Source: a virus (taxonomy: Duplodnaviria; Caudoviricetes). From it: 64,000 nucleotides of DNA. A program made the position numbers and the translations under genes. The stretch is taken from the IMG/VR virus record IMGVR_UViG_2974786931_000001, positions 103,774-167,773 of that record. The stretch is one strand, 5' to 3'. The first letter of the stretch is position 1. Every line of letters starts with the position of its first letter. Positions 1 through 64,000 of the stretch are shown here, one piece after another. The notes under the pieces were generated by a model that searched no databases, was not told the DNA's origin, and was given only the letters and a program-made list of their open reading frames with translations.

Positions 1-1
1 G

Positions 2-1483
2 ACTACTGAAATAACTTCTAGTTCATCTGGCTTTAGTGGTGTTATTACCTTAGGCGGAATTGAAATTGATTCAGGCATTTTGCTAACCGAAACTGAAAAT
101 GCTGATGAAGTTATCACAGGAACTGCATTCCAGGCTCTTTTAGCTAAATATGCTATGCCAGGTTTTGTAGCTGTATATCCTGGTGAATTGGGTAGTTCTT
201 TAGAGCTAGAAATTGTTTCTAAAGCAAAATATGATGCTACTACAGTTGCTGAATTGAGTATTTTCCCTACTGGCGGTACACGTGTTTCTTCTGCAAAAGC
301 TGTATTCCCATATGGTCCGCAGACTGTCAACCAATATGGCATTATCGTTCGTCGTGATGGCGCTATTGTAGAATCTATTATTCTTTCTACTAAGCAAGGT
401 GAAAAAGATGTGTACGGCAATAACATCTATATGGATGACTATTTTGCTAAAGGCTCAAGCAATTATATCTTCGGTACTTCAGTTGGATTCCCAATTGGTT
501 TCTCAGGTATTATTCGTTTGGCTGGTGGTTTAAGTTCTAATGGTACTGCTGAAGCCGGTGCTTTGATGCAAGGTTGGGATTTGTTTGCTGACCGTGAAGC
601 ATTGCATGTTAACTTGCTGATTGCTGGTGCTTGTGCCGGTGAAGACGACGAAACTGCATCTACTGTTCAAAAGCATGTTGTTTCTATTGCTGATGAACGT
701 CAAGATTGTTTAGCATTGATTTCTCCACCACGTGGCACTATTGTTAATGTTCCGTTAACTCGAGCTGTAGATAATTTGGTTGGTTGGCGTAAAGGTTCTA
801 CTGGCTACGAAGATGCTAACATGAATATCAGCTCAACATATGCTGCTATTGATGGCAACTACAAATATCAATACGACAAGTATAATGATATTAACCGTTG
901 GGTTCCATTGGCTGCTGACATCGCTGGATTATGTGCTCGTACAGATGATGTTTCACAACCTTGGATGTCTCCAGCCGGTTATAACCGCGGACAACTTCTG
1001 AACTGTATTAAACTTGCTATTGAGCCTCGTTTGTCTCATCGTAACGTTATGTACCAAGCTGCTATTAACCCGGTAACTGGTTTTGCAGGTGGTGACGGTT
1101 TTGTTCTGTTCGGCGATAAAACTGCTACATTAGTTCCTTCACCATTTGACCGTATTAACGTACGTCGTCTGTTCAATATGTTGAAGAAAAATATTGGCGA
1201 TGCATCTAAATACAAAGTATTCGAACTAAACGATGACTTTACTCGTTCTAGTTTCCGTATGGAAGCTTCGCAATATTTGGCAGGAATTAAAGCTCTTGGC
1301 GGTGTATATGAATATCGTGTTGTTTGCGATTCAACAAATAACACCCCGGCGGTTATTGATCGTAACGAAATGGTTGGTAGCATTTATGTTAAACCAGCAC
1401 GTAGCATTAACTACATTACTCTGAACTTCATTGCTACGGCAACAGGTGCAGATTTCGATGAATTGATCGGAACACAACAGTAA
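2..1483 (+). CDS. 18: Tail sheath protein gp18 (5'-truncated by window edge)
   Basis: Frame open from base 2; T4 gp18 C-terminal motifs (WMSPAGYNRG, FGDKT, RINVRRLF, KPARSINYITLNF); precedes gp19. Confidence 0.97.
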   Translation, partial: TTEITSSSSGFSGVITLGGIEIDSGILLTETENADEVITGTAFQALLAKYAMPGFVAVYPGELGSSLELEIVSKAKYDATTVAELSIFPTGGTRVSSAKAVFPYGPQTVNQYGIIVRRDGAIVESIILSTKQGEKDVYGNNIYMDDYFAKGSSNYIFGTSVGFPIGFSGIIRLAGGLSSNGTAEAGALMQGWDLFADREALHVNLLIAGACAGEDDETASTVQKHVVSIADERQDCLALISPPRGTIVNVPLTRAVDNLVGWRKGSTGYEDANMNISSTYAAIDGNYKYQYDKYNDINRWVPLAADIAGLCARTDDVSQPWMSPAGYNRGQLLNCIKLAIEPRLSHRNVMYQAAINPVTGFAGGDGFVLFGDKTATLVPSPFDRINVRRLFNMLKKNIGDASKYKVFELNDDFTRSSFRMEASQYLAGIKALGGVYEYRVVCDSTNNTPAVIDRNEMVGSIYVKPARSINYITLNFIATATGADFDELIGTQQ

Positions 1484-1489
1484 TTAAAA

Positions 1490-1515
1490 AGCCGATATAA
1501 ATAGCTATATCGGCT
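1490..1515 (+). promoter_or_regulatory. Hairpin after gene 18 containing a late promoter TATAAATA (1496-1503)
   Basis: AGCCGATATA-aatagc-TATATCGGCT 10-bp inverted repeat overlapping exact T4 late consensus. Confidence 0.65.
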
Positions 1516-1573
1516 CTACGTTCAGGACGTTTTAGAACGTTTAAAAGATTATATTGTTGTAACATATTAGTGG

Positions 1574-1581
1574 TATAAATA
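1574..1581 (+). promoter_or_regulatory. T4-type late promoter for gene 19
   Basis: Exact TATAAATA ~55 nt upstream of gp19 start. Confidence 0.85.
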
Positions 1582-1633
1582 AATTAAACTGAGTGGTTCC
1601 TGGCTTACTAGGAATCATTCTTAAGAGGATCTT

Positions 1634-2125
1634 ATGGAGCTTACAGATATCACAAGAGCATTTGAATCAGGTGACTTCGCACGTCCTAACCTATTTGAGG
1701 TAGAAATTCCTTTTTTAGGTCAAAACTTCAAATTCAAGTGTAAAGCAGCTACATTGCCTTCAGGCACAGTAGATAAAATTCCAGTTGGGTATATGAACCG
1801 TAAATTAAATATTGCCGGTGACCGTACTTTTGATGATTGGACAGTAACAATTTATAACGATGATGCTCACTCAACCCGTGATGCTATCGTTGCTTGGCAA
1901 GATTTGTGCCATGGACAAGGTAATGAAATCTCTGGTGCTAATCCAGCTGATTATAAAAAGACAGCTTTGGTACGTCAGTTCCATCGTAATGGTCAAGAAA
2001 TTACTAAAGAATACACACTAACAGGTATTTGGCCTACAATTGTAGCCGAAGTACAAATGGATTGGGATTCTAACAACGAAGTTCAAATCTTCGAGACTAC
2101 CTTCTCCCTGGACTGGTGGCAGTAA
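1634..2125 (+). CDS. 19: Tail tube protein gp19
   Basis: 163 aa, RAFESGDFARPNLFEVEIP, GDRTFDDWTVT; SD GAGG. Confidence 0.98.
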   Translation: MELTDITRAFESGDFARPNLFEVEIPFLGQNFKFKCKAATLPSGTVDKIPVGYMNRKLNIAGDRTFDDWTVTIYNDDAHSTRDAIVAWQDLCHGQGNEISGANPADYKKTALVRQFHRNGQEITKEYTLTGIWPTIVAEVQMDWDSNNEVQIFETTFSLDWWQ

Positions 2126-2188
2126 TATTAAAACGGGTTTATGCCCGTTTAAAATGCATATTGTTAAAATAGTGTTCATTTTAAACGG

Positions 2189-2196
2189 TATAAATA
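2189..2196 (+). promoter_or_regulatory. Late promoter for gene 20
   Basis: Exact TATAAATA upstream of portal gene. Confidence 0.85.
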
Positions 2197-2224
2197 TTAC
2201 CAGAGACATATTTTGGAGCAATCA

Positions 2225-3802
2225 ATGGATATTACAAACACTGTACTTTCAATGTTTAAACGATTTAGTCGTGATGACGCTGATTTGTACGACGACCAAT
2301 TAAAATCTAATGCTGAATCAATTACTGCTCCTAAATTTGACGATGGTGCGCATGAAGTCGAATCTAATATTTCAGATATTTACGGGAGTGGTACTGCTGG
2401 CTTAATGCAGCAAATGTATGGCAGTCAAGAAGTGGCAATGGATAATACTCGCCGCTTAATTGATACATACCGTAGTTTAATGAATAATTATGAAGTAGAT
2501 AATGCTGTTCAAGAAATTGTTTCGGATTCTATTGTATATGAAACTGGGCATGATGTTGTAGCGTTAAATTTAGAAAATTCTGATTTCAGCGAAGCAATGA
2601 AAGACAAATTGTTAGATGAATTTAATGTGGTATTAAATACATTAAGATTCCAGCGTAAAGGTACAGACCATTTTAAACGTTGGTATGTGGATTCAAGAAT
2701 ATTTTTCCATAAAATTATAGATGTCAAGAACCCTAAAAAAGGCGTTCTTGAATTACGTCGTTTAGACCCGCGTCAAGTAGAATTTGTTCGTGAAATTGTT
2801 ACTGATATGGAAAATGGTGTAAAAATTGTTAAAGGCTATAAAGAATATTTCATTTACGACACAGGACATGAAAGTTATTATACCGACGGAAAAGTTTATA
2901 CTGCCGGAACAAAAATAAAAATCCCTAGAACTGCTATAACTTATGCTCATTCAGGTTTAGTAGATTGTTCAGGCAAAAATATTATAGGCTATTTGCATCG
3001 TGCTGTTAAACCAGCTAATCAGCTAAAATTGCTTGAAGATGCTATGGTGATATATCGCATTACTCGTGCTCCAGACCGTAGAGTATTTTATATCGACACA
3101 GGTAATATGCCTGCGCGTAAAGCACAAGCTCATATGCAACATGTTATGAATACATTTAAAAACCGAGTGGTTTATGATGCTTCGACTGGTAAAATTAAAA
3201 ACCAGCAACATAATATGTCTATGACTGAAGATTATTGGTTACAACGTCGTGATGGCAAAGCTGTTACTGAAGTAGATACAATGCCTGGTGCTCAGGGTAT
3301 GAATGAAATGGATGATGTGCGTTGGTTTAAACGTTGTTTATACGAAGCGTTACGTATTCCGGTTTCACGTATTCCAAATGACCAAGGTGGCGTTCAATTT
3401 GACGCTGGCACTGCAATTACTCGTGATGAAATTAAATTTGATGACTTCATTCGAGATTTACAGCATAAGTTTGAAGAAATTATTCTTGACCCATTAAAAA
3501 CTAACTTAATTCTTAAAAAAATTATAACAGAAGACGACTGGGAAAGAGAGATAAATAATATTAATATCACGTTCCATCGTAATTCGTATTTTACAGAAAT
3601 GAAAGATGCAGAAATTACTGAACGGCGTATCAATATGATACTCATGGCTGAACCTATTATTGGAAAATATATTTCCCATAAAACGGCTATGATGGACTTC
3701 TTACAGATGTCTGAAGAAGAAATTAACGATGAAGCTAAGCAGATAGAGGAAGAATCCAAAATCGAACGCTTTAATTCAGATAAAGAACCTGAGGAATTTT
3801 AA
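2225..3802 (+). CDS. 20: Portal vertex protein gp20
   Basis: T4 gp20 motifs ([44 protein letters not shown]); ATG 2225 follows SD GGAG. Confidence 0.97.
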
Positions 3803-4078
3803 ATGGAACAATTGATTGAAGCTATCAAATCTAATGATTTGGTTAAAGCTAAAAAAGCGTTCGGCTCTATTATGCTAGAACGTACTAGTACTCTTATCGA
3901 AGCTGAAAAAATCGCTATGGCGAAGTCTGTTATGATTGAAGGTGAAGAACCTGAAAGTGAAGAAAAAGACGAAAAAGACGAAAATGAAAAAGACGCTAAG
4001 AAGCCTAATAAATTCGAAAAAGAAAAATTAGACGATTCTGAAAAAGATGAAGGCGAAGACGACGAAGAGGAAGAATAA
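3803..4078 (+). CDS. 67: Prohead core protein gp67
   Basis: [15 protein letters not shown]-terminus, highly acidic tail, synteny. Confidence 0.92.
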
Positions 4079-4500
4079 TGTTAATTATTTCTGATAACCA
4101 CGAATTAGTATATGAAAATGTACAAGCTCTAATTCCTGAAGCTCAGAACCGAATTAATTTTCTTGCAGCGTTTTCTAAAGACGAAATATTTGCAATTGCT
4201 GAGAATATGGTAGATAAAACTCCGGATTTGGCAATTGCAATTGCTTCACTTAACGAAGAAATGGAATTAAACGAGTTTATTGTTAAGCACGTTTCTTCTC
4301 GTGGTGAAGTTACTAAAACACATGACAGAAAAACTCGCTCACGGAGAGCTTTCCAAACCACGGGTCTTTCTAAAGCAAAACGTCGTGCTATTGCAAGAAA
4401 AGTAGTTCGTTCTAAAAAATCTAATCCATCAGCAACCGTCAGAGGTTCTCGTAAGCGTAAGCGTGCTATGAAACGTCGTAAAATTATGGGATTAAGCTAA
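4078..4500 (+). CDS. 68: Prohead core protein gp68
   Basis: [25 protein letters not shown] basic C-terminus; synteny. Confidence 0.93.
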
Positions 4501-5123
4501 TGACTATGTTACTTACTGAAGATTGGGGTCAGCCCGGTGAATTAATTGGCGATGTTCCTATGCTAGAATCCTATGAAAATAAGGAAGGACTCCCACCGGG
4601 GCTTTATATAGAAGGTGTATTTCTACAGGCCGAAACAGTTAATAGAAATAAACGTCTTTACCCGAAACGTATTTTAGAAACTGCGGTTTCACAATATATT
4701 AATGAGCAAGTTAAAACAAAACAAGCTTTAGGAGAATTAAACCATCCACCAAGAGCTAATGTCGATCCGATGTTGGCAGCTATTATCATCGAAGATATGT
4801 GGTGGAAAGGTAATAACGTTATGGGACGCGCTCGTATTATCGAAGGCGACCATGGCCCTGGTGATAAATTGGCTGCAAATATAAGAGCTGGTTGGGTTCC
4901 AGGAGTATCCTCAAGAGGCTTGGGTTCATTAACTGAAACCGGCAAAGGTTATAAACTAGTTAATGAAGGTTTCCGTTTGACTGTAGGTGTTGACGCAGTA
5001 TGGGGTCCTTCAGCGCCTGATGCATATGTACAGGCTAAACAAATTTCTGAAAGCAAAGAAATTCAGGAATGCAGTGCTAATGACGCTTTTAATGCTTTAA
5101 CAGCCAATTTAAAAGCGTTATAA
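4500..5123 (+). CDS. 21: Prohead protease gp21
   Basis: LYIEGVFLQAE, ALGELNHP, GVSSRGLGS, VDAVWGPSAPDA. Confidence 0.97.
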   Translation: MTMLLTEDWGQPGELIGDVPMLESYENKEGLPPGLYIEGVFLQAETVNRNKRLYPKRILETAVSQYINEQVKTKQALGELNHPPRANVDPMLAAIIIEDMWWKGNNVMGRARIIEGDHGPGDKLAANIRAGWVPGVSSRGLGSLTETGKGYKLVNEGFRLTVGVDAVWGPSAPDAYVQAKQISESKEIQECSANDAFNALTANLKAL

Positions 5124-5126
5124 ATA
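5119..5126 (+). promoter_or_regulatory. Late promoter for gene 22
   Basis: Exact TATAAATA overlapping gp21 stop. Confidence 0.85.
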
Positions 5127-5155
5127 ATTATGTAACTTAACAACAGGAACGAGAA

Positions 5156-5980
5156 ATGCATATCAAAGAACAACTTATTAAAGAAGCACAAACCTTGATG
5201 GTTGAAGCTTCAGTTGAACTTGGAAGCGTTTTCGAATCAGTTCAATTGTCTGATGAAGTAAAAACTAACTTCAGCACTGTATTCGAAACTCTGGTCAAGA
5301 AAAACGCCGCTGCTTTGGCAGAAAAACACATTAATGAAATCGCTGATAAGGCTGAAGAAGAAGTAGAAAAAGCCGAAGAAGAAGCTGATAAGAAAGCAGA
5401 AAAGAAAATTACTGAATCTGCATCTCGCTTCTTGGACCATATCGCTAAAGAATGGCTAGCTGAAAACAAACTTGCTGTAGATCGTGGTATTAAATCCGAT
5501 TTGTTTGAATCTATGTTCTCTGGATTAAAAGAACTATTTGTTGAACACAACGTTGTTGTTCCGGAAGAATCTGTAGATGTTGTTGCAGAAATGGAAGAAG
5601 AACTAGCCGAACAAACTGCTGAAACCGGCCGTTTATTTGAAGAATTAGGCAAGCGCGATGCATATATTAATTATGTTCAACGCGAAGTTGCTATTACCGA
5701 AGCCACACGTGATTTGGTAGAATCCCATAAAGAACAAGTTGTAGAATTGCTTGAAGGTGTTGAGTATTCTGAAGGTTTTGCTGGAAAACTTAATTCTATC
5801 GTATCAATGGTAGCTGCTTCTAAATCTACTCAGGTAAATGAAGCTATAAATACAACTGAAGATATTGATGCAACAGCGCTAAACTTTATTAGCGAAGTGG
5901 TTGAAGATACTGCTAAACCAACTACTCAAAATTCACCAATGATGAATCTGTACACCCGTGCAGCATCAAGCAAAGCTTAA
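5156..5980 (+). CDS. 22: Prohead scaffold protein gp22
   Basis: Acidic coiled-coil; EWLAENKLAVDRGIK, LFVEHNVVVPEESVDVV; synteny. Confidence 0.96.
   Translation: MHIKEQLIKEAQTLMVEASVELGSVFESVQLSDEVKTNFSTVFETLVKKNAAALAEKHINEIADKAEEEVEKAEEEADKKAEKKITESASRFLDHIAKEWLAENKLAVDRGIKSDLFESMFSGLKELFVEHNVVVPEESVDVVAEMEEELAEQTAETGRLFEELGKRDAYINYVQREVAITEATRDLVESHKEQVVELLEGVEYSEGFAGKLNSIVSMVAASKSTQVNEAINTTEDIDATALNFISEVVEDTAKPTTQNSPMMNLYTRAASSKA
5845..5852 (+). promoter_or_regulatory. Late promoter for gene 23 (inside gene 22)
   Basis: Exact TATAAATA in the 3' part of gene 22, as for T4 P23. Confidence 0.8.
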
Positions 5981-5998
5981 TTTAAGGTTATTATTAAA

Positions 5999-7576
5999 AT
6001 GAAACAAACTACTAAATCCGAACTTTTGAACAAATGGACTCCACTGCTGGAAGCTGAAGAATTGCCTGAAATTGTTGGTGCTTCAAAACGTACTCTGATT
6101 GCTAAAATCATGGAAAACCAAGAAGTTGATATTATGACTTCTCCTGAATACCGTGATGAAAAAATTGCTGAAGCATTCGGTACTTTCTTGAACGAAGCTG
6201 AAATTGGCGGTGACTCAGGTTATAATGCTGATAATATCGCAATGGGTAAAACAAGCGGTGCTATCACTCAAATTGGGCCGGCAGTAATGGGTATGGTACG
6301 TCGTGCTATTCCTAATCTGATTGCTTTTGACATCTGTGGTGTTCAGCCAATGTCTGGTCCTACTGGTCAGGTATTTGCATTGCGCGCTACTTACGGTGAA
6401 GATCCGTTGGCTGCTAATGCTAAAGAAGCTTTCCATCCAATGTTTGCTCCAAATGCTATGTTCTCTGGTGCTGGCGCTGATGCTACCCTTAAAGCTACAT
6501 TCAAAGAAGTTTCTGCTACTTTGGTAATGGCTGCTGGTGATATTGCACATTATGAATTCCCAGAATCTGGTACTGCGTATCTTCAGGCTGCTTCCGCTGT
6601 AGATTTTACTACACTTGTTACCGGTAGTGCTACTGTTCTTGATGCTGTTCAAGGTCAAATGGAACTTGGTACCCTGGTTGAAATCGCTGAAGGTATGGCA
6701 ACATCTGTCGCTGAATTGCAACAGAACTTTAACGGTTCTACTGATAACCCATGGAACGAAATGAGCTTCCGTATTGACAAACAAGTCATCGAAGCTAAAT
6801 CTCGTCAGTTAAAAGCTCAGTATTCTATCGAATTGGCCCAGGATTTACGTGCTGTTCATGGTATGGATGCAGATGCTGAATTGTCTACTATTCTTGCCAC
6901 AGAAATGATGCTGGAAATTAACCGTGAAGTTGTTGACTGGATTAACTATACCGCTCAGGTTGGTAAAACTGGTATGACTCGTACTCTTGGTTCTAAAGAC
7001 GGCGTATTCGATCTTCAAGACCCTATTGATACTCGTGGTGCTCGTTGGGCTGGTGAAAGCTTTAAATCTGTAATTTATCAAATCGATAAAGAAGCTGTAG
7101 AAATTGGTCGTCAAACTGGCCGTGGTCAAGGTAACTTCCTGATTGCTTCTCGCAACGTTGTTAATATCCTTGCTTCTACTGATCAGTTGATTGGTTATGC
7201 ATCACAAGGCGCTTCTGCTGGTCTGAACACTGATGTGCAGAAAGCAACCTTTGCTGGTATTTTGGCTGGTAAATATAAAGTTTACATCGACCAATATGCT
7301 CGTCAAGATTACTTCACTGTTGGTTATAAAGGTGCTAACGAAATGGATGCCGGTATTTACTACGCACCTTACGTTGCATTGACTCCACTTCGTGGTTCTG
7401 ATCCTAAGAATTTCCAACCTGTCATGGGCTTCAAAACTCGTTATGGTATTGGTATTAATCCATTCGCTGATTCTCGTGCTCAGCGTCCAGGTGATCGTAT
7501 TACTTCTGCAATGCCTGCTATTGCAGCTATTGGTAAGAATGCTTACTTCCGCCGTGTATGGGTACAAAATGTTTAA
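5999..7576 (+). CDS. 23: Major capsid protein gp23
   Basis: IAFDICGVQPM, KSRQLKAQYSIELAQDLRAVHGMDAD, FQPVMGFKTRYG. Confidence 0.99.
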   Translation: MKQTTKSELLNKWTPLLEAEELPEIVGASKRTLIAKIMENQEVDIMTSPEYRDEKIAEAFGTFLNEAEIGGDSGYNADNIAMGKTSGAITQIGPAVMGMVRRAIPNLIAFDICGVQPMSGPTGQVFALRATYGEDPLAANAKEAFHPMFAPNAMFSGAGADATLKATFKEVSATLVMAAGDIAHYEFPESGTAYLQAASAVDFTTLVTGSATVLDAVQGQMELGTLVEIAEGMATSVAELQQNFNGSTDNPWNEMSFRIDKQVIEAKSRQLKAQYSIELAQDLRAVHGMDADAELSTILATEMMLEINREVVDWINYTAQVGKTGMTRTLGSKDGVFDLQDPIDTRGARWAGESFKSVIYQIDKEAVEIGRQTGRGQGNFLIASRNVVNILASTDQLIGYASQGASAGLNTDVQKATFAGILAGKYKVYIDQYARQDYFTVGYKGANEMDAGIYYAPYVALTPLRGSDPKNFQPVMGFKTRYGIGINPFADSRAQRPGDRITSAMPAIAAIGKNAYFRRVWVQNV

Positions 7577-7587
7577 TAGTTAAAAAT

Positions 7588-7618
7588 AAAAGGGATACTC
7601 AATGAGTATCCCTTTTTT
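7588..7618. terminator. Bidirectional intrinsic terminator between gene 23 and the endonuclease gene
   Basis: AAAAGGGATACTC-aat-GAGTATCCCTTTT with A/T tracts on both sides. Confidence 0.9.
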
Positions 7619-7621
7619 AGT

Positions 7622-9136
7622 TTAAATAGATTCAAATACTAAATTACCTGAATCCCATATACGTCTAATTTTATTATTATAACAATTTTCTACTGCTGTT
7701 AATTCTGGGTCATAATTATCTAGTTTTTTATCTAATAGATGTTTCATAAATGATGACCTATGAAATAATTTGCCTTTATCAATGTAATAATCACATGGTT
7801 TTGTTACACGAATTTGTTTCATTCCTATAGCGTTGTATACGTTGCCTTGAGACCAGCGCCGGTTGGCATATGAAACACAATATACACCCTTTAAAAGTCT
7901 AGACGCGCCGCCTTGCACTACAGTATTTAATTTAGAACACATGCGTAATAACTCTGGCTTATTCTGATATCGTCCTTTACCAATAGTTATCAATTGAACT
8001 AAATTATCTTCGTAATAAAGGCCTTTAGCTTCAGTAAAAACAGCATGCCCTTGTAAATGATTTAATTCACAAAACTTTTTAGCATCATTATATGAAACCT
8101 GTTTAATTTTACATTTTCTTGCATGAATTTTTGTAGCTTTACCTAATTTAACTTTAATTACAGATTTCCATATTTCACGTTTAGTATTATCTAGCCATTC
8201 ATTTTCAAAAATATGTAAAAGTTGAATTCCTTTAGATTCACATAATTCTGTTTTATTAAGATGATAATTTCTTTTGTGCATATCTTCTTCTTTAGAACCA
8301 GAAGAATGCCAATAAATACCGTTAAATTCTATAGCTAGATTTTTCTCTGGGATATAGATATCAAGTTCAAAAGGAGCTATTATTTTTCGGCTTGTTTCGC
8401 AAGCAAAACCTAGAGAATTAATAAATTCTTTTAATTCAATTTCAGCTACAGAAATATTTTTGTCTCTAAGATTGTATTCAAAAGTAAGTCCATATAATAA
8501 ATTAAGTCCACAGCCTGTTTCTAAAGAAATTCCATGAAGTCCTATAGATTTGTATTTTTCAGAGAATTTTTCTTTATCATACAGCCATTCCGGTAAATGG
8601 GTTCTTGAAGAATTAGATATAGATTGTTTGAGAGAAATAGAAGCTTTAACCGTATCTATTTGGAACGGATTTTTAACACCATAACGATTTAAACATGTTT
8701 GTTCTCTTTTAATCAAAGACAAAATACTATTATTTTTAATTGCATTTATCCCAGAAGAACTAAATCCGGTTTCTCCATATTTTTTCTTTCTTGTAACCCA
8801 TGTTTTATCTGTTGGCTTGCCTTTTAAAGATTCTGATATCTTTTTATTACGAGATTCTATATCAATAGAACTAAGTTTTTTATCTTTAACTAATTGGCAC
8901 GATGCAGAACATTTTCTTGAACAGTATTCTGCCATGATTTTTTCTATAGGAAGTTCTTTATCGCACTTTTTACATTTAGGCAATTCATCAAGGTTGTTTA
9001 AAGCTAGTATGAGCTTAGTTTTTGGGTCTGAATATATTGAAATAATGCCGTCAATTATAGAAGGATTTTCTTTATGAATTCTTTTCCAATTTTTGTTTAA
9101 ATTGCCATTTTTATCTTTATAAATAGATATATCCAT
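7622..9136 (-). mobile_element. Free-standing Hef-like homing endonuclease (Zn-ribbon, Vsr/DUF559-type PD-(D/E)XK nuclease, C-terminal Mom/GNAT-like domain)
   Basis: CKKC...YCSRKC; TCLNRYGVKNPFQ motif; ELDIYIPEKNLAIEFNGIYWHS...GIQLLHIFENEW; antisense between 23 and 24 (the T4 segD position). Confidence 0.8.
9118..9125 (+). promoter_or_regulatory. Late promoter for gene 24, embedded antisense in the first codons of the endonuclease
   Basis: Exact TATAAATA; no other consensus copy seen before the gp24 start. Confidence 0.7.
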
Positions 9137-9155
9137 AATAACTCCTTATAACATC

Positions 9156-9185
9156 ATTTTATCATAGTATCGATTACATGTAAAC
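9156..9185 (-). promoter_or_regulatory. T4-type early promoter for the endonuclease
   Basis: GTTTACA-17 nt-(TGa)TAAAAT followed by SD AAGGAG. Confidence 0.75.
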
Positions 9186-9216
9186 ATGTAAGTTATAACA
9201 ACAGAGAGAACATGCA

Positions 9217-10494
9217 ATGAGCAATATTAACCAGCTTTTGCGCGAATCGACAACATCTACGTCTAGTATTGCTGGACGTCCAAATCTTGTTGCATTGACT
9301 CGTGCTACGACTAAATTAGTGTATATGGATTTAGTCGCTGAACAACGTACTACACAACCTGTAGCTGCACTATATGGTATTAAATATTTAAACCCTAATA
9401 ATGACCTAAGCTTCGTTACAGGTGCAACATACGGCGGCGCAATTGGGCCATCACAACGTGCTACGATTATCGATATAACAATGACAAATAAAGATACCTT
9501 TGTTAAAGGCGATTATTTCAAATATGTTGATGTAGTGTTTAAAGTATTAGAAGATACTCCATTTGCCGGAACAGCTGAAACAGAAATTTTTGGTGTTGTA
9601 TCCGAAGCTGTTGCAGATAGTACAATTAGAATGGTTCCTGATGCAGCAAGTACAAGTAAATTTGAATCTGCTAATAGTGATATCGCTGAAGCGAGTTTCC
9701 AAATTTCAAAATGGCAAGCACCTGTTAAATCACGTAAATTAAAAACAGAACTAACAGTTGAATTAGCCCAAGATTTAGAAGCTAATGGATTTGATGCTAG
9801 TAGTATGGTTGAAGACGTATTAGCTACACAAATGGCTGAAGAAATTAATAAAGATATTTTGCAAGGCCTAGTTACAGTATCAACACGCTTTAAAATTGAT
9901 GGTGTATCTGATAAAGGCGTACTTGATTTATCTGGTCCTGATACAGCCCCTGAACAAGGACGTAAATTATACAGATTCGTCTGTGAAATGAATAGTTCTA
10001 TCCAACGTAACACATCTTATTCTGGTACTTACGTTGTTGCATCTTCTAGATGTGCGGCAGTTTTAGCTGCTTCTGGTTGGATGCATCAAGGTGAAGATGA
10101 AGAATTGTCCGATAATGCTTACGGTGTTTTGAACAATGGTCTTGTTTTGTTCTGTGATACTAATAGTCCGGTGGATTATGTTATTGTAGGTGTTAAAGCA
10201 GAATTTGGCGATATGGAAGCAGTTGGTTCTTTATTTTATGCTCCATATACTGAAGGATTGGATTTAGAAGACCCAGAGCATGTTGGTGTATTTAAAGCTA
10301 TAGTGGACCCTGAGAGCTTGCAGCCAAAGATTGCATTGCTCACTAGATATGCACTTTGCGTTAACCCTTATACTACAGGCGCTACAGATGAGCAAGCACG
10401 CATCATAGACGCATCTGATTTTGATTTGTTTGCTGGCAGAAGCCAGATGTCTACTCTGCTTGGTGTTAAGTTACCTAAACTGATAGCAGGATAA
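9217..10494 (+). CDS. 24: Head vertex protein gp24
   Basis: INQLLRESTTST, RKLKTELTVELAQDLEANGFDA, gp23-like fold; synteny. Confidence 0.96.
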   Translation: MSNINQLLRESTTSTSSIAGRPNLVALTRATTKLVYMDLVAEQRTTQPVAALYGIKYLNPNNDLSFVTGATYGGAIGPSQRATIIDITMTNKDTFVKGDYFKYVDVVFKVLEDTPFAGTAETEIFGVVSEAVADSTIRMVPDAASTSKFESANSDIAEASFQISKWQAPVKSRKLKTELTVELAQDLEANGFDASSMVEDVLATQMAEEINKDILQGLVTVSTRFKIDGVSDKGVLDLSGPDTAPEQGRKLYRFVCEMNSSIQRNTSYSGTYVVASSRCAAVLAASGWMHQGEDEELSDNAYGVLNNGLVLFCDTNSPVDYVIVGVKAEFGDMEAVGSLFYAPYTEGLDLEDPEHVGVFKAIVDPESLQPKIALLTRYALCVNPYTTGATDEQARIIDASDFDLFAGRSQMSTLLGVKLPKLIAG

Positions 10495-10497
10495 AAT

Positions 10498-10521
10498 AAA
10501 GGGACCGTAAGGTCCCTTTTT
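10498..10521. terminator. Bidirectional terminator between 24 and rnlB
   Basis: AAAGGGACC-gtaa-GGTCCCTTTTT. Confidence 0.9.
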
Positions 10522-10525
10522 GGCA

Positions 10526-11512
10526 TTACAACAATTCAGACCATTGAGAACGAATTGTATTTTGTACTTCTGTTGTCAAACGTTTCTTAACTAATGAAGG
10601 CATTTCTGCAGTATTAATATCGATACCTTCACGCTCGGCTTCAACTAGAATATCTTGGCAAGTCAAGCCCATTACACGTCCAAACATTTTAGCATTGATT
10701 TCGCCTAAATGAGATACTACATTCAATACACGATTCCATGTATTGAATTCAAGCAAAGCTTGAAGCAGTGCTACATCATTTTCTGATAAATGCGCTTCTG
10801 GTTGAATTAGTTTATCAGATTTCTTTTTCTCTGAGAACTTAGAGTTCTTACATTTAATAGCTACACGATTGCCATTAGTGAGTTCGGTATATTTCACAGG
10901 TTTTAATACATAACCTTCAGTAATGTTATCTGTGCCTGCTTTAAGTTCAAATTTGGTTTCTTTATTATTTGCAGCTTTAACTGGGTCCCAAACTTCGTTA
11001 TATTCATTAACTAGAGATTGGAAATCATTAGGAAGCTTAATAAGGTCATCAAAAGACCCACTATCAATAAGTGGAGCCATTTTAAGACCAGCATTTCTAC
11101 AAATAAATGATACCACGAAGTCATTTAAATAAACGCCATTATCAATGATATCGAATACATAGAAATCTTTATCGCCGTAATCTACTTCTTTCTGAATGCC
11201 TTTACCAGCTAATTCGCCAAAGATTTGGATATGACTGTCTAATTTGGTTAAACTACTTTGTAATGATTTAAACCCGGCCATATATCGAGACATTACATTT
11301 TCATAATCAAAGAATGATTCTGTAGGTTCAATAGGGCCACTTCTTTTAGCAAAAGAAATAGATTCTTTAGTAATAATAACACTAAAATTGGCACCATGAA
11401 TCTTTTCTCGCGCTACCCAAATCTTGTCCCAGATTGTATGCCCTTCATCTCGGATTTTATTAATAATTTTACTGTTAGAATGATTTTCTAATGACGAGTA
11501 TTTTGCAAACAT
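10526..11512 (-). CDS. rnlB: RNA ligase 2
   Basis: MFAKYSSLENH, motif I EKIHGANFS, FGELAG, FYVFDI, EGYVLKP, AIKCKNSKFSEKKK. Confidence 0.96.
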   Translation of the reverse strand: MFAKYSSLENHSNSKIINKIRDEGHTIWDKIWVAREKIHGANFSVIITKESISFAKRSGPIEPTESFFDYENVMSRYMAGFKSLQSSLTKLDSHIQIFGELAGKGIQKEVDYGDKDFYVFDIIDNGVYLNDFVVSFICRNAGLKMAPLIDSGSFDDLIKLPNDFQSLVNEYNEVWDPVKAANNKETKFELKAGTDNITEGYVLKPVKYTELTNGNRVAIKCKNSKFSEKKKSDKLIQPEAHLSENDVALLQALLEFNTWNRVLNVVSHLGEINAKMFGRVMGLTCQDILVEAEREGIDINTAEMPSLVKKRLTTEVQNTIRSQWSELL

Positions 11513-11555
11513 ATTAATTCCTATTCGCTGCGCGAAACGTGTCGAATATCGACGA

Positions 11556-11563
11556 TATAAATA
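11556..11563 (+). promoter_or_regulatory. Orphan late promoter, antisense to rnlB leader
   Basis: Exact TATAAATA in an intergenic region, with no plus-strand ORF downstream. Confidence 0.5.
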
Positions 11564-11626
11564 ATAAAAGAGATATTAGACTCTATCCCTTAGCTTTAAA
11601 CAATCACCTCTGTGAGACCTAGAGTC

Positions 11627-11654
11627 ATTATACCACTGAAAATTATAAAGCAAA
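11627..11654 (-). promoter_or_regulatory. MotA-dependent middle promoter for rnlB
   Basis: TTTGCTTTA-13 nt-TATAAT. Confidence 0.85.
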
Positions 11655-11876
11655 TAACGTCTGCATTTTCTTTAATAATTTGGGGCGATGTAATTTTGAC
11701 GTAGTCATTCGCTTGCGAAAAACAACTTTAGGCTTCAATTTGCTTTTGTCTTTTGCAATTTCAGCTTGAGCCCATAATTTACCCACTTCACTTATAGTAC
11801 AATTTGTTTTATGTGCTATATCAACAAATGACATTCCACTTTCATATAAAAAATGCACTTCAACTGATTTATTCAT
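11643..11876 (-). CDS. Small conserved protein (T4 24.3-like, HTH-like)
   Basis: VHFLYESGMSFVDIA...LWAQA...VVFRKR; position between hoc and rnlB. Confidence 0.7.
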   Translation of the reverse strand: MNKSVEVHFLYESGMSFVDIAHKTNCTISEVGKLWAQAEIAKDKSKLKPKVVFRKRMTTSKLHRPKLLKKMQTLFAL

Positions 11877-11904
11877 AATAATCTCTCATTTAATTGTCCT
11901 TTTC

Positions 11905-11934
11905 ATAATAACATACAAAAAATTAGTTGTAAAC
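11905..11934 (-). promoter_or_regulatory. Early promoter
   Basis: GTTTACA-17 nt-(TGt)TATTAT. Confidence 0.8.
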
Positions 11935-11940
11935 CCCCTA

Positions 11941-11958
11941 AAGGGACCGAAGTCCCTT
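11941..11958 (-). terminator. Terminator after hoc
   Basis: AAGGGAC-ttcg-GTCCCTT(T), cUUCGg tetraloop on minus strand. Confidence 0.8.
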
Positions 11959-11962
11959 ATAA

Positions 11963-13375
11963 TTAATAATAATCGTAAATGATGCCTAGTTCTAACGCAG
12001 TACGATGAACTATATAGCCATTACGGGATTCTTGTACATCCACTTCTGGATAATCTTCCAACATATTAGCCAAGACTAAACGATGTTGATAATACGGTTT
12101 AGTAGGCTCGTCAATTTTCCAATTACCACCTGATGCAGCAATTCTTTGAATTTCCATCATGACCCACCAACCACACCAGATGTAAGCTGAATTTCTTGAT
12201 GGCAGTGGATGAATGTATACATCTATCGTTGGCTCAACAGAAGCAGTTTTAACAACAATTATGACTTCATTAGTGTCAGAACTATAATCGTTGTAATTCG
12301 GATTAGTAACAGTCAGCTTGCATACAATTTCATATGAATCTGGGGTTGTATTACTAAAAACAAATTTATTTGAATCCGTTCCAGCCGCAGTACCATCTAC
12401 GGTCCATTCATATTTAAATGTTGAACCAGATGGAGCATTAGCTACATTCACTGTTAATGTAGTCGATTGTTTAGTCGTGATAGTAAGCTTGTCTGTTACA
12501 AGAACAGCCATAGTCTGCTGATTAGCTTTTCCAATTGTTAATGAAACATCGTTGGATGTTTTAGTCGCAGGTGTATAATCAGGATGAATAGCTTCTAATG
12601 TACATGAATAAACAGCAGTGCCAACATCTCCGGCTAATGCAGAATAAATCGGACCTTTGCCTGCACCAGTAATAGCCACACCACCTTTCTTCCAGATATA
12701 ATCAACTAATCCACCAGCAGGAACACCACTAGGAGTTGCAGTCAATGTAAATTGTTCACCATAGCTTACGGTTGATTTATCAGAAACGATAGTACAGCCT
12801 AAAGTCATAGTTTTCAAAGTAATTGTAACAACGGCATCTTTAGTCAATACAGCCGTGGTATAATCTGTTGCAACAACCGTAGCTTCGCATTTTAAAGTGT
12901 AATTAGCTACATTAGCTTCAGTCACGCTAATTGTTTGAGCTGACTGCCCGGCAATTATGTTGTTATTTCGTTTCCATGCATAAGTAATTATTGCACCAAC
13001 TGGAGCACCTGTTACAGTAGCCGTCACAACAGTTGTTGCGCCAATTTCAGCATTCACTGCTGTTGGGCTTAATGCCAAAGTTGCGGTTATTGTTTTGTTA
13101 CTAACAGTTAGTACTGTGGTATCATTTGCTGATTCAGTTGCACCGGCATCTGTAGGGGTATGTGTTGCTGTTACTGCAATATTCTTAGTTCCAGCTGGCC
13201 CAGTAATAGTATAATCTAAAGTAGAAGTAGTTGATGCTTGAGAAACACCATCAACTGTCCACACAAAAGAATCTGTTCCTGCACTTGCGGCTCCTGCAGT
13301 CGTTGCAGTGAATGTTTGGACTGCACCTATAACCCCGGTGGCTGGTTTTGGCGTTAGTACTACGGTATATGCCAT
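11963..13375 (-). CDS. hoc: Hoc head outer capsid protein with four Ig-like domains
   Basis: C-terminal YIHPLPSRNSAYIWCGWWVM...ESRNGYIVH capsid-binding domain; four Ig-type [FY]xW repeats; ATG 13375 after SD GGAG. Confidence 0.93.
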   Translation of the reverse strand: MAYTVVLTPKPATGVIGAVQTFTATTAGAASAGTDSFVWTVDGVSQASTTSTLDYTITGPAGTKNIAVTATHTPTDAGATESANDTTVLTVSNKTITATLALSPTAVNAEIGATTVVTATVTGAPVGAIITYAWKRNNNIIAGQSAQTISVTEANVANYTLKCEATVVATDYTTAVLTKDAVVTITLKTMTLGCTIVSDKSTVSYGEQFTLTATPSGVPAGGLVDYIWKKGGVAITGAGKGPIYSALAGDVGTAVYSCTLEAIHPDYTPATKTSNDVSLTIGKANQQTMAVLVTDKLTITTKQSTTLTVNVANAPSGSTFKYEWTVDGTAAGTDSNKFVFSNTTPDSYEIVCKLTVTNPNYNDYSSDTNEVIIVVKTASVEPTIDVYIHPLPSRNSAYIWCGWWVMMEIQRIAASGGNWKIDEPTKPYYQHRLVLANMLEDYPEVDVQESRNGYIVHRTALELGIIYDYY

Positions 13376-13385
13376 TTTATTCTCC

Positions 13386-13403
13386 AAAAGGGCCCGAAGG
13401 CCC
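13386..13403 (-). terminator. UUCG hairpin/terminator between inh and hoc
   Basis: GGGCC-ttcg-GGCCC-TTTT immediately before hoc SD. Confidence 0.7.
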
Positions 13404-13407
13404 AGTA

Positions 13408-14112
13408 TTAACTAAGTGTAATGAAACTTGAGTTTCTTGTTTCACGAATTATCACTTTACCATCACGTTTAATGTAATAAAGTAAACTTAACAAGGTATT
13501 ATGGACTGACGCTTTAGGGAATGATTTAGGGTTAGAAGTCCAATCAGGATTCTTACTAATCCAATCATAAATCCAGAAAGGACATGTATAATAGCCTGGA
13601 TTTTTTCCTATCAATATAATAGTAGGTGAAAAATTAGAAGGTAATTCATATTGAGTAGATGGCTCTTTAACTTCTGGAATAGGTTCAAGAACAATTTCTA
13701 TTTCTGGTTCGATTACAACTTCTAATTCTTGGGTAGGTTCAATAACTTCGATTTTAATAGGGACATATTCTGGTTGTCTAACTTCAAATACTATTTCTTT
13801 TGATTCAACACTATCTGATACGCTATTAATTAATTCTTTAGCTTCATCTGAAGCTTCGTTAAACACTGCTTTGCCTTCGGCTTCGTCAACAGCTTGAATC
13901 AAATCGCCAATCATCAATCCTTCATTTTTCTCTGGCATTGGTTCACCACTAAGTTCAGACATTTTTTCACTTATATCTAATACTAAGTTGTCAAACGAGC
14001 GTGATTTTTTGACTTGGATATTAAATGATTCTGCATATTCTATTAATTGACGTTTAGCTTCTTTTTGGTCTTCCAAAGCTTTCAATTCTGTAATAAAGTT
14101 CTTATCTATCAT
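13408..14112 (-). CDS. inh: Inhibitor of prohead protease
   Basis: MIDKNFITEL...KKSRSFDN, LLSLLYYIKRDG...IRETRNSSF. Confidence 0.93.
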   Translation of the reverse strand: MIDKNFITELKALEDQKEAKRQLIEYAESFNIQVKKSRSFDNLVLDISEKMSELSGEPMPEKNEGLMIGDLIQAVDEAEGKAVFNEASDEAKELINSVSDSVESKEIVFEVRQPEYVPIKIEVIEPTQELEVVIEPEIEIVLEPIPEVKEPSTQYELPSNFSPTIILIGKNPGYYTCPFWIYDWISKNPDWTSNPKSFPKASVHNTLLSLLYYIKRDGKVIIRETRNSSFITLS

Positions 14113-14129
14113 GATATTCCTCTGGGGTG

Positions 14130-14151
14130 TATAAATATATATGTATTTATA
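14130..14151. promoter_or_regulatory. Face-to-face late promoters for uvsW (+, 14130-14137) and inh-hoc (-, 14144-14151)
   Basis: TATAAATA on plus and TATTTATA (minus-strand TATAAATA). Confidence 0.85.
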
Positions 14152-14184
14152 TCAAGAGATTTATTCTCAGAAAATTGGAAAATT

Positions 14185-15690
14185 ATGATGATAGACATCA
14201 ATGTACGATTTCATGACTTTAGTTATGTAAAATTAGAATGTGACGAAGGTATCTTTTACGAGTTAAGAGATTTTTTCAGCTTTGAAGCCGATGGTTTTAA
14301 ATTTAACCCAAAATTTAAATATGGACAGTGGGATGGGCGTATCCGTCTTTTAGGCTATGATAAATTACTACCTTATGGCCTGGCAGAACAAGTTAAAAAG
14401 TTTGCGGCTCAAATGGATTATAAAGTTTCATTTGATGAACAAATCTTCGATAAAGAAGATATATCTAGAGAAGATTTTGACACATGGGTTTCAAGTAAAA
14501 CAATTTATTCTGGTACTAATGTTATTCAACCGCATTATTATCAAAGTGATTCTGTGTTTGAAGGTATTGTTAATCGTCGCCGCATTTTAAACCTTCCTAC
14601 TTCAGCAGGTAAATCGCTTATTCAAGCTTTGTTAGCCAGATATTATGTCGAACATTATAAAGGTAAAATTTTAATAATTGTTCCGACTACTGCATTAGTT
14701 GACCAGATGATAAACGATTTTAAAGATTATCGTTTGTTTGGCGCTAAACATATGCTTGGAATAAGAGCTGGTACTGCTCGTGATTCAGATGCAGTAATTT
14801 ATGTTTCTACGTACCAAACAGCTATTAAACAGCCTAAAGAATGGTTTAACCAATTCGGTATGTTTATGAATGACGAATGTCATCTAGCTAATGGTAAGAG
14901 TATTTCAACAATAATTCAAGGTTTAACTAACTGTATTTTTAAATTCGGATTGTCTGGTTCTTTAAAAGACGGCAAAGCCAACTTAATGCAATACATTGGT
15001 TCATTTGGTTCTATCTATAAGCCAGTTTCTACTGCACAATTAATGGAAGAAGGCCAAGTAACAGATTTAAATATCAATTCGATTTTCTTGCGTTATCCAG
15101 ATGAATTGACAATTAAGATGAAAGGAAAGCCTTACCAAGATGAAATAAAAATCATCACCAAATACAGTAAGCGTAATTTATTCGTGACTAACTTAGCTGT
15201 TAAATTAGCTAAGAAAAAAGAAAACGTATTTTTGATGTTTAAAAATATAGCTCACGGTAAAGACCTTTTTGAAAAGATTAAAGCAACTGGTCATGAAAAG
15301 GTATATTATGTTTCTGGCGAAGTAGATACTGAAACACGAAATGCTTTGAAAGTAATGGCAGAAAATGGAACAGGCATTATTGTTGTAGCGAGTTATGGCG
15401 TGTTCTCGACAGGTATCTCTGTTAAGAATCTTCATCATATTATTTTTGCTCATCCTGTAAAATCAAAAATCATTGTACTTCAAACAATTGGGCGTGTTCT
15501 TCGTAAACATGAATCTAAAGAAACAGCTACAGTATGGGACATCATAGATGATGCTGGTGTTAAACCTAAATCTGCTAATGCTAAAAAGAAATATGTCCAT
15601 TTGAATTATGCATTAAAACATGCTTTGGAACGTATTCAGCGTTATGCAGAAGAGAAATTTAACTATGTGATGAAAACTGTGCAATTATGA
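14185..15690 (+). CDS. uvsW: UvsW RNA-DNA/DNA helicase
   Basis: SF2 motifs LPTSAGKS, DECH, GLSGS, QTIGRVLR; start at ATG 14185/14188. Confidence 0.97.
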   Translation: MMIDINVRFHDFSYVKLECDEGIFYELRDFFSFEADGFKFNPKFKYGQWDGRIRLLGYDKLLPYGLAEQVKKFAAQMDYKVSFDEQIFDKEDISREDFDTWVSSKTIYSGTNVIQPHYYQSDSVFEGIVNRRRILNLPTSAGKSLIQALLARYYVEHYKGKILIIVPTTALVDQMINDFKDYRLFGAKHMLGIRAGTARDSDAVIYVSTYQTAIKQPKEWFNQFGMFMNDECHLANGKSISTIIQGLTNCIFKFGLSGSLKDGKANLMQYIGSFGSIYKPVSTAQLMEEGQVTDLNINSIFLRYPDELTIKMKGKPYQDEIKIITKYSKRNLFVTNLAVKLAKKKENVFLMFKNIAHGKDLFEKIKATGHEKVYYVSGEVDTETRNALKVMAENGTGIIVVASYGVFSTGISVKNLHHIIFAHPVKSKIIVLQTIGRVLRKHESKETATVWDIIDDAGVKPKSANAKKKYVHLNYALKHALERIQRYAEEKFNYVMKTVQL

Positions 15691-16046
15691 TTTTTATTCT
15701 TTTAATTGCATTCCAAATAAAACACTTCTTATGTGATTACCCATTGCAAAATGAGTACATGTTAAAAAAGATAAATACATCAAAGTGGGTATTGCCATTA
15801 ATGAGCCATGCTTTAATTCACGCTTTAGGCACATTTATAATAGCAATTTTCTTTGGGTTTCCTATAGCATTATTAGTAGCGGCTATCGATTTTATTTGTC
15901 ATTTTGTTATAGATAGAATAAAAGCTAATTCATCGAGAAAAACTAGTATATCTGAATCTAAGTTTTGGTCTTATTTAGGATTAGACCAAGCAGCACACCA
16001 CTTAACTCATTATACCATTATTGCAATATTAATAGGACTACTATGA
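15687..16046 (+). CDS. DUF3307-like multi-pass membrane protein
   Basis: HFLCDY, HALIH, HFVID, GLDQAAHH motifs within hydrophobic helices; overlaps uvsW stop (ATGA). Confidence 0.75.
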   Translation: MIFILLIAFQIKHFLCDYPLQNEYMLKKINTSKWVLPLMSHALIHALGTFIIAIFFGFPIALLVAAIDFICHFVIDRIKANSSRKTSISESKFWSYLGLDQAAHHLTHYTIIAILIGLL

Positions 16047-16276
16047 TTAAGCCATTTAAAGAAATTTTACAAGAAGCTTCAATTGAAGCTTTTATGTCTA
16101 AAGTCAATTCATGCCAAACACTTGACGGCCTTGACGAATTAGATAAGTATTACAAAAAACGTATTAAGGACGCTGAATTGGCAGATTCTGATGATATCAC
16201 TGTTCGTGATGCATTGGCTGGCCGTCGTCTTGAACTAGATGTTGAAGAAGACGATGGCGAAGAGGAAGAGTTTTAA
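16043..16276 (+). CDS. uvsW.1: UvsW.1 protein
   Basis: EASIEAFMSKVNSCQTLDGLDELDKYYKKR...VRDALAGRR; ATG 16043. Confidence 0.9.
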   Translation: MIKPFKEILQEASIEAFMSKVNSCQTLDGLDELDKYYKKRIKDAELADSDDITVRDALAGRRLELDVEEDDGEEEEF

Positions 16277-16280
16277 TACT

Positions 16281-16304
16281 AAAAAGCCCTCTTGCGAGGG
16301 CTTT
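16281..16304. terminator. Bidirectional terminator
   Basis: AAAAAGCCCTC-ttgc-GAGGGCTTT. Confidence 0.85.
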
Positions 16305-16306
16305 AA

Positions 16307-16471
16307 TTACATTAACAATTGCACTTCATTTAATTCTTGTTCTGAACTTTCTGAAACAGGAATCTGACATGCAAAATTATAGCAAGGCCCAGGATGTACA
16401 GGACCATTGTCTGATTCGACTACCAAAGCATCATCGATTGGAGTCTTGCAGACAACACATATATGACTCAT
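16307..16471 (-). CDS. uvsY.-2: UvsY.-2 small Cys-containing protein (54 aa, not in ORF track)
   Basis: Translated by hand: MSHICVVCKTPIDDALVVESDNGPVHPGPCYN...; SD AAGGAG. Confidence 0.88.
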   Translation of the reverse strand: MSHICVVCKTPIDDALVVESDNGPVHPGPCYNFACQIPVSESSEQELNEVQLLM

Positions 16472-16505
16472 ATTGTCTCCTTAGTTATGTGTATTTATTA
16501 CTTAA

Positions 16506-16913
16506 TTATTTACCTGATTCAAGTGAACGAATGTCAATCATTGCTTTAATAGCAAAGCCGCGTCCTTTGACTGCATCAATTCCTTTACTGCAGAATTCAA
16601 GCATTATCCCCCAATACTGAAAATGTGTCTCTAACTTAAGAATAGAGTCATCTGCATGCATAACAGTTTTCAATTCAGATTTGTCATATTGTATCATTGA
16701 CACTTCATCTGAACGGCCAGTATAAAAATCCAATCTATCTTTTAAAGCATTTTTCTTACGAGCTTCAATGGCTAACATTTCTTTTCGGCATGCCGAATGG
16801 TACCGAATCCACTTACTATAAATCTTTGGATTGTTAGCAGCTTCGTACTGAAGTTTTGTCCCATCAATTTCCATATCTGCATCTAATTCAACTTGCAAAT
16901 CTTCTAATTTCAT
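16506..16913 (-). CDS. uvsY: UvsY recombination mediator
   Basis: MKLEDLQVELDADMEIDGTKLQYEAANNPKIYSKW...RGFAIK; start 16913. Confidence 0.95.
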   Translation of the reverse strand: MKLEDLQVELDADMEIDGTKLQYEAANNPKIYSKWIRYHSACRKEMLAIEARKKNALKDRLDFYTGRSDEVSMIQYDKSELKTVMHADDSILKLETHFQYWGIMLEFCSKGIDAVKGRGFAIKAMIDIRSLESGK

Positions 16914-16961
16914 AATAATCCTATTGTTAACCAACCAAAGTTATTGTAAGAACCTGAATTC

Positions 16962-16988
16962 ATTATACCATGTAAAAAAATAAGCATT
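16962..16988 (-). promoter_or_regulatory. Middle promoter PuvsY (ori(uvsY)-equivalent)
   Basis: AATGCTTA...TATAAT upstream of uvsY; in T4 this promoter also primes an R-loop origin. Confidence 0.8.
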
Positions 16989-17385
16989 ATCGGCTTTGCA
17001 GTTGAACTTTGATTTGTTCAATAGTATCAGGGTTATCAACTATGCTAAAATAAATTGATACAATTAAAACGTTGTCATCATACACTGGAGTGACTTCAAC
17101 ATTTAATTTATCTATGCGAGGTTCATAACTTCTAACTGAAGCTACAATACCACGTTGAATAGTGTCCGCTGTTAGCGGCGTCATGTTCTCGAACAACTCG
17201 TCTGATAGATTACATCCAAAGTCAGGCATAAACGCCCTCTCGCCTTTCCTGGTGGTAATAATGCCAAGTAAAGAGTTCTTTACGGCCCTAAGGCCGGTTA
17301 TCTTGCCTATATCTTTGTCCCAATTTATCCCTAATGTAGGGTCTAAATCTGTATAAAGCACATTTATCGTTTTATTTTCGCTCAT
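16987..17385 (-). CDS. 25: Baseplate wedge subunit gp25
   Basis: AVKNSLLGIITTRKGERAFMPDFGC, YEPRI. Confidence 0.95.
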   Translation of the reverse strand: MSENKTINVLYTDLDPTLGINWDKDIGKITGLRAVKNSLLGIITTRKGERAFMPDFGCNLSDELFENMTPLTADTIQRGIVASVRSYEPRIDKLNVEVTPVYDDNVLIVSIYFSIVDNPDTIEQIKVQLQSR

Positions 17386-18005
17386 AGTATCTCCATGAAG
17401 CTTTTAAGACCACTAATCAGTTTCACTGAGCTTTCGCCACACTTACATACTATAGGCAAAGCAATATATGCTTCAGCTTTAGTTAATTTAGCCGAGATTT
17501 CTGATATCATTTCAATAGTGATAAAATTATACAGGTCTTGTATTTCTACATCAGTTAAATCTTCTATTTTAACTTCTTCTTTATCTATCAATAAGAAATC
17601 AATACAACCAAATACCATATTAATAACATTTTCGTTATCAAATAGCTTAGGTTGTTTAAATTTAATTTTAAATTGTCCAAAGTCATGCCAAGTATCTTCA
17701 AGTTCAGGATACTGGATAGAATTTATAGAAATAGGGACATCAATCTTATTACCACATGTACAAACATGTGTAGATATAAAGTTAACATCACCTAAAGAAT
17801 ATGCCCATAGTTTAATTAAAACTACTTCGGCTTCAACTTTAGACAATTCAGATGCATTTGAACATTTTTTAATCAAGTCTAAAACAACATCCTTGACTTT
17901 ACCATCGGCTTTAGCTTTCAGTAAATCTCTGTACTCTTCTAAAGTAAAAGCCCGGCATTTAATTGTTTTATCTTTAAGCGATACATCAAAAGTGTAATTG
18001 TACAT
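17382..18005 (-). CDS. 26: Baseplate hub protein gp26
   Basis: IKCRAFTLEEY, CTCG / CKCG; synteny. Confidence 0.9.
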   Translation of the reverse strand: MYNYTFDVSLKDKTIKCRAFTLEEYRDLLKAKADGKVKDVVLDLIKKCSNASELSKVEAEVVLIKLWAYSLGDVNFISTHVCTCGNKIDVPISINSIQYPELEDTWHDFGQFKIKFKQPKLFDNENVINMVFGCIDFLLIDKEEVKIEDLTDVEIQDLYNFITIEMISEISAKLTKAEAYIALPIVCKCGESSVKLISGLKSFMEIL

Positions 18006-18024
18006 AAATACCTCTAGTTTAACT

Positions 18025-18036
18025 TATTTATAAATA
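18025..18036. promoter_or_regulatory. Overlapping divergent late promoters for 26 and 51
   Basis: Palindromic TATTTATAAATA gives TATAAATA on both strands. Confidence 0.85.
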
Positions 18037-18052
18037 GAATAAAGGAGAGACC

Positions 18053-18802
18053 ATGGCCAATATAGTCAGATGTAAATTACCCTCCGGAATTAGTCGTCTT
18101 AAGCCTTTTACAGTTCAAGACTATAGAGACATTTTGTTAATTAGGACAGAATTAGCCAGTAAAACTTCTGATGAGCAAACAGAACTTGTTAATGAAATGC
18201 TTGCAGATTATTTTTCTGAATATCCGGAATCATATCGTCCACACATATTTTTAAAAACGTTTAGTACCTCAATCGGTAAAACTAGACTCCCGGTTCAATG
18301 GTCTTGTGCCACATGCAATAAAGTAGCTAAGACATTATTGAATATTGGTATTGAAGAACTTAAAAATCCGGTAATAGAAACATGTGGTGTAAAAATTAAC
18401 TTTAAATTTCCTGAGATTTACGAACCAGACCCAGTGAAATTTATAAATGAGAATATCTATTCCATAGATGATGGAACTATTCATCTATGGACTGAACTAT
18501 CTGAAGATGATAAATTGGCTGTTATAGATGCTATCACTTTAGAAGCAATCGAACAACTACTTAAACAAATACATCCAATTTATATCGAAATAAAAATGAA
18601 TTGTTGTGAATCAAAAACAGTGACTTACACAAATATAAAAGATGTGTTTAACTTACTTTTAAATCCTGACGAAGTGTTTTCATTTTACCAGACAAATCAT
18701 GTGTTGACTAAGAGCCATTATGATTTAAATAGCGTTATGAAAATGATTCCTATAGAACGAACCATTGCTTTATCTCTTATTGAGAAGGATAATAAAAAAT
18801 GA
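18053..18802 (+). CDS. 51: Baseplate hub assembly protein gp51
   Basis: [12 protein letters not shown]...[26 protein letters not shown]. Confidence 0.92.
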
Positions 18803-19938
18803 TGCAACGCGAAGGTTATCCTAATATAAGTGTGAAACTATATGAGGACTATGTTGCCTGGACTGAAAACAGATTTTTAGAATTAGCTGCAACATTTACT
18901 ACTCTTACTATGCGAGATGGATTATATGGAATTAACGAAGGCATCCTTCAATTTTATGATAACCAAAATCTGCATACTAAATTAACTGGTAATGAAATAA
19001 TTCAGATATCAGTGGCTAACTCAAATAGTAAACAATTTCAAACAAGAATTTATGGTAATAAGCATGGCGCAGTTGGTGTTGACTCTAAAGGCGATAATAT
19101 AATTGCAATCCAGCTAGACACTATCCATAATATAGAAAATTTAAAATTTGGACGTACTTTCTTTAATAGTGCTGGCGAAAGTATCACAGAAATGATCGGC
19201 GCGATTTATCAAGATAGATTATTAATAGCTCCACCTATAAACGATATAAACATTTATGTGCCTAAATTGCCATGGACTTCAACGATAACCAAATATCTTG
19301 ATTACGTTCGTGATGTTGGCCTAGCTATAGATTCTGATGAATTTGTTTTCGTATGGGAAGATATTAGTGGTATAAACATGATGGATTATTCTGGCATGCT
19401 TAACCAAGATATAACTCCGATGATTGTTGGCGAACCTAAACAAATAGGCCAATACGTAGGCGAGATGCCTGTTCCATTAGCATGGGACTTTGAATGGATG
19501 ACTAAAACTAATCAAAGCGTAGATAACCCAATTGCTAATGCTACGATATATGCCCATTCATTTTTAGATAACGACTTGACTAAAATAGTAAATGGCACAG
19601 GTCATAACTCTATATTGGTTTCTCGTTCAGGTGGTTATTCTGAAATGATTTATAGGAATGGATATGAAGAAGCCTTACGTATAGGCACAATGGCACAATA
19701 TGATGCCTATGCCAAATGTAAAATTATGGGTAATTTTGAAATTCGTCCTGGGATGAAAATACAATTCAAAGATACTAAAAATCAGTTCACCACATATTTT
19801 TATGTTGATGAAGTCATCCACGAATTATCCAATAATGCTGCCGTAACTAATTTGTATATGTTCACTAATAGCAAAATACTTAATCCTGTAGAACCTATTA
19901 AGGTAAAAAATGAACTTAAAACTAGTACTACCAATTAA
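18799..19938 (+). CDS. 27: Baseplate hub subunit gp27
   Basis: [37 protein letters not shown]. Confidence 0.95.
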
Positions 19939-20434
19939 AAAAATACAGGTCAATGATAAAACTATTTCTGTGCCTAAATTTGGTGTAAAACAACACAATA
20001 TTCTTAATTCAGTAAAAGCTGCTGAATCTCATTTAAGAGATTTACTTCAAAGCATTAGTCCAGGTTTAACAGCTCCTGAAGGTGAATTAGTATTATTGCA
20101 TGTTCTCCAATTTAATGGACGATTAAAAGACAAAGAAATTGAAGGCCACACATATTCTGTAGATGATGTCGTTATTAGACAAATATTGACCCATCAATTC
20201 CAAGGTAATGTATTTAAATTTAAATCACCACAACCGTTCGAGACATTTGCATCTATTGACCAAATGTTATCTGAATTATTGGTATCCGTTAATGACGAAA
20301 AGGTTGATGTTGATTTTATGAAAATGCCAGCATTTGTTTCTAAATGGGCCGACCAAATAACATATGGCATAGCTTTAGATACTCACCGTGGAACTATAAA
20401 AGGATTAACAAATATTTTAGGATTATTTGAATGA
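19910..20434 (+). CDS. 28: Baseplate hub distal subunit gp28
   Basis: [22 protein letters not shown]; synteny. Confidence 0.9.
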
Positions 20435-22188
20435 AACAACCTAGCCAACAAAATAGTTTCCGTCGTAAGGTAATAGAAGATAGTAAACCAGAACGTGATG
20501 CGGCTTCGGCCGCTAATTCACAAAGTATGACTTTAGATAGCATTGATTCTAAATTATCTGATGTCCAAGCCGCCTCTGAACTTACCAGTGAAGTCGTAGA
20601 GACGAAAACGGATCAGTTAATAGATACAATTGGGCACCTTGAAGGAAGTGTTCAGGATGTCCAGGCAGCTTCAGAATTAGCTGTTGATGCGATAGGAGAT
20701 AGTAATAGCTACTTAAAAAGTATTGATACGGTTTCACAAGCTATTAATGCTAAATTAGCACAACTAACATCTATGTTAGAAGCCAAATTTGGCGATCAAC
20801 TAGCTCCATTAAATGCTCCTAACCCTGTGTCTGGCGCATTACCTGAACCAGTTCCAGTAGTTTTGCCTGAAGATTTTATAGGTCCAATGCTACCGTCTGT
20901 TCCTGATACAGACCCTAATGAAGAAGTTCTTCCTGAACCTCCACGTAGAGAACCTGAATCAGAACCTGAGGAAGATAAAAAATCAAGTTCTGATGGCGAT
21001 GAAAAAAATACATTAGCTGAAAAATTAGACTTATTAATTAAAACCACACAATCAGGCTTTAAAACAGCGGTTGGATATTCTGATAAAATTTCTAATATGC
21101 TATTTAAATTCACAATATCCGCGATAGCACAAGCTGCTAAAACGGCTGCAATGATATTAGGTATTATATTAGCAATAGATGTTATTAAAGCTAACTTTAC
21201 CTTTTGGGCCGAAAAGTTCAGTTCTAATTTTACTGAATTCGCCGAACGAGCTAAAGAATGGGGACCTTTAATAGAATCAGTTGTTGGCATGATTAGAAAT
21301 ATAAGCGATGCATGGAATAGTGACGATCCGTTTGGTATCATTAAAGCTATTGCTTTTGGCTTAAGTGATATCACTAAACAACTTGCCGATTTGTTAGGGC
21401 TTGCAGTAGCTAAATTGACCGCAGGAATTCTCAGAGCTTTAGGATTTAATGATAAAGCCGATGCACTTGAAGGTAGTTATTTAAAAGGTTATCAAGATAG
21501 AACTGGTGCTGTTATGAGCGAAGGACATCAGAAGTTTCAGAAGTTAATAGCTAAAGCTGATAACCAAAAGATTAAAGACGAGCATGATACAACAGCATAT
21601 GATCAATTTAAAGGCATGGACCAAAGAGGATACGATCAAGCCTATAAAAATGGTTCTATGAGCAAAGATACATATGAAGCATTATCTAAAGGTGAAGCTA
21701 AAGCTAGTGACCCATTACAAGGCTTAAGTGAAGAAGAACGTCTTAATGTAATCGTCAAACGAAATGAAGCTCAGGCAGCTATTAATCGTACTAAAGATTA
21801 TGCTACTAAAATTGGCCCTAATAACGAAAGAGAAGTTAATTCGTTAAACAAAGCTTTAGCGGATATTAAATCTAGATTAGATGACCCTGAAATTTCTAAA
21901 ATTCCAGAATCTAAATCGGATTTAACTCGTCAATTTGATGAATTAAATAATAAGACATCAGCTAATAAATTAAAACCTGCGCCTATTGCAGAAAATCAAG
22001 AGGTTCAAACAACTAAGCGCGTAGCCGAATTACAAAAACAGAATGACACGCAATCTGTTAATAAAGGTGCTACACAAAACACAGTTGTCCAAGCTAATAC
22101 GACCAATACCAGTCGTACAATGTACAATATGCCTCCAACAACTAATATTCCTGCGCCAGGTATGAGAGCAGCATTAGGAACAAATTAA
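20431..22188 (+). CDS. 29: Baseplate hub / tail length determinator gp29
   Basis: DVQAASEL repeats, DKISNMLFKFTIS, central hydrophobic segment; synteny. Confidence 0.92.
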   Translation: MKQPSQQNSFRRKVIEDSKPERDAASAANSQSMTLDSIDSKLSDVQAASELTSEVVETKTDQLIDTIGHLEGSVQDVQAASELAVDAIGDSNSYLKSIDTVSQAINAKLAQLTSMLEAKFGDQLAPLNAPNPVSGALPEPVPVVLPEDFIGPMLPSVPDTDPNEEVLPEPPRREPESEPEEDKKSSSDGDEKNTLAEKLDLLIKTTQSGFKTAVGYSDKISNMLFKFTISAIAQAAKTAAMILGIILAIDVIKANFTFWAEKFSSNFTEFAERAKEWGPLIESVVGMIRNISDAWNSDDPFGIIKAIAFGLSDITKQLADLLGLAVAKLTAGILRALGFNDKADALEGSYLKGYQDRTGAVMSEGHQKFQKLIAKADNQKIKDEHDTTAYDQFKGMDQRGYDQAYKNGSMSKDTYEALSKGEAKASDPLQGLSEEERLNVIVKRNEAQAAINRTKDYATKIGPNNEREVNSLNKALADIKSRLDDPEISKIPESKSDLTRQFDELNNKTSANKLKPAPIAENQEVQTTKRVAELQKQNDTQSVNKGATQNTVVQANTTNTSRTMYNMPPTTNIPAPGMRAALGTN

Positions 22189-22197
22189 GGAATACCA

Positions 22198-23244
22198 ATG
22201 AGCATAAGAGCTACAGAAATAACGGAATCCGCAATTAAATCTGCTGGTATTTCTACTTCTGCGGGTCAAGTAACTCAAAGCACGTCAATCAAAACCATAC
22301 AGGCTCAGTTCCCAGCAGAACGAGCCTCTGGTAATGATAGTACTCTTGATTTACAGATTACAGATCTTTATAAAAATGGGCTGTTATTTACAGCCTATGA
22401 TTTTACTAGTAGAACATCACCAGATTTAAGACAGAATAGAGCAGATATTCAAATAGCAGCACAGAAGAAACCTTCATCTATTTTTACTGGGACTAAAACA
22501 GTTCAACAAACGCCAGTTGCAAATATATTGCTTCCAAGGTCTAAATCAGATGTTGATAATACATCTCATAAGTTTAATGATGTAGGTGAATCACTTGTAA
22601 CACGTGGTGGTGGCAATGCAACAGGTATATTAAGCAATATGGCTTCAACTGCTGTGTTCGGCGCATTAGAATCATTAACACAAGGTTATATGTCTGACCA
22701 TGGAGAACAAATTTATAACACTGCCCGTAGTATGTATGGCGGTGCTGATAATAGACAAAAAGTATTTACCTGGGATTTAACACCTCGTAATGTCCAAGAC
22801 TTGGTTCAAATAATCAAAATCTATGAAACATTTAACTATTATTCTTATGGCCAAACAGGAACATCTAGTTTTGCTAAAGGATTAAAAGGTGATTTAGATA
22901 CTTGGTATAAAAATACATTTTTGAAGAACATGACTCCGGATGGTGCTAATTTAGATAATACAATGTTTGAACAAATTACATCATTTTTAACTAACGTTAT
23001 AGTTGTAAGTAACCCGACAGTATGGTATGTAAGAAACTTTGGCGCAACAAGTTCTTTTGACGGACGTGCTGACGTATTTGGACCATGTCAAATAGCTAGT
23101 ATTAGATTTGATAAATCTCCTAACGGACATTTTAATGGTTTAGCTATTGCTCCTAATTTACCATCAACATTTGTATTAGAAATTACATTCCGAGAAATCC
23201 TTACGCTTAACCGTAATTCATTATATGCTGGAGGTTTAGGTTAA
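22198..23244 (+). CDS. 48: Baseplate tail-tube cap gp48
   Basis: AQFPAERASGND, LYKNGLLFTAYD, VFTWDLTPR, FGPCQI. Confidence 0.95.
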   Translation: MSIRATEITESAIKSAGISTSAGQVTQSTSIKTIQAQFPAERASGNDSTLDLQITDLYKNGLLFTAYDFTSRTSPDLRQNRADIQIAAQKKPSSIFTGTKTVQQTPVANILLPRSKSDVDNTSHKFNDVGESLVTRGGGNATGILSNMASTAVFGALESLTQGYMSDHGEQIYNTARSMYGGADNRQKVFTWDLTPRNVQDLVQIIKIYETFNYYSYGQTGTSSFAKGLKGDLDTWYKNTFLKNMTPDGANLDNTMFEQITSFLTNVIVVSNPTVWYVRNFGATSSFDGRADVFGPCQIASIRFDKSPNGHFNGLAIAPNLPSTFVLEITFREILTLNRNSLYAGGLG

Positions 23245-24182
23245 TGTACACATTAGATGAATTTAATAGTCAAGCGATTAATATAGACTTCCAACGTACA
23301 AACTTATTCAGTGTAGTCTTCGCCACAACTCCAAGTAATAAAACTAGCCAAATACTTGATCAGTTTGGTGGATATCTTTATAATAGTTTGCCATTAGATA
23401 ATGACTGGTTAGGAATAACTAGAGGCGAAGTAAACCAAGGCGTAACTGCACTAATCACAGCGGGAACACAACAGTTAGTTCGTAAATCAGGCGTATCGAA
23501 ATATTTGATAGGAGCAATGAGCAATCGTGTTGTTCAAAGCTTATTAGGTGAATTTGAAGTAGGGACATATCTATTAGATTTCTTTAATATGGCATTCCCA
23601 ACTGCCGGCTTAATGGTTAATTCTGTTAAGATGCCTGATAATACATTGCAGCATGAAATGGACCCTAATCATAATGCTCCTAACATTAAAATTACTGGCC
23701 GCGATTATGCTCCTCTTATTTTAACATTTAGAATGGATTCTGACGCAAGTAACTTTAGAGCAATGCAGGATTGGGTGAACTCTGTACAAGACCCAGTTAC
23801 AGGTCTTCGTTCATTACCGGAAGATGTTGAAGCAGATATTCAAGTTAACCTGCATAAAAGAAATGGCTTGCCACATACAGTTTCTATGTTTACTGGATGT
23901 ATTCCTGTTTCAGTGGCTTCCCCAGAATTAGCATATGAGAATGATAATACAATAGCAACATTTGATGTTACCTTTGCATATAGAGCTATGCAAATAGGTG
24001 CAGTAGGAACACAAGCTGCATTGGATTGGTTGGAAGAAAAAGCTATATTCAATATTGACAAGATTAATCCAGGTCAATCACTGAATTCATCTTTGGCACA
24101 ACTAAGTAGATTAGGTGGCGCCAGGACTGGTTTAGGTGGTGTTATTGGATTAGCTAGTGGTTCAAGTTCTAGATTGTTATAA
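23244..24182 (+). CDS. 54: Baseplate tail-tube initiator gp54
   Basis: MYTLDEFNSQAINIDFQRTNLFSVVFATTP, MQDWVNSVQDPVTGLR. Confidence 0.95.
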   Translation: MYTLDEFNSQAINIDFQRTNLFSVVFATTPSNKTSQILDQFGGYLYNSLPLDNDWLGITRGEVNQGVTALITAGTQQLVRKSGVSKYLIGAMSNRVVQSLLGEFEVGTYLLDFFNMAFPTAGLMVNSVKMPDNTLQHEMDPNHNAPNIKITGRDYAPLILTFRMDSDASNFRAMQDWVNSVQDPVTGLRSLPEDVEADIQVNLHKRNGLPHTVSMFTGCIPVSVASPELAYENDNTIATFDVTFAYRAMQIGAVGTQAALDWLEEKAIFNIDKINPGQSLNSSLAQLSRLGGARTGLGGVIGLASGSSSRLL

Positions 24183-24188
24183 ACCCCG

Positions 24189-24214
24189 AAAGGAGCCTTG
24201 CGGCTCCTTTTTTT
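24189..24214. terminator. Terminator after gene 54
   Basis: AAAGGAGCC-ttgc-GGCTCCTTTTTTT. Confidence 0.9.
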
Positions 24215-24217
24215 GTT

Positions 24218-24490
24218 TTAGTGACCTACAAAAGCAAGGTCTTGATGAATAATATTATTTTTATCATCATGCCAAAATACATTTACAGCTAACATACCAT
24301 TAGCTCGGCCAATAAAAATATTATTAATTTCAACTTCAGTTTTTGGTTTAAATTGTTCAACTAAATCTAATGAAACTAATGCCGCTGGAAAATATTCTTT
24401 CATTACAATTTCTAAAAGAGTATTAAACTCTGCATCGACAATACGAGTTTCTGTTTTCCACTCTTGACACTTAAAACGTAAAATAGCCAT
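24218..24490 (-). CDS. Alt.-3-like hypothetical protein
   Basis: MAILRFKCQE...; SD GAGGAG before ATG 24490; position downstream of alt. Confidence 0.65.
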   Translation of the reverse strand: MAILRFKCQEWKTETRIVDAEFNTLLEIVMKEYFPAALVSLDLVEQFKPKTEVEINNIFIGRANGMLAVNVFWHDDKNNIIHQDLAFVGH

Positions 24491-24543
24491 GTTGTTCTCC
24501 TCAATAATGTAAGAATATATTAACACATCCTTGTGTTAAAGCA

Positions 24544-26664
24544 TTATCTAAACTTAGGTGGGACATCTTCTAAATCCATGGCTGAGGCTAAAAGCTGCAT
24601 AATTTCCTTACCAGGACGCTTTTTAGACATGGACATAAACGAATTAAAATCAATTGTCGCTTCATCTTCTTCCCCAGAATAAACCACTAGTTCACCGGTT
24701 TCAAATATCATGTCGCCATCATACACAATAGAACTTTCACTTAGCTGTTCAGTAGTCAATATTTCGGCTTGAACCATTTTAGTATTCGTGCGTGTATCTT
24801 GGCCCATTCCAGTAATAGTTTTTCTAGTATTATATGATGCATCCGTGATAGATGTGATTTCAACAATAGTACCACGTGGTAAAATTACTTCCATTTCATT
24901 TGCATGAATAGATAGTTTGCCTGGATAAACTATATTAATTTTATCAGCACCAGTAATTGCCCAACCTATATAAATTCTAGTATAACCTGCTACTCTAGAA
25001 GCGCTCGCATCAACATATTCATCAGTTGAATCAAGACCAGGAACTTGAACATTAATATCTTTACGAATATCTTCATCAGCTAATGCAACAGCCACGTTAG
25101 ACTTCCAACCGCCAAAGATAATAGGATATAAAGATGTCGATACATAGTTTCTGAAATAGAATTTACGGTTAGTTTTCAATGCATCAAAAATAGGACCACG
25201 CATCGTTTGCGAACGATAAAGCGTATAATCTTTAGGTAATTTTTCGCCATTAATGAATGCTGAATCTAAATTTTTAATAGCTTTTATCACATCATCTTCG
25301 CCTAAAGTATCGGCTTCTTCTGGCTTATATCGTCCTAACAAATAACCATTGATATCAGTATACCCAGAACCAACATATTCTTTAATAGCTCGTTTTTCAG
25401 GTAAAGAATATTCAGGAGAATAATCTATTGTAAAATCACGTAAGTCATTAGAGATATGCGCAGAATACGATTTAATCATATTTTGTATTTGGCTTGCTCT
25501 ATAGATTATCCACTCTTTATCAACATTGGCTTGTTTTTGTTCAGCTGATAAACCAACTGTTTGAGCTAACATAGCATTTTCACGCCATTTAGATTCACTA
25601 GCTAGTATAGCATCATTAGCTATTTTCGTTGCTAATTTTAAGGCTTCAACCGAAGTGGTCGAATTATCTTTAATACCTGCAGAGAATTTAAGAGCAATAT
25701 CTTCACTCATCATAACACGTTCAGGGGTACTTAGAGTATAACCACTGAATAAGTCTAAGTTGTTTGTAATAGTATGCCCAAATTGTTTTGCAACTTTATT
25801 TTTCTGATAACTTGAATTAGTAATAGCTTCAAATGCAGCAACATCTTTAATAAGTTCGCCTGTAGCAGGTTTACTTAATTCAGCCGCAGAAGCGTCAAGT
25901 TCTTCCCAATCCTTTAATACAAAACTATCTGTTTCAAGAGATTGACTTTGTGCTAATGCACGACGGTTAATTTTAGTACGAGTAATAGCAGTCCGATCAC
26001 TACGTTTCTTTTCGATTGCATCAATAGAACCAGCAATAGCTTCATCTTTAGTAACTTGAACACCAGATTCTTTAGATACATACACATCACCTATACTAGA
26101 TTCTACCTTAGTATATAACTCAGCATTGATGCCAGGAATGCCAGCGATGTCTTCTAGGGGTCTAGATTTACGATAAATAAGAATATATGCATGTTTACCT
26201 GTAAAGTGATAGAGAGCATCCAGGACTTTAAAACGACCACCAGTACGAGCCATTACTAGACGATTCATAATGCGTTGAAGAATACGTTCTTGGCCTTTCA
26301 TTTTCTTAGCTGGGAATCTAAAAAGAACTGCATCCATTTTTAGTTTTTTAACATCGGCATAAACTGTATCGAAAATAGTATTCAATGCACCTATCGGATC
26401 AGAACCTAATCCACCCTTCAATTCGGCAGGAGTTCCTTTTTCAGATAATGACATCAAGATAACATGAGCGTATTTGTCGCCTTGTTTTACTTTCTTAATA
26501 GCATCGCCTTCAGATGTGTACGAAACCATACGGGCAACTAAATTTTCATTACCAGGAACTTTAACAGCCCAAATCTGGGGTACTTTATCTTTTGGGTTTA
26601 AGTTGACGACTGGATAATTCTTTTCAGAATCCGAGTCGAAAACCTCTGTAAATAATTGTGTCAT
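24544..26664 (-). CDS. alt: Alt RNA polymerase ADP-ribosyltransferase (virion-packaged)
   Basis: VVNLNPKDKVPQIW N-terminus; ART motifs LYRSQ, YVSTSL, EMEVILPRG; ILTTEQLSES processing region. Confidence 0.95.
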   Translation of the reverse strand: MTQLFTEVFDSDSEKNYPVVNLNPKDKVPQIWAVKVPGNENLVARMVSYTSEGDAIKKVKQGDKYAHVILMSLSEKGTPAELKGGLGSDPIGALNTIFDTVYADVKKLKMDAVLFRFPAKKMKGQERILQRIMNRLVMARTGGRFKVLDALYHFTGKHAYILIYRKSRPLEDIAGIPGINAELYTKVESSIGDVYVSKESGVQVTKDEAIAGSIDAIEKKRSDRTAITRTKINRRALAQSQSLETDSFVLKDWEELDASAAELSKPATGELIKDVAAFEAITNSSYQKNKVAKQFGHTITNNLDLFSGYTLSTPERVMMSEDIALKFSAGIKDNSTTSVEALKLATKIANDAILASESKWRENAMLAQTVGLSAEQKQANVDKEWIIYRASQIQNMIKSYSAHISNDLRDFTIDYSPEYSLPEKRAIKEYVGSGYTDINGYLLGRYKPEEADTLGEDDVIKAIKNLDSAFINGEKLPKDYTLYRSQTMRGPIFDALKTNRKFYFRNYVSTSLYPIIFGGWKSNVAVALADEDIRKDINVQVPGLDSTDEYVDASASRVAGYTRIYIGWAITGADKINIVYPGKLSIHANEMEVILPRGTIVEITSITDASYNTRKTITGMGQDTRTNTKMVQAEILTTEQLSESSIVYDGDMIFETGELVVYSGEEDEATIDFNSFMSMSKKRPGKEIMQLLASAMDLEDVPPKFR

Positions 26665-26695
26665 ATTACAACCTTATTTGGAGTGATTATAAACG

Positions 26696-26703
26696 TATTT
26701 ATA
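26696..26703 (-). promoter_or_regulatory. Late promoter for alt
   Basis: TATAAATA on minus strand. Confidence 0.85.
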
Positions 26704-26707
26704 CCCG

Positions 26708-26726
26708 AAAGGGCCCGAAGGCCCTT
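26708..26726 (-). terminator. UUCG terminator after alt.1
   Basis: AAGGGCC-ttcg-GGCCCTTT. Confidence 0.8.
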
Positions 26727-26910
26727 ACCACAATGGCATTAAAGTACGAAAAATTTCAAAATTAGGACCTTTTTCGTGATAGTCGAAACCTCTATTAAAA
26801 CTTTCCCATTCAGCCCACCCATCAAAATCAAGTATTGTTTGTGAACAAGATGTAGAAACGTTTCCATCTTGTTTATTTGCTATGACAATTGTTTCTAAAT
26901 AAGCTCTCAT
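26725..26910 (-). CDS. alt.1: Alt.1 conserved hypothetical protein
   Basis: MRAYLETIVIA...EKGPNFEIFRTL resembles T4 Alt.1. Confidence 0.85.
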   Translation of the reverse strand: MRAYLETIVIANKQDGNVSTSCSQTILDFDGWAEWESFNRGFDYHEKGPNFEIFRTLMPLW

Positions 26911-28406
26911 TTTATACCAGTCATTTCGGTAAAGTCGCCGCCAAATACTTCACTAAATGTATCAGCTCGTGTTTTATCAAAACGCCATCCTTTGATAACA
27001 ATTAAGAACAAGCCAACAGTATCAGTACGAGACTTAGATAGATCCCAACCTGTACATTGGCAATCAGCAATACGTGAGATTAATTTATCACCTAAAGACA
27101 TAAGCATTTCACGGTCTAAATCACCACGCTTTTCAAATGGAATATAAACCCATTCTTTAGTTTCACTGTCACGAACATGAGTTGTATCAGTGAAACCAGA
27201 ACCAACGTTACAAGTAATACGACCACATGATGAACGTAGATTGACACCACCTAATTTAGTAGGGTCTTTAGAATGCTGATAATAACCAGTCACTTCCATT
27301 GCGATATCAATTACTTCTTTAAACTTAATAAGGTTCTTAGAACGCTTATTTTCCCAATAGGAATCACGGTTCTTAAGAATAATACCTTCTAAATCAGCTG
27401 CTATATATTTCTGATAAATTATACGAGCTTCTTTAATATTAGATACTTGATGGTTTTCAATAGGAATAATCTTATCAAATCCAACAGCATTAGTTTCAAT
27501 CCAAGCGATACGAACGTCATACTTCATTCGAGATTTAGCTTCACCATAAATTTCTTCGAGTGGAACCATGTCCCAGATTTCGAATTTCATACCATCTGCT
27601 TCATCTGGTGTAATAGTTTTTTGTTGGCATTTATTAGCCAAACCATTAGACGTATTACGAGAAGCTACAGATTCAATTTCTTTAGATACTTCTTCTTCCC
27701 CAAATAAAAAATCTAATTCAGATTTAACTTTAGTCACTTCACGATAAACTAATTCGCCGTCAATCATTACACCTTCTGGATGTAATACACGAATCTCTTT
27801 AGTCATTTCAATTAATTGAAGAGCTAATTTATCTAAGCAAAAATATTCATTACCGGCACGAGAGAACATAGAAACATCATCAATACTATCACCGCGAATC
27901 TCAGCAAAACAACGAGCACCATCAGCCTTTAATTGGGCGAAAGCCGGGAATTTGATATGTTTCAAAGCTTTCTCAGAATAAGGCGAAGCTAACATCTGAG
28001 GTTGCAATGGGATAATATCTTTCCATGTTTTATTAGCTAATGTAGTACCTGCACCACAATCGAGATCACGCATTATTACACGTCGTAATACTTCTTCTTC
28101 ACCTGGATCTTTAAATTTAATGTCAGAAATTAACATAGCCACTCGTCGAATAGCTTCATGCCCGGTGTATTTACGAGTGGCCAATTCAAATTCAAACATA
28201 TCTAAGCCTTCGCTTAGAGTACGAGAACCATGACATTCAATAGCTTCAGGCCATTTCTTAATGCCATAATTCAACCGTTTAGAATAAGCCATACGGAAAA
28301 CGCGTTTTAGTAGTTCGTTATCCTTTTCACGTTCAAGAATAGCTTTTTTACCGTTAGTGGATTCAGTTCTAGCTAATTCGTCTAAAATATCAATAATTCG
28401 TGTCAT
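26907..28406 (-). CDS. 30: ATP-dependent DNA ligase gp30
   Basis: AQLKADGARC, IDGEL, LEGIILKN, KFKEVID, VGSGF. Confidence 0.97.
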   Translation of the reverse strand: MTRIIDILDELARTESTNGKKAILEREKDNELLKRVFRMAYSKRLNYGIKKWPEAIECHGSRTLSEGLDMFEFELATRKYTGHEAIRRVAMLISDIKFKDPGEEEVLRRVIMRDLDCGAGTTLANKTWKDIIPLQPQMLASPYSEKALKHIKFPAFAQLKADGARCFAEIRGDSIDDVSMFSRAGNEYFCLDKLALQLIEMTKEIRVLHPEGVMIDGELVYREVTKVKSELDFLFGEEEVSKEIESVASRNTSNGLANKCQQKTITPDEADGMKFEIWDMVPLEEIYGEAKSRMKYDVRIAWIETNAVGFDKIIPIENHQVSNIKEARIIYQKYIAADLEGIILKNRDSYWENKRSKNLIKFKEVIDIAMEVTGYYQHSKDPTKLGGVNLRSSCGRITCNVGSGFTDTTHVRDSETKEWVYIPFEKRGDLDREMLMSLGDKLISRIADCQCTGWDLSKSRTDTVGLFLIVIKGWRFDKTRADTFSEVFGGDFTEMTGIK

Positions 28407-28459
28407 AATATACCTTTGATTTGGATGTAGTTTATTATATTATATCTATCTAAGAGCAA

Positions 28460-29398
28460 TTACAAAAACCGATTAGTGTATTCTTCTACTAAATTCTTAC
28501 GATTAGTATGATAAATCCAGCCGCGGCCATTAGGACGTTTAATTACACAAATTATTTTGTTGTTAATAGCTTCTCTGAATTCTTTTTGTTGCTCTTGTAA
28601 TGAACGAATTATACCAAAAGCTTTAATAAATTCAGAATATTTAAAAGATTTGATTGTCACTGGGGTAAATTTATCATCTTTATACACATATGTAATTACA
28701 GAAATAGGAACATTAAGCATACTATTTTTAATGATTTCTAAAGACGGCGGTAATTGACCTAGTTGTTCTACCTTATTAATAGCTTTTGCTGATGGCAATG
28801 CACGATAGATATTTTCCCAAGTATTAACTTCGTAGAAGTTGCCTTCAGGAGTAATGTCATGAGAGCCACGTGGCATCCAGAAATGTTTAATTTCTGATTT
28901 CCAACTAATTCGCTGGGATGTATTAATATGAGATGGCATATCATCAATAAAGCATACAACACGTTCGCCATACTTATTATTGACTTGACTTAAAATATTA
29001 AATTTAGATTCGCCATGCGAACAAAGGAAAATATCTTTGAATGCACCCGGGAATAAAGCATTTAAATTGAATTGACGATTCAGGCGAGCATCTAAATTAT
29101 TACTTAAGGCTGTTACAGCTACGAAATCAAATTTGTCTTTAAGCATATTAACATATTTGATAGCATCATGATAACCAGCTAAATAACGAATAAAGTCGCT
29201 TGTGTTATATTTTTCCATTAAACTATTAGCTAGTTCTTCATCGCAACTGAAGATTTCAGAAGGTGATTTGAATTTATCAGAAACAATCAAATCAAGAATA
29301 GCATCGATAGGCAAATTATATTTCTGTGCAAAGTAAGGAAGGCCACTTTGCCATTTAACAAGAATGCCATCCACATCAGTTACAATAATAGGTTTCAT
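28460..29398 (-). CDS. 30.2: 30.2 HAD-superfamily protein
   Basis: IVTDVDGILVKWQSGLPYFAQKY, RQFNLNALFPGAF, FIDD. Confidence 0.9.
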   Translation of the reverse strand: MKPIIVTDVDGILVKWQSGLPYFAQKYNLPIDAILDLIVSDKFKSPSEIFSCDEELANSLMEKYNTSDFIRYLAGYHDAIKYVNMLKDKFDFVAVTALSNNLDARLNRQFNLNALFPGAFKDIFLCSHGESKFNILSQVNNKYGERVVCFIDDMPSHINTSQRISWKSEIKHFWMPRGSHDITPEGNFYEVNTWENIYRALPSAKAINKVEQLGQLPPSLEIIKNSMLNVPISVITYVYKDDKFTPVTIKSFKYSEFIKAFGIIRSLQEQQKEFREAINNKIICVIKRPNGRGWIYHTNRKNLVEEYTNRFL

Positions 29399-29583
29399 TT
29401 AGTTTCTCGCTTTTTAGCCAATGAAATAACAGAATTTACATTAGCTTCATCACCATGTAATTCAACTGATGACCATAACGTATTGCTATTAGAAATAAAT
29501 GCACATACGTTAAAAGCTTCTAAATCACCTTTCAAAACGTCATTAACTAGACGATTAGGCATACCTACAATTTTAACTACCAT
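29395..29583 (-). CDS. Hypothetical protein
   Basis: 62 aa, SD GAGG, overlaps next start (ATGA). Confidence 0.65.
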   Translation of the reverse strand: MVVKIVGMPNRLVNDVLKGDLEAFNVCAFISNSNTLWSSVELHGDEANVNSVISLAKKRETK

Positions 29584-29597
29584 AATATTTTCCTCAA

Positions 29598-29795
29598 TTA
29601 CTTAGATAATTCAGATTCAGCGTGGATACCAGTATTACCATCGCACCACAATACATTATAACTTATTTCACCTAATGGCAAATATTTGTTTTTGCCAGAA
29701 GTATCCTTTACCAGAATTGGCTTTAACACTTCTAAAACCAGTCCTGGAATAGTTTTATTATAAAGGACTTCATCACCATCCATAAATTTATTCAT
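29598..29795 (-). CDS. 30.5-like hypothetical protein
   Basis: IPGLVLEVL...YNVLWCDGN...ELS resembles T4 30.5; start ATG 29795. Confidence 0.7.
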   Translation of the reverse strand: MNKFMDGDEVLYNKTIPGLVLEVLKPILVKDTSGKNKYLPLGEISYNVLWCDGNTGIHAESELSK

Positions 29796-29802
29796 ATTTT
29801 CT

Positions 29803-30372
29803 TCAATCAGGATATTTAGTTTCAAGTGGACCATGATAAAACTTTGAATCAATTTTAGCCACATAAGCCGTAGCTGTACGATTATTAGCTGACCATGTTC
29901 GGGCTGAGTACATCGCTTGTTCGTAGTTCATTTCTCTACTTTGCGTTGCAACATCATTAACAATCTGAATTACTATATACTTAGGTTCTTGAAGCACTTT
30001 AGGTTCTGTGAAATCATCTAAATCTTCAATTCTAGTATCTTCGACTTCTTCAAATGCGTTGAATTCAACTTCTGAATCATATGAAGAGAACCAATTGTGC
30101 AAAGTACGAGAACCAGCTGGACTAAAGGTTATATTATAAACTTCCGGCGGCGTCCAATCTGTCAAAGGATTTTTATTAGAATCAAATAACATTATTTCAG
30201 GCACAGTAATTTCTTTAGAGTCAAATGAATCTAATTCAATTTTAACTTTAAACAATTTACCAGCTAATACATCATAAATTGCTGTATTAGAAAAACTATA
30301 TTCTATAAATTTTGTATCTGAACCTTCAACATCATTAAAACGATAAAATGTATTTTCTTTAAAAAAGTTCAT
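29803..30372 (-). CDS. Hypothetical protein (paralogue of 30863-31399)
   Basis: MNFFKENTFY start after SD GAGG. Confidence 0.75.
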   Translation of the reverse strand: MNFFKENTFYRFNDVEGSDTKFIEYSFSNTAIYDVLAGKLFKVKIELDSFDSKEITVPEIMLFDSNKNPLTDWTPPEVYNITFSPAGSRTLHNWFSSYDSEVEFNAFEEVEDTRIEDLDDFTEPKVLQEPKYIVIQIVNDVATQSREMNYEQAMYSARTWSANNRTATAYVAKIDSKFYHGPLETKYPD

Positions 30373-30382
30373 AACAATTTCC

Positions 30383-30586
30383 TCACCATTCAGATTCATG
30401 AGATTCTACCACAGGATTCAATTCAAATTCTTTAATGCTTTTACTTTCACCTGTCACTGTTACTTCTAAAAATCCTGGACAATTCCCAGAAATACACGCT
30501 GTAGTAATACTCATTTCTAATCCTAAACAATTAGCTAAATGAATATGTTCTGGGAGTATAGAATCCATATACAATGTGCGTTCCAT
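30383..30586 (-). CDS. Hypothetical protein
   Basis: 67 aa, SD AAGGA, packed in operon. Confidence 0.65.
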   Translation of the reverse strand: MERTLYMDSILPEHIHLANCLGLEMSITTACISGNCPGFLEVTVTGESKSIKEFELNPVVESHESEW

Positions 30587-30594
30587 AAAAATCC

Positions 30595-30861
30595 TTAATG
30601 GATAGAAAATTCAATTTTAACTTCACCTTTACTTTCTAAAAGAGTAATTGTAGACGCAGGTGAGCTAGATTTAAGTTGAAATGCTTTAGCTTCTGCTTCT
30701 GCTTTACCATAAGGCCCATACATAATAGGAGACTTTTCTACAATTTTAAGCATAACAAAATATTCAGAGTCTTTATGAGGAACAAGCCCACCATTTCCGC
30801 TACCGTCTATACGACGTTGAACTCGTAAATAATCATCTCTAGGATCTGTATTAAAAATCAT
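30595..30861 (-). CDS. Hypothetical protein
   Basis: 88 aa, SD GAGG, packed in operon. Confidence 0.7.
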   Translation of the reverse strand: MIFNTDPRDDYLRVQRRIDGSGNGGLVPHKDSEYFVMLKIVEKSPIMYGPYGKAEAEAKAFQLKSSSPASTITLLESKGEVKIEFSIH

Positions 30862-30862
30862 T

Positions 30863-31399
30863 TTATACCTCGGTTTTATTTAATTTATATTGATATCGTG
30901 TTTGTAATTTAGAAACAAAGTATACTGATTGAGGATTAGAAAAAGAAAGATTATTGGCTTCTTCTTCGGCTTTTTCTAGTGTATTTTTTATACGACCAGT
31001 GTACTTAGTGCCATTTCTTAAAAAACCAACTACAACATATTTGTATTCTGAAGCGGTTTCAAGTTCTTTTTCTTCATCTTTTTCGACAAGATGAGGATAC
31101 AAATGCGTAACATCGTCAAATACTTCACCTTCAACACGGAAGTCTATACGATAAAACCAATTGCAATCAGTATAATCAGGTATGACTGTTGATGGAGTGA
31201 CTGGCGGAAGTAATTTTCCTAATTCTGCAAAAGAAATATGAGTCACAACATTTTTAGTGTGATTCAACACCATAGTAAATACTTTGCTTTTTAATACTTC
31301 AGCTATAAGTGCATTAGATTTTGCAAAGTCGACAAACTCTTGGAACTTTGGATGAGAAGTTTTTAAAGCATAAACACGGTTTTCTTTGAAGAAATCCAT
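30863..31399 (-). CDS. Hypothetical protein (paralogue of 29803-30372)
   Basis: MDFFKENRVY start after SD GAGG. Confidence 0.75.
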   Translation of the reverse strand: MDFFKENRVYALKTSHPKFQEFVDFAKSNALIAEVLKSKVFTMVLNHTKNVVTHISFAELGKLLPPVTPSTVIPDYTDCNWFYRIDFRVEGEVFDDVTHLYPHLVEKDEEKELETASEYKYVVVGFLRNGTKYTGRIKNTLEKAEEEANNLSFSNPQSVYFVSKLQTRYQYKLNKTEV

Positions 31400-31408
31400 A
31401 ATAACCTC

Positions 31409-31768
31409 TTAAAAAGTAAATTCATTAGAAACTATATCCCAAATAGCTTCACGCTCTTCATATGTAGTGCGTAATTTTAAAATTTGACGCAGATATAGTT
31501 TAATTAATAATCCACGATCAGCATTCCAACCAGGATGTGTAGACAAATCACGAGTACGGAAATCATCATGAAATCCAACTTTAATTACAGAACCTTTAAT
31601 TGCAATAGTCAAAGTTATACCATTTTCAAAACTGATGTAAACTTCATTGCTCTCCCAATACATATCGATATCGCATACAACACCTGTTTTATGTTTCCAT
31701 AAACTGATATATGTATCAGAACCAAATATAGGTTGTACATACTTATGTTCAAAGTTAGTGTATTTCAT
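31409..31768 (-). CDS. 30.7: 30.7 conserved protein
   Basis: MKYTNFEHKYV...LWKHKTGVVC...FENGIT...RDLSTHPGWN; start 31768. Confidence 0.88.
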   Translation of the reverse strand: MKYTNFEHKYVQPIFGSDTYISLWKHKTGVVCDIDMYWESNEVYISFENGITLTIAIKGSVIKVGFHDDFRTRDLSTHPGWNADRGLLIKLYLRQILKLRTTYEEREAIWDIVSNEFTF

Positions 31769-31793
31769 AATCATCTCCACTGATTGAGAGTCT

Positions 31794-31823
31794 ACTATAC
31801 CACAACCTTTTAGTGTTGTAAAC
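31794..31823 (-). promoter_or_regulatory. Early promoter for the 30.7 operon
   Basis: GTTTACA-17 nt-(TGg)TATAGT. Confidence 0.85.
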
Positions 31824-31834
31824 TGGTAGAAACG

Positions 31835-31862
31835 AAAAATGGGAACCAATTAAGGTTCCCAT
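31835..31862 (-). terminator. Terminator after 30.9
   Basis: ATGGGAACC-ttaatt-GGTTCCCAT followed by T run. Confidence 0.88.
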
Positions 31863-31867
31863 AAAAT

Positions 31868-32041
31868 TTATACTCGTGGCTTACCGAAGCGGGAAGCATC
31901 ATCATGAAGAACAGCACGTGCACGTCTCATGATTTTTTCAACTGTCTGATTAATACGTTTGTTGCTACCACGCTTATATTTAGCGCGTTTAGATGTACCA
32001 ACTTCTTGAACTACTGCAGCTTTAGCTTTAACTTTAGACAT
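31868..32041 (-). CDS. 30.9: 30.9 small very basic protein (57 aa, not in ORF track)
   Basis: Translated by hand: MSKVKAKAAVVQEVGTSKRAKYKRGSNKRINQTVEKIMRRARAVLHDDASRFGKPRV. Confidence 0.88.
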   Translation of the reverse strand: MSKVKAKAAVVQEVGTSKRAKYKRGSNKRINQTVEKIMRRARAVLHDDASRFGKPRV

Positions 32042-32316
32042 TATTTTTCTTCCATAAGGAGATGAAACCAGTTATCTTTGCGTACACAAAGTGGGCTGGT
32101 CGAAAGGCTTCAATGAGCAACGGATGGTTTTGTAAAATTAACGTGCAAGTCCATCAACTTCCACATCATACATTGCTTCTATCTGTTGCACACCATTAGC
32201 TTAAAGGGTCTGGGTTAGATTTCTCTAGGATAGAATACGTATCAATGAATACGCAGGTCGTAACAGCATCAATTAAGAATCATTGTTCATTGATGCAAAA
32301 TGCTCTTACCGCAAAT
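32042..32316 (-). ncRNA. Putative structured non-coding RNA (several hairpins and a pseudoknot)
   Basis: No ORF in the track; helices GCAUCAAU/AUUGAUGC, CGUAU/AUACG, GUGCAA/UUGCAC, AGCAAUG/CGUUGCU, GAUGG/CCAUC, ACCAG/CUGGU. Confidence 0.55.
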
Positions 32317-32353
32317 TTTAGCTTCGCACTTAAGGTAGCGTATCACCTGATTT
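32315..32353 (-). ncRNA. Pseudo-ToxI (type III antitoxin-like) pseudoknot RNA
   Basis: AAAUCAGGUGAUACGCUACCUUAAGUGCGAAGCUAAAAU closely resembles the enterobacterial ToxI repeat as I recall it; flanked by AAAU motifs. Confidence 0.72.
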
Positions 32354-32602
32354 TTATTTCAATGTGACGATGAAATGACGAACAATTTTACGAGATGAAC
32401 TGCAAAGAGATTTTGCAAATTTCAATTCGTCTTGAACTTCAAGCTCATCAGCAAATTGTTTTTGAACTGGATTCAAGTGCTTAAAGCCTTTAAGAATATC
32501 TAGTGCTTCAGCTTTAACATCAATAGATGCGCCATAGTTTTCGTGACCGTTAGACCATGCTTGACGTTGTACAGAAAGTGCGTGAGTTAGTTGTTGATTC
32601 AT
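32354..32602 (-). CDS. rIII: Lysis inhibition accessory protein rIII
   Basis: QRQAWSNGHENYGASIDVKAEAL...GFKHLNPVQ...RHFIVTLK. Confidence 0.95.
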   Translation of the reverse strand: MNQQLTHALSVQRQAWSNGHENYGASIDVKAEALDILKGFKHLNPVQKQFADELEVQDELKFAKSLCSSSRKIVRHFIVTLK

Positions 32603-32625
32603 TATAAATGCCTCAGAATGAGGTT

Positions 32626-32658
32626 AAAATAAGGTGGAGACTTAAATGCATCTCCACC
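32626..32658 (-). terminator. Terminator-like hairpin between gene 31 and rIII
   Basis: GGTGGAGA-10 nt-TCTCCACC-TTATTTT. Confidence 0.7.
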
Positions 32659-32684
32659 ACGTGTGTAAGTTGTTCTTACATTAT

Positions 32685-32692
32685 TATTTATA
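32685..32692 (-). promoter_or_regulatory. Late promoter for rIII-RNA-30.9
   Basis: TATAAATA on minus strand just after gp31 stop. Confidence 0.8.
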
Positions 32693-33016
32693 TCACTTAT
32701 AAATGCAGCTTAAGGATTTATAATGACAAGTCACAAATTTCTGTTTAATTTCTTTAGGTTGTTTGATACCCAATGCTACAAGTGGATGAACAACATTAGC
32801 CATTTTACCAACAGGCATAGGAGTCAAATCACCAATTTCTACGAATGATTCAGGAACATCAGAACCGATTGAATAGACTTCACACATTTCAGGCAATTCA
32901 CCTTGTTGAAGTTTACCAAGAGCAATACCACCAGCAGAAAATTGTTCTTCGCCAGCTTGTTTAGGTTCAGCGACTAAGATAATATATTCGCCAAGAGCTT
33001 TAATAGGGAGTTCCAT
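32693..33016 (-). CDS. 31: Co-chaperonin gp31 (GroES-like)
   Basis: [22 protein letters not shown]...[14 protein letters not shown]. Confidence 0.96.
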
Positions 33017-33049
33017 AAAATACCATTTGTTGTTGTTGTTTGTAGTATA

Positions 33050-33076
33050 ATTATATCAAATTAGACGTAAAGCAAA
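33050..33076 (-). promoter_or_regulatory. Middle promoter for gene 31
   Basis: TTTGCTTTA-12 nt-TATAAT. Confidence 0.88.
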
Positions 33077-33403
33077 CTATACGTTAGCCAATTCACGAAG
33101 AGTTTCGATCTTAGTAGAATTAATAGAAATCAATTTATCAAGACTAAATCCACGCCATGCTTTAGCTTCGACATCAAATACAGGAATCATATCTACAGAT
33201 TCTGCACGTGGCTTTTCTGGATTAATGTAACTTTCGTAAACAGATTCGCCAACCAAGCCAGAAATAACTGTTTTATCACGGGTAGACTTCATTACACGAA
33301 TGCTACCATCTTTCTTTTCAAATACAACTTCAGATATGCCATCAGCCAGAATAGTTTTAGACAATTCGCGAATAGCAATTTTTTGTTCAACCGATAAGCT
33401 CAT
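33077..33403 (-). CDS. 31.1: 31.1 conserved protein (SH3/WYL-like)
   Basis: EQKIAIRE...VVFEKKDGSIRVMKSTRD...IPVFDVEAKAWRGFSLDKLISIN; start 33403. Confidence 0.9.
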   Translation of the reverse strand: MSLSVEQKIAIRELSKTILADGISEVVFEKKDGSIRVMKSTRDKTVISGLVGESVYESYINPEKPRAESVDMIPVFDVEAKAWRGFSLDKLISINSTKIETLRELANV

Positions 33404-33728
33404 GATTAATCCTAATATATTGGAAACGAATAATAAAATTACCAGTGGTTTCGTTATATTCAACTACATCACGAATGAATACCACTGTCGGGTTAAGATC
33501 AAATATTGTTTGAATAGCATAATTCAAATTATTTGTTTCACGCGAAACCATTTCTAAACTTACTTGGTTGCCAGCAGTTTCTATAAGAACTAAAGGAGCT
33601 TCAACACTAATAACATTGAGTCCTAAAGACTTAAGACGCGATATAACATAATTTTTAATATTGCCATCTTCATTCCCAAAGACGGGCTTTGGGACTGGTT
33701 TCATTAAATCAACCATTATTTTCACCAC
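33387..33728 (-). CDS. 31.2-like hypothetical protein
   Basis: ISRLKSLGLNVI...VVFIRDV; synteny; start uncertain (33716/33704 possible). Confidence 0.65.
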   Translation of the reverse strand: MVKIMVDLMKPVPKPVFGNEDGNIKNYVISRLKSLGLNVISVEAPLVLIETAGNQVSLEMVSRETNNLNYAIQTIFDLNPTVVFIRDVVEYNETTGNFIIRFQYIRINHELIG

Positions 33729-34263
33729 AGAAGTTACGAATGTGAGCCCAGTTTAAAGATGTTAATTTATGACGAGGATAATTAAACACTTCGATGCCAG
33801 AATCAATTAAGATTTGATCCCAACCCGGTTCATTACGGTCATAAAGTTCAGCATAAACTAGACGTTTAATACCTGACTGAGCAATTGCTTTAGCACAATC
33901 AGAACAAGGAGATAATGTTACATACATAGTGGCGCCTTCAATAGAAGAGCCATTACGCGCAGCAAATAAAATAGCATTTAATTCAGCATGAATTTCATTC
34001 TTTTTAGACCAAGATGAATGGTCTTCTCTGAATTCGCTTTTAAGATAATCTATTGTTATCATTCGGTCTAGATTTTTATGTGTCAAAATCCAACCTTTTT
34101 CTTGAGCATGGTCGCAACAGTTAATACCACCTGATGGCGAGCCATTATACCCAGTAGAAATAATACGTCCATTCTTTTCAATGACCGCACCTACTTTCCA
34201 CGAGCAGCATTTCGATTCTTGTGAAACCATATAGGCAATTTGTAGATATGTAGATGCTCTCAT
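33709..34263 (-). CDS. cd: dCMP deaminase
   Basis: SKCCSWKVGAVI, STGYNG, HAELNAI, TLSPCSDC. Confidence 0.97.
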   Translation of the reverse strand: MRASTYLQIAYMVSQESKCCSWKVGAVIEKNGRIISTGYNGSPSGGINCCDHAQEKGWILTHKNLDRMITIDYLKSEFREDHSSWSKKNEIHAELNAILFAARNGSSIEGATMYVTLSPCSDCAKAIAQSGIKRLVYAELYDRNEPGWDQILIDSGIEVFNYPRHKLTSLNWAHIRNFCGENNG

Positions 34264-34265
34264 TA

Positions 34266-34631
34266 TTATTCCTCAACGCATTCAATAGCAAGATAACGTG
34301 TATTTCGAGTAGTTATCAATTTAATATCTAAAACAGGTTCAATGATATCTAATACAGTACTTATTGTAACATCGGTTCCTTGAGCAAATGTGCCGCCAGG
34401 ACGGTTTGTTCGGTTATCATTGAAAACAAAACCATAATGTCGTTTGCTAATATCAATAGGCATAAAAGAGACAAAAATAGCGTCATACTCTATTACAGGA
34501 ATAGCTGCAATACCTGGGTCAGTATTCAATGCAAATAGTATTTTGTTAACACCAGCTTGAGACAATGTTGCACGATGATAACCTATGACTTCGTCATTCA
34601 TAATAGATTTAACAGTATCAATAAGATTCAT
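34266..34631 (-). CDS. cd.1: Cd.1-like hypothetical protein
   Basis: DEVIGYHRA...ILFALN...VSFMPIDI...YGFVFND. Confidence 0.75.
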   Translation of the reverse strand: MNLIDTVKSIMNDEVIGYHRATLSQAGVNKILFALNTDPGIAAIPVIEYDAIFVSFMPIDISKRHYGFVFNDNRTNRPGGTFAQGTDVTISTVLDIIEPVLDIKLITTRNTRYLAIECVEE

Positions 34632-34861
34632 TAGTATTCCATAATTGTTTCAACAAGACCATCTGGAGCTAAAGTAAAGACACATGTTTCACCACCGCCA
34701 CCTGGTAAACCTGTTCTTAGAACCATAGTACGAGGGCCTTGTTTAATGAGAGAAGCCTGAACACCTGGATTTTCAGGTGTAAGACGATTAACAAATTCTT
34801 GAGCGAATTCTTTAACTTTAGATTCAAATTCGGCTTCTGTAAACGTTTTATTGCTAATCAT
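34631..34861 (-). CDS. cd.2: Cd.2-like hypothetical protein
   Basis: EFESKVKEFAQEFVN...DGLVE. Confidence 0.7.
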   Translation of the reverse strand: MISNKTFTEAEFESKVKEFAQEFVNRLTPENPGVQASLIKQGPRTMVLRTGLPGGGGETCVFTLAPDGLVETIMEY

Positions 34862-35133
34862 TCTAAAATCACTCTGATAAACAGTGTATCTTCTGGAGAC
34901 AATTCGATTTCAAAGTCAAATGATAAAAATGATGGAGATACATTAGGAGTAATTTTAACTTTATTAGGAATAAGAGTGTTAATTACCAAAGTAATATCTG
35001 CATGAAGTTTAAGAATGTTAGCAGGTGATATAATTTCATACATATAATTACTATATGCTTGAGAGGTCACCATATTGCATAAATCAGAATATGTAGGAAA
35101 TCCTGCATCTAGCTCAACAGTTTTAATAGTCAT
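34858..35133 (-). CDS. cd.3: Cd.3-like hypothetical protein
   Basis: FPTYSDL...LKLHADITLVINTLIP. Confidence 0.7.
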   Translation of the reverse strand: MTIKTVELDAGFPTYSDLCNMVTSQAYSNYMYEIISPANILKLHADITLVINTLIPNKVKITPNVSPSFLSFDFEIELSPEDTLFIRVILE

Positions 35134-35142
35134 AATAATTCC

Positions 35143-35355
35143 TTAATGCAAAGTACGAACAGTAAAGTCTAAATAAAATTCTTTATCTTGCTCTAATTGC
35201 ATGTCGTATTCAATGTAGTACATAGGAGAAATTTCTTTATTCATACGAGATTGCAAATCAAGCAACTCTTGTTTAAGAGTCATATCAATATCTTTCCCGT
35301 GAAATTTAGATATTTCGTGAATTAAATTTGCTTCAATCTCGTGAACAGTTACCAT
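35143..35355 (-). CDS. Hypothetical protein
   Basis: 70 aa, SD GAGG. Confidence 0.7.
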   Translation of the reverse strand: MVTVHEIEANLIHEISKFHGKDIDMTLKQELLDLQSRMNKEISPMYYIEYDMQLEQDKEFYLDFTVRTLH

Positions 35356-35362
35356 AACGTCC

Positions 35363-35671
35363 TCACCAAGTGATTGTAATCGACTTTACCGATCGTGTAT
35401 ATGTCATATCAATATCTGTATTGTATTCTACACTATAATTCAACGATTCAAATTGACGCTTTACTAAATCAAGGCGTTTCATTGCATTTTCTGGCAAGAT
35501 TCCTGAATTACAATCAATGCCAAAATCTTCTTCTGGAAAGAAGATTGCAGAAAATAAACCTTTTTCAGCCTGAGATTTAATATATTCGAATACGGCCGGA
35601 GAAATTAGTTCGCGAGCTTCATTTGCCGCTACTGCCACTAAATATGCTTTTTTTGCATTAAAAGTACTCAT
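35363..35671 (-). CDS. Hypothetical protein
   Basis: 102 aa, start overlaps pseT stop (TAATG). Confidence 0.7.
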   Translation of the reverse strand: MSTFNAKKAYLVAVAANEARELISPAVFEYIKSQAEKGLFSAIFFPEEDFGIDCNSGILPENAMKRLDLVKRQFESLNYSVEYNTDIDMTYTRSVKSITITW

Positions 35672-36582
35672 TAAAATTCACCGAAGTTGACTTGCCAGCA
35701 TTCCACACCGATGCGTCGCCACATTTCTACGACTTGATCGCGATCGTCAACAGCTAATTTAACATTATAATTAGGAGCAATTTTAGTCCTAAAGATTTCT
35801 TCTTTAACAACATCATCTTTACGAGCATCACCTTGTTGACGTTGATAATGCTCTGATACTTGAAGTCCAAAACCTGAGGCCATCATCCATTCTATAGTAG
35901 AATGTTTATAACGCAATGGTTCATCTTTAGTGCCAGATTCGCGTCCACTTACAGTAATAATTGTATACCCATTTTCTTTAAGCATTTTCAAAAGATTAAC
36001 AACCATTTCTTTTGGTTTATCATTACGTAAAGATTCTAAGTCATATGGCGAACGATGGTCATTGTCAGCTAGTGTCCCATCTAAATCAAAGATAACTGCT
36101 TTAGGCAATTCTTCATTAGGAACATATGCAATTTTTTCACTTGCCATGTATTCGCACATATTTTTATACATAGCACGCAATACGTCAACAGGTACAGCAC
36201 TAGTTCCACGATAACTATTGCGCTTAACTAATTCAGTCCACGGTTGTTCAATAGTGATATAAGAAAGGTCCCAGTTATTTGCTGTAGCAATTTGAGCCCA
36301 CTTCCATCGTGTTTCTTGATTCAAGTTAGTATCAGAAACGATAACACCTTTAGTAGAATCTGCCATCATCAAACGTGCAACTGTATCTTGTTGGACGTCA
36401 GTAACTAATTTTTCTCGAGCCTTAGTGTACTTATATTCATTACGACCATTCAAGGCATTCATTGTAGTTCGTAAATTATCACGATTGACTTCAAAGAACC
36501 CTGGATTATTTTTAATGTACTGCTGAGCCCAAGTACTTTTACCTGAACCAGGACACCCTACTGTCAAAATCAATTTTTTCAT
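35671..36582 (-). CDS. pseT: Polynucleotide 5'-kinase/3'-phosphatase
   Basis: P-loop GCPGSGKSTWA; HAD motif IFDLDGTLA; AVDDRDQVVEMWRRIGVECWQV. Confidence 0.97.
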   Translation of the reverse strand: MKKLILTVGCPGSGKSTWAQQYIKNNPGFFEVNRDNLRTTMNALNGRNEYKYTKAREKLVTDVQQDTVARLMMADSTKGVIVSDTNLNQETRWKWAQIATANNWDLSYITIEQPWTELVKRNSYRGTSAVPVDVLRAMYKNMCEYMASEKIAYVPNEELPKAVIFDLDGTLADNDHRSPYDLESLRNDKPKEMVVNLLKMLKENGYTIITVSGRESGTKDEPLRYKHSTIEWMMASGFGLQVSEHYQRQQGDARKDDVVKEEIFRTKIAPNYNVKLAVDDRDQVVEMWRRIGVECWQVNFGEF

Positions 36583-36583
36583 A

Positions 36584-36871
36584 TTAAATCCCTAAGAATT
36601 CTTTAAAGTTTTGGAGATCTGTTTTGTTGCATTCTTCCATATAGTCTGCAACAGATTTATTTGTAGACTTACGATTAACATTAGATGAAATAAACTTAAC
36701 TATATGGAATCTCGTTGCAACTTCATTTAAACCTTTTTCACTTGCTGCTTTTCGTAAGGCTTTACCAGCAGCATCGAGTCGCTCTAACAACAAATTGTTA
36801 TCAGTTTCAGAACGGTATATTTCCACATACATATTAGAACACTTAACATATTCTTCTAATAAATCTTTCAT
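36584..36871 (-). CDS. Hypothetical protein
   Basis: 95 aa, tightly packed upstream of pseT. Confidence 0.7.
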   Translation of the reverse strand: MKDLLEEYVKCSNMYVEIYRSETDNNLLLERLDAAGKALRKAASEKGLNEVATRFHIVKFISSNVNRKSTNKSVADYMEECNKTDLQNFKEFLGI

Positions 36872-37041
36872 TCTACTAAGCCTTGAACATATGTGTACAA
36901 ATCAACTTGAGCTTTATTTGCAATCTCGTAATATTTTGCTTTAGATTTTGCTTCTAATGCAACAGCTAATTGATACTGTGCATTAGCCTGTTGATAGTCA
37001 ATAAACAATTCTTTCCATGTGTTATATTCTTCGATGCTCAT
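36868..37041 (-). CDS. Hypothetical protein (57 aa, not in ORF track)
   Basis: MSIEEYNTWKELFIDYQQANAQYQLAVALEAKSKAKYYEIANKAQVDLYTYVQGLVE; overlaps neighbours by TAATG and ATGA. Confidence 0.7.
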   Translation of the reverse strand: MSIEEYNTWKELFIDYQQANAQYQLAVALEAKSKAKYYEIANKAQVDLYTYVQGLVE

Positions 37042-37483
37042 TATACACCTACTAAATTATAAAGGGCCATACGTGCTTCACGCAGTTGGTCGCCAGTTTC
37101 AACAATTTTAGCATTTACATCAATACTTAAAACACGTTTTGTTGACATTTGATTATTAGCATGATTTAAAGCCTTGCCATATTCTATAGCTGTATTTTGC
37201 ATACCTTTAATTACAGCTCTGATATAGCATTTGGACATATAATCTTTTAAGAATTCATCATTGTAATCTAGAGGACACATAATGAGTTCCCAAGTCTTAA
37301 TAGAAATATGTGTTTGACTGTTTAAGGCAAATGTTCTAGAATCAGTGTATGTCAAATCAGGATTATAGTATGTAACACGTGTAATGAAAACTTCATCTTT
37401 AACAGTTTCTACAACATCAATAGTAGCTCTAAATTTTTAATTTTGGTTAATGCAGAAGCATCACTTACAAAAAATTTGCTCAT
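37041..37483 (-). pseudogene. Hypothetical gene split by a single-base frameshift near 37431-37438
   Basis: ATG 37483 frame (MSKFFVSDASALTKIK..) stops after 24 codons; the -1 frame continues KFRATIDVVETVKDEV... into ORF 37041-37355. Confidence 0.6.
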
Positions 37484-37565
37484 TATATTTTACTCACTTA
37501 ACTTTGTAAGATTAATTTAATAATTTTATAAAGGAATACTAAAATTGCTATAAAAATAATAGTAT

Positions 37566-37859
37566 TCATAAACATTTAGGCTCTTTTAGCGGAGCACGGT
37601 AGTAACATAACATGCCTTTTTGGTCTTGTACATACCTTAACACATCATTTAGCCAAACTCTGAATTCTTGCGAACGCTCAAAAGGCATGCCAACCCAAGA
37701 CTTCCCATCAATTACCTTAACTTCCCATTGGCCATCCCAGGTTTTTATAGCGTCCGGCCAAGAAGGGTCAATACGTACCACTTCGTGAGTCTGAGGAAGA
37801 GTCTGAGAGCATCCTGTTATCAGTATTGATAAACATATTACTACAGCTTTTAAATTCAT
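37566..37859 (-). CDS. pseT.2: Outer-membrane spanin (Rz1-like)
   Basis: Lipobox LITGC, PSWPDAI, WVGMPF, CYYR. Confidence 0.92.
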   Translation of the reverse strand: MNLKAVVICLSILITGCSQTLPQTHEVVRIDPSWPDAIKTWDGQWEVKVIDGKSWVGMPFERSQEFRVWLNDVLRYVQDQKGMLCYYRAPLKEPKCL

Positions 37860-38203
37860 TTAGACACTTCCTGTAGCTCTTTAGCAAATACGTTGAATGA
37901 GGCATTTATTTGCTTTTCAACTAATTTAGGTTTTTTGGCAACAACCGATTCTCTTGAGGAATCTTTGCGCATTTTTGTATCGGATTTATCTCTGGTTTCA
38001 CGAGAACCTTTACGGTCTTCATCAATCTTTTGAAGACCTTTAAAATCTGTTTGTAATTGATCAATTTGTTTGGATTGTGTCTCTACTGTACCTTTAACTA
38101 TGGTTAAGTCAGATTTTAAAGATGCAATATTTTTACTCATAACGGATATAGCTATTGCAGAAGCTGCTATAGTGAGTAAGAGCCATACGGTTAGTTTATT
38201 CAT
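37856..38203 (-). CDS. pseT.3: Inner-membrane spanin (Rz-like)
   Basis: N-terminal TM helix then coiled coil, VVAKKPKLVEKQINASF. Confidence 0.9.
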   Translation of the reverse strand: MNKLTVWLLLTIAASAIAISVMSKNIASLKSDLTIVKGTVETQSKQIDQLQTDFKGLQKIDEDRKGSRETRDKSDTKMRKDSSRESVVAKKPKLVEKQINASFNVFAKELQEVSK

Positions 38204-38706
38204 AGACATACTCGTTTAATTGTATCGATGATATCATCTGCGGAAAGATTATTCCAAAGGATGTGGTTATCTGAAGTACCATTAGATACTTTAAAGCCTT
38301 GAATCATATCTGACATATCATTAACAGATAATGTAGGATGCATAATCCCAAGACGATGACTTTTATCATTTAAAGAATCAACAGTGATATAGCATTTACA
38401 ACCGTTTAAGTGAACATTGGGTTGAGAAATGTTAATAAACACTTCAGCGTCATATTTCACTAGTTGTGATTTTAAATAATCTTTCATTTGTTCTACTGCT
38501 TCAGGCATAGCATCACGCCTTGCTTCAGCGATTTTATTATTGTACTCTTTTTGCTTTTTATTAGCTTTAACATCTCGAGAATAAGCTACACGTAAATCAG
38601 TTAAGTATCCGATTGGTTTACCATTAGAACCGAATACACGTATCCCATCATGGGTAGAACCATAGCGCTCTACTAGCATGTCATTTGTAATCAATTGCAT
38701 ATTCAT
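38200..38706 (-). CDS. alc: Alc inhibitor of host transcription
   Basis: MNMQLITNDML...GYLTDLR...VFINISQPNVHLNGCKCY. Confidence 0.93.
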   Translation of the reverse strand: MNMQLITNDMLVERYGSTHDGIRVFGSNGKPIGYLTDLRVAYSRDVKANKKQKEYNNKIAEARRDAMPEAVEQMKDYLKSQLVKYDAEVFINISQPNVHLNGCKCYITVDSLNDKSHRLGIMHPTLSVNDMSDMIQGFKVSNGTSDNHILWNNLSADDIIDTIKRVCL

Positions 38707-38721
38707 AATTATTTTCCTCAG

Positions 38722-38764
38722 TTATGGTAGGACTATTTTATCACAGTCCTACCATAATGTAAAC
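38722..38764 (-). promoter_or_regulatory. Early promoter with stem-loop (PeSL-type) for alc
   Basis: GTTTACA-17 nt-TAAAAT within 13-bp inverted repeat TTATGGTAGGACT/AGTCCTACCATAA. Confidence 0.88.
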
Positions 38765-39918
38765 TACTCTTCGAAAATAATTGTTTCTTTCAAATATTCA
38801 GTTGGAACGAATAATTTGTGATTTTTCATAAAGACTTCGCCTAGTGATTTAATAATCAAATCTAAATCGATTCGGCCTTGATACATACCCATCAAAACGT
38901 TAAACAGATAATACTGATCAGTCTGCTTAAGAGAATTCTGAGATGTAACTGCAAAGTACTTACGGTCACGACCACGTAATTCAGCATGCAAGTCTTGGAT
39001 CCGTTTCAAAGAATCAGAAAGCCAAGTCAAATATGCATTTTCAAAAGATTTAATCTTTTTGATAGCTTCTACATCACCGTCAAACATACCTTTGATATCA
39101 TCACTTGCGCCTGATACAACAACATCAAACAAGTCTTTGCTAGCATTGATAGAATTTTTAGTATGATGTAATGCAGTGTACCATTTGGTCTTAAGCTTAA
39201 CTCGTTGATTACCTAAATCGATAACAAAACCTTCGATTTTGTCTAGAGCACGAATCTCATCAATCCAGCCTTCTTTAAAATCAACTACAAAGTTCTGGAC
39301 CAACACTTTACTTAATACCGGGTCACGAAGTAATTCATCATATGGAACATAATCGCCTGAATCATTATGACGGACGTTCAAAAGAATCAATGCAGCTTTA
39401 TCATATGCTAATACAACACGGTTGTGCGGAGCAACATATTCAAAGTTACATGTAAAACCGTCATGGGCCAGTTCCAGTACTCGATACATCAAAGCTTCAT
39501 TTTTAACAAGTGAAAGAACTTGCATACTTTCGATTGCTTGTGGAGATGATATAGAAGCTTTAGACTTCATATAAAGATAACCACGTTTATCAATGAATGA
39601 TGATACCAATGAGCCGTCTTCTTTAGTCATAACATGAGTAGCTTTAGAAAAATCCAAATTCATTGTGAATGGACATTCATTAACGTTAAAGAATTTTTCC
39701 ATTGGACGAGCCATAATTCGAGTTGGCTTGCCATTTTCTAAAGCAAACATGATACCACGACATTCTAATGCACTTGGTTCAAGCCACTCAGAATAAGATG
39801 CATAGTGATAAGAGAAAATACGGGCTGTTTCACCAGAAGCCATTAATGTATCTCGATGGAAGAACATATTGCCTGGTTTAGCTGTTAAAGCCATTAAATC
39901 GTTATAAAGTTCTTTCAT
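38764..39918 (-). CDS. rnlA: RNA ligase 1 / tail fibre attachment catalyst
   Basis: ALECRGIMF, RPMEKFFN, motif I KEDGSL, FEYVAPHNRVV, IEGFV, KLKTKWY; start 39918. Confidence 0.96.
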   Translation of the reverse strand: MKELYNDLMALTAKPGNMFFHRDTLMASGETARIFSYHYASYSEWLEPSALECRGIMFALENGKPTRIMARPMEKFFNVNECPFTMNLDFSKATHVMTKEDGSLVSSFIDKRGYLYMKSKASISSPQAIESMQVLSLVKNEALMYRVLELAHDGFTCNFEYVAPHNRVVLAYDKAALILLNVRHNDSGDYVPYDELLRDPVLSKVLVQNFVVDFKEGWIDEIRALDKIEGFVIDLGNQRVKLKTKWYTALHHTKNSINASKDLFDVVVSGASDDIKGMFDGDVEAIKKIKSFENAYLTWLSDSLKRIQDLHAELRGRDRKYFAVTSQNSLKQTDQYYLFNVLMGMYQGRIDLDLIIKSLGEVFMKNHKLFVPTEYLKETIIFEE

Positions 39919-40325
39919 GATTTTATCCTGTGTTGAGTGTTCCAAGTAGGGTTAAACAGCTTAATAAACATAGGTTCTTCTAAATCCATGGTTGCTACAG
40001 ACATTGTGCCCAATTCATTAGTCATAGATAAATTGAAACACTGGCGAGCATAGAATTCAACTGATTTGCCATTTTCCAAAGCATCATGAATCATTTTAGA
40101 CTTAGTCGAATCTGATGTTGGCGTTGTCCTGTTTATAGCTGTTCTGTAATAATTTATACGCTTACGAAGGTTCTTGGTTTTGCCAATGTACACTAAAATG
40201 TCATCAACAGCAATTGCATAGATGACATTAGTTTTATTGACTATATCCAGAATAGGAATGACCCCATCCTGGATTTGTAAAGATGCATATCGAATAAATG
40301 AATATTTTTCTGCTATGGTTTTCAT
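39915..40325 (-). CDS. denA: Endonuclease II (GIY-YIG)
   Basis: NVIYAIAVDDILVYIGKTKNLRKRINYYRTAINR. Confidence 0.95.
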   Translation of the reverse strand: MKTIAEKYSFIRYASLQIQDGVIPILDIVNKTNVIYAIAVDDILVYIGKTKNLRKRINYYRTAINRTTPTSDSTKSKMIHDALENGKSVEFYARQCFNLSMTNELGTMSVATMDLEEPMFIKLFNPTWNTQHRIKS

Positions 40326-41500
40326 AAGTATTTTTTGAATGACGTAATAACTTTGTCATCGATGTCATTATCAATTTGTGCTACTAAGTAAGACGAAATT
40401 TCTACTTCTTGCGGAGCAGACTGGACAGAATCAGAGTTTAAGAATTCACGAATCCATGCAATAGGATGACGCTTAGGAGATTCGCCATTGTATGGCAATC
40501 CACACTGATTCATACGAGAAGCTGTCAAATAATCTACGTAATCTTTCAAGATTTTATGATTCAATCCTGGAAGAACGCCATCTTTAAACAAATAATCAAC
40601 CCACTCTTTTTCTTGTTCAGCTACGTCCAAGAAAATTTGTACTGCTTTAGGTTCAAGACGTTTAGCAATTTCGGCCCATACTTCACCATCTTTACCTGAT
40701 TGCCATTGACGCAAAGTAAATTGTGTACCTTTAAGATGAAGTTGTTCATCACGTGCAATCAACTTCATAATCTTAGCATTGCCTTCCATGATTTCCATGT
40801 TCTTGGCAAAGTTGAATGTGCATGCAAATGAAACATAAAAACGAATAGCTTCTAGAGCATTAATAACGTGCATACAAAGATAAAGAGATTCCATTAGCTC
40901 TAAACGTTCTTTATCGATTCTATTATACAAACCTAATAAAGCAAATGATTCTACTTTACCTTCATCTTCTAATTTTTTGGCTTCGTCTTCAGATGTTTGC
41001 CACACACGAGTTTTCTTAATAACATCATCATAATAAACACAAATTGATTCAGCACGTTTCATAATAGCTTCATTAAGAATGATTGTATCAAATTCAGCTG
41101 ATGGGTCATCTAGCAAACTACGAATAATGTGGGTATACGAACGAGAGTGAATAGTTTCACTAAATGTCCACGTTTGTAGCCAGGTATCAAGAACTGGGTC
41201 TGAACAAATAGGTGCTAATGCTGCGGCTGGTGCACGTCCTTGAATACTATCAAGCAATGTTTGATATTTTAAATTATTCAAAAAGATTTGTTTTTGATAT
41301 TCAGGCAATTTATCAAATTGTCCACGGTCCATCATCAAGTTAATTTCTTGTGGCCGCCAAAAGAATGACAATTGTTTTTCAATCAGCTCTTCAAACACTG
41401 CCAATCGTTGAGTATCATATCGTGCAATACCTTGTGACGAACCAAGAAACATAGGTTCTTCTAAGTGATTAATTACATTAGTATTAAAAATTGTGCTCAT
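40322..41500 (-). CDS. nrdB: Ribonucleotide reductase class Ia beta subunit (intron-less)
   Basis: FFWRPQEI, ETIHSRSY, LEAIRFYVSF, RDEQLH, QSAPQEVE. Confidence 0.98.
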   Translation of the reverse strand: MSTIFNTNVINHLEEPMFLGSSQGIARYDTQRLAVFEELIEKQLSFFWRPQEINLMMDRGQFDKLPEYQKQIFLNNLKYQTLLDSIQGRAPAAALAPICSDPVLDTWLQTWTFSETIHSRSYTHIIRSLLDDPSAEFDTIILNEAIMKRAESICVYYDDVIKKTRVWQTSEDEAKKLEDEGKVESFALLGLYNRIDKERLELMESLYLCMHVINALEAIRFYVSFACTFNFAKNMEIMEGNAKIMKLIARDEQLHLKGTQFTLRQWQSGKDGEVWAEIAKRLEPKAVQIFLDVAEQEKEWVDYLFKDGVLPGLNHKILKDYVDYLTASRMNQCGLPYNGESPKRHPIAWIREFLNSDSVQSAPQEVEISSYLVAQIDNDIDDKVITSFKKYL

Positions 41501-41549
41501 TGTTATTTCCTTTAAGGGATATCCATATCCCTATTCTAATCTAATATTC

Positions 41550-43802
41550 TTAAAGCTTACAAGATGTGCAATCGGAATCGGCCACTACGGTTTCATCTTC
41601 AGAAGCACCATCACGAGTGTTATGATAATACATTGTTTTACCACCAAAGTACCAAAGATGAAGCAAATCATCTAGCATAACTGACATAGGAACCTTGCCT
41701 TTAGGATAGTTCTCAGGGTCATAGTTAGTATTTGCTGAAATAGACTGACACACAAATTTCTGCATAATTGCTACTTGTGTTAGATAACCTTTATTACCAG
41801 TTTTAGCTAGTTCCCATGTATAATCGTACATATCATGGTTAAATTCAATATTAGGCACTACTTGATTGAAAGAACCTTCTTTAGATTGCTTAATAGAAAC
41901 TGCCGCTCTTGGTGGTTCGATTCCATTGGTACTGTTAGATACTTGACTCGACGATTCGCAAGGCATGAAGGCCGAGAGTGTACTGTTACGGATTCCATAA
42001 GCTCTGAGGTCAGCACGGAGTGATTCCCAATCACAAACATAAATGGGCGCAGCAATCTGGTCAATTCTTTTATTGTACCAGTCGATAGGTAATTCGCCTT
42101 TTGACCAACGTGTTTCTGAATAGAATTCACAAGGTCCTTTTTCTTTAGCAATTTTAACAGAGGCTTTAATGAGCGCATACTGTAGCCTTTCAATTAGTTC
42201 ATGAGTTAAATCATTAGCATCATTATATGAAGAGAAGTTAGATGCCAACCAAGCTGCATAGTTAGTAATACCAACACCAAGTGACCGACGCTTTTTAGCT
42301 TTCAATGCTTCAGGAACGGGATAATCTTGGTAATCAAGTAAATTATCTAATGCACGAACTTGCACTTCAGCCAACATATTAATCTCATCTTGGTCTTGCC
42401 AATCAAAGCTATCTAATACATAAGCAGATAATGTGCAAAGGCCTATTTCTGGGTCATCACCGCCAATATCTTTAGTTGGGATGGCAATTTCGGCACACAA
42501 ATTACTTTGTTTAACGGTTGCAATATTACGAATAAATGGACCGTAATTACCAACGTTATCAACAAGATAAGGATATAAACGAGCTGTATTAGAACGTTCA
42601 GTAAAGAATGTTTCGAATACTTCTAGAGCTTTAATACGCTTTTTACGAATTGCTGGGTCCTTTTCAGCCATTTCATATAACCGACGGAATTCATCTTGGT
42701 CTTTGAAATATTCTTCATACAATGCGCCGTTATATACATTTGGACTAAACAGTGTGATGTAATCATTTTTAAGTAACCGTTCAAACATCAAGTCGTTAAT
42801 CTGTACGCCATAATCCATATGTCGAATACGGTTTTCTTCAACACCTTTATTATTTTTCAGAACTAATAATTTTTCTAGTTCAAGATGCCATAGTGGATAA
42901 TAAAGAGTTGCAGCACCACCACGAACACCACCTTGAGAACAAGATTTAACGGCAGTTTGGAAATGCTTCCAGAATGGAATAACACCTGTATGCTTAACTT
43001 CGCCAGCACCAATTCTAGAACCTTCGGCACGAATCATACCGCCGTTAATGCCAATACCAGCACGTTTACTAATATATTTGATAATACTATTAGATGCTTT
43101 ATTAATAGATGTTAATGAATCACCACCTTCAATAACTACACAAGAACTAAATTGACGTGTTGGAGTACGAACACCAGCCAAAATAGGGGTAGGCATTGAA
43201 ATCTTTTTCTCAGACACGGCATTGTAGAATTTAACTACATGATGGATACGGTTTTCAGGCTCATCCTGATGTAGGCACATGCCAATTAGCATAAAAGCAA
43301 ACTGAGGTGTTTCATATACAGTATCAGTAGATCGGTCTTGTACAAGATATTTTTCAATAAGTTGCATTGTGCCAGCATAAGAGAAACTAAAGTCTCGTTC
43401 ATGGTTAATGCGTGAATCAAGATATTCAATTTCTTCTGCCGAGTATTTACGAAGAATTTCGCTATCGTAAAAACCTAAATTAACTACACTAGAGATATGG
43501 TCAATAAATTTAGGTGGTTCAAATTGGCCAAATACGTCTTTGCGAAGATTAAATTGAGCCAAATTAGATGCAACATATTGATAATCTGGCTCTTCTTTTG
43601 TAATTAGCGATGCTGCTACTTTAATAGTGGTCTTTTGAATTTCTTTAGTAGTCATCCCGTCTCTGAGATGGGATTTAATATTTTCATATAATTCGTATGG
43701 GTCAATATTAATATTATCACGAGTACAAGCCCAATTAAGAACTTTCATAATTTTAGCTGAATCAAACTCTTGGCTACATCCTGACGACTTTACTACTTGC
43801 AT
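41550..43802 (-). CDS. nrdA: Ribonucleotide reductase class Ia alpha subunit
   Basis: ATP-cone start, RQFSSCV, QSNLCAEI, PCESSSQVSNSTNGIEP, C-terminal CTSC. Confidence 0.98.
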   Translation of the reverse strand: MQVVKSSGCSQEFDSAKIMKVLNWACTRDNINIDPYELYENIKSHLRDGMTTKEIQKTTIKVAASLITKEEPDYQYVASNLAQFNLRKDVFGQFEPPKFIDHISSVVNLGFYDSEILRKYSAEEIEYLDSRINHERDFSFSYAGTMQLIEKYLVQDRSTDTVYETPQFAFMLIGMCLHQDEPENRIHHVVKFYNAVSEKKISMPTPILAGVRTPTRQFSSCVVIEGGDSLTSINKASNSIIKYISKRAGIGINGGMIRAEGSRIGAGEVKHTGVIPFWKHFQTAVKSCSQGGVRGGAATLYYPLWHLELEKLLVLKNNKGVEENRIRHMDYGVQINDLMFERLLKNDYITLFSPNVYNGALYEEYFKDQDEFRRLYEMAEKDPAIRKKRIKALEVFETFFTERSNTARLYPYLVDNVGNYGPFIRNIATVKQSNLCAEIAIPTKDIGGDDPEIGLCTLSAYVLDSFDWQDQDEINMLAEVQVRALDNLLDYQDYPVPEALKAKKRRSLGVGITNYAAWLASNFSSYNDANDLTHELIERLQYALIKASVKIAKEKGPCEFYSETRWSKGELPIDWYNKRIDQIAAPIYVCDWESLRADLRAYGIRNSTLSAFMPCESSSQVSNSTNGIEPPRAAVSIKQSKEGSFNQVVPNIEFNHDMYDYTWELAKTGNKGYLTQVAIMQKFVCQSISANTNYDPENYPKGKVPMSVMLDDLLHLWYFGGKTMYYHNTRDGASEDETVVADSDCTSCKL

Positions 43803-44494
43803 TATAAGTCCTTTCTAATATAGGTTGGATAATTTAAACTTCGAATTCTGTGTCTTAGAGTGGATAACTTTATATCCAACTTGGAGGAAGCGTCATTAAG
43901 ACTTTCAAATTCAACCCCATCTACTTCTATTTTAACACAGTTCACAGGCTTATTGCCAATAAGAGCTTTAGAAAGGTTTTCTCGATGTGATTGAGATTGT
44001 TTCTTAGGCTCGGTGTGTCTTGGTTTCTTAGGACCTACTAACTCATATTTCTTTTTAGCTTTAGCTATTGAAGCGCCTCGTTCTTCAGCAGTATGAGAAA
44101 GGGCTTTAGAAATATTTAGATTTATATTTTTTCGTTTTGGCAAATTTTCCGGATTAGAATTCCAGCGTTTTAAACCTTGAGCACAACGTCTTCGTATCTC
44201 TGCGCAATTTGGCATAAAACTTATAATGTCTCCACCATCACCTCCACCCGCAATATTATATCCTATTTTCTTGTTTTTAGAATTAAAGACTGAAATAAAG
44301 AATTTTTCTAAATAATTTAATGTATTTAAATCGTTAATGCTGGTTATTATTTCTTTTGAAAAATTTTCTTTGCCGTATTTGTTTATAGCTTTAGTTATAA
44401 GAGTTCCTGACCCTAGATATCTAGGGTCATTTTTAATACTTTTACCAATATAAATTTTTCTGTTAATGGTATTAGTAGTTTTATAAATTATCAT
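43802..44494 (-). mobile_element. Free-standing GIY-YIG homing endonuclease (I-TevI/Seg-like)
   Basis: MIIYKTTNTINRKIYIGKS...YLGSG...LEKFFI...GYNI; NUMOD3-like SHRENLSKAL; C-terminal HTH EFESLNDASSKLDIKLSTLRHRIRS. Confidence 0.88.
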
Positions 44495-45348
44495 ACTGCC
44501 ATAGGAGCCTTAATACTTGAATAGCTTTCATAATTATTAAGAACAAAATCAGAATGTTTCATGCTTAAAATGTAATTTAGCTGGTCTTTAGTTGAACGGT
44601 GCTCAAAATTAGATGGCCAATTTATTTTTAAAGAACAAAGTTCCTTCGGTTCTCTTCTTAAAACTTCTTGACACTGTTCAATATGATTCAAATAGATGTG
44701 TGTATTGCCGCCATGATAAGTAAGAATTCCAGGTGTTAATCCAACCATTTTAGAGACAATTTCTAACATAGCCGCATACGACGCTATGTTGAATGGAAGC
44801 CCAAGAAAAACATCTGTAGACCTCATATTAAACATCAAGTCTAATTTAGAACCAGAAACATTGAACTGGAAGCCGTAATGGCATGGTGGGAGTGCCATTT
44901 TATCAATTTTAGAAACGTTCCATGAGGAAACAATTAGTCGCCTATCTGTAGGATTCTTTTTAATTTTTTCTATGATCTCTAATAATTGGTCAACGCCATC
45001 AAAATCACGCCATTGTTTGCCATACACAGGTCCGAGCTCTCCACCAGAGTAGCCGAGAGCTTTCGCTTGGTTTTCATAGTTTTCGTCCCAAATAGTTTTA
45101 CCATCAAGATAAGAACCATGAGTACGGAAACGCAGGTCATTGACATTCGTAGAACCTGACATGAACCACAAGAGCTCAGCGATACATGCTTTCCAGGCCA
45201 ATTTCTTGGTTGTTACTGCTGGGAAGCCTTTTTGAAGGTCAAAACGAAGTTGTGTACCAAAAACAGCAATAGTGCCTGTACCAGTACGATCATCAGTTTC
45301 GTACCCATTTTCAAGAATATTTCTAATCAAATCTTGATATTGTTTCAT
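44491..45348 (-). CDS. td: Thymidylate synthase (intron-less)
   Basis: DDRTGTGT, ELLWF, GPVYGKQWR, MALPPCH, DVFLGLPFNIASY, HIYLNH. Confidence 0.98.
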   Translation of the reverse strand: MKQYQDLIRNILENGYETDDRTGTGTIAVFGTQLRFDLQKGFPAVTTKKLAWKACIAELLWFMSGSTNVNDLRFRTHGSYLDGKTIWDENYENQAKALGYSGGELGPVYGKQWRDFDGVDQLLEIIEKIKKNPTDRRLIVSSWNVSKIDKMALPPCHYGFQFNVSGSKLDLMFNMRSTDVFLGLPFNIASYAAMLEIVSKMVGLTPGILTYHGGNTHIYLNHIEQCQEVLRREPKELCSLKINWPSNFEHRSTKDQLNYILSMKHSDFVLNNYESYSSIKAPMAV

Positions 45349-45356
45349 TTTAGCCC

Positions 45357-45722
45357 TTAAGAATCACTTAGTTCAAATAGAATTTCTGCACCACGTTTCA
45401 CAAATCGTCCACGTATATACAACATATGCCCATTATATCGTAGATTTCCTAAAGCTAAATGTTTGAGCATTGAAACACGGGAAACATGAACTTTAACTGA
45501 AACAGTATTATTCTTAAACCCTTCTTTGAAGCGAAGACGGAATCCATTATCAGCTTCCCAGATATCATTACTATTAACTTCGATATCATAGAACCCATGA
45601 ACCATAAGATGCTTTTCGTATTTGGCTGGCGCTCGATTATATTCAGCAATAGATGGAGCAGGAACATTAATTATTAATTTCCAATTAGCTTGTACAACAT
45701 CTTCTTGAATTAATTTGAACAT
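45357..45722 (-). CDS. Conserved hypothetical protein between frd and td
   Basis: 121 aa, SD GAGG, C-terminal IRGRFVKRGAEILF. Confidence 0.7.
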   Translation of the reverse strand: MFKLIQEDVVQANWKLIINVPAPSIAEYNRAPAKYEKHLMVHGFYDIEVNSNDIWEADNGFRLRFKEGFKNNTVSVKVHVSRVSMLKHLALGNLRYNGHMLYIRGRFVKRGAEILFELSDS

Positions 45723-46288
45723 AGAACCTCGTAAACAGTTTCTGTGATTGAAGTGAGTTCGTCAATACGATAAAAATGAGATTCGACTGGTTCGAATTCT
45801 GTTGTAGTCATCACAGAAACTCTTTCAGCGAATTCAGTGCTTAACTTAACGTCAGAACACACATAATGCTTTTTAGAAATTATTGTCAAAACAATACGAT
45901 TCGTATATGGCAAAGCTTGTTCTAATAAAGCAGGCCCGCCTATAACAGAATAATTTTTATCACCGTATCCTAAATCTAATGTCCCTTCAAGGAATTGATG
46001 AAACACTTCTTGACTAATATAATGATCAGCTGCGTATCCATCTTGAGTTTTAGCATTCAAACGTGTTTGGTCTTGGATTACAATATGCATACGACCTGGC
46101 AAACGTGATTTGAGAGACATAAATGTCTTTGCGCCCATAATGAGATTTGTATTCTCAGTGCGAGCTTTAAAATTTTTCAAGTCTTGAGAAATATGACCCC
46201 ACGGAAGACTTTGATTAAGACCAAAGGCTCTTTCATACTCTCCTTTATGGTTTTTAGTTGGAGCATAAGCATAAATTAATTGAATCAT
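45710..46288 (-). CDS. frd: Dihydrofolate reductase
   Basis: AFGLNQSLPWGHISQDLKNFKART, IMGAKTF, LPGR, VIGGPALL. Confidence 0.95.
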   Translation of the reverse strand: MIQLIYAYAPTKNHKGEYERAFGLNQSLPWGHISQDLKNFKARTENTNLIMGAKTFMSLKSRLPGRMHIVIQDQTRLNAKTQDGYAADHYISQEVFHQFLEGTLDLGYGDKNYSVIGGPALLEQALPYTNRIVLTIISKKHYVCSDVKLSTEFAERVSVMTTTEFEPVESHFYRIDELTSITETVYEVLCSN

Positions 46289-46539
46289 TATCGTACCTCG
46301 ATATAAGTTACATCACATGGCCAAACTATATCGCCATCGTTGTATCCAAAGACCTCGCCTCGAACAAAACGATAATTCTGGCCACGGCCTTGTTCCCAAG
46401 CTAAATTAACCTTATGGACTTCGCCATATTTGTCTTCAATAATGAAAGGCTCATCATACTTTACATTTGAATACAAAGTATCTAAACAGAAGTCAGGGCC
46501 AATTTCCACGAGCTCAACAGTTTTACATTTCATTAACAT
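46288..46539 (-). CDS. Hypothetical protein (paralogue of 47198-47443)
   Basis: KTVELVE...LY..VKY...IIEDKYGEVHK. Confidence 0.75.
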   Translation of the reverse strand: MLMKCKTVELVEIGPDFCLDTLYSNVKYDEPFIIEDKYGEVHKVNLAWEQGRGQNYRFVRGEVFGYNDGDIVWPCDVTYIEVR

Positions 46540-46606
46540 TGTCCTCTAAAACAATATGGACATCGGTGAACAGAAGTCCACCTCCCCAGTCAGTTAAGAT
46601 TTTCAT
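46523..46606 (-). CDS. 27-aa ORF behind an early promoter
   Basis: MKILTDWGGGLLFTDVHIVLEDNVNEM with strong SD AAGGAG. Confidence 0.45.
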   Translation of the reverse strand: MKILTDWGGGLLFTDVHIVLEDNVNEM

Positions 46607-46620
46607 TTTATTCTCCTTGT

Positions 46621-46661
46621 TGGTGTAGAAGTATAGTAACATGCCTCTACACCATTATACA
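46621..46661 (-). promoter_or_regulatory. Early promoter with stem-loop (PeSL-type)
   Basis: TGTATA-17 nt-(TGt)TACTAT inside TGGTGTAGA/TCTACACCA inverted repeat. Confidence 0.7.
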
Positions 46662-47021
46662 TTACTTATTGAAAGCTTTTTTGATTAGTTCAATCATTTC
46701 TTCAGCATTCTCACGGGTCACTACTAAAGACATAGACTGGGCGCCTTCAGTAGTTAAACCTACTACTTCAACGAAGTATTTGAATTCCCAGTTAGAGAGC
46801 TCAAAGTATTCATCGCCAGGGATATCGGCATCGTAGACTTCGCCATTCTTCATACGTACTCTACGCACGTATTTGCCAGTGTCTTCAGTGACCATTTCTA
46901 GAACCTCAAACGACCCACCACCCTCTTCAATAAGGCGAAGCATATTTTCATTTGTACTGTTATCTTCGATAAAGTCAGCACGGAAAGCTTCGTTAAAGCT
47001 ATAGAATTTACCTTCTTGCAT
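46662..47021 (-). CDS. frd.2: Frd.2-like hypothetical protein
   Basis: GKFYSFN...FI...NENML...GGSFEV...YFELS..EFKYFVE...VTRENAEEMIELIKKAF. Confidence 0.75.
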   Translation of the reverse strand: MQEGKFYSFNEAFRADFIEDNSTNENMLRLIEEGGGSFEVLEMVTEDTGKYVRRVRMKNGEVYDADIPGDEYFELSNWEFKYFVEVVGLTTEGAQSMSLVVTRENAEEMIELIKKAFNK

Positions 47022-47030
47022 TTTAGACCT

Positions 47031-47108
47031 CTGAATAGATTAAATCTTTCTAAGTTGTTGAAATTGTTACCTATTCTATTAATTATGAATAGGTAACTGA
47101 ATAGATTA
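47031..47108. repeat. 12-bp direct repeat (CTGAATAGATTA, 47031-47042 and 47097-47108) around an 11-bp inverted repeat (47066-47097)
   Basis: Read directly: GTTACCTATTC-10 nt-GAATAGGTAAC. Confidence 0.8.
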
Positions 47109-47154
47109 GTGGCAGATTGAACGAATTTTATCTTCTACGAGTATCTCCTTTGTT

Positions 47155-47196
47155 CTGATAGGTTTATGATATGATGAACCTATCAGTATGTAAATA
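47155..47196 (-). promoter_or_regulatory. Early promoter with stem-loop (PeSL-type)
   Basis: TTTACA-17 nt-TATCAT inside CTGATAGGTT/AACCTATCAG inverted repeat. Confidence 0.7.
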
Positions 47197-47197
47197 T

Positions 47198-47443
47198 TTA
47201 AACAAAACCTTTATCTTCGATAAATTCTACATCATATGGATTTATACCTTTATCACCTATCATATCAATAGCACGAAGAAATATAAATTTATCGTCAAAT
47301 TTATACAATTTAGCTTTGTGGATATCCCCATGTTTATCTTCGATTACGACCCAATCAGAATATTTAGGGTGTTTGTACAATATATTAAGCATATATTGAG
47401 TTTTATACTCAAATTCTTTTAGTTCAATTGTTTTACGTTTCAT
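47198..47443 (-). CDS. Hypothetical protein (paralogue of 46288-46539)
   Basis: KRKTIELKE...LY..PKY...VIEDKHGDIHK. Confidence 0.75.
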   Translation of the reverse strand: MKRKTIELKEFEYKTQYMLNILYKHPKYSDWVVIEDKHGDIHKAKLYKFDDKFIFLRAIDMIGDKGINPYDVEFIEDKGFV

Positions 47444-47480
47444 TTACATACTTTCCTAATCATAGCTTCAACATTGAGCA

Positions 47481-47723
47481 TTATGCATCCTCTACCATAT
47501 CAAGGATTTCAGCAGCTTCGTCAGCATTAGCACCTATGACATATTCATTGTTCAAATAAGCTAACAACTGGGTTTTATCACCAATAAGAGTTACCAAATA
47601 ACCGCCAATTTCATGTTTTGTATCAGAAATTGAAAGTCCATATTGTTTCGCATCGGTTTCAAAATCACCGAGCCATGCAACGAATAAATCAGAAATTTTA
47701 GCAATTTGAGTAGTTGTAGTCAT
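47481..47723 (-). CDS. frd.3: Frd.3-like hypothetical protein
   Basis: LSIS...VTLIG...LNNEYVIG...EAAEIL; position next to gene 32. Confidence 0.65.
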   Translation of the reverse strand: MTTTTQIAKISDLFVAWLGDFETDAKQYGLSISDTKHEIGGYLVTLIGDKTQLLAYLNNEYVIGANADEAAEILDMVEDA

Positions 47724-47729
47724 GATTAT

Positions 47730-47780
47730 CTCCTTTGTTTTGATAGGTCTATAATATCATAACTAAAGGAGTTGTAAACA
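47730..47780 (-). promoter_or_regulatory. Early promoter (PeSL-type) for frd.3
   Basis: GTTTACA-17 nt-(TGa)TATTAT; CTCCTTT/AAAGGAG inverted repeat includes the SD. Confidence 0.85.
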
Positions 47781-47789
47781 CTTAAATGC

Positions 47790-47815
47790 AAAAAAGGAAC
47801 CACTAGGGTTCCTTT
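47790..47815 (-). terminator. Terminator after gene 32
   Basis: AAAGGAACC-ctagt-GGTTCCTTTTTT. Confidence 0.88.
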
Positions 47816-47824
47816 AATTTAATA

Positions 47825-48718
47825 TTACATACCAGCTAACAAAGCGTCGAGTTCGTCATCAGAAGAACTTGAATCTGGCGTAGATGTTTTATTATCATAA
47901 TCAGCCATATCTTTGTCAAAGGCATCTAGTTCATCAGCCAATGCATCAGCTTGTGCAGAAGCTTTAGCAGCAGCACCACCAAGAGCGGCAGTACCAAACA
48001 CTTGACCAAACTTAGAAGTCAGTGTAGCTAAATCTTTAAATTCACTTTTAGCAACCAATACTGACAAATCAACCATACCTGATGTGATTTTATCTTGAAC
48101 AGCTTGAGTATTAATACCATCGATTTCAGATTGAGCCAGGAATTTACAATCATCGTAGTTTTTGTATTCTGACACTTTCTTAGTTTTTAGAACAAAGTTA
48201 GCACCATCAAAAAGACATGTTACGTCAACTGGAACTTCACCCATGGACACATCAACTTCAACCATTGAATTAATTTTATCCATAATCTTTTGGCCAAAGC
48301 GGAATTTATAAATACCACCTTCAGTTTCAGGGTTAGCTGGGTCTTTAATAACCAAGATATTAGCCCAGAAAGAAGTTTTACGTTTCAGCAAGCTATATTC
48401 TGCTTTGTTTGTATTATATGAATCATTTTTACTTAGATGTTGACATACCGGACAGTTATCGAAATCACCATGGGTAGAAGAACAATTTTCGATATACCAT
48501 TTGCCATTTTTCTTGAAACCATGATTTACCAGTTTAATAAATGGCGACGATTGTGAATCATCTTTAGCTGGCAAGAAACGAATAACAGCTTGACCAACAC
48601 CATTGTCATCTTTTAATTTCCATTCTGTTTTATCGTCAGAAGAGAAAGAAGAACCACCTTTCATAGCGGCCAATTGTGCTTGCAGAGCTGCTGGGTCTTT
48701 ACGTTTGAACATGGACAT
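47825..48718 (-). CDS. 32: Single-stranded DNA-binding protein gp32
   Basis: [39 protein letters not shown], acidic tail; start 48718. Confidence 0.98.
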
Positions 48719-48754
48719 AATTATTACCTTATTTAATTTAATTTTGCGATTTAT

Positions 48755-48794
48755 GATGTAGTTAGTTTTGACAATGAAGTTCCTACACCTGTCA
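48755..48794 (-). promoter_or_regulatory. Gene 32 translational autoregulation pseudoknot
   Basis: S1 UGACA/UGUCA, S2 GGUGUAG/CUACAUC upstream of an unstructured A/U-rich leader, as in T-even gene 32. Confidence 0.75.
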
Positions 48795-48826
48795 TTCATT
48801 GTGTTATATCTATTATATTTTATAGC

Positions 48827-49483
48827 TTAAAGCATTTTGCATTCATTAATTGTTTTCATGAATAATTGTTTTGCTTTTGATGAATCAATTTCTAATAATT
48901 TTTTATATGCAGACAACTTAGTAGAATATGTAGACCATACTAAGTTGTTTGTTTGTTCATCATGTTTATTTATAATACCCATAAATGAGTCGAGCAAAAT
49001 AAATGTTTCGAAACTGATAATGTTTGATTGAAGTAATTTAAAAATATAACTCGAATCCACTTTAGCATTATAATTAAATATATCGCCAAAGGATTCGACT
49101 TCTACTTTCTTAGCGAAGTAGTAAATATTTTTAATGTCATCTTCAAATTGAGTACTCATACGTTTAAGACGACCGATGTATTCTCTATAAAAGATTAATG
49201 CATCGGCATCTGAAATTTCACCAATCCAGGCATCCTGGTTAGCTACTAAGTTACTCATAAAGATTAAAGTTAATTCATTGAGTTTATACTTGTCGGAGAG
49301 CTTCTCAAAGAAGTATTTGTCACGACGTTTATTATAAGCTTGATCACTTATCCGCATAACCCAATGATATTTTATGACATCATATTTGCCAGCAAAATGT
49401 TGCTTGAGCATCAAATATAAAAGATATACACTCTTGCCATTTACAGTTCGAGATGCATCAGGTGGCATGCGGATTTTAATCAT
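48827..49483 (-). CDS. 59: Helicase loader gp59
   Basis: MIKIRMPP...NGKSVYLLYLMLKQHF..KYDVIKYHW, KRRDKYFF. Confidence 0.96.
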   Translation of the reverse strand: MIKIRMPPDASRTVNGKSVYLLYLMLKQHFAGKYDVIKYHWVMRISDQAYNKRRDKYFFEKLSDKYKLNELTLIFMSNLVANQDAWIGEISDADALIFYREYIGRLKRMSTQFEDDIKNIYYFAKKVEVESFGDIFNYNAKVDSSYIFKLLQSNIISFETFILLDSFMGIINKHDEQTNNLVWSTYSTKLSAYKKLLEIDSSKAKQLFMKTINECKML

Positions 49484-49779
49484 AGCATCATGAAGTCCAA
49501 TGTATTAGTTTTTTCTAATCGACTCATAGAAGGACGAAGCAAATTATCTTCGATAGCTTGGTCCTTAATTTTGTCAATAATAACTTGTGGAATATAACGA
49601 TTAATCTGAGATTCATGCAGACTATTTTCCTGAAGCCACTGTGACGTAGCTTCAAGATAAGTAGCTTCCGTAGAAGCTACAATTTGCTCAATCTCAAATC
49701 CGGCTTGTTGTTTATCTGCCAATGATTCTACATTAACAACTTGAATAACATCAAAGTTACTTATGGAAGATTGAGTCAT
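49480..49779 (-). CDS. 33: Late transcription co-activator gp33
   Basis: TYLEATSQWLQENS, LLRPS, C-terminal TLDFML clamp-binding motif. Confidence 0.93.
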   Translation of the reverse strand: MTQSSISNFDVIQVVNVESLADKQQAGFEIEQIVASTEATYLEATSQWLQENSLHESQINRYIPQVIIDKIKDQAIEDNLLRPSMSRLEKTNTLDFMML

Positions 49780-50032
49780 ATAAATCTACTACCTCAGTTT
49801 TTTCGTCTTCGAAACGTTCACGAATACCTTTATGGTAGATATTCAAGAGTTGATTAAATTTCTTAGTTTCAATGCCAAGTTCTTTGGCCTTTGCAACGTT
49901 ATCTTTAACAATTTGCAAGAAACCTTCAGATTTAATTTTCTGAGCAGAAGAATCTTCGATCAATTTCTGCAATTCAGCGCCATGAATGGCTTCATCAAAT
50001 TCTACTTTTTCTTTTTTAGCTTCTTTCATCAT
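49757..50032 (-). CDS. dsbA: Double-stranded DNA-binding protein
   Basis: VEFDEAIHG, FNQLLNIYHK..RERFE.EKTEVVDLYDSIF. Confidence 0.93.
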   Translation of the reverse strand: MMKEAKKEKVEFDEAIHGAELQKLIEDSSAQKIKSEGFLQIVKDNVAKAKELGIETKKFNQLLNIYHKGIRERFEDEKTEVVDLYDSIFHK

Positions 50033-50038
50033 TTCACC

Positions 50039-50977
50039 TTAAAAATCATTTGCATGTTGAGTTAATTTAGATAAGCCATTTTTAACCAAATAAGAATAAA
50101 TTCTATTTCGTTTGGCTGGTACATAGCTATTATATCGTTTTAATATTAAAGCACTGATGTCTTCGTCAATATAATCCATATCAATTAGGATACGGTTTTC
50201 TTTATATCTAGCCCATTCTTCAGAGGTCAATAATTGTTCAATAGCTGAATCATCAAAATAATTATCTGCAATTGAATCTAACAAGGAAGATTTAACTGAA
50301 GGCTGACGTTCGCCTTCGACCTTAGACGTATGGAAATCGCCACGAACTTTAATAGAAGCAACGTTATCTTTTTTATCACCTTTGACAACTTTAATTACAG
50401 TATCCATTAAAGGACTAATCTTCGGCTTAACCCATTTCTTAAACATAGGAGACCATTGTTTAACGTTAGGATATTTATGAAGTTGTGTAAAGTCACCATC
50501 TGATGAAACGACTAAAACAGGGATATTTTTATCATTACAAAATTTAACGATAACCGCAATATGGTCATCCGCTTCAATCTTATCAATATTCATTAATATA
50601 TAAGGCATATTGGTTTCTAATTCGAGGACAATTTTATGCATTGCTTCAAATAGACCTGGCCAATCGAAAGGTGATTCTTCACGATCATTTTTACGGTTAA
50701 GTTTATAATATGATGCAACATCACGTCGCCAATACCCAGATGTAGAATTATCTACGGCAATGACTAAATTAGTATAACCATGTTTTGCAGCTAATTTTTT
50801 ATTATACTTAATCGAATTTAATACTAAATGACGTAGCATATTTTCAGATATTTTAGGAAACTTAGCAGCTTCGCCGAACTCAACAAAAGCAGCAGCCATA
50901 ATAATCTGACTAAAATCTAGAATTGCTACACCATCAGGAGGTGTTTCTTCACCAAAAAACATTTCATTTAAAGACAT
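50039..50977 (-). CDS. rnh: RNase H / 5' flap exonuclease
   Basis: DFSQI, YWRR...YYKLNRK, EADDHIA, SSDGDFTQLHKYPNVKQWSP, KGDKKDNV; start 50977. Confidence 0.96.
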   Translation of the reverse strand: MSLNEMFFGEETPPDGVAILDFSQIIMAAAFVEFGEAAKFPKISENMLRHLVLNSIKYNKKLAAKHGYTNLVIAVDNSTSGYWRRDVASYYKLNRKNDREESPFDWPGLFEAMHKIVLELETNMPYILMNIDKIEADDHIAVIVKFCNDKNIPVLVVSSDGDFTQLHKYPNVKQWSPMFKKWVKPKISPLMDTVIKVVKGDKKDNVASIKVRGDFHTSKVEGERQPSVKSSLLDSIADNYFDDSAIEQLLTSEEWARYKENRILIDMDYIDEDISALILKRYNSYVPAKRNRIYSYLVKNGLSKLTQHANDF

Positions 50978-51008
50978 TTGAACTCCAGTCCAAGTAGTTT
51001 GTAAGTCT

Positions 51009-51035
51009 ATTATAAATAGAATATATGAAAGCACA
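51009..51035. promoter_or_regulatory. Overlapping middle promoter for rnh (-) and late promoter for gene 34 (+, 51011-51018)
   Basis: Minus: TGTGCTTTC-12 nt-TATAAT; plus: TATAAATA. Confidence 0.82.
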
Positions 51036-51050
51036 AATAAAGAGGCAATT

Positions 51051-54000
51051 ATGGCTGATTTGATAAAAGCCAGTTTTCGAGCTACAAATGGTCTCGATGC
51101 AGCTGGTGAAAAAGTAATTAACGTGGCAACAGCCGATAAGACCAAATTAACTGATGGCGTTAACGTTGATTTCTTCTTTAAAGAAAATACTATTCAACTT
51201 TATGATACAACTCGTGGATATGATTCAGGATTTGCTATCATTTATAATAACCGTTTATGGGTTTCTAACCGTATTATTCCTGAACCTGCTGGGGCCTTCC
51301 AGGAAACTTTTTGGACTGCTATAAGAACAGACCCAAAATGGACTTATGTTGATGTAGGTCCTGTTACAATGCAATCTGGTGATTATATTAGTGCAAATAC
51401 CTCAGTTAATGATTTAGTATTAACTTTGCCTAATACGCCAAATGATGGGGAAACAATTTTTGTTCGAGATGTTGGTGGTAATTTAGGATATAAATCACTA
51501 AAAATTAATACATCTAACCAACGAATCAATTTCCGTAATAGCCAAATAACATCATTTACCGCAACTCGCCCTTATTCACAATTGATGTTTGTTTTCAGTA
51601 ATAGATTATGGCAGCTTTATGTTGGTGAAAACGAATCGATTGGAACAATTATCACTCCTTCAACAGGCGTGTTTCGTTCTCAAGCCAGTGATATAATTAT
51701 TCGTCGTTACACAACGAGTGCGCCATGTCAGATAGGTTTGCCAAAGAATGCTGTAACAGGCGATATAATTCGTACAATAGATTTAGATGGATTAAGCCCT
51801 CAAAACCATTTAATTGTTACTACATTTGACAATACATCATCTATAGGAACAATTGGAACTCATAGCGCTGAATTCAGAACAGCCGGCGATGGTTTCTTAG
51901 TATATGATGCTTCTGATTCTATCTGGCGTGTATATGATGCAGATTTAAGAACACGCATCAGTGTAGTAACTGAAACTACCGATTTATCTCCGAACCAATC
52001 AGTTATAGTTTTTGGCGATAATAATGCTACATCTAAAGATATAACATTAAATCTTCCAACTGATGTTGCATTTGGAGATACAGTTGAAATTTGTTTAAGT
52101 TATATTCGCCATGGCCAAACTGTTACTATTAAGGCTAATGCTCCTGATTTAATAGCTTCTACTAAATTATTACTTCAGTTCCCACGTCGTTCAGATTATC
52201 CACCAGATGTTAGTTGGTATACTTCTGAAGAATTGATATTCAATGGGTACGATGATTATGCTCCGACTTTAGAATTAGCTTTCTTACAAGACCCTATTAC
52301 TTTAGATAAGTATTGGGTAGTTTCAGAAAATATTCCTACAATTGAACGTGTTGATGCTACTAATAATACAACACGTAAACGTTTAGGTGTTATTGCACTA
52401 GCTTCTCAAGAACAAGCAAACGTTGATTTGGAAAATAACCCAGAAAAATCTTTGGCTATTACACCTGAATTGTTAGCTAATAGAACTTCGACTGAATCTC
52501 GACGTGGTATTGCTCGTTTAGCATCTACCGCTGAAGTTAACCAAGATTCTACTTCTACTTTCTTAGATACAGTTATTGTTACGCCTAAGAAATTAAATGA
52601 AAGAACCGCAACTGAAACACGTCGTGGTTTGGCTGAAATTGCTACGCAAGCAGAAACAAATACTGGAACTGACGATACAACAATTGTAACTCCTAAGAAA
52701 TTTGCTGCTCGTAAAGCGACAACTTCTATGGATGGTATTATTACATTAGTTAGTTCAGGCGCTATTGCTGCTTCTGATCGTGATAACCCAGGTACATTAG
52801 TTTATAATTATAACGATGCTGTTAAAGCTATCACTCCAGCTACGCTTCACGAAGCGCGTGCAACGAAAACTACTTTAGGACAAGTATACCAAGCAACTGA
52901 AACTGAAGTTATAAGTGCTCCAGTAGATAATCCACTAGTTCCATTAGCGGTTTCTCCTGAAATGCTTCATAAGAAAACTGCAACTACAACTCGTATTGGT
53001 TTTACTCAAACTGCTACTCAAGTTGAAGTTAATACAGGCACTGATAATTTTAAGTATGTTACACCTAATACTTTGAATGGGCGAATTTCTTCAGAGACAT
53101 TAACAGGTATTGCTAGAATTGCTACACAGGTTGAATTTGATGCAGGTTTGTTAAATACTGTTATTTCAACTCCGTTGAAAATTGCTACGCATTTCTCAGA
53201 TATTAACCGTACTGAAGTAATATCATCTTCCGGCCTGACTCAAAGTGGAAATCTCTGGAACCATTATACACTGAATATTCTTGAAGCAACAAGTGTTCAA
53301 CGTGGTACAGCAAGATTGGCTACTCAAGTTGAAGTTGATGCAGGCGTAGAAGCTAAATCTATTGTAACAGCAGCTACTTTGTCAGGTAAAAAAGCAACTG
53401 AAACCACCGAAGGTATAATTCGTGTGGCAACACAAGCAGAATCTGTTGCAGGTACTTCAAGTATATTAGCGATTTCTCCTAAGAACTTGAAATATATTGC
53501 TCAAACAGAATCTACTTGGGAATCAACTCCACTTCGTCGTGGTTTTGTTAAAATGACTGAAGGCGCTTTAACCTGGGTTGGTAATAATACTGTAGGCAAT
53601 ACTCAAGATGTAGAATTATATGCAAAAAATGGTTATGCTATTTCGCCATATGAATTGAACTTGACTTTAGCCCATTATTTACCTATTGAAGCTACGGCTG
53701 TTAATAGTACTAAATTTGATAACCTAGCCTCCACTCAGTTCATACGTAGGGACATTAATCAAACGGTTGATGGAATACTAACCCTTACTAAACAATTGAA
53801 TACGAGCGCTCCTGTGCTCTCCAGCTCAACTGGTACCTTTGTTGATGTTGTTGGGACTAATACAGTTAATGCTGGTAATTCTTTAGGCACTTCTTCTATT
53901 TCTATTCTTGGCAAAGCTAATAACTGGAAATTTAATGCTGTTGCTGATGGCACAACTTTATTAGTCAATGATGTATTAACTTTGAATCAAAATGGCAATG

Positions 54001-54788
54001 CTTCTATTAAGCAAACGCTTAATATCGGTAACCGTGCAGATTCAGTTAATGGCTATTCTGTTGGCGGGATTGTTGTTTTACAGAATAATGCTTTAACTAC
54101 TGAAGTTGGTAACGTTGTTCGTCCGCTAGTATTGAAATCTCCTGATGCAAGTAATATTATTGCTGATGATGGAACTCAATATAAAGTATTAACAGAAAAA
54201 AATGCTGTTTCCGTAATTGGCAATTCATTTGTTAAGAAAATTGGCGATACTATGACAGGTCGTTTAACTGTTAATAGTGCAATAACTGTTCAGTTAGCAG
54301 AAGCTTCTATAAGTGTTATTCCTACTGAAACTACAAAAGGTATGTGGACCGCTGAAGTTACTACACCAGCACAATATAATTTACTTCCTGGTTATGCTGT
54401 TCCGGTATTTGGAACAAATCCAGATGGCAGTGATAATGCTGTTATTGTAAGTTATAATCTGGTTAAAGGCCCAGGTACATTAGTTCAAAATGGTGTTGGC
54501 ACTAATTATGCTTATCAAGTATGGAATCCACGCCCAACTGCTACTGCTCCTAACCACTTTGCTCGTACTCAATGGATAAGAAACTTTAACCCATTGATTA
54601 GTGGATGGGATGAATGGGCTCGTGTATTTACAAGTCAAACGCCTCCTACTGCTTCTGATATTGGTGCTGTATCTTCTACAGGTTCAGCATTCAATAACAT
54701 GACAGTTAGAGATTGGCTACAGATTGGTAATGTTCGTATTACTCCTAATGTAGCAACACGTACTGTTGAATTTGAATGGATTGATTAA
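51051..54788 (+). CDS. 34: Long tail fibre proximal subunit gp34
   Basis: FRATNGLDAAGEKVINVA, repeated ATxTxxGxxxxATQxE units, RDWLQIGNVRI C-terminus. Confidence 0.97.
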   Translation: MADLIKASFRATNGLDAAGEKVINVATADKTKLTDGVNVDFFFKENTIQLYDTTRGYDSGFAIIYNNRLWVSNRIIPEPAGAFQETFWTAIRTDPKWTYVDVGPVTMQSGDYISANTSVNDLVLTLPNTPNDGETIFVRDVGGNLGYKSLKINTSNQRINFRNSQITSFTATRPYSQLMFVFSNRLWQLYVGENESIGTIITPSTGVFRSQASDIIIRRYTTSAPCQIGLPKNAVTGDIIRTIDLDGLSPQNHLIVTTFDNTSSIGTIGTHSAEFRTAGDGFLVYDASDSIWRVYDADLRTRISVVTETTDLSPNQSVIVFGDNNATSKDITLNLPTDVAFGDTVEICLSYIRHGQTVTIKANAPDLIASTKLLLQFPRRSDYPPDVSWYTSEELIFNGYDDYAPTLELAFLQDPITLDKYWVVSENIPTIERVDATNNTTRKRLGVIALASQEQANVDLENNPEKSLAITPELLANRTSTESRRGIARLASTAEVNQDSTSTFLDTVIVTPKKLNERTATETRRGLAEIATQAETNTGTDDTTIVTPKKFAARKATTSMDGIITLVSSGAIAASDRDNPGTLVYNYNDAVKAITPATLHEARATKTTLGQVYQATETEVISAPVDNPLVPLAVSPEMLHKKTATTTRIGFTQTATQVEVNTGTDNFKYVTPNTLNGRISSETLTGIARIATQVEFDAGLLNTVISTPLKIATHFSDINRTEVISSSGLTQSGNLWNHYTLNILEATSVQRGTARLATQVEVDAGVEAKSIVTAATLSGKKATETTEGIIRVATQAESVAGTSSILAISPKNLKYIAQTESTWESTPLRRGFVKMTEGALTWVGNNTVGNTQDVELYAKNGYAISPYELNLTLAHYLPIEATAVNSTKFDNLASTQFIRRDINQTVDGILTLTKQLNTSAPVLSSSTGTFVDVVGTNTVNAGNSLGTSSISILGKANNWKFNAVADGTTLLVNDVLTLNQNGNASIKQTLNIGNRADSVNGYSVGGIVVLQNNALTTEVGNVVRPLVLKSPDASNIIADDGTQYKVLTEKNAVSVIGNSFVKKIGDTMTGRLTVNSAITVQLAEASISVIPTETTKGMWTAEVTTPAQYNLLPGYAVPVFGTNPDGSDNAVIVSYNLVKGPGTLVQNGVGTNYAYQVWNPRPTATAPNHFARTQWIRNFNPLISGWDEWARVFTSQTPPTASDIGAVSSTGSAFNNMTVRDWLQIGNVRITPNVATRTVEFEWID
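53263..53290 (-). promoter_or_regulatory. Antisense middle promoter inside gene 34 (ori(34)-equivalent)
   Basis: GTTGCTTCA-13 nt-TATAAT on minus strand in the WNHYTLNILEA-coding region. Confidence 0.7.
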
Positions 54789-55918
54789 TGGCACAACTTA
54801 TGGCTGGATTTGGACAGGGATTTGTCCAAACTCAAGTATTATCTGAGAATAATTCAGTTAAATATAAACTTAGTGTAGCGGGGTCAAATGCGACCTCGTC
54901 ACCTAATCCCGCTTATATTTTATTGAACGATAAACCTATCAGTTCCATACAACATCAAAATGGACTTAACGTATGGGAATTAGACACAACAATTGGAGCT
55001 ATTGTTTCTAGAAAAATCTACGCATTCGGGGTTAATGATTCAGCTTCGGCTAATATTGCTTTTATAGAATATATGAATTCTTTAACAGCTGACACTGTAA
55101 TAATTATTACGACATCAGGTAATGTTAATTCAAGCCCTAGTGTTGATAATTGGTTTAAAAATGCTGGTTCTACTAATTGGTTCAATAACGAAATACTTAG
55201 AAACTATAAAGGAAGTTATGCAGGCATATATCGTCCTAGATTTAAAAAAGTAGTTTCTGAAAATAGATGTTATACTGATGGGTCGATATTTGATTCAAGA
55301 GCATATCTAGAAATAGTTTACGATACAATTAATGATATTGGTGCCACAGGATTTCCGTATAGAGTTTGTTTTGATACAAACGAATATGAAACTGATTCAG
55401 AAATAGATATAAAAAGATACCCTAATGGATTATTTGTTACTCCATATTCAGATTATTTGATGTCTCCTGGACAAAAATATATGATAACATTTGAATTATT
55501 TGCTTCGGCCAGTTTAATATCATCTGGCAAAACAACACAAATGAATATAAGATGGTTTAACGATAATGCTTTTGTGTCAGGTTCATCTTATGAAGTTAAT
55601 AGCACTTTTGGGGACCAATGGGTCAAGTTTGAACATATAATTGACGTTCCTGCAAACACTAATGGCTTTACTATCGTAGCATCTAGAACCAACTCAGTGT
55701 TAATATCGGACGGCACAGGCGGCGTAAGGAACGTTATTATGGCACAAGTAAGCCGCGGCGATGTCCCTATAACTTCTGCGGCTTTCGGGGTCAATGGTAT
55801 AAGAATGAATAAAGGAATTGATGGCACAACTGATAAATTGCTTATTTTACCTGATGTGGAAGATGACCCAACTGGCGATATCTATTCAGCAGAATTCATA
55901 GAGGTTGCTCCTTTATAA
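54788..55918 (+). CDS. 35: Long tail fibre hinge gp35
   Basis: MAGFGQGFVQTQVLSENNSVKYKLSVAGS, DIGATGFP, FGVNGIRMN. Confidence 0.95.
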   Translation: MAQLMAGFGQGFVQTQVLSENNSVKYKLSVAGSNATSSPNPAYILLNDKPISSIQHQNGLNVWELDTTIGAIVSRKIYAFGVNDSASANIAFIEYMNSLTADTVIIITTSGNVNSSPSVDNWFKNAGSTNWFNNEILRNYKGSYAGIYRPRFKKVVSENRCYTDGSIFDSRAYLEIVYDTINDIGATGFPYRVCFDTNEYETDSEIDIKRYPNGLFVTPYSDYLMSPGQKYMITFELFASASLISSGKTTQMNIRWFNDNAFVSGSSYEVNSTFGDQWVKFEHIIDVPANTNGFTIVASRTNSVLISDGTGGVRNVIMAQVSRGDVPITSAAFGVNGIRMNKGIDGTTDKLLILPDVEDDPTGDIYSAEFIEVAPL

Positions 55919-55921
55919 ATA
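55914..55921 (+). promoter_or_regulatory. Late promoter for genes 36-37
   Basis: Exact TATAAATA. Confidence 0.85.
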
Positions 55922-55943
55922 CATTAATATAAAGGAGAACGCT

Positions 55944-56597
55944 ATGGCAGAATTAAAAATAGGTACAACAGTAGGCGGTGCTCCAGTCTGGAACCAAGGA
56001 AACTTTCAAATGTTTCCGGCTGGAGATACCGTATTATATAAAACTTTTAAAATTTATACAGAGCATGATAAACCACAAGCTACTGATAATGATTTTGTAT
56101 CAAAAGCTTTAGGTGGAACTTATCTTTCTACTGTAAATTTTGATAAGCCGATTACTATTAAAGCTTCAACTGGAAGTTTATCTATCGGAGCTTCAACAAA
56201 TGCATTATATCAAGTTGCAATAAAAACTCCAGGTATTATAGGATTTGAAACTTCAGCTGGTTCGCCATTTATTTTAATGGACCCAGTCACAGACCCAACT
56301 AATTATAGATTAACCGTAATGGGCCGCGTCCAAGCTGCTAGTCTGTGGGAAGATTCAGCCGGTGGAGCAGTAAGAGTATATTCGCCTAATAATATACCTA
56401 CTAAAGCTGTTATAGGCTTAGGTAATGTAACTAACGATGCTCAGGTCAAATTAAGTACATTGAGTGAACAAACAATGGCCGGTGAATTAGTAGCCCCGAG
56501 ATTTAGTTCTAACTTAGCAGCAATTCTACCGCAACATGTACCACGGTATGACCAAGTTATTCCTAAAAATACAATAATTGATTTTGGCACATATTAA
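55944..56597 (+). CDS. 36: Long tail fibre distal connector gp36
   Basis: MAELKIGTTVGGAPVWNQGNF, YKTFKIYTEHDKPQA, IDFGTY; start 55944 after SD AAGGAG. Confidence 0.95.
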   Translation: MAELKIGTTVGGAPVWNQGNFQMFPAGDTVLYKTFKIYTEHDKPQATDNDFVSKALGGTYLSTVNFDKPITIKASTGSLSIGASTNALYQVAIKTPGIIGFETSAGSPFILMDPVTDPTNYRLTVMGRVQAASLWEDSAGGAVRVYSPNNIPTKAVIGLGNVTNDAQVKLSTLSEQTMAGELVAPRFSSNLAAILPQHVPRYDQVIPKNTIIDFGTY

Positions 56598-56606
56598 GGC
56601 TATAAA

Positions 56607-58502
56607 ATGGCAGATTTAACAAGAATACAATTCAAACGTTCTAAAACCGCTAATAAGGTTCCAGCTTTTGCAGATATAGCCGAAGGTGAATTAGCTATTA
56701 ACTTAACTGATAAACGAATTTTCAGTAATGATGGCACTTCTATTATTGAATTAGGTTTTTCTAAAGGTGGGACTGTTGATGGCGATATCATCGCTAAAAA
56801 TATCACTGCAGTTAATACCATTGAAGTAAAAAATATTCAAGGTGCTGCTAAATCTTTAAAATTAACAAATACAAAAACATTAACAGAAAACGTTTATGTT
56901 AGAGCATTTGAAAATGCAACATATAACGGGATTGAATTAGGCGCTGAAAATTTACCATCAACTACTCTTCAACTCCAATTACCTAAAAGTGGCGCTGCTG
57001 GAACTTTAGTTATTAATGGCGCAGTTAACTTAGTAAATAACACAATATCAAATGTTGGGGTATTAGACACATCAACTACTATTGATGGCGCGGCAGTTGT
57101 TATTAGAGGAAATACTGGCATTGCCAGAACAATTGAAGGCCGATTGGATAATACTACTTCTTGGACAATTGGTAAAGCATCAAAAACTGATAATATATTT
57201 TCTTTAAGATATTATGGATCAATTCCAGGTGCGCTTAACACTCAATTATTAATGGATGGGATTACCACAAGAATAACAGGAACTCCATTAAATGTCGATT
57301 CTAGTATAGCTGCTGGTTTCGTAGGTTCTTCATCTTTAGGTTCTGGTTCTATTGCATTAATTTCTGCAAATAGTGGTATAGTTGGGACAGCAGATGGTAT
57401 AGGCATAACAGTTGACCAGAAATCATTCTTAAAAACTTCTTTGGCCTCATTATCAATAAATGCAAGTTATCCTATTGTAGTTAATTATCCATCTGTTAAT
57501 AAAGCTCAAGTATCTTTATTTTCTGGTCCTGGTTTAGTATCTGATTTAGGCATAAATATTGGAACTGATGTTGCTCCAAGTTATTCGCATTACCTAAGAG
57601 GAACTGGTCGGGTAGATATAGAATCTAGTCTTGGGCTATATGTAAAAAATAATAGTATAACAGCTGCTGATATTCAAATAACCCCTAAAATAACTTCTAT
57701 GATTACCAATGCTACGCCTACAAGAAGTATTTGGATGCGTGGGCGTTCTGACTTAAATGCTACTATTTGGCAAACATCAGTTCTAGGTAATACATATAAG
57801 ATTGGCGGCGGGGTTGCAGAAGATGCACCCGGATTAACTGTTGATAGTAGTGGTATGGTAAATACTAATAGACTTCAACTTAACGGCACTGTTGGCAATA
57901 CAATTACCATCCCAACAATGACTAACGGAAATGCTGTAAATGGATTAGCTACACCAGCAGCATTGTATCTTCCTGCAACAGAGTCTCAACAGACAATTGG
58001 CGTTAAATGGACTATTCCTGGTGAAAGAAATGTGTGTGCTCTTGGCGTTTATCCTAGACCTGTTGTTGGCAATACAGATTTATTCCAGATTTCAATGGCT
58101 AATGCATGTTTTAGATTTGATTCAACAGGTAGTTTAATTGCATTAGGCGGAGCAGATTATTCTAACAATAATTTGTGGCGATTGATGCCTGATGGGCGAG
58201 CAAGTTTTATTGACGTAGAAATTCGTTCTGATATAAGACATAAATCGAATATTAACTCTATTGAAAATGCTCTAGAAAAAGTTCAATCATTAGATGGTTT
58301 AGAATATGACTTACTTTTAGGTGATGGTTCACTATCTCGTTCTGCTGGTGTTTCTGCACAGGATGTAGAAAAAATTCTTCCACAACTTGTTTCAGAAGAT
58401 GAAGCTGGACGTAAGAATTTAAAATATAATGGCTTAATTGGTTTGTTAGTTAATGCTGTTAAAGAACTAAAAGCTGAAGTAGACGAGTTAAAATCTCGAT
58501 AA
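56607..58502 (+). CDS. 37: Long tail fibre distal subunit gp37 with C-terminal intramolecular chaperone (peptidase S74-type)
   Basis: RIQFKRSK...EGELAINLTDKRIF N-terminus; RSDIRHKSNI...AGVSAQDV...YNGLIGLLVNAVKEL. Confidence 0.93.
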   Translation: MADLTRIQFKRSKTANKVPAFADIAEGELAINLTDKRIFSNDGTSIIELGFSKGGTVDGDIIAKNITAVNTIEVKNIQGAAKSLKLTNTKTLTENVYVRAFENATYNGIELGAENLPSTTLQLQLPKSGAAGTLVINGAVNLVNNTISNVGVLDTSTTIDGAAVVIRGNTGIARTIEGRLDNTTSWTIGKASKTDNIFSLRYYGSIPGALNTQLLMDGITTRITGTPLNVDSSIAAGFVGSSSLGSGSIALISANSGIVGTADGIGITVDQKSFLKTSLASLSINASYPIVVNYPSVNKAQVSLFSGPGLVSDLGINIGTDVAPSYSHYLRGTGRVDIESSLGLYVKNNSITAADIQITPKITSMITNATPTRSIWMRGRSDLNATIWQTSVLGNTYKIGGGVAEDAPGLTVDSSGMVNTNRLQLNGTVGNTITIPTMTNGNAVNGLATPAALYLPATESQQTIGVKWTIPGERNVCALGVYPRPVVGNTDLFQISMANACFRFDSTGSLIALGGADYSNNNLWRLMPDGRASFIDVEIRSDIRHKSNINSIENALEKVQSLDGLEYDLLLGDGSLSRSAGVSAQDVEKILPQLVSEDEAGRKNLKYNGLIGLLVNAVKELKAEVDELKSR

Positions 58503-58508
58503 AAATTT

Positions 58509-58529
58509 GGCCTCTTAGGAGGCCTTTTT
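58509..58529 (+). terminator. Terminator after gene 37
   Basis: GGCCTC-ttag-GAGGCC-TTTTT. Confidence 0.85.
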
Positions 58530-58533
58530 GCTT

Positions 58534-58541
58534 TATAAATA
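58534..58541 (+). promoter_or_regulatory. Late promoter for t
   Basis: Exact TATAAATA. Confidence 0.85.
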
Positions 58542-58567
58542 TATACACAACTGATTGAGGAGGAAAC

Positions 58568-59224
58568 ATGAGTTCGCCACGTGTTACTATCGGCATAGCG
58601 GATTTATTATTTGGACTATTAGATAGATTATTTAAAGATAACGCCACCGGAAAAGTTTTAGCATCTAGAGTAGCAACAGTAATTGTATTGTTTGTATTAG
58701 CAATATTTTGGTTTAAAGGTGAAACACTTTTAGAAGTGTATAAACAATCAAAATACGAAACATACTCAACTGTTCTCAAAAAAGATAGAGATGTGAAATT
58801 TAATACAATTGCACTAGAACAACTTCAAATTGTACACGTCTCAAGCAACGCTGACTTTTCTGCTATATATTCTTTTAGACCCCCTGATTTAAACTATTTT
58901 GTAGATATGGTTGCATACGAAGGAAAGTTGCCATCTACTGTAAATGAGAAAAATCTTGGCGGGTTTCCTGTAGATAAAACATCTGCGGAATATAATAGGC
59001 ATCTTAGAGGAGCTAACTTTAGTTCAAATAGTGAATTTGTATTTTTGCCATCTAAACTTAAGGAAGAAGATGTAAAATATATGTATTCGTGTCCTATATT
59101 TAATTTGAATAACGTTTATGCCGGTGCAGTAAGTATGTATTGGTATTCGATTCCAAGTATAAAAGAAGAAAGACTTGCCGCTATTTGTGGACAAGCCTCT
59201 CGTACGTTAGGCAGATCAAGATAA
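58568..59224 (+). CDS. t: Holin T
   Basis: LFGLLDRLFKDNATGKVLASRV, single TM, ALEQLQIVHVSS, ICGQASRTLGR. Confidence 0.97.
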   Translation: MSSPRVTIGIADLLFGLLDRLFKDNATGKVLASRVATVIVLFVLAIFWFKGETLLEVYKQSKYETYSTVLKKDRDVKFNTIALEQLQIVHVSSNADFSAIYSFRPPDLNYFVDMVAYEGKLPSTVNEKNLGGFPVDKTSAEYNRHLRGANFSSNSEFVFLPSKLKEEDVKYMYSCPIFNLNNVYAGAVSMYWYSIPSIKEERLAAICGQASRTLGRSR

Positions 59225-59235
59225 AGCATGGACGC

Positions 59236-59505
59236 TTATCTTGCGAAAAATTCTAGATAACGATAAATATCTTCATAACCAGTATTAAACTCTTCAATCA
59301 ACATTTCTTTTTCTTCAACAGTCAACCCATCAACTAATTTCTTAAAATTAGCTCCATTCAAAGTACGTCCAAACTCATTACGAATTCCTGCTTCATTCAA
59401 GAAAGCGATAAACCCATCGCGTGATGTCAAAATATCATCACAATCAGTTTTAATAAGAATAGACACAATAGTAACAATTTCTCGAATGATTTCTAGCTTA
59501 GTCAT
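59236..59505 (-). CDS. asiA: Anti-sigma70 factor AsiA
   Basis: IIREIVTIVSILIK...DDIL..R..FIAFLNE.G, LIEEFN.GYEDIYRYL. Confidence 0.95.
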   Translation of the reverse strand: MTKLEIIREIVTIVSILIKTDCDDILTSRDGFIAFLNEAGIRNEFGRTLNGANFKKLVDGLTVEEKEMLIEEFNTGYEDIYRYLEFFAR

Positions 59506-59550
59506 TATAATTTCCTACAACTTAAAGGATTGCTTTGTTTCAACAGAAGT

Positions 59551-59580
59551 ATAATATCACTTTGTGGGAGTATTGTACAT
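59551..59580 (-). promoter_or_regulatory. Early promoter for asiA
   Basis: TGTACA-17 nt-(TGa)TATTAT. Confidence 0.75.
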
Positions 59581-59724
59581 CTCTAACTTTTGATCTAAAA
59601 AAGCTTCGCCTACATTATATAGGTTTATCTGAGAATCATTTGAATCTTTAATCATTTTAACTATGTTAATCTGACTTTCACGTAATCGTTGGGCTTCTAT
59701 AACTTGTTCTAGATTATGACTCAT
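59557..59724 (-). CDS. asiA.1: AsiA.1-like hypothetical protein
   Basis: MSHNLEQVIE N-terminus; start 59724 after SD AAGGT. Confidence 0.75.
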   Translation of the reverse strand: MSHNLEQVIEAQRLRESQINIVKMIKDSNDSQINLYNVGEAFLDQKLEMYNTPTK

Positions 59725-59833
59725 AAAATTCACCTTTATGTTTCTTCTTACGATTAGATTCTTTAGACGCTTTCTTCTTATCTTTATGGACAGAAGCTTT
59801 ATTAAAGTCATGCTTTGCTACATAATTGTTCAT
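59714..59833 (-). CDS. arn.1: Arn.1 small basic protein (39 aa, not in ORF track)
   Basis: Translated by hand: MNNYVAKHDFNKASVHKDKKKASKESNRKKKHKGEFYES. Confidence 0.82.
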   Translation of the reverse strand: MNNYVAKHDFNKASVHKDKKKASKESNRKKKHKGEFYES

Positions 59834-59838
59834 AATGA

Positions 59839-60153
59839 TTACTGACCTTGCATTTCACTATATAATTGTTTTACATGACGTATTAATCCTGCTATCATAC
59901 TATCATTCATGTGAATATACATATCACGTAAAAATGGTTTCATATCATTACTACATTTATTCCATGGACTCGCTGGGCTAGATATATCTCTAATAAAATC
60001 TGTTTCTAAAGCTATCCAACCTGTAGAATTAGTTAATGTGCCCCAATCAGCTAGCATTATTACATTAGCATTTTTGATGGCTTCAATTTGGGCTTCAATT
60101 ATTTCGATTTCTTTAAGTTTAAGAGCTTTAATTACATAAGGTAATTCTTTCAT
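59839..60153 (-). CDS. Hypothetical protein (arn region)
   Basis: 104 aa, start overlaps previous stop. Confidence 0.7.
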   Translation of the reverse strand: MKELPYVIKALKLKEIEIIEAQIEAIKNANVIMLADWGTLTNSTGWIALETDFIRDISSPASPWNKCSNDMKPFLRDMYIHMNDSMIAGLIRHVKQLYSEMQGQ

Positions 60154-60569
60154 TAATATAAATCCTCACTAAATAATTCATCTTCAGGCCATGTCTTAGG
60201 ACGATGGCGACCTATTTGGTTTGCATTAGTGGCAATAATTAAAGCTTCTTTTCGTGTCCAATAATTAGAATATTGGTCAATAAAACCTTGATTTAAATCA
60301 TAAGCCATTTTAGACTGAATTTGTCCGGATTCAAGAAGCAAATCGATAATGTGATGGTGTTCACGACTGTAATGCCTAACACAAGGAATAATCAACTCAG
60401 AGCCGTCTGCTTTAAAGTAACGATTAGCTGCTGATACAATATATCGATCTGCATATTCAATAGGGGTTATCCAGACCAATTCCTGCTTAGTAATATCAGT
60501 CAAAAAACCATCCTTTAATTTTAGCCAATAATGATGGTTTTTTAGATAATCCCCATCGTTTAAATTCAT
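60153..60569 (-). CDS. Conserved phage hypothetical protein
   Basis: IVSAANRY...CVRHYS...QGFIDQY..YWTRKEA...LFSEDLY; true start may be TTG 60503. Confidence 0.75.
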   Translation of the reverse strand: MNLNDGDYLKNHHYWLKLKDGFLTDITKQELVWITPIEYADRYIVSAANRYFKADGSELIIPCVRHYSREHHHIIDLLLESGQIQSKMAYDLNQGFIDQYSNYWTRKEALIIATNANQIGRHRPKTWPEDELFSEDLY

Positions 60570-60831
60570 TGTCAGTTTTAAAACTATTCACTCTTAATGA
60601 TTCTGTTACATAAGCCAGGGCCACAAACTGGTTGATAGCTGAATTATAGTTAGTTTTAACCATACTGACCCGTTGCATATCAATTACTGTCAATCGTGAC
60701 AAATACTGTCCGTCGGTTTTATGAATATAACCTAAATATTGTCCTCTGAACCAAATATCCCACACACTATTATTTACATCTTTTTCGGCACAAGCTTTTA
60801 ATTCATTAAGTATCGATAAATGCTTATTCAT
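60496..60831 (-). CDS. arn.4: Arn.4-like hypothetical protein
   Basis: NELKACAE...WDIWFRGQYLG...KIKGWF. Confidence 0.78.
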   Translation of the reverse strand: MNKHLSILNELKACAEKDVNNSVWDIWFRGQYLGYIHKTDGQYLSRLTVIDMQRVSMVKTNYNSAINQFVALAYVTESLRVNSFKTDNEFKRWGLSKKPSLLAKIKGWFFD

Positions 60832-60833
60832 GA

Positions 60834-61466
60834 TTAAGCCTTAAGAACTCTGATTAATGTTTGGATGTTTTCAGATGTTGTAGCGATATCTAAGTAAATA
60901 TTCTTACCACCAATCTTAGAAGTGAATCCTACATCAGTGAATTTTTTAGCAAATTCTTCAGACATATTGTATCCGAAGATACGAATCATATCTGCACGAC
61001 GTACTTCTACTTGACGGATTCCATGAGAACATTTGTTAATTTTAACTTCTAAGTTAGAACGATTCTCACCAATTCCTTTAACATCGAAATCAAGTTCTTC
61101 TAAACCAACTTTAATAGTTTCAGCAAAAGCTTGCATAGTATCAGTTACACCACGCGCTTGTCGCGTTTTACGAGCTTTTAACAATTCTGGATTATTTTCT
61201 TCAGCAAAAAGAACTGCAGCTTTCTGAACAATATCCATTGCATCGCCAGTTGTGACGAAACCATCACCTGACTTTTCGATTAAACCTTTCTTAATCAAAA
61301 CACCGATATTGGAATTAACTGAAGCTGCACTTAAAGTATCAGCTAGAGCATCACGAACTTCGCCAGAGGTGATGAAGTTAGTTTTCAATATAACCATTAA
61401 GATAGAAGCAGTTTTTTCATTCAGGGCGTCTTGAGAAGCTTTTACGATATAAGTTAATTTAGACAT
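60834..61466 (-). CDS. motA: Activator of middle transcription MotA
   Basis: MSKLTYIVKASQDALNEKTA...VNSNIGVLIKKGLIEKSGDG; start 61466 after SD GGAG. Confidence 0.96.
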   Translation of the reverse strand: MSKLTYIVKASQDALNEKTASILMVILKTNFITSGEVRDALADTLSAASVNSNIGVLIKKGLIEKSGDGFVTTGDAMDIVQKAAVLFAEENNPELLKARKTRQARGVTDTMQAFAETIKVGLEELDFDVKGIGENRSNLEVKINKCSHGIRQVEVRRADMIRIFGYNMSEEFAKKFTDVGFTSKIGGKNIYLDIATTSENIQTLIRVLKA

Positions 61467-61467
61467 T

Positions 61468-61989
61468 TTAAACTCCGTTTGTTTTAGCCACACGTTTAGT
61501 TTCTGACTTCTTAGATACACTTTTAGATACACTAGGGGCTAAATATTGAACTACTTCATCAAGAGTCATTAATTGTTCTTTTTGAGATTTAAATTCTAAT
61601 ACCCAACTAGTAACAAATCCTCCTTTAGATCTAAGATTAGTTGTAGCTTTTGGCTCACATCCTAATTCTTTACATTTTGCTTTCCACACTGCGTCATGGC
61701 CATGGCCTGGGGTTAATGCATGAGCTATTTCATGAATAATGGTATTTTCTGTTTCAGAAGAATCTACGCAAAAGAAATATCTAGCTTGCATGATTATCAC
61801 TTTACGATAACTATTGCAATAACCTATATTATTACGTTTCATAGATGTAACAATTTTAAAGGTCCAATCTGACAAGCCATGAGCATTTAATAATTCATTA
61901 GCAAATAAAGTAGCACTTTCAATAGAATGATAATTAAAGCCGTTATGATTGAAAAATTCTTTTTTATTTACACGTTCTAATAAATTCAT
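61468..61989 (-). CDS. SprT-like zinc metallopeptidase-domain protein
   Basis: GLSDWTF...GYCN...TIIHEIAHALTPGHGHDAVWK...LGC. Confidence 0.85.
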   Translation of the reverse strand: MNLLERVNKKEFFNHNGFNYHSIESATLFANELLNAHGLSDWTFKIVTSMKRNNIGYCNSYRKVIIMQARYFFCVDSSETENTIIHEIAHALTPGHGHDAVWKAKCKELGCEPKATTNLRSKGGFVTSWVLEFKSQKEQLMTLDEVVQYLAPSVSKSVSKKSETKRVAKTNGV

Positions 61990-62012
61990 TTTAATCTCCT
62001 TCGTTTTGATAG

Positions 62013-62045
62013 AGCTATACTATCATAGCTAAAGCAAAAGTAAAC
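62013..62045 (-). promoter_or_regulatory. Early promoter for the SprT-motA operon
   Basis: GTTTAC...(TGa)TAGTAT then cassette CTATCAAAACGAAGGAG; spacer contains TTTGCTTTA. Confidence 0.75.
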
Positions 62046-62116
62046 TGAAAGATTAAAAATATTTTTGAGTGCAGGAAAGAGGCAGGAAGATTTAATTTAA
62101 GAGGAGATAGAAACAT

Positions 62117-62142
62117 AAAAGGGAAGCTTTTTAGCTTCCCTT
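62117..62142 (-). terminator. Terminator after the gene 52 operon
   Basis: AAGGGAAGCT-aaaa-AGCTTCCCTTTT. Confidence 0.88.
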
Positions 62143-62147
62143 CGGTC

Positions 62148-62228
62148 TTAGATAAAGATTAGGAATCCTGACATACAAAATCCAATAAATCCTAATACAA
62201 TAATTGATAAAACTATTGACATAAACAT
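62148..62228 (-). CDS. 26-aa single-TM peptide
   Basis: MFMSIVLSIIVLGFIGFCMSGFLIFI; start overlaps gp52 stop (TAATG). Confidence 0.5.
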   Translation of the reverse strand: MFMSIVLSIIVLGFIGFCMSGFLIFI

Positions 62229-63607
62229 TATGTAACTAGTTCTGTTAAGTCTTTTTCGTACTCTGTTGTGGCATTAGTCTGTAACCAATATGAATGTTCG
62301 TCTTTTTTAGCTTTAGCTTCAAGAGCAAGCTTCTTGGCTTCGTCAGAAGTCATATGGTATAGATTCATGGCCACAAGTTTATCTGAATAAGGCTTAAAGT
62401 CTTCATTCGAATTCAATTCGTCTATCAAAGCTTTACGAGTTTTACCTTGGATAACAATAGTCCCATCTATGACTTGCTTAATGAACTTAGCTTTAGTTAA
62501 TGCTACATTGAAAGCTTCTTCAGATTCACAAATTTTTAAATCAATACGTTTTTGGACAAACGTCTTACGCACTTCAACGAAATCTTTAACTAAATCAGAA
62601 GATTTATCATAAACTTTCAATTTGCCTTGTTCATTAATAACCGTAAGGTTCTGCGAACGCCGTTCAATAAGTCCAAAGTCTTTCATAATCTTTTCATGAC
62701 GTTTTTCAGAATCTTCTGGGAGAGTGTAAGCACTTAAGATTTTAATCTTAAAGCCAAACCCTTCTTTAGAACAATCATCGTCATAATTGATATAGCCATT
62801 AACTTTCAATGGTTCTAGGATTTTAGTTATATAGGAATCTCTATCCCACTTATACGGAATTTCACTGATATACATCACAGAACGAGATGTGAATTTGTAG
62901 ATACCATGTAATTCACAACTATTGTCTTCAGTTTTAACAACTGTTCCTCTGAACATAGGGAATTGAACTTCAGGTTCTAGAGTTTCGCCTTTAAGGGCGG
63001 CTAAAACTGATTGTTTAACTGATTCAACAGAATGCGGAAGAATATTAGTTGCGTATCCTGTAGCAATACCTGAGACGCCATTCAACAAAACAGTAGGGAT
63101 AATAGGCAAATAATATGCAGGTGGAATATGTTCTTTGTCTTTATGAGGCGGAGCATATTCAGTATCTTTATACATTTTATAGAAATTATCCCCGACTCGT
63201 GCAAAAATATAACGACTTGCGCCAGCTTCTTGAACTAATCGAGACCCAAAGTTACCTTGACCATCTAGAAGTGGATAGTTATTGTTCCAGTCGTTTGCAA
63301 TCAATGCACCAGCATCTTGAGCAGAGCCTTCGCCATGATGGAATCCTAAGTCAGCTACGCCACCTGCGATTGAGGCTAGTTTATGAAACTTATCTTTGTT
63401 GCCACGAGCCAATTCAAGAGCCCGTGCAATAACAAAACGTTGCACAGGCTTAAATCCATCAATCATATTAGGGATAGCACGATTTTCAATAGTGTACATC
63501 GCAAAAGCTAAAGCTTCGTTATCGATAATACTTTTCAAATCACGCTTAGTAAGTGTCCCAGAAATATCTGACAACTGTTTGCCAATTATATCAAAAATAT
63601 CTGTCAT
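62228..63607 (-). CDS. 52: DNA topoisomerase II medium subunit gp52 (GyrA-like)
   Basis: RAIPNMIDGFKPVQR, HHGEGS, GQGNFGSR, ASRYI, LLNGVSGIATGYAT; start 63607. Confidence 0.97.
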   Translation of the reverse strand: MTDIFDIIGKQLSDISGTLTKRDLKSIIDNEALAFAMYTIENRAIPNMIDGFKPVQRFVIARALELARGNKDKFHKLASIAGGVADLGFHHGEGSAQDAGALIANDWNNNYPLLDGQGNFGSRLVQEAGASRYIFARVGDNFYKMYKDTEYAPPHKDKEHIPPAYYLPIIPTVLLNGVSGIATGYATNILPHSVESVKQSVLAALKGETLEPEVQFPMFRGTVVKTEDNSCELHGIYKFTSRSVMYISEIPYKWDRDSYITKILEPLKVNGYINYDDDCSKEGFGFKIKILSAYTLPEDSEKRHEKIMKDFGLIERRSQNLTVINEQGKLKVYDKSSDLVKDFVEVRKTFVQKRIDLKICESEEAFNVALTKAKFIKQVIDGTIVIQGKTRKALIDELNSNEDFKPYSDKLVAMNLYHMTSDEAKKLALEAKAKKDEHSYWLQTNATTEYEKDLTELVT

Positions 63608-63614
63608 AAGTATC

Positions 63615-63770
63615 CTATACGAAAATAAAACATACACTAATAATTAGTGAAAGTACAAAGCTAATTATACTGACAATAGCTGAAAGCATACTATACACCA
63701 CGAATACACCTCCTAAACTAATGAATATCATTACAACAACAAAAGCCCAAAATATTACAGACCAATTCAT
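63615..63770 (-). CDS. Small two-TM membrane protein (ac/52.1 region)
   Basis: 51 aa, almost entirely hydrophobic (MNWSVIFWAFVVVMIFISLGG...); SD AGGA. Confidence 0.65.
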   Translation of the reverse strand: MNWSVIFWAFVVVMIFISLGGVFVVYSMLSAIVSIISFVLSLIISVCFIFV

Positions 63771-63916
63771 TTTGTTTTCCTAAAGAGGGATTTAATAAAA
63801 AGAAGAGAAGAGACTAGAGCAAAAACTGTAACAGTCATGCTCATAGTAGGATTATTTAGAGATACAAAGAAGACTAAGCTCCATACTGCAATCATTAGAA
63901 TTTTTAAAAGTTTCAT
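63767..63916 (-). CDS. Small two-TM membrane protein (ac/52.1 region)
   Basis: 49 aa MKLLKILMIAVWSLVFFVSLNNPTMSMTVTVFALVSSLLFIKSLFRKTK; SD AAGGAG. Confidence 0.7.
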   Translation of the reverse strand: MKLLKILMIAVWSLVFFVSLNNPTMSMTVTVFALVSSLLFIKSLFRKTK

Positions 63917-63919
63917 ATT

Positions 63920-63971
63920 AGTCTCCTTTAGTTTATGAGTACATTATACACTATCTAAAGGAGACTGTACA
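63920..63971 (-). promoter_or_regulatory. Early promoter with stem-loop (PeSL-type)
   Basis: TGTACA-17 nt-TATAAT inside 12-bp inverted repeat AGTCTCCTTTAG/CTAAAGGAGACT. Confidence 0.85.
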
Positions 63972-64000
63972 TTTATTTATCAAATAATTGACTTTTACTT

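Follow-up and report, generated by a model that had tools for sequence, protein, structure and literature searches.

We found that a T4-like Yersinia phage carries, on the minus strand at 32351-32317, a complete ToxI-type repeat without a toxin gene, which we predict, with a probability of roughly 0.6, to act as a decoy antitoxin against the ToxIN abortive-infection system (positions are those of the window, the 64-kb stretch analysed from the 167,773-bp genome). A decoy antidote is the probable reading because the unit is complete while the phage is devoid of the nuclease gene, and we infer the function from conservation, covariation and context. The analysis shows homology to ToxI, orphan status, full register with both junctions, conservation across phages, covariation of the pairs and a transcribed non-coding context. 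On the minus strand, the ToxI-like string begins at once after the rIII stop codon (TAA, 32356-32354), as the initial annotation had described, and comprises the following elements:

32310..32355, minus strand: match to the ToxI covariance model R1, i.e., the unit with both inter-unit junctions (R1 positions 1-47 of 47)
32317..32351, minus strand: full in-phase 35-nt ToxI-like unit (from the sequence and the R1 alignment)
32352/32351 and 32317/32316, minus strand: putative 5' and 3' cuts at the ends of the 35-nt unit
32350..32355, minus strand: 5' junction motif, an A run then U, sharing two bases with the end of the rIII stop codon
32356-32360, minus strand: GAAAU motif just upstream of the 5' junction
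32315..32319, minus strand: 3' junction motif AAAAU (from the sequence and the R1 alignment)

The length and register of this unit are those of the 35-nt units in the Methylovulum and pGRT1 arrays, and its 5' junction occupies the position of the GAAAAUC- or GAAAUC-type junctions of bacterial ToxI arrays. Both junction motifs are present and align with the bacterial array junctions, their use as processing sites being putative. Pectobacterium ToxN cuts at AA/AU, a specificity that we did not find in the literature searched, and the initial count of a 35-nt unit (32351-32317) between two such sites is correct, the cleavage itself being putative. GAAAU is given as the cleavage motif of E. coli ToxN (PMC10853763). 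The ToxI sequence given in the initial annotation matches the E. coli plasmid array L003, which precedes an annotated ToxN gene and supplied our classic ToxI unit, and the blocks CAGGUGAU, GCUACCUU, AAGUGC and AGCUA do stand in the same order in the classic unit and in the window.

The phage element is truly homologous to ToxI repeats. A covariance model (R1) built from 19 plasmid ToxI units located upstream of ToxN genes, with zero phage sequence, matches 32310-32355 on the minus strand with 62.2 bits (E 1.2e-11; filters off, 64-kb window), which bears out the homology proposed in the initial annotation; the next-best site in the window reaches 12.7 bits (E 0.6), and across the whole genome (167,773 bp) 32310..32355 is the sole significant match. 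When the stretch was compared with 72,556 plasmids by BLASTN, 132 places in 55 records were recovered, and nine of the ten loci inspected lie just upstream of an annotated ToxN/AbiQ gene on the same strand, the tenth being an unannotated single unit (L013) with no ToxN within 1 kb; a 96-nt block of the same spacer (32080-32175) served as the control for this search. The suggested comparison with Rfam was run and gave no match, either over the 64-kb window at gathering thresholds or on 32200-32450 at E up to 10, a silence that is uninformative because an authentic 5.6-copy ToxI array is equally without a ToxI match in the Rfam copy used. ToxN clades share 36-54% identity with one another and each has its own ToxI subtype; the phage unit is closest to the subtype of the pGRT1/Methylovulum clade. 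The Methylovulum unit is like the phage unit at 34 of 39 positions, and its array precedes a ToxN gene whose product is 80% identical to pGRT1 ToxN.

The predicted fold consists of two helices:

32333..32348, minus strand: helix 1 (hairpin, AGGU with ACCU), pairs 32348-32333, 32347-32334, 32346-32335 and 32345-32336
32325..32340, minus strand: helix 2 (pseudoknot stem, CGC with GCG), pairs 32340-32325, 32339-32326 and 32338-32327

The pairs of this ToxI-like pseudoknot covary. Overall, 93.3% of cells are paired versus 88.1 +/- 0.8 in shuffles (0 of 500 as high), and slid controls reach at most 57.5%. Double changes are found in four pairs across the 30 distinct rows of the alignment, whose free columns (14-16 and 32 onward) alone carry information because it is pattern-ascertained and fitted to the model. 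Helix 1 is paired in 95.8% of cells (30 distinct rows), with A-U, G-U or U-A as the closing pair; pair 16-32 is C-G in 23 of the 30 rows, U-A in six, G-C in one and unpaired in none, while pair 17-31 is G-C in 29 and A-U in one. Across phages, the latter pair is G-C in moskry, G.U in PSD2001 and A-U in RB14 and T4. Beside helix 2, positions 32341 and 32324 form an A.A mismatch, likewise present in the pGRT1 and Enterobacter subtypes. The initial annotation saw in this helix a compensatory replacement of UGC/GCA by CGC/GCG: the change is real, but it is no phage innovation, since several bacterial ToxI subtypes have CGC/GCG. The conservation and covariation that it had suggested looking for in relatives are both observed, with units at the same locus in related phages and covarying pairs.

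This antitoxin-like RNA is an orphan. The unit occurs once in the window and once in the 167,773-bp genome, as the single-copy description had it, rather than as the tandem array typical of ToxI, and it does not lie next to toxN. Searches with seven ToxN proteins by tblastn detected no ToxN in the 64-kb window, and Pfam PF13958 detected none in the whole phage genome, albeit with weak search controls; both agree with the claim of a phage-borne antitoxin RNA unaccompanied by its toxin. We thus have, as in mimics of the PhiTE kind, ToxI-like sequence in a lytic phage genome, here a T4-like one, without toxN. A homologue of TifA was detected in none of the present phage, phiR1-RT and TG1 (0 of 3), the positive controls moskry, VR20 and JS98 having scored; the unit and TifA are not simply alternatives, because moskry and VR20 have both. 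The downstream product gp30.9, considered as a TifA-like protein, was rejected as it has no similarity to TifA.

The unit is flanked by rIII and 30.9 in a T4-like genome, with the following features around it:

32354..32602, minus strand: rIII, ORF for the 82-aa lysis-inhibition accessory protein, in whose stop codon the unit with its 5' junction starts
31868..32041, minus strand: gp30.9 homologue, ORF of 57 aa, basic, annotated as gp30.9 in phiR1-RT
32685..32692, minus strand: TATAAATA, a motif similar to T4 late promoters, ahead of rIII
32633..32658, minus strand: terminator-like hairpin between gene 31 and rIII
31839..31862, minus strand: terminator-like hairpin after 30.9
32170..32256, minus strand: conserved structured RNA module distinct from the unit, also in this spacer, not ToxI-like

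The rIII product shares 96% identity with the rIII annotated in phage TG1 and has homologues in 1,093 phage records; the gene that follows in this transcription unit encodes the gp30.9 homologue. The interval from rIII to the unit showed no terminator-like site, which upholds the assignment of the unit to the rIII transcription unit, and the hairpin at 31839..31862 is the probable end of the rIII-unit-30.9 transcript. The hairpin at 32633..32658 may restrict how far early or middle transcripts from upstream read through. Between it and rIII, the sole promoter-like feature is the late-promoter-like motif, the likeness being to what we take to be the T4 late-promoter consensus. ToxN release takes place early in infection, and the late-like motif counts against the decoy reading. 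The 3' end of rIII, the unit and the spacer are all covered by one metatranscriptome contig (X1 record 1) with one mismatch in 262 nt; it is weak evidence of expression because DNA carry-over is possible and the contig shows neither strand, ends nor level. Three sequencing runs contain 13-27% of the words, all as contigs, and parts of the stretch left uncovered by them carry no meaning. The rIII-30.9 spacer as a whole folds better than shuffles (z = -2.42), and its module at 32170..32256 has 32 predicted pairs, 10 of them with compensatory double changes (five phage genera), and matches in 428 phage records. A second antitoxin mimic was considered at 32080-32175 in this spacer and rejected, its plasmid matches being at chance level only (E ~9, none near a toxin).

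The element is not peculiar to the present phage and is widespread in the Tevenvirinae: units lie in the rIII-30.9 spacers of Tegunavirus, Mosigvirus, Gaprivervirus and Jiaodavirus phages, with a diverged form in T4. The R1 scores in this spacer are 57.4 bits in phiR1-RT, moskry and VR20, 52.9 in TG1, 34.2 in PKO111, 27.8 in PSD2001, 18.4 in RB14 and 14.0 in T4, and no unit was found by R1 in the spacers of JS98, Moon, Serratia 4S and MP1. There are two insertion points, site A at the stop codon and site B (TG1 and PKO111) after another block, at a distance of 65-77 nt past the end of rIII's stop codon. Between moskry and JS98, the difference is an exact 36-nt presence/absence, JS98 keeping everything else. 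By BLAST, 79 records have the moskry type, 477 the T4 type and 164 the PKO111 type (versus 1,093 with rIII), counts of records that are not de-duplicated and come from queries that include flanks. The moskry and VR20 units lack the AAAU 5' junction, and in the 3' tail the window has GCU where phiR1-RT has GCC. This difference, a point against the decoy, could mean relaxed constraint, as it falls in the region that has the interface residues C27 and U28 in classic ToxI (PMC3475682).

Similar orphan units are displayed by unrelated phages. A 17-base pattern, which did not require the AAAU 3' junction, recovered 36 loci in viral contigs, of which 31 were confirmed by R1, with a ToxN at only one of them (L051). 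The remaining five loci (L018, L036, L041, L047 and L049; three distinct sequences) are chance pattern matches with neither ToxI tails nor an R1 score. Outside rIII, 13 of the 27 R1-confirmed orphan loci have a co-oriented tRNA gene within 700 nt (16 of 32 at the pattern level, before the five chance loci were left out), e.g., a unit wedged between two tRNAs (L044) and another that begins 11 nt after a tRNA (L017). The aligned 3' junction has AAAU in 20 of the 27 distinct orphan phage units, and the 5' junction in only seven of the 27, the latter count weighing against a decoy. On a 142,349-bp viral contig (L022), a unit that follows co-oriented tRNA genes at a distance of about 300 nt is identical at 37 of 39 positions to the ToxI units of the P. 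atrosepticum plasmid pPA21A; if this contig is PhiTE or closely related to it, 'pseudo-ToxI' may be no more than the ToxI that belongs to another ToxIN subtype.

Under the decoy reading, the unit would be transcribed as the start of the rIII 3' untranslated region, on the rIII-30.9 transcript. Once infection shuts off host transcription and host ToxI decays, the phage RNA would fold as the ToxI pseudoknot (AGGU with ACCU and CGC with GCG); ToxN would then bind it and cut at the A-rich junctions on either side, chiefly at the 3' one, and the RNA would be kept in the active site of ToxN as a product-like antitoxin, blunting ToxIN abortive infection. The timing and level of its transcription, its processing, its binding by ToxN, the protection it would confer and the ToxN clade it would meet are thus all predictions. 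Going by the subtype of the unit, the likeliest target would be the ToxN of the pGRT1/Methylovulum/Enterobacter group. The host record counts against the decoy here: at 95% identity or more, ToxN of the pGRT1 clade is found in PLSDB on only three Pseudomonas plasmids, and one scan of bacterial genomes for the exact unit subtype of the window returned Methylovulum only. The lone Yersinia plasmid match carries a ToxN of the classic clade.

The strongest competing explanation, which we regard as unlikely though a serious contender, is that the unit is a dormant seed or relic of recombination with a host toxIN, its single copy being too weak to protect and mattering, if at all, as raw material that protects once it has been multiplied in tandem or has recombined anew, as in PhiTE. 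The single copy, against 2 to 13 units in 10 bacterial arrays, speaks against the decoy. In the PhiTE study, as far as its account in PMC3475682 goes, a single pseudo-ToxI repeat failed to suppress over-expressed ToxN and escape required 4.5-5.5 repeats; the wild type was aborted despite its pseudo-ToxI, and escapes expanded the repeat or recombined with the plasmid. T4, T2 and T6 are reported to be strongly restricted by plasmid-borne toxIN (PMC9391042); as T4 is restricted despite its diverged unit, at least the T4 form does not protect against that ToxN. The units of PSD2001, RB14 and T4 are also partly decayed (27.8, 18.4 and 14.0 bits), with one loop base and part of the tail gone; that of JS98, Moon, 4S and MP1 was lost or never present, and the cognate ToxN was not found in Yersinia (one genome scan; PLSDB plasmids). 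A tandem array of a near-identical unit type on a wastewater contig (X2 record 4) might be a bacterial or an expanded phage locus. Against a relic, the phage unit is complete and in phase, unlike the wild-type PhiTE copy as described, its pairing is preserved via double changes, 20 of the 27 distinct orphan units retain the 3' junction and such units sit inside tRNA operons in many unrelated phages. Moreover, units of different subtypes at the two spacer points suggest that units were acquired or replaced more than once, not that a single fossil is decaying. The identity of the moskry and VR20 units next to rIII genes that are 82.8% identical points the same way, a weak argument because their whole spacers are 95.3% identical.

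We consider it improbable that the unit is a structured element of the rIII 3' untranslated region that works independently of ToxN, e.g., as a 3' exonuclease block, a processing signal or a binding site for a phage protein, its likeness to ToxI reflecting common descent only. Several genera do have the unit precisely at the stop codon of rIII; it also shares with other conserved structured modules a spacer that folds well overall, and precedes a gene for a small basic protein. However, its position relative to rIII is not conserved, because TG1 and PKO111 have it behind another block and other phages carry it in tRNA operons without rIII, whereas the ToxI-specific tails and junctions are conserved. 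Single-stranded tails matching ToxI would be unneeded for a mere stability hairpin, and JS98 misses exactly 36 nt while keeping the rest. Finally, chance likeness of an AT-rich intergenic hairpin to ToxI is refuted by the R1 score (62.2 bits versus 12.7 at the next site), whatever the shortness of the unit (35 nt), the lack of an Rfam match (shared by authentic ToxI) and the five chance hits among 36 pattern loci might suggest, and the BLAST matches fall on ToxN-adjacent arrays at nine of ten inspected loci while the control block gives matches of E ~9 only.

Beyond this one phage, we tentatively propose, at slightly under even odds, that the rIII-30.9 spacer is a swappable slot for counter-defense RNAs tracking the ToxN clades of hosts, and that these RNAs belong to a widespread, unrecognized class of phage anti-defense RNAs. 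As a slot, the spacer might have had single units of different ToxI subtypes inserted, replaced and lost, with two insertion points and the exact 36-nt indel as its traces. The class, if it holds, might consist of toxin-less type III antitoxin units in highly expressed and processed RNA (3' untranslated regions and tRNA operons), with the laboratory-evolved PhiTE locus possibly as a special case and T4 possibly as a diverged member. ToxIN serves as a model system for abortive infection, with T4-like phages as the corresponding model for its triggering and escape. If our reading is true, RNA mimicry would be a common standing strategy and not a laboratory curiosity of PhiTE, and hundreds of sequenced T-even phages would carry a natural antitoxin-RNA unit in their rIII operons, which would explain part of a long-ignored 'empty' spacer beside a classic gene. 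It would also provide a natural allelic series (presence/absence, subtypes, and G-C to G.U to A-U) for ToxI-ToxN specificity, and an annotation rule, namely to look for toxin-less ToxI units behind rIII and within tRNA operons. Even if the single copy proves inert, it would document how phages keep raw material for rapid escape. In the full-text literature searched, we found no description of a ToxI-type unit in T4-like phages, and the novelty proposed initially holds within that literature, where the protein TifA is the only ToxIN counter-measure described for these phages.

Compared with the bacterial ToxI arrays of E. coli, Yersinia, Pectobacterium, Enterobacter, Serratia, Pantoea and Pseudomonas plasmids, the phage unit shares a length of 35-37 nt, the two helices with the same covarying pairs, the A-rich junctions and the conserved single-stranded blocks GGUGA, GCUACC and AAGUGC. 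Bacterial ToxI, however, is a tandem array (2-13 units in the 10 arrays read) placed just ahead of toxN, with a terminator after the array, whereas the phage has one unit, no toxN and a placement after a protein-coding gene. The closest phage system is the pseudo-ToxI escape locus of PhiTE (Blower et al. 2012, PMC3475682), which is likewise phage-borne, toxin-less and intergenic and, as presented there, has the same proposed mode of action, i.e., antitoxin RNA mimicry suppressing ToxN in abortive infection. According to the same account, wild-type PhiTE carries 1.5 repeats, which are out of phase, specify no complete RNA and do not protect, and activity arose by laboratory-selected expansion to 4.5-5.5 repeats or by recombination (PMC3475682). 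In contrast, the present phage is T4-like (Straboviridae) and has one in-phase complete unit with both junctions in the rIII-30.9 transcription unit, naturally conserved across genera and known here from sequence alone. TifA (T4 gp61.4), the ToxN inhibitor of T4-like phages, would share the presumed target and the selective pressure with the unit, but is, by its published descriptions, a protein that binds ToxN and RNA (PMC9391042, PMC10853763), whereas the present element is an RNA homologous to the antitoxin itself. The same logic, in which the phage replaces a decayed labile antitoxin, is attributed to Dmd of T4, an antitoxin substitute against RnlA/LsoA (PMC9391042); as portrayed in that source, Dmd is an unrelated protein acting on a type II toxin and not an RNA homologous to the host antitoxin.

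The phage record is complete (167,773 bp) and T4-like, and the window is part of it; among sequenced phages, the Yersinia Tegunaviruses phiR1-RT and TG1 are closest to it. In this genome, rIII, homologues of which are present in 1,093 phage records, is separated from gene 30.9 by approximately 310 nt of non-coding spacer. Directly 3′ of the rIII stop codon, the minus-strand sequence is precisely the one given in the initial annotation, which had proposed an antitoxin-mimic RNA at this place, and we found there a complete, in-register unit resembling ToxI, the antitoxin RNA that opposes the toxin ToxN in the type III system toxIN. The locus comprises:

32354-32602, minus strand: rIII, 96% identical to the annotated rIII of TG1
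32350-32355, minus strand: A-rich 5′ junction of the unit, overlapping the rIII stop codon
32348-32345 with 32336-32333, minus strand: helix 1
32340-32338 with 32327-32325, minus strand: helix 2
32315-32319, minus strand: second (3′) junction, reached after the single-stranded tail that follows helix 2
32170-32256, minus strand: structured RNA module unrelated to ToxI, with a consensus fold in 5 phage genera
31868-32041, minus strand: gp30.9, the next gene after rIII, with a small, basic product

Homology was assessed independently of the ToxI sequence quoted in the initial annotation, which proved to be the classic unit of plasmids from E. coli and Yersinia. Compared by BLASTN with 72,556 plasmids (and again with a shorter query), the stretch matched 55 records at 132 places, usually 2-4 places per record and in unannotated DNA; as a control, the adjacent 96-nt spacer block gave chance-level matches only in the same search. 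At nine of ten inspected plasmid loci a gene annotated "type III toxin-antitoxin system ToxN/AbiQ family toxin" follows the match closely on the same strand, and Tandem Repeats Finder with a script resolved the plasmid arrays into 2-13 units of 35-38 nt. R1, a covariance model trained on 19 plasmid units and zero phage sequence, recovers 32310-32355 (minus strand) over its full length with filters off (62.2 bits, E = 1.2e-11), the next site in the window scoring 12.7 bits; no second copy was found in the whole 167,773-bp genome. The Rfam check envisaged earlier cannot decide the matter, because Rfam is silent on the unit and equally so on an authentic 5.6-copy ToxI array. Homology of the unit to ToxI is near certain, and the original observation is confirmed. 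The tenth inspected locus (L013), an unannotated 1.3-Mb replicon of Rhizobium leguminosarum, displays a lone ToxI-like unit near 1001-1035 with ToxN absent within 1 kb, which may be a prophage orphan or a relic.

The predicted 35-nt product (32351-32317) has the right coordinates for putative cuts at both AA/AU positions. The CGC/GCG helix 2, first read as an apparent compensatory change, is present in the unit; it is no phage novelty, being normal in several bacterial ToxI subtypes (E. albertii, P. atrosepticum pPA21A, Enterobacter and pGRT1). The unit is closest to one from Methylovulum (34/39 positions), whose array shares its 35-nt period, as does that of pGRT1, and is followed by a ToxN gene with 80% identity to pGRT1 ToxN. 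Since ToxN proteins across arrays are only 36-54% identical and each is paired with a distinct ToxI subtype, it is plausible that subtype and toxin are matched. In a sequencing run from a wastewater library (X2, record 4), a short 65-nt contig over 32315-32353, with depth above its neighbours, nearly reproduces the window's unit and flanks it on both sides with the start or end of further copies. That library therefore contains this subtype as a tandem array, which may come from the toxIN of a bacterium or from a phage locus that has expanded.

We ran R1 on the rIII-30.9 spacers of named T-even phages, a search of relatives that the initial annotation had suggested, and obtained matches in eight phages.

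R1 matches in rIII-30.9 spacers (phage; score; position relative to the rIII stop codon)
phiR1-RT; 57.4 bits; directly 3′
moskry (Mosigvirus); 57.4 bits; directly 3′
VR20 (Gaprivervirus); 57.4 bits; directly 3′
TG1; 52.9 bits; 65 nt downstream
PKO111 (Jiaodavirus); 34.2 bits; 77 nt downstream
PSD2001; 27.8 bits; directly 3′
RB14; 18.4 bits; directly 3′
T4; 14.0 bits; directly 3′

The spacers of JS98, Moon, Serratia 4S and MP1 gave no R1 match at E up to 1, and JS98 lacks exactly the 36 nt found in moskry and VR20 between the stop codon and the common downstream flank. The TG1 and PKO111 units lie 3′ of a block that is downstream of the unit in the window and phiR1-RT; this one spacer thus has two or more insertion points and hosts several subtypes. 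The units of moskry, VR20 and TG1 correspond to classic ToxI apart from the double change in helix 2, their tail being intact, and pair 17-31 is G-C in moskry, G.U in PSD2001 and A-U in RB14 and T4. Genome-wide, phiR1-RT, TG1, moskry and VR20 have exactly one unit each. BLAST record counts, taken without de-duplication and with queries that include flanks, are 79 for the moskry type, 477 for the T4 type and 164 for the PKO111 type.

The spacer itself is a mosaic whose modules are gained and lost among close relatives. It measures 310 nt in the window versus 173 nt in phiR1-RT, the surplus of about 140 nt (32062-32312 versus 1886-2014 of the phiR1-RT locus, L001) including a hairpin and the conserved structured module. 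This module has 32 predicted pairs, 10 with compensatory double changes across the five genera; its block is matched in 428 phage records and has no match in Rfam. Between moskry and VR20, which belong to two genera, spacer identity (95.3%) exceeds rIII coding identity (82.8%), which points to a strongly constrained spacer RNA or to a spacer exchanged recently.

A 17-base core pattern searched on viral contigs yielded 36 loci, 31 of which R1 confirms; the other five (three distinct sequences) lack ToxI tails and were rejected as chance matches. L051, with three tandem units, is the sole confirmed locus with a ToxN gene; for the remaining 30 none was found within the fetched locus, and almost all of these have a single unit. 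Pattern-free columns are likewise ToxI-like: among 30 distinct rows pair 16-32 is C-G in 23, U-A in 6, G-C in 1 (an L020 unit, a type unseen in the plasmid set) and unpaired in 0, and paired cells reach 93.3%, versus 88.1 +/- 0.8 in shuffles and at most 57.5% in slid controls. AAAU occurs at the 3′ junction of 20/27 distinct orphan units versus only 7/27 at the 5′ junction. With the rIII site left out, a co-oriented tRNA gene lies within 700 nt in 13 of 27 R1-confirmed orphan loci, several being near-duplicates; for example, the unit at L044:9196-9241 sits between two tRNAs on the same strand with gaps of a few bases, and that at L017:2166-2212 starts 11 nt 3′ of a tRNA. Such orphan units sit like extra "genes" in phage tRNA operons. 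Two units of different subtypes, in fetched loci where ToxN was not found, are adjacent in L016:1856-1935 and separated in L020:1622-1781 (a 341,648-bp viral contig) and L042:12745-13315; such pairs may constitute a multi-subtype decoy set.

In the accepted model, as excerpted from its source, phage shut-off of host transcription leads to toxI decay and frees ToxN to cut at GAAAU (PMC10853763). We propose, with a probability of roughly 60%, that the unit is a decoy antitoxin against ToxIN: a phage transcript bearing it would replace the lost host antitoxin. The unit would be carried on the transcript of rIII and 30.9: between rIII and the unit no terminator-like site was found, and a strong one lies 3′ of 30.9. 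Evidence at the RNA level comes from contigs; the one metatranscriptome contig that covers the rIII 3′ end, unit and spacer is a weak indication and may reflect DNA carry-over. The key step would be 3′ cleavage, because the 3′ junction is far better conserved than the 5′, with the product kept in the ToxN active site; in tRNA operons, tRNA processing would make the 5′ end. Against a decoy stand the terminator-like hairpin upstream of rIII, with only a late-promoter-like motif between the two, and a disagreement between the tails of the window's unit and the phiR1-RT unit in the part that contains the critical residues C27 and U28 in classic ToxI. A single copy, versus 2-13 units in bacterial arrays, also speaks against it, and the main rival, which we consider less likely, holds that this copy is a relic or serves as inert raw material. 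In contrast to the pseudo-ToxI of PhiTE, the unit is in phase and complete; the PhiTE element is described in the cited excerpt as 1.5 out-of-phase repeats encoding no full RNA (PMC3475682). T4, T2 and T6 are reported, in the part of the source consulted, to be strongly restricted by plasmid-borne toxIN (PMC9391042); therefore, the diverged T4 unit gives no protection against that toxin. Also against a decoy, a matching ToxN clade was not found in Yersinia, either among PLSDB plasmids or in one bacterial-genome scan for the unit subtype.

If the unit is such a decoy, it may be the only anti-ToxIN device of three Tegunaviruses (this phage, phiR1-RT and TG1), as no homologue of TifA (T4 gp61.4), a protein inhibitor of ToxN, was detected in them. 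TifA homologues, one or two per phage, are present in moskry, VR20 and JS98, and moskry and VR20 carry unit and TifA together.

The excerpted text of a review on phage counter-measures from November 2026 names TifA alone against ToxIN (PMC13728456), that of a paper from 2017 on Serratia phages of the T4 family still gives PhiTE as the sole case of its kind (PMC5449768), and full-text searches returned "pseudo-ToxI" only for PhiTE and in papers citing it. It counts against a decoy that a single PhiTE repeat, according to the source that describes its repeat structure, failed to suppress over-expressed ToxN, and that the wild-type phage was aborted (PMC3475682). On a 142,349-bp viral contig, presumed PhiTE-like, a unit (L022:2947-2986) is identical at 37/39 positions to the pPA21A toxIN ToxI units of P. 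atrosepticum (L009); because of this match, the PhiTE "pseudo-ToxI" may in truth be the ToxI of a different ToxIN subtype, one that occurs in that same host species. The window's unit would share with PhiTE the mimicry of an antitoxin RNA by a phage; it departs from PhiTE in consisting of one in-phase unit, in being conserved in nature, and in its place within the 3′ UTR of a T-even protein gene.
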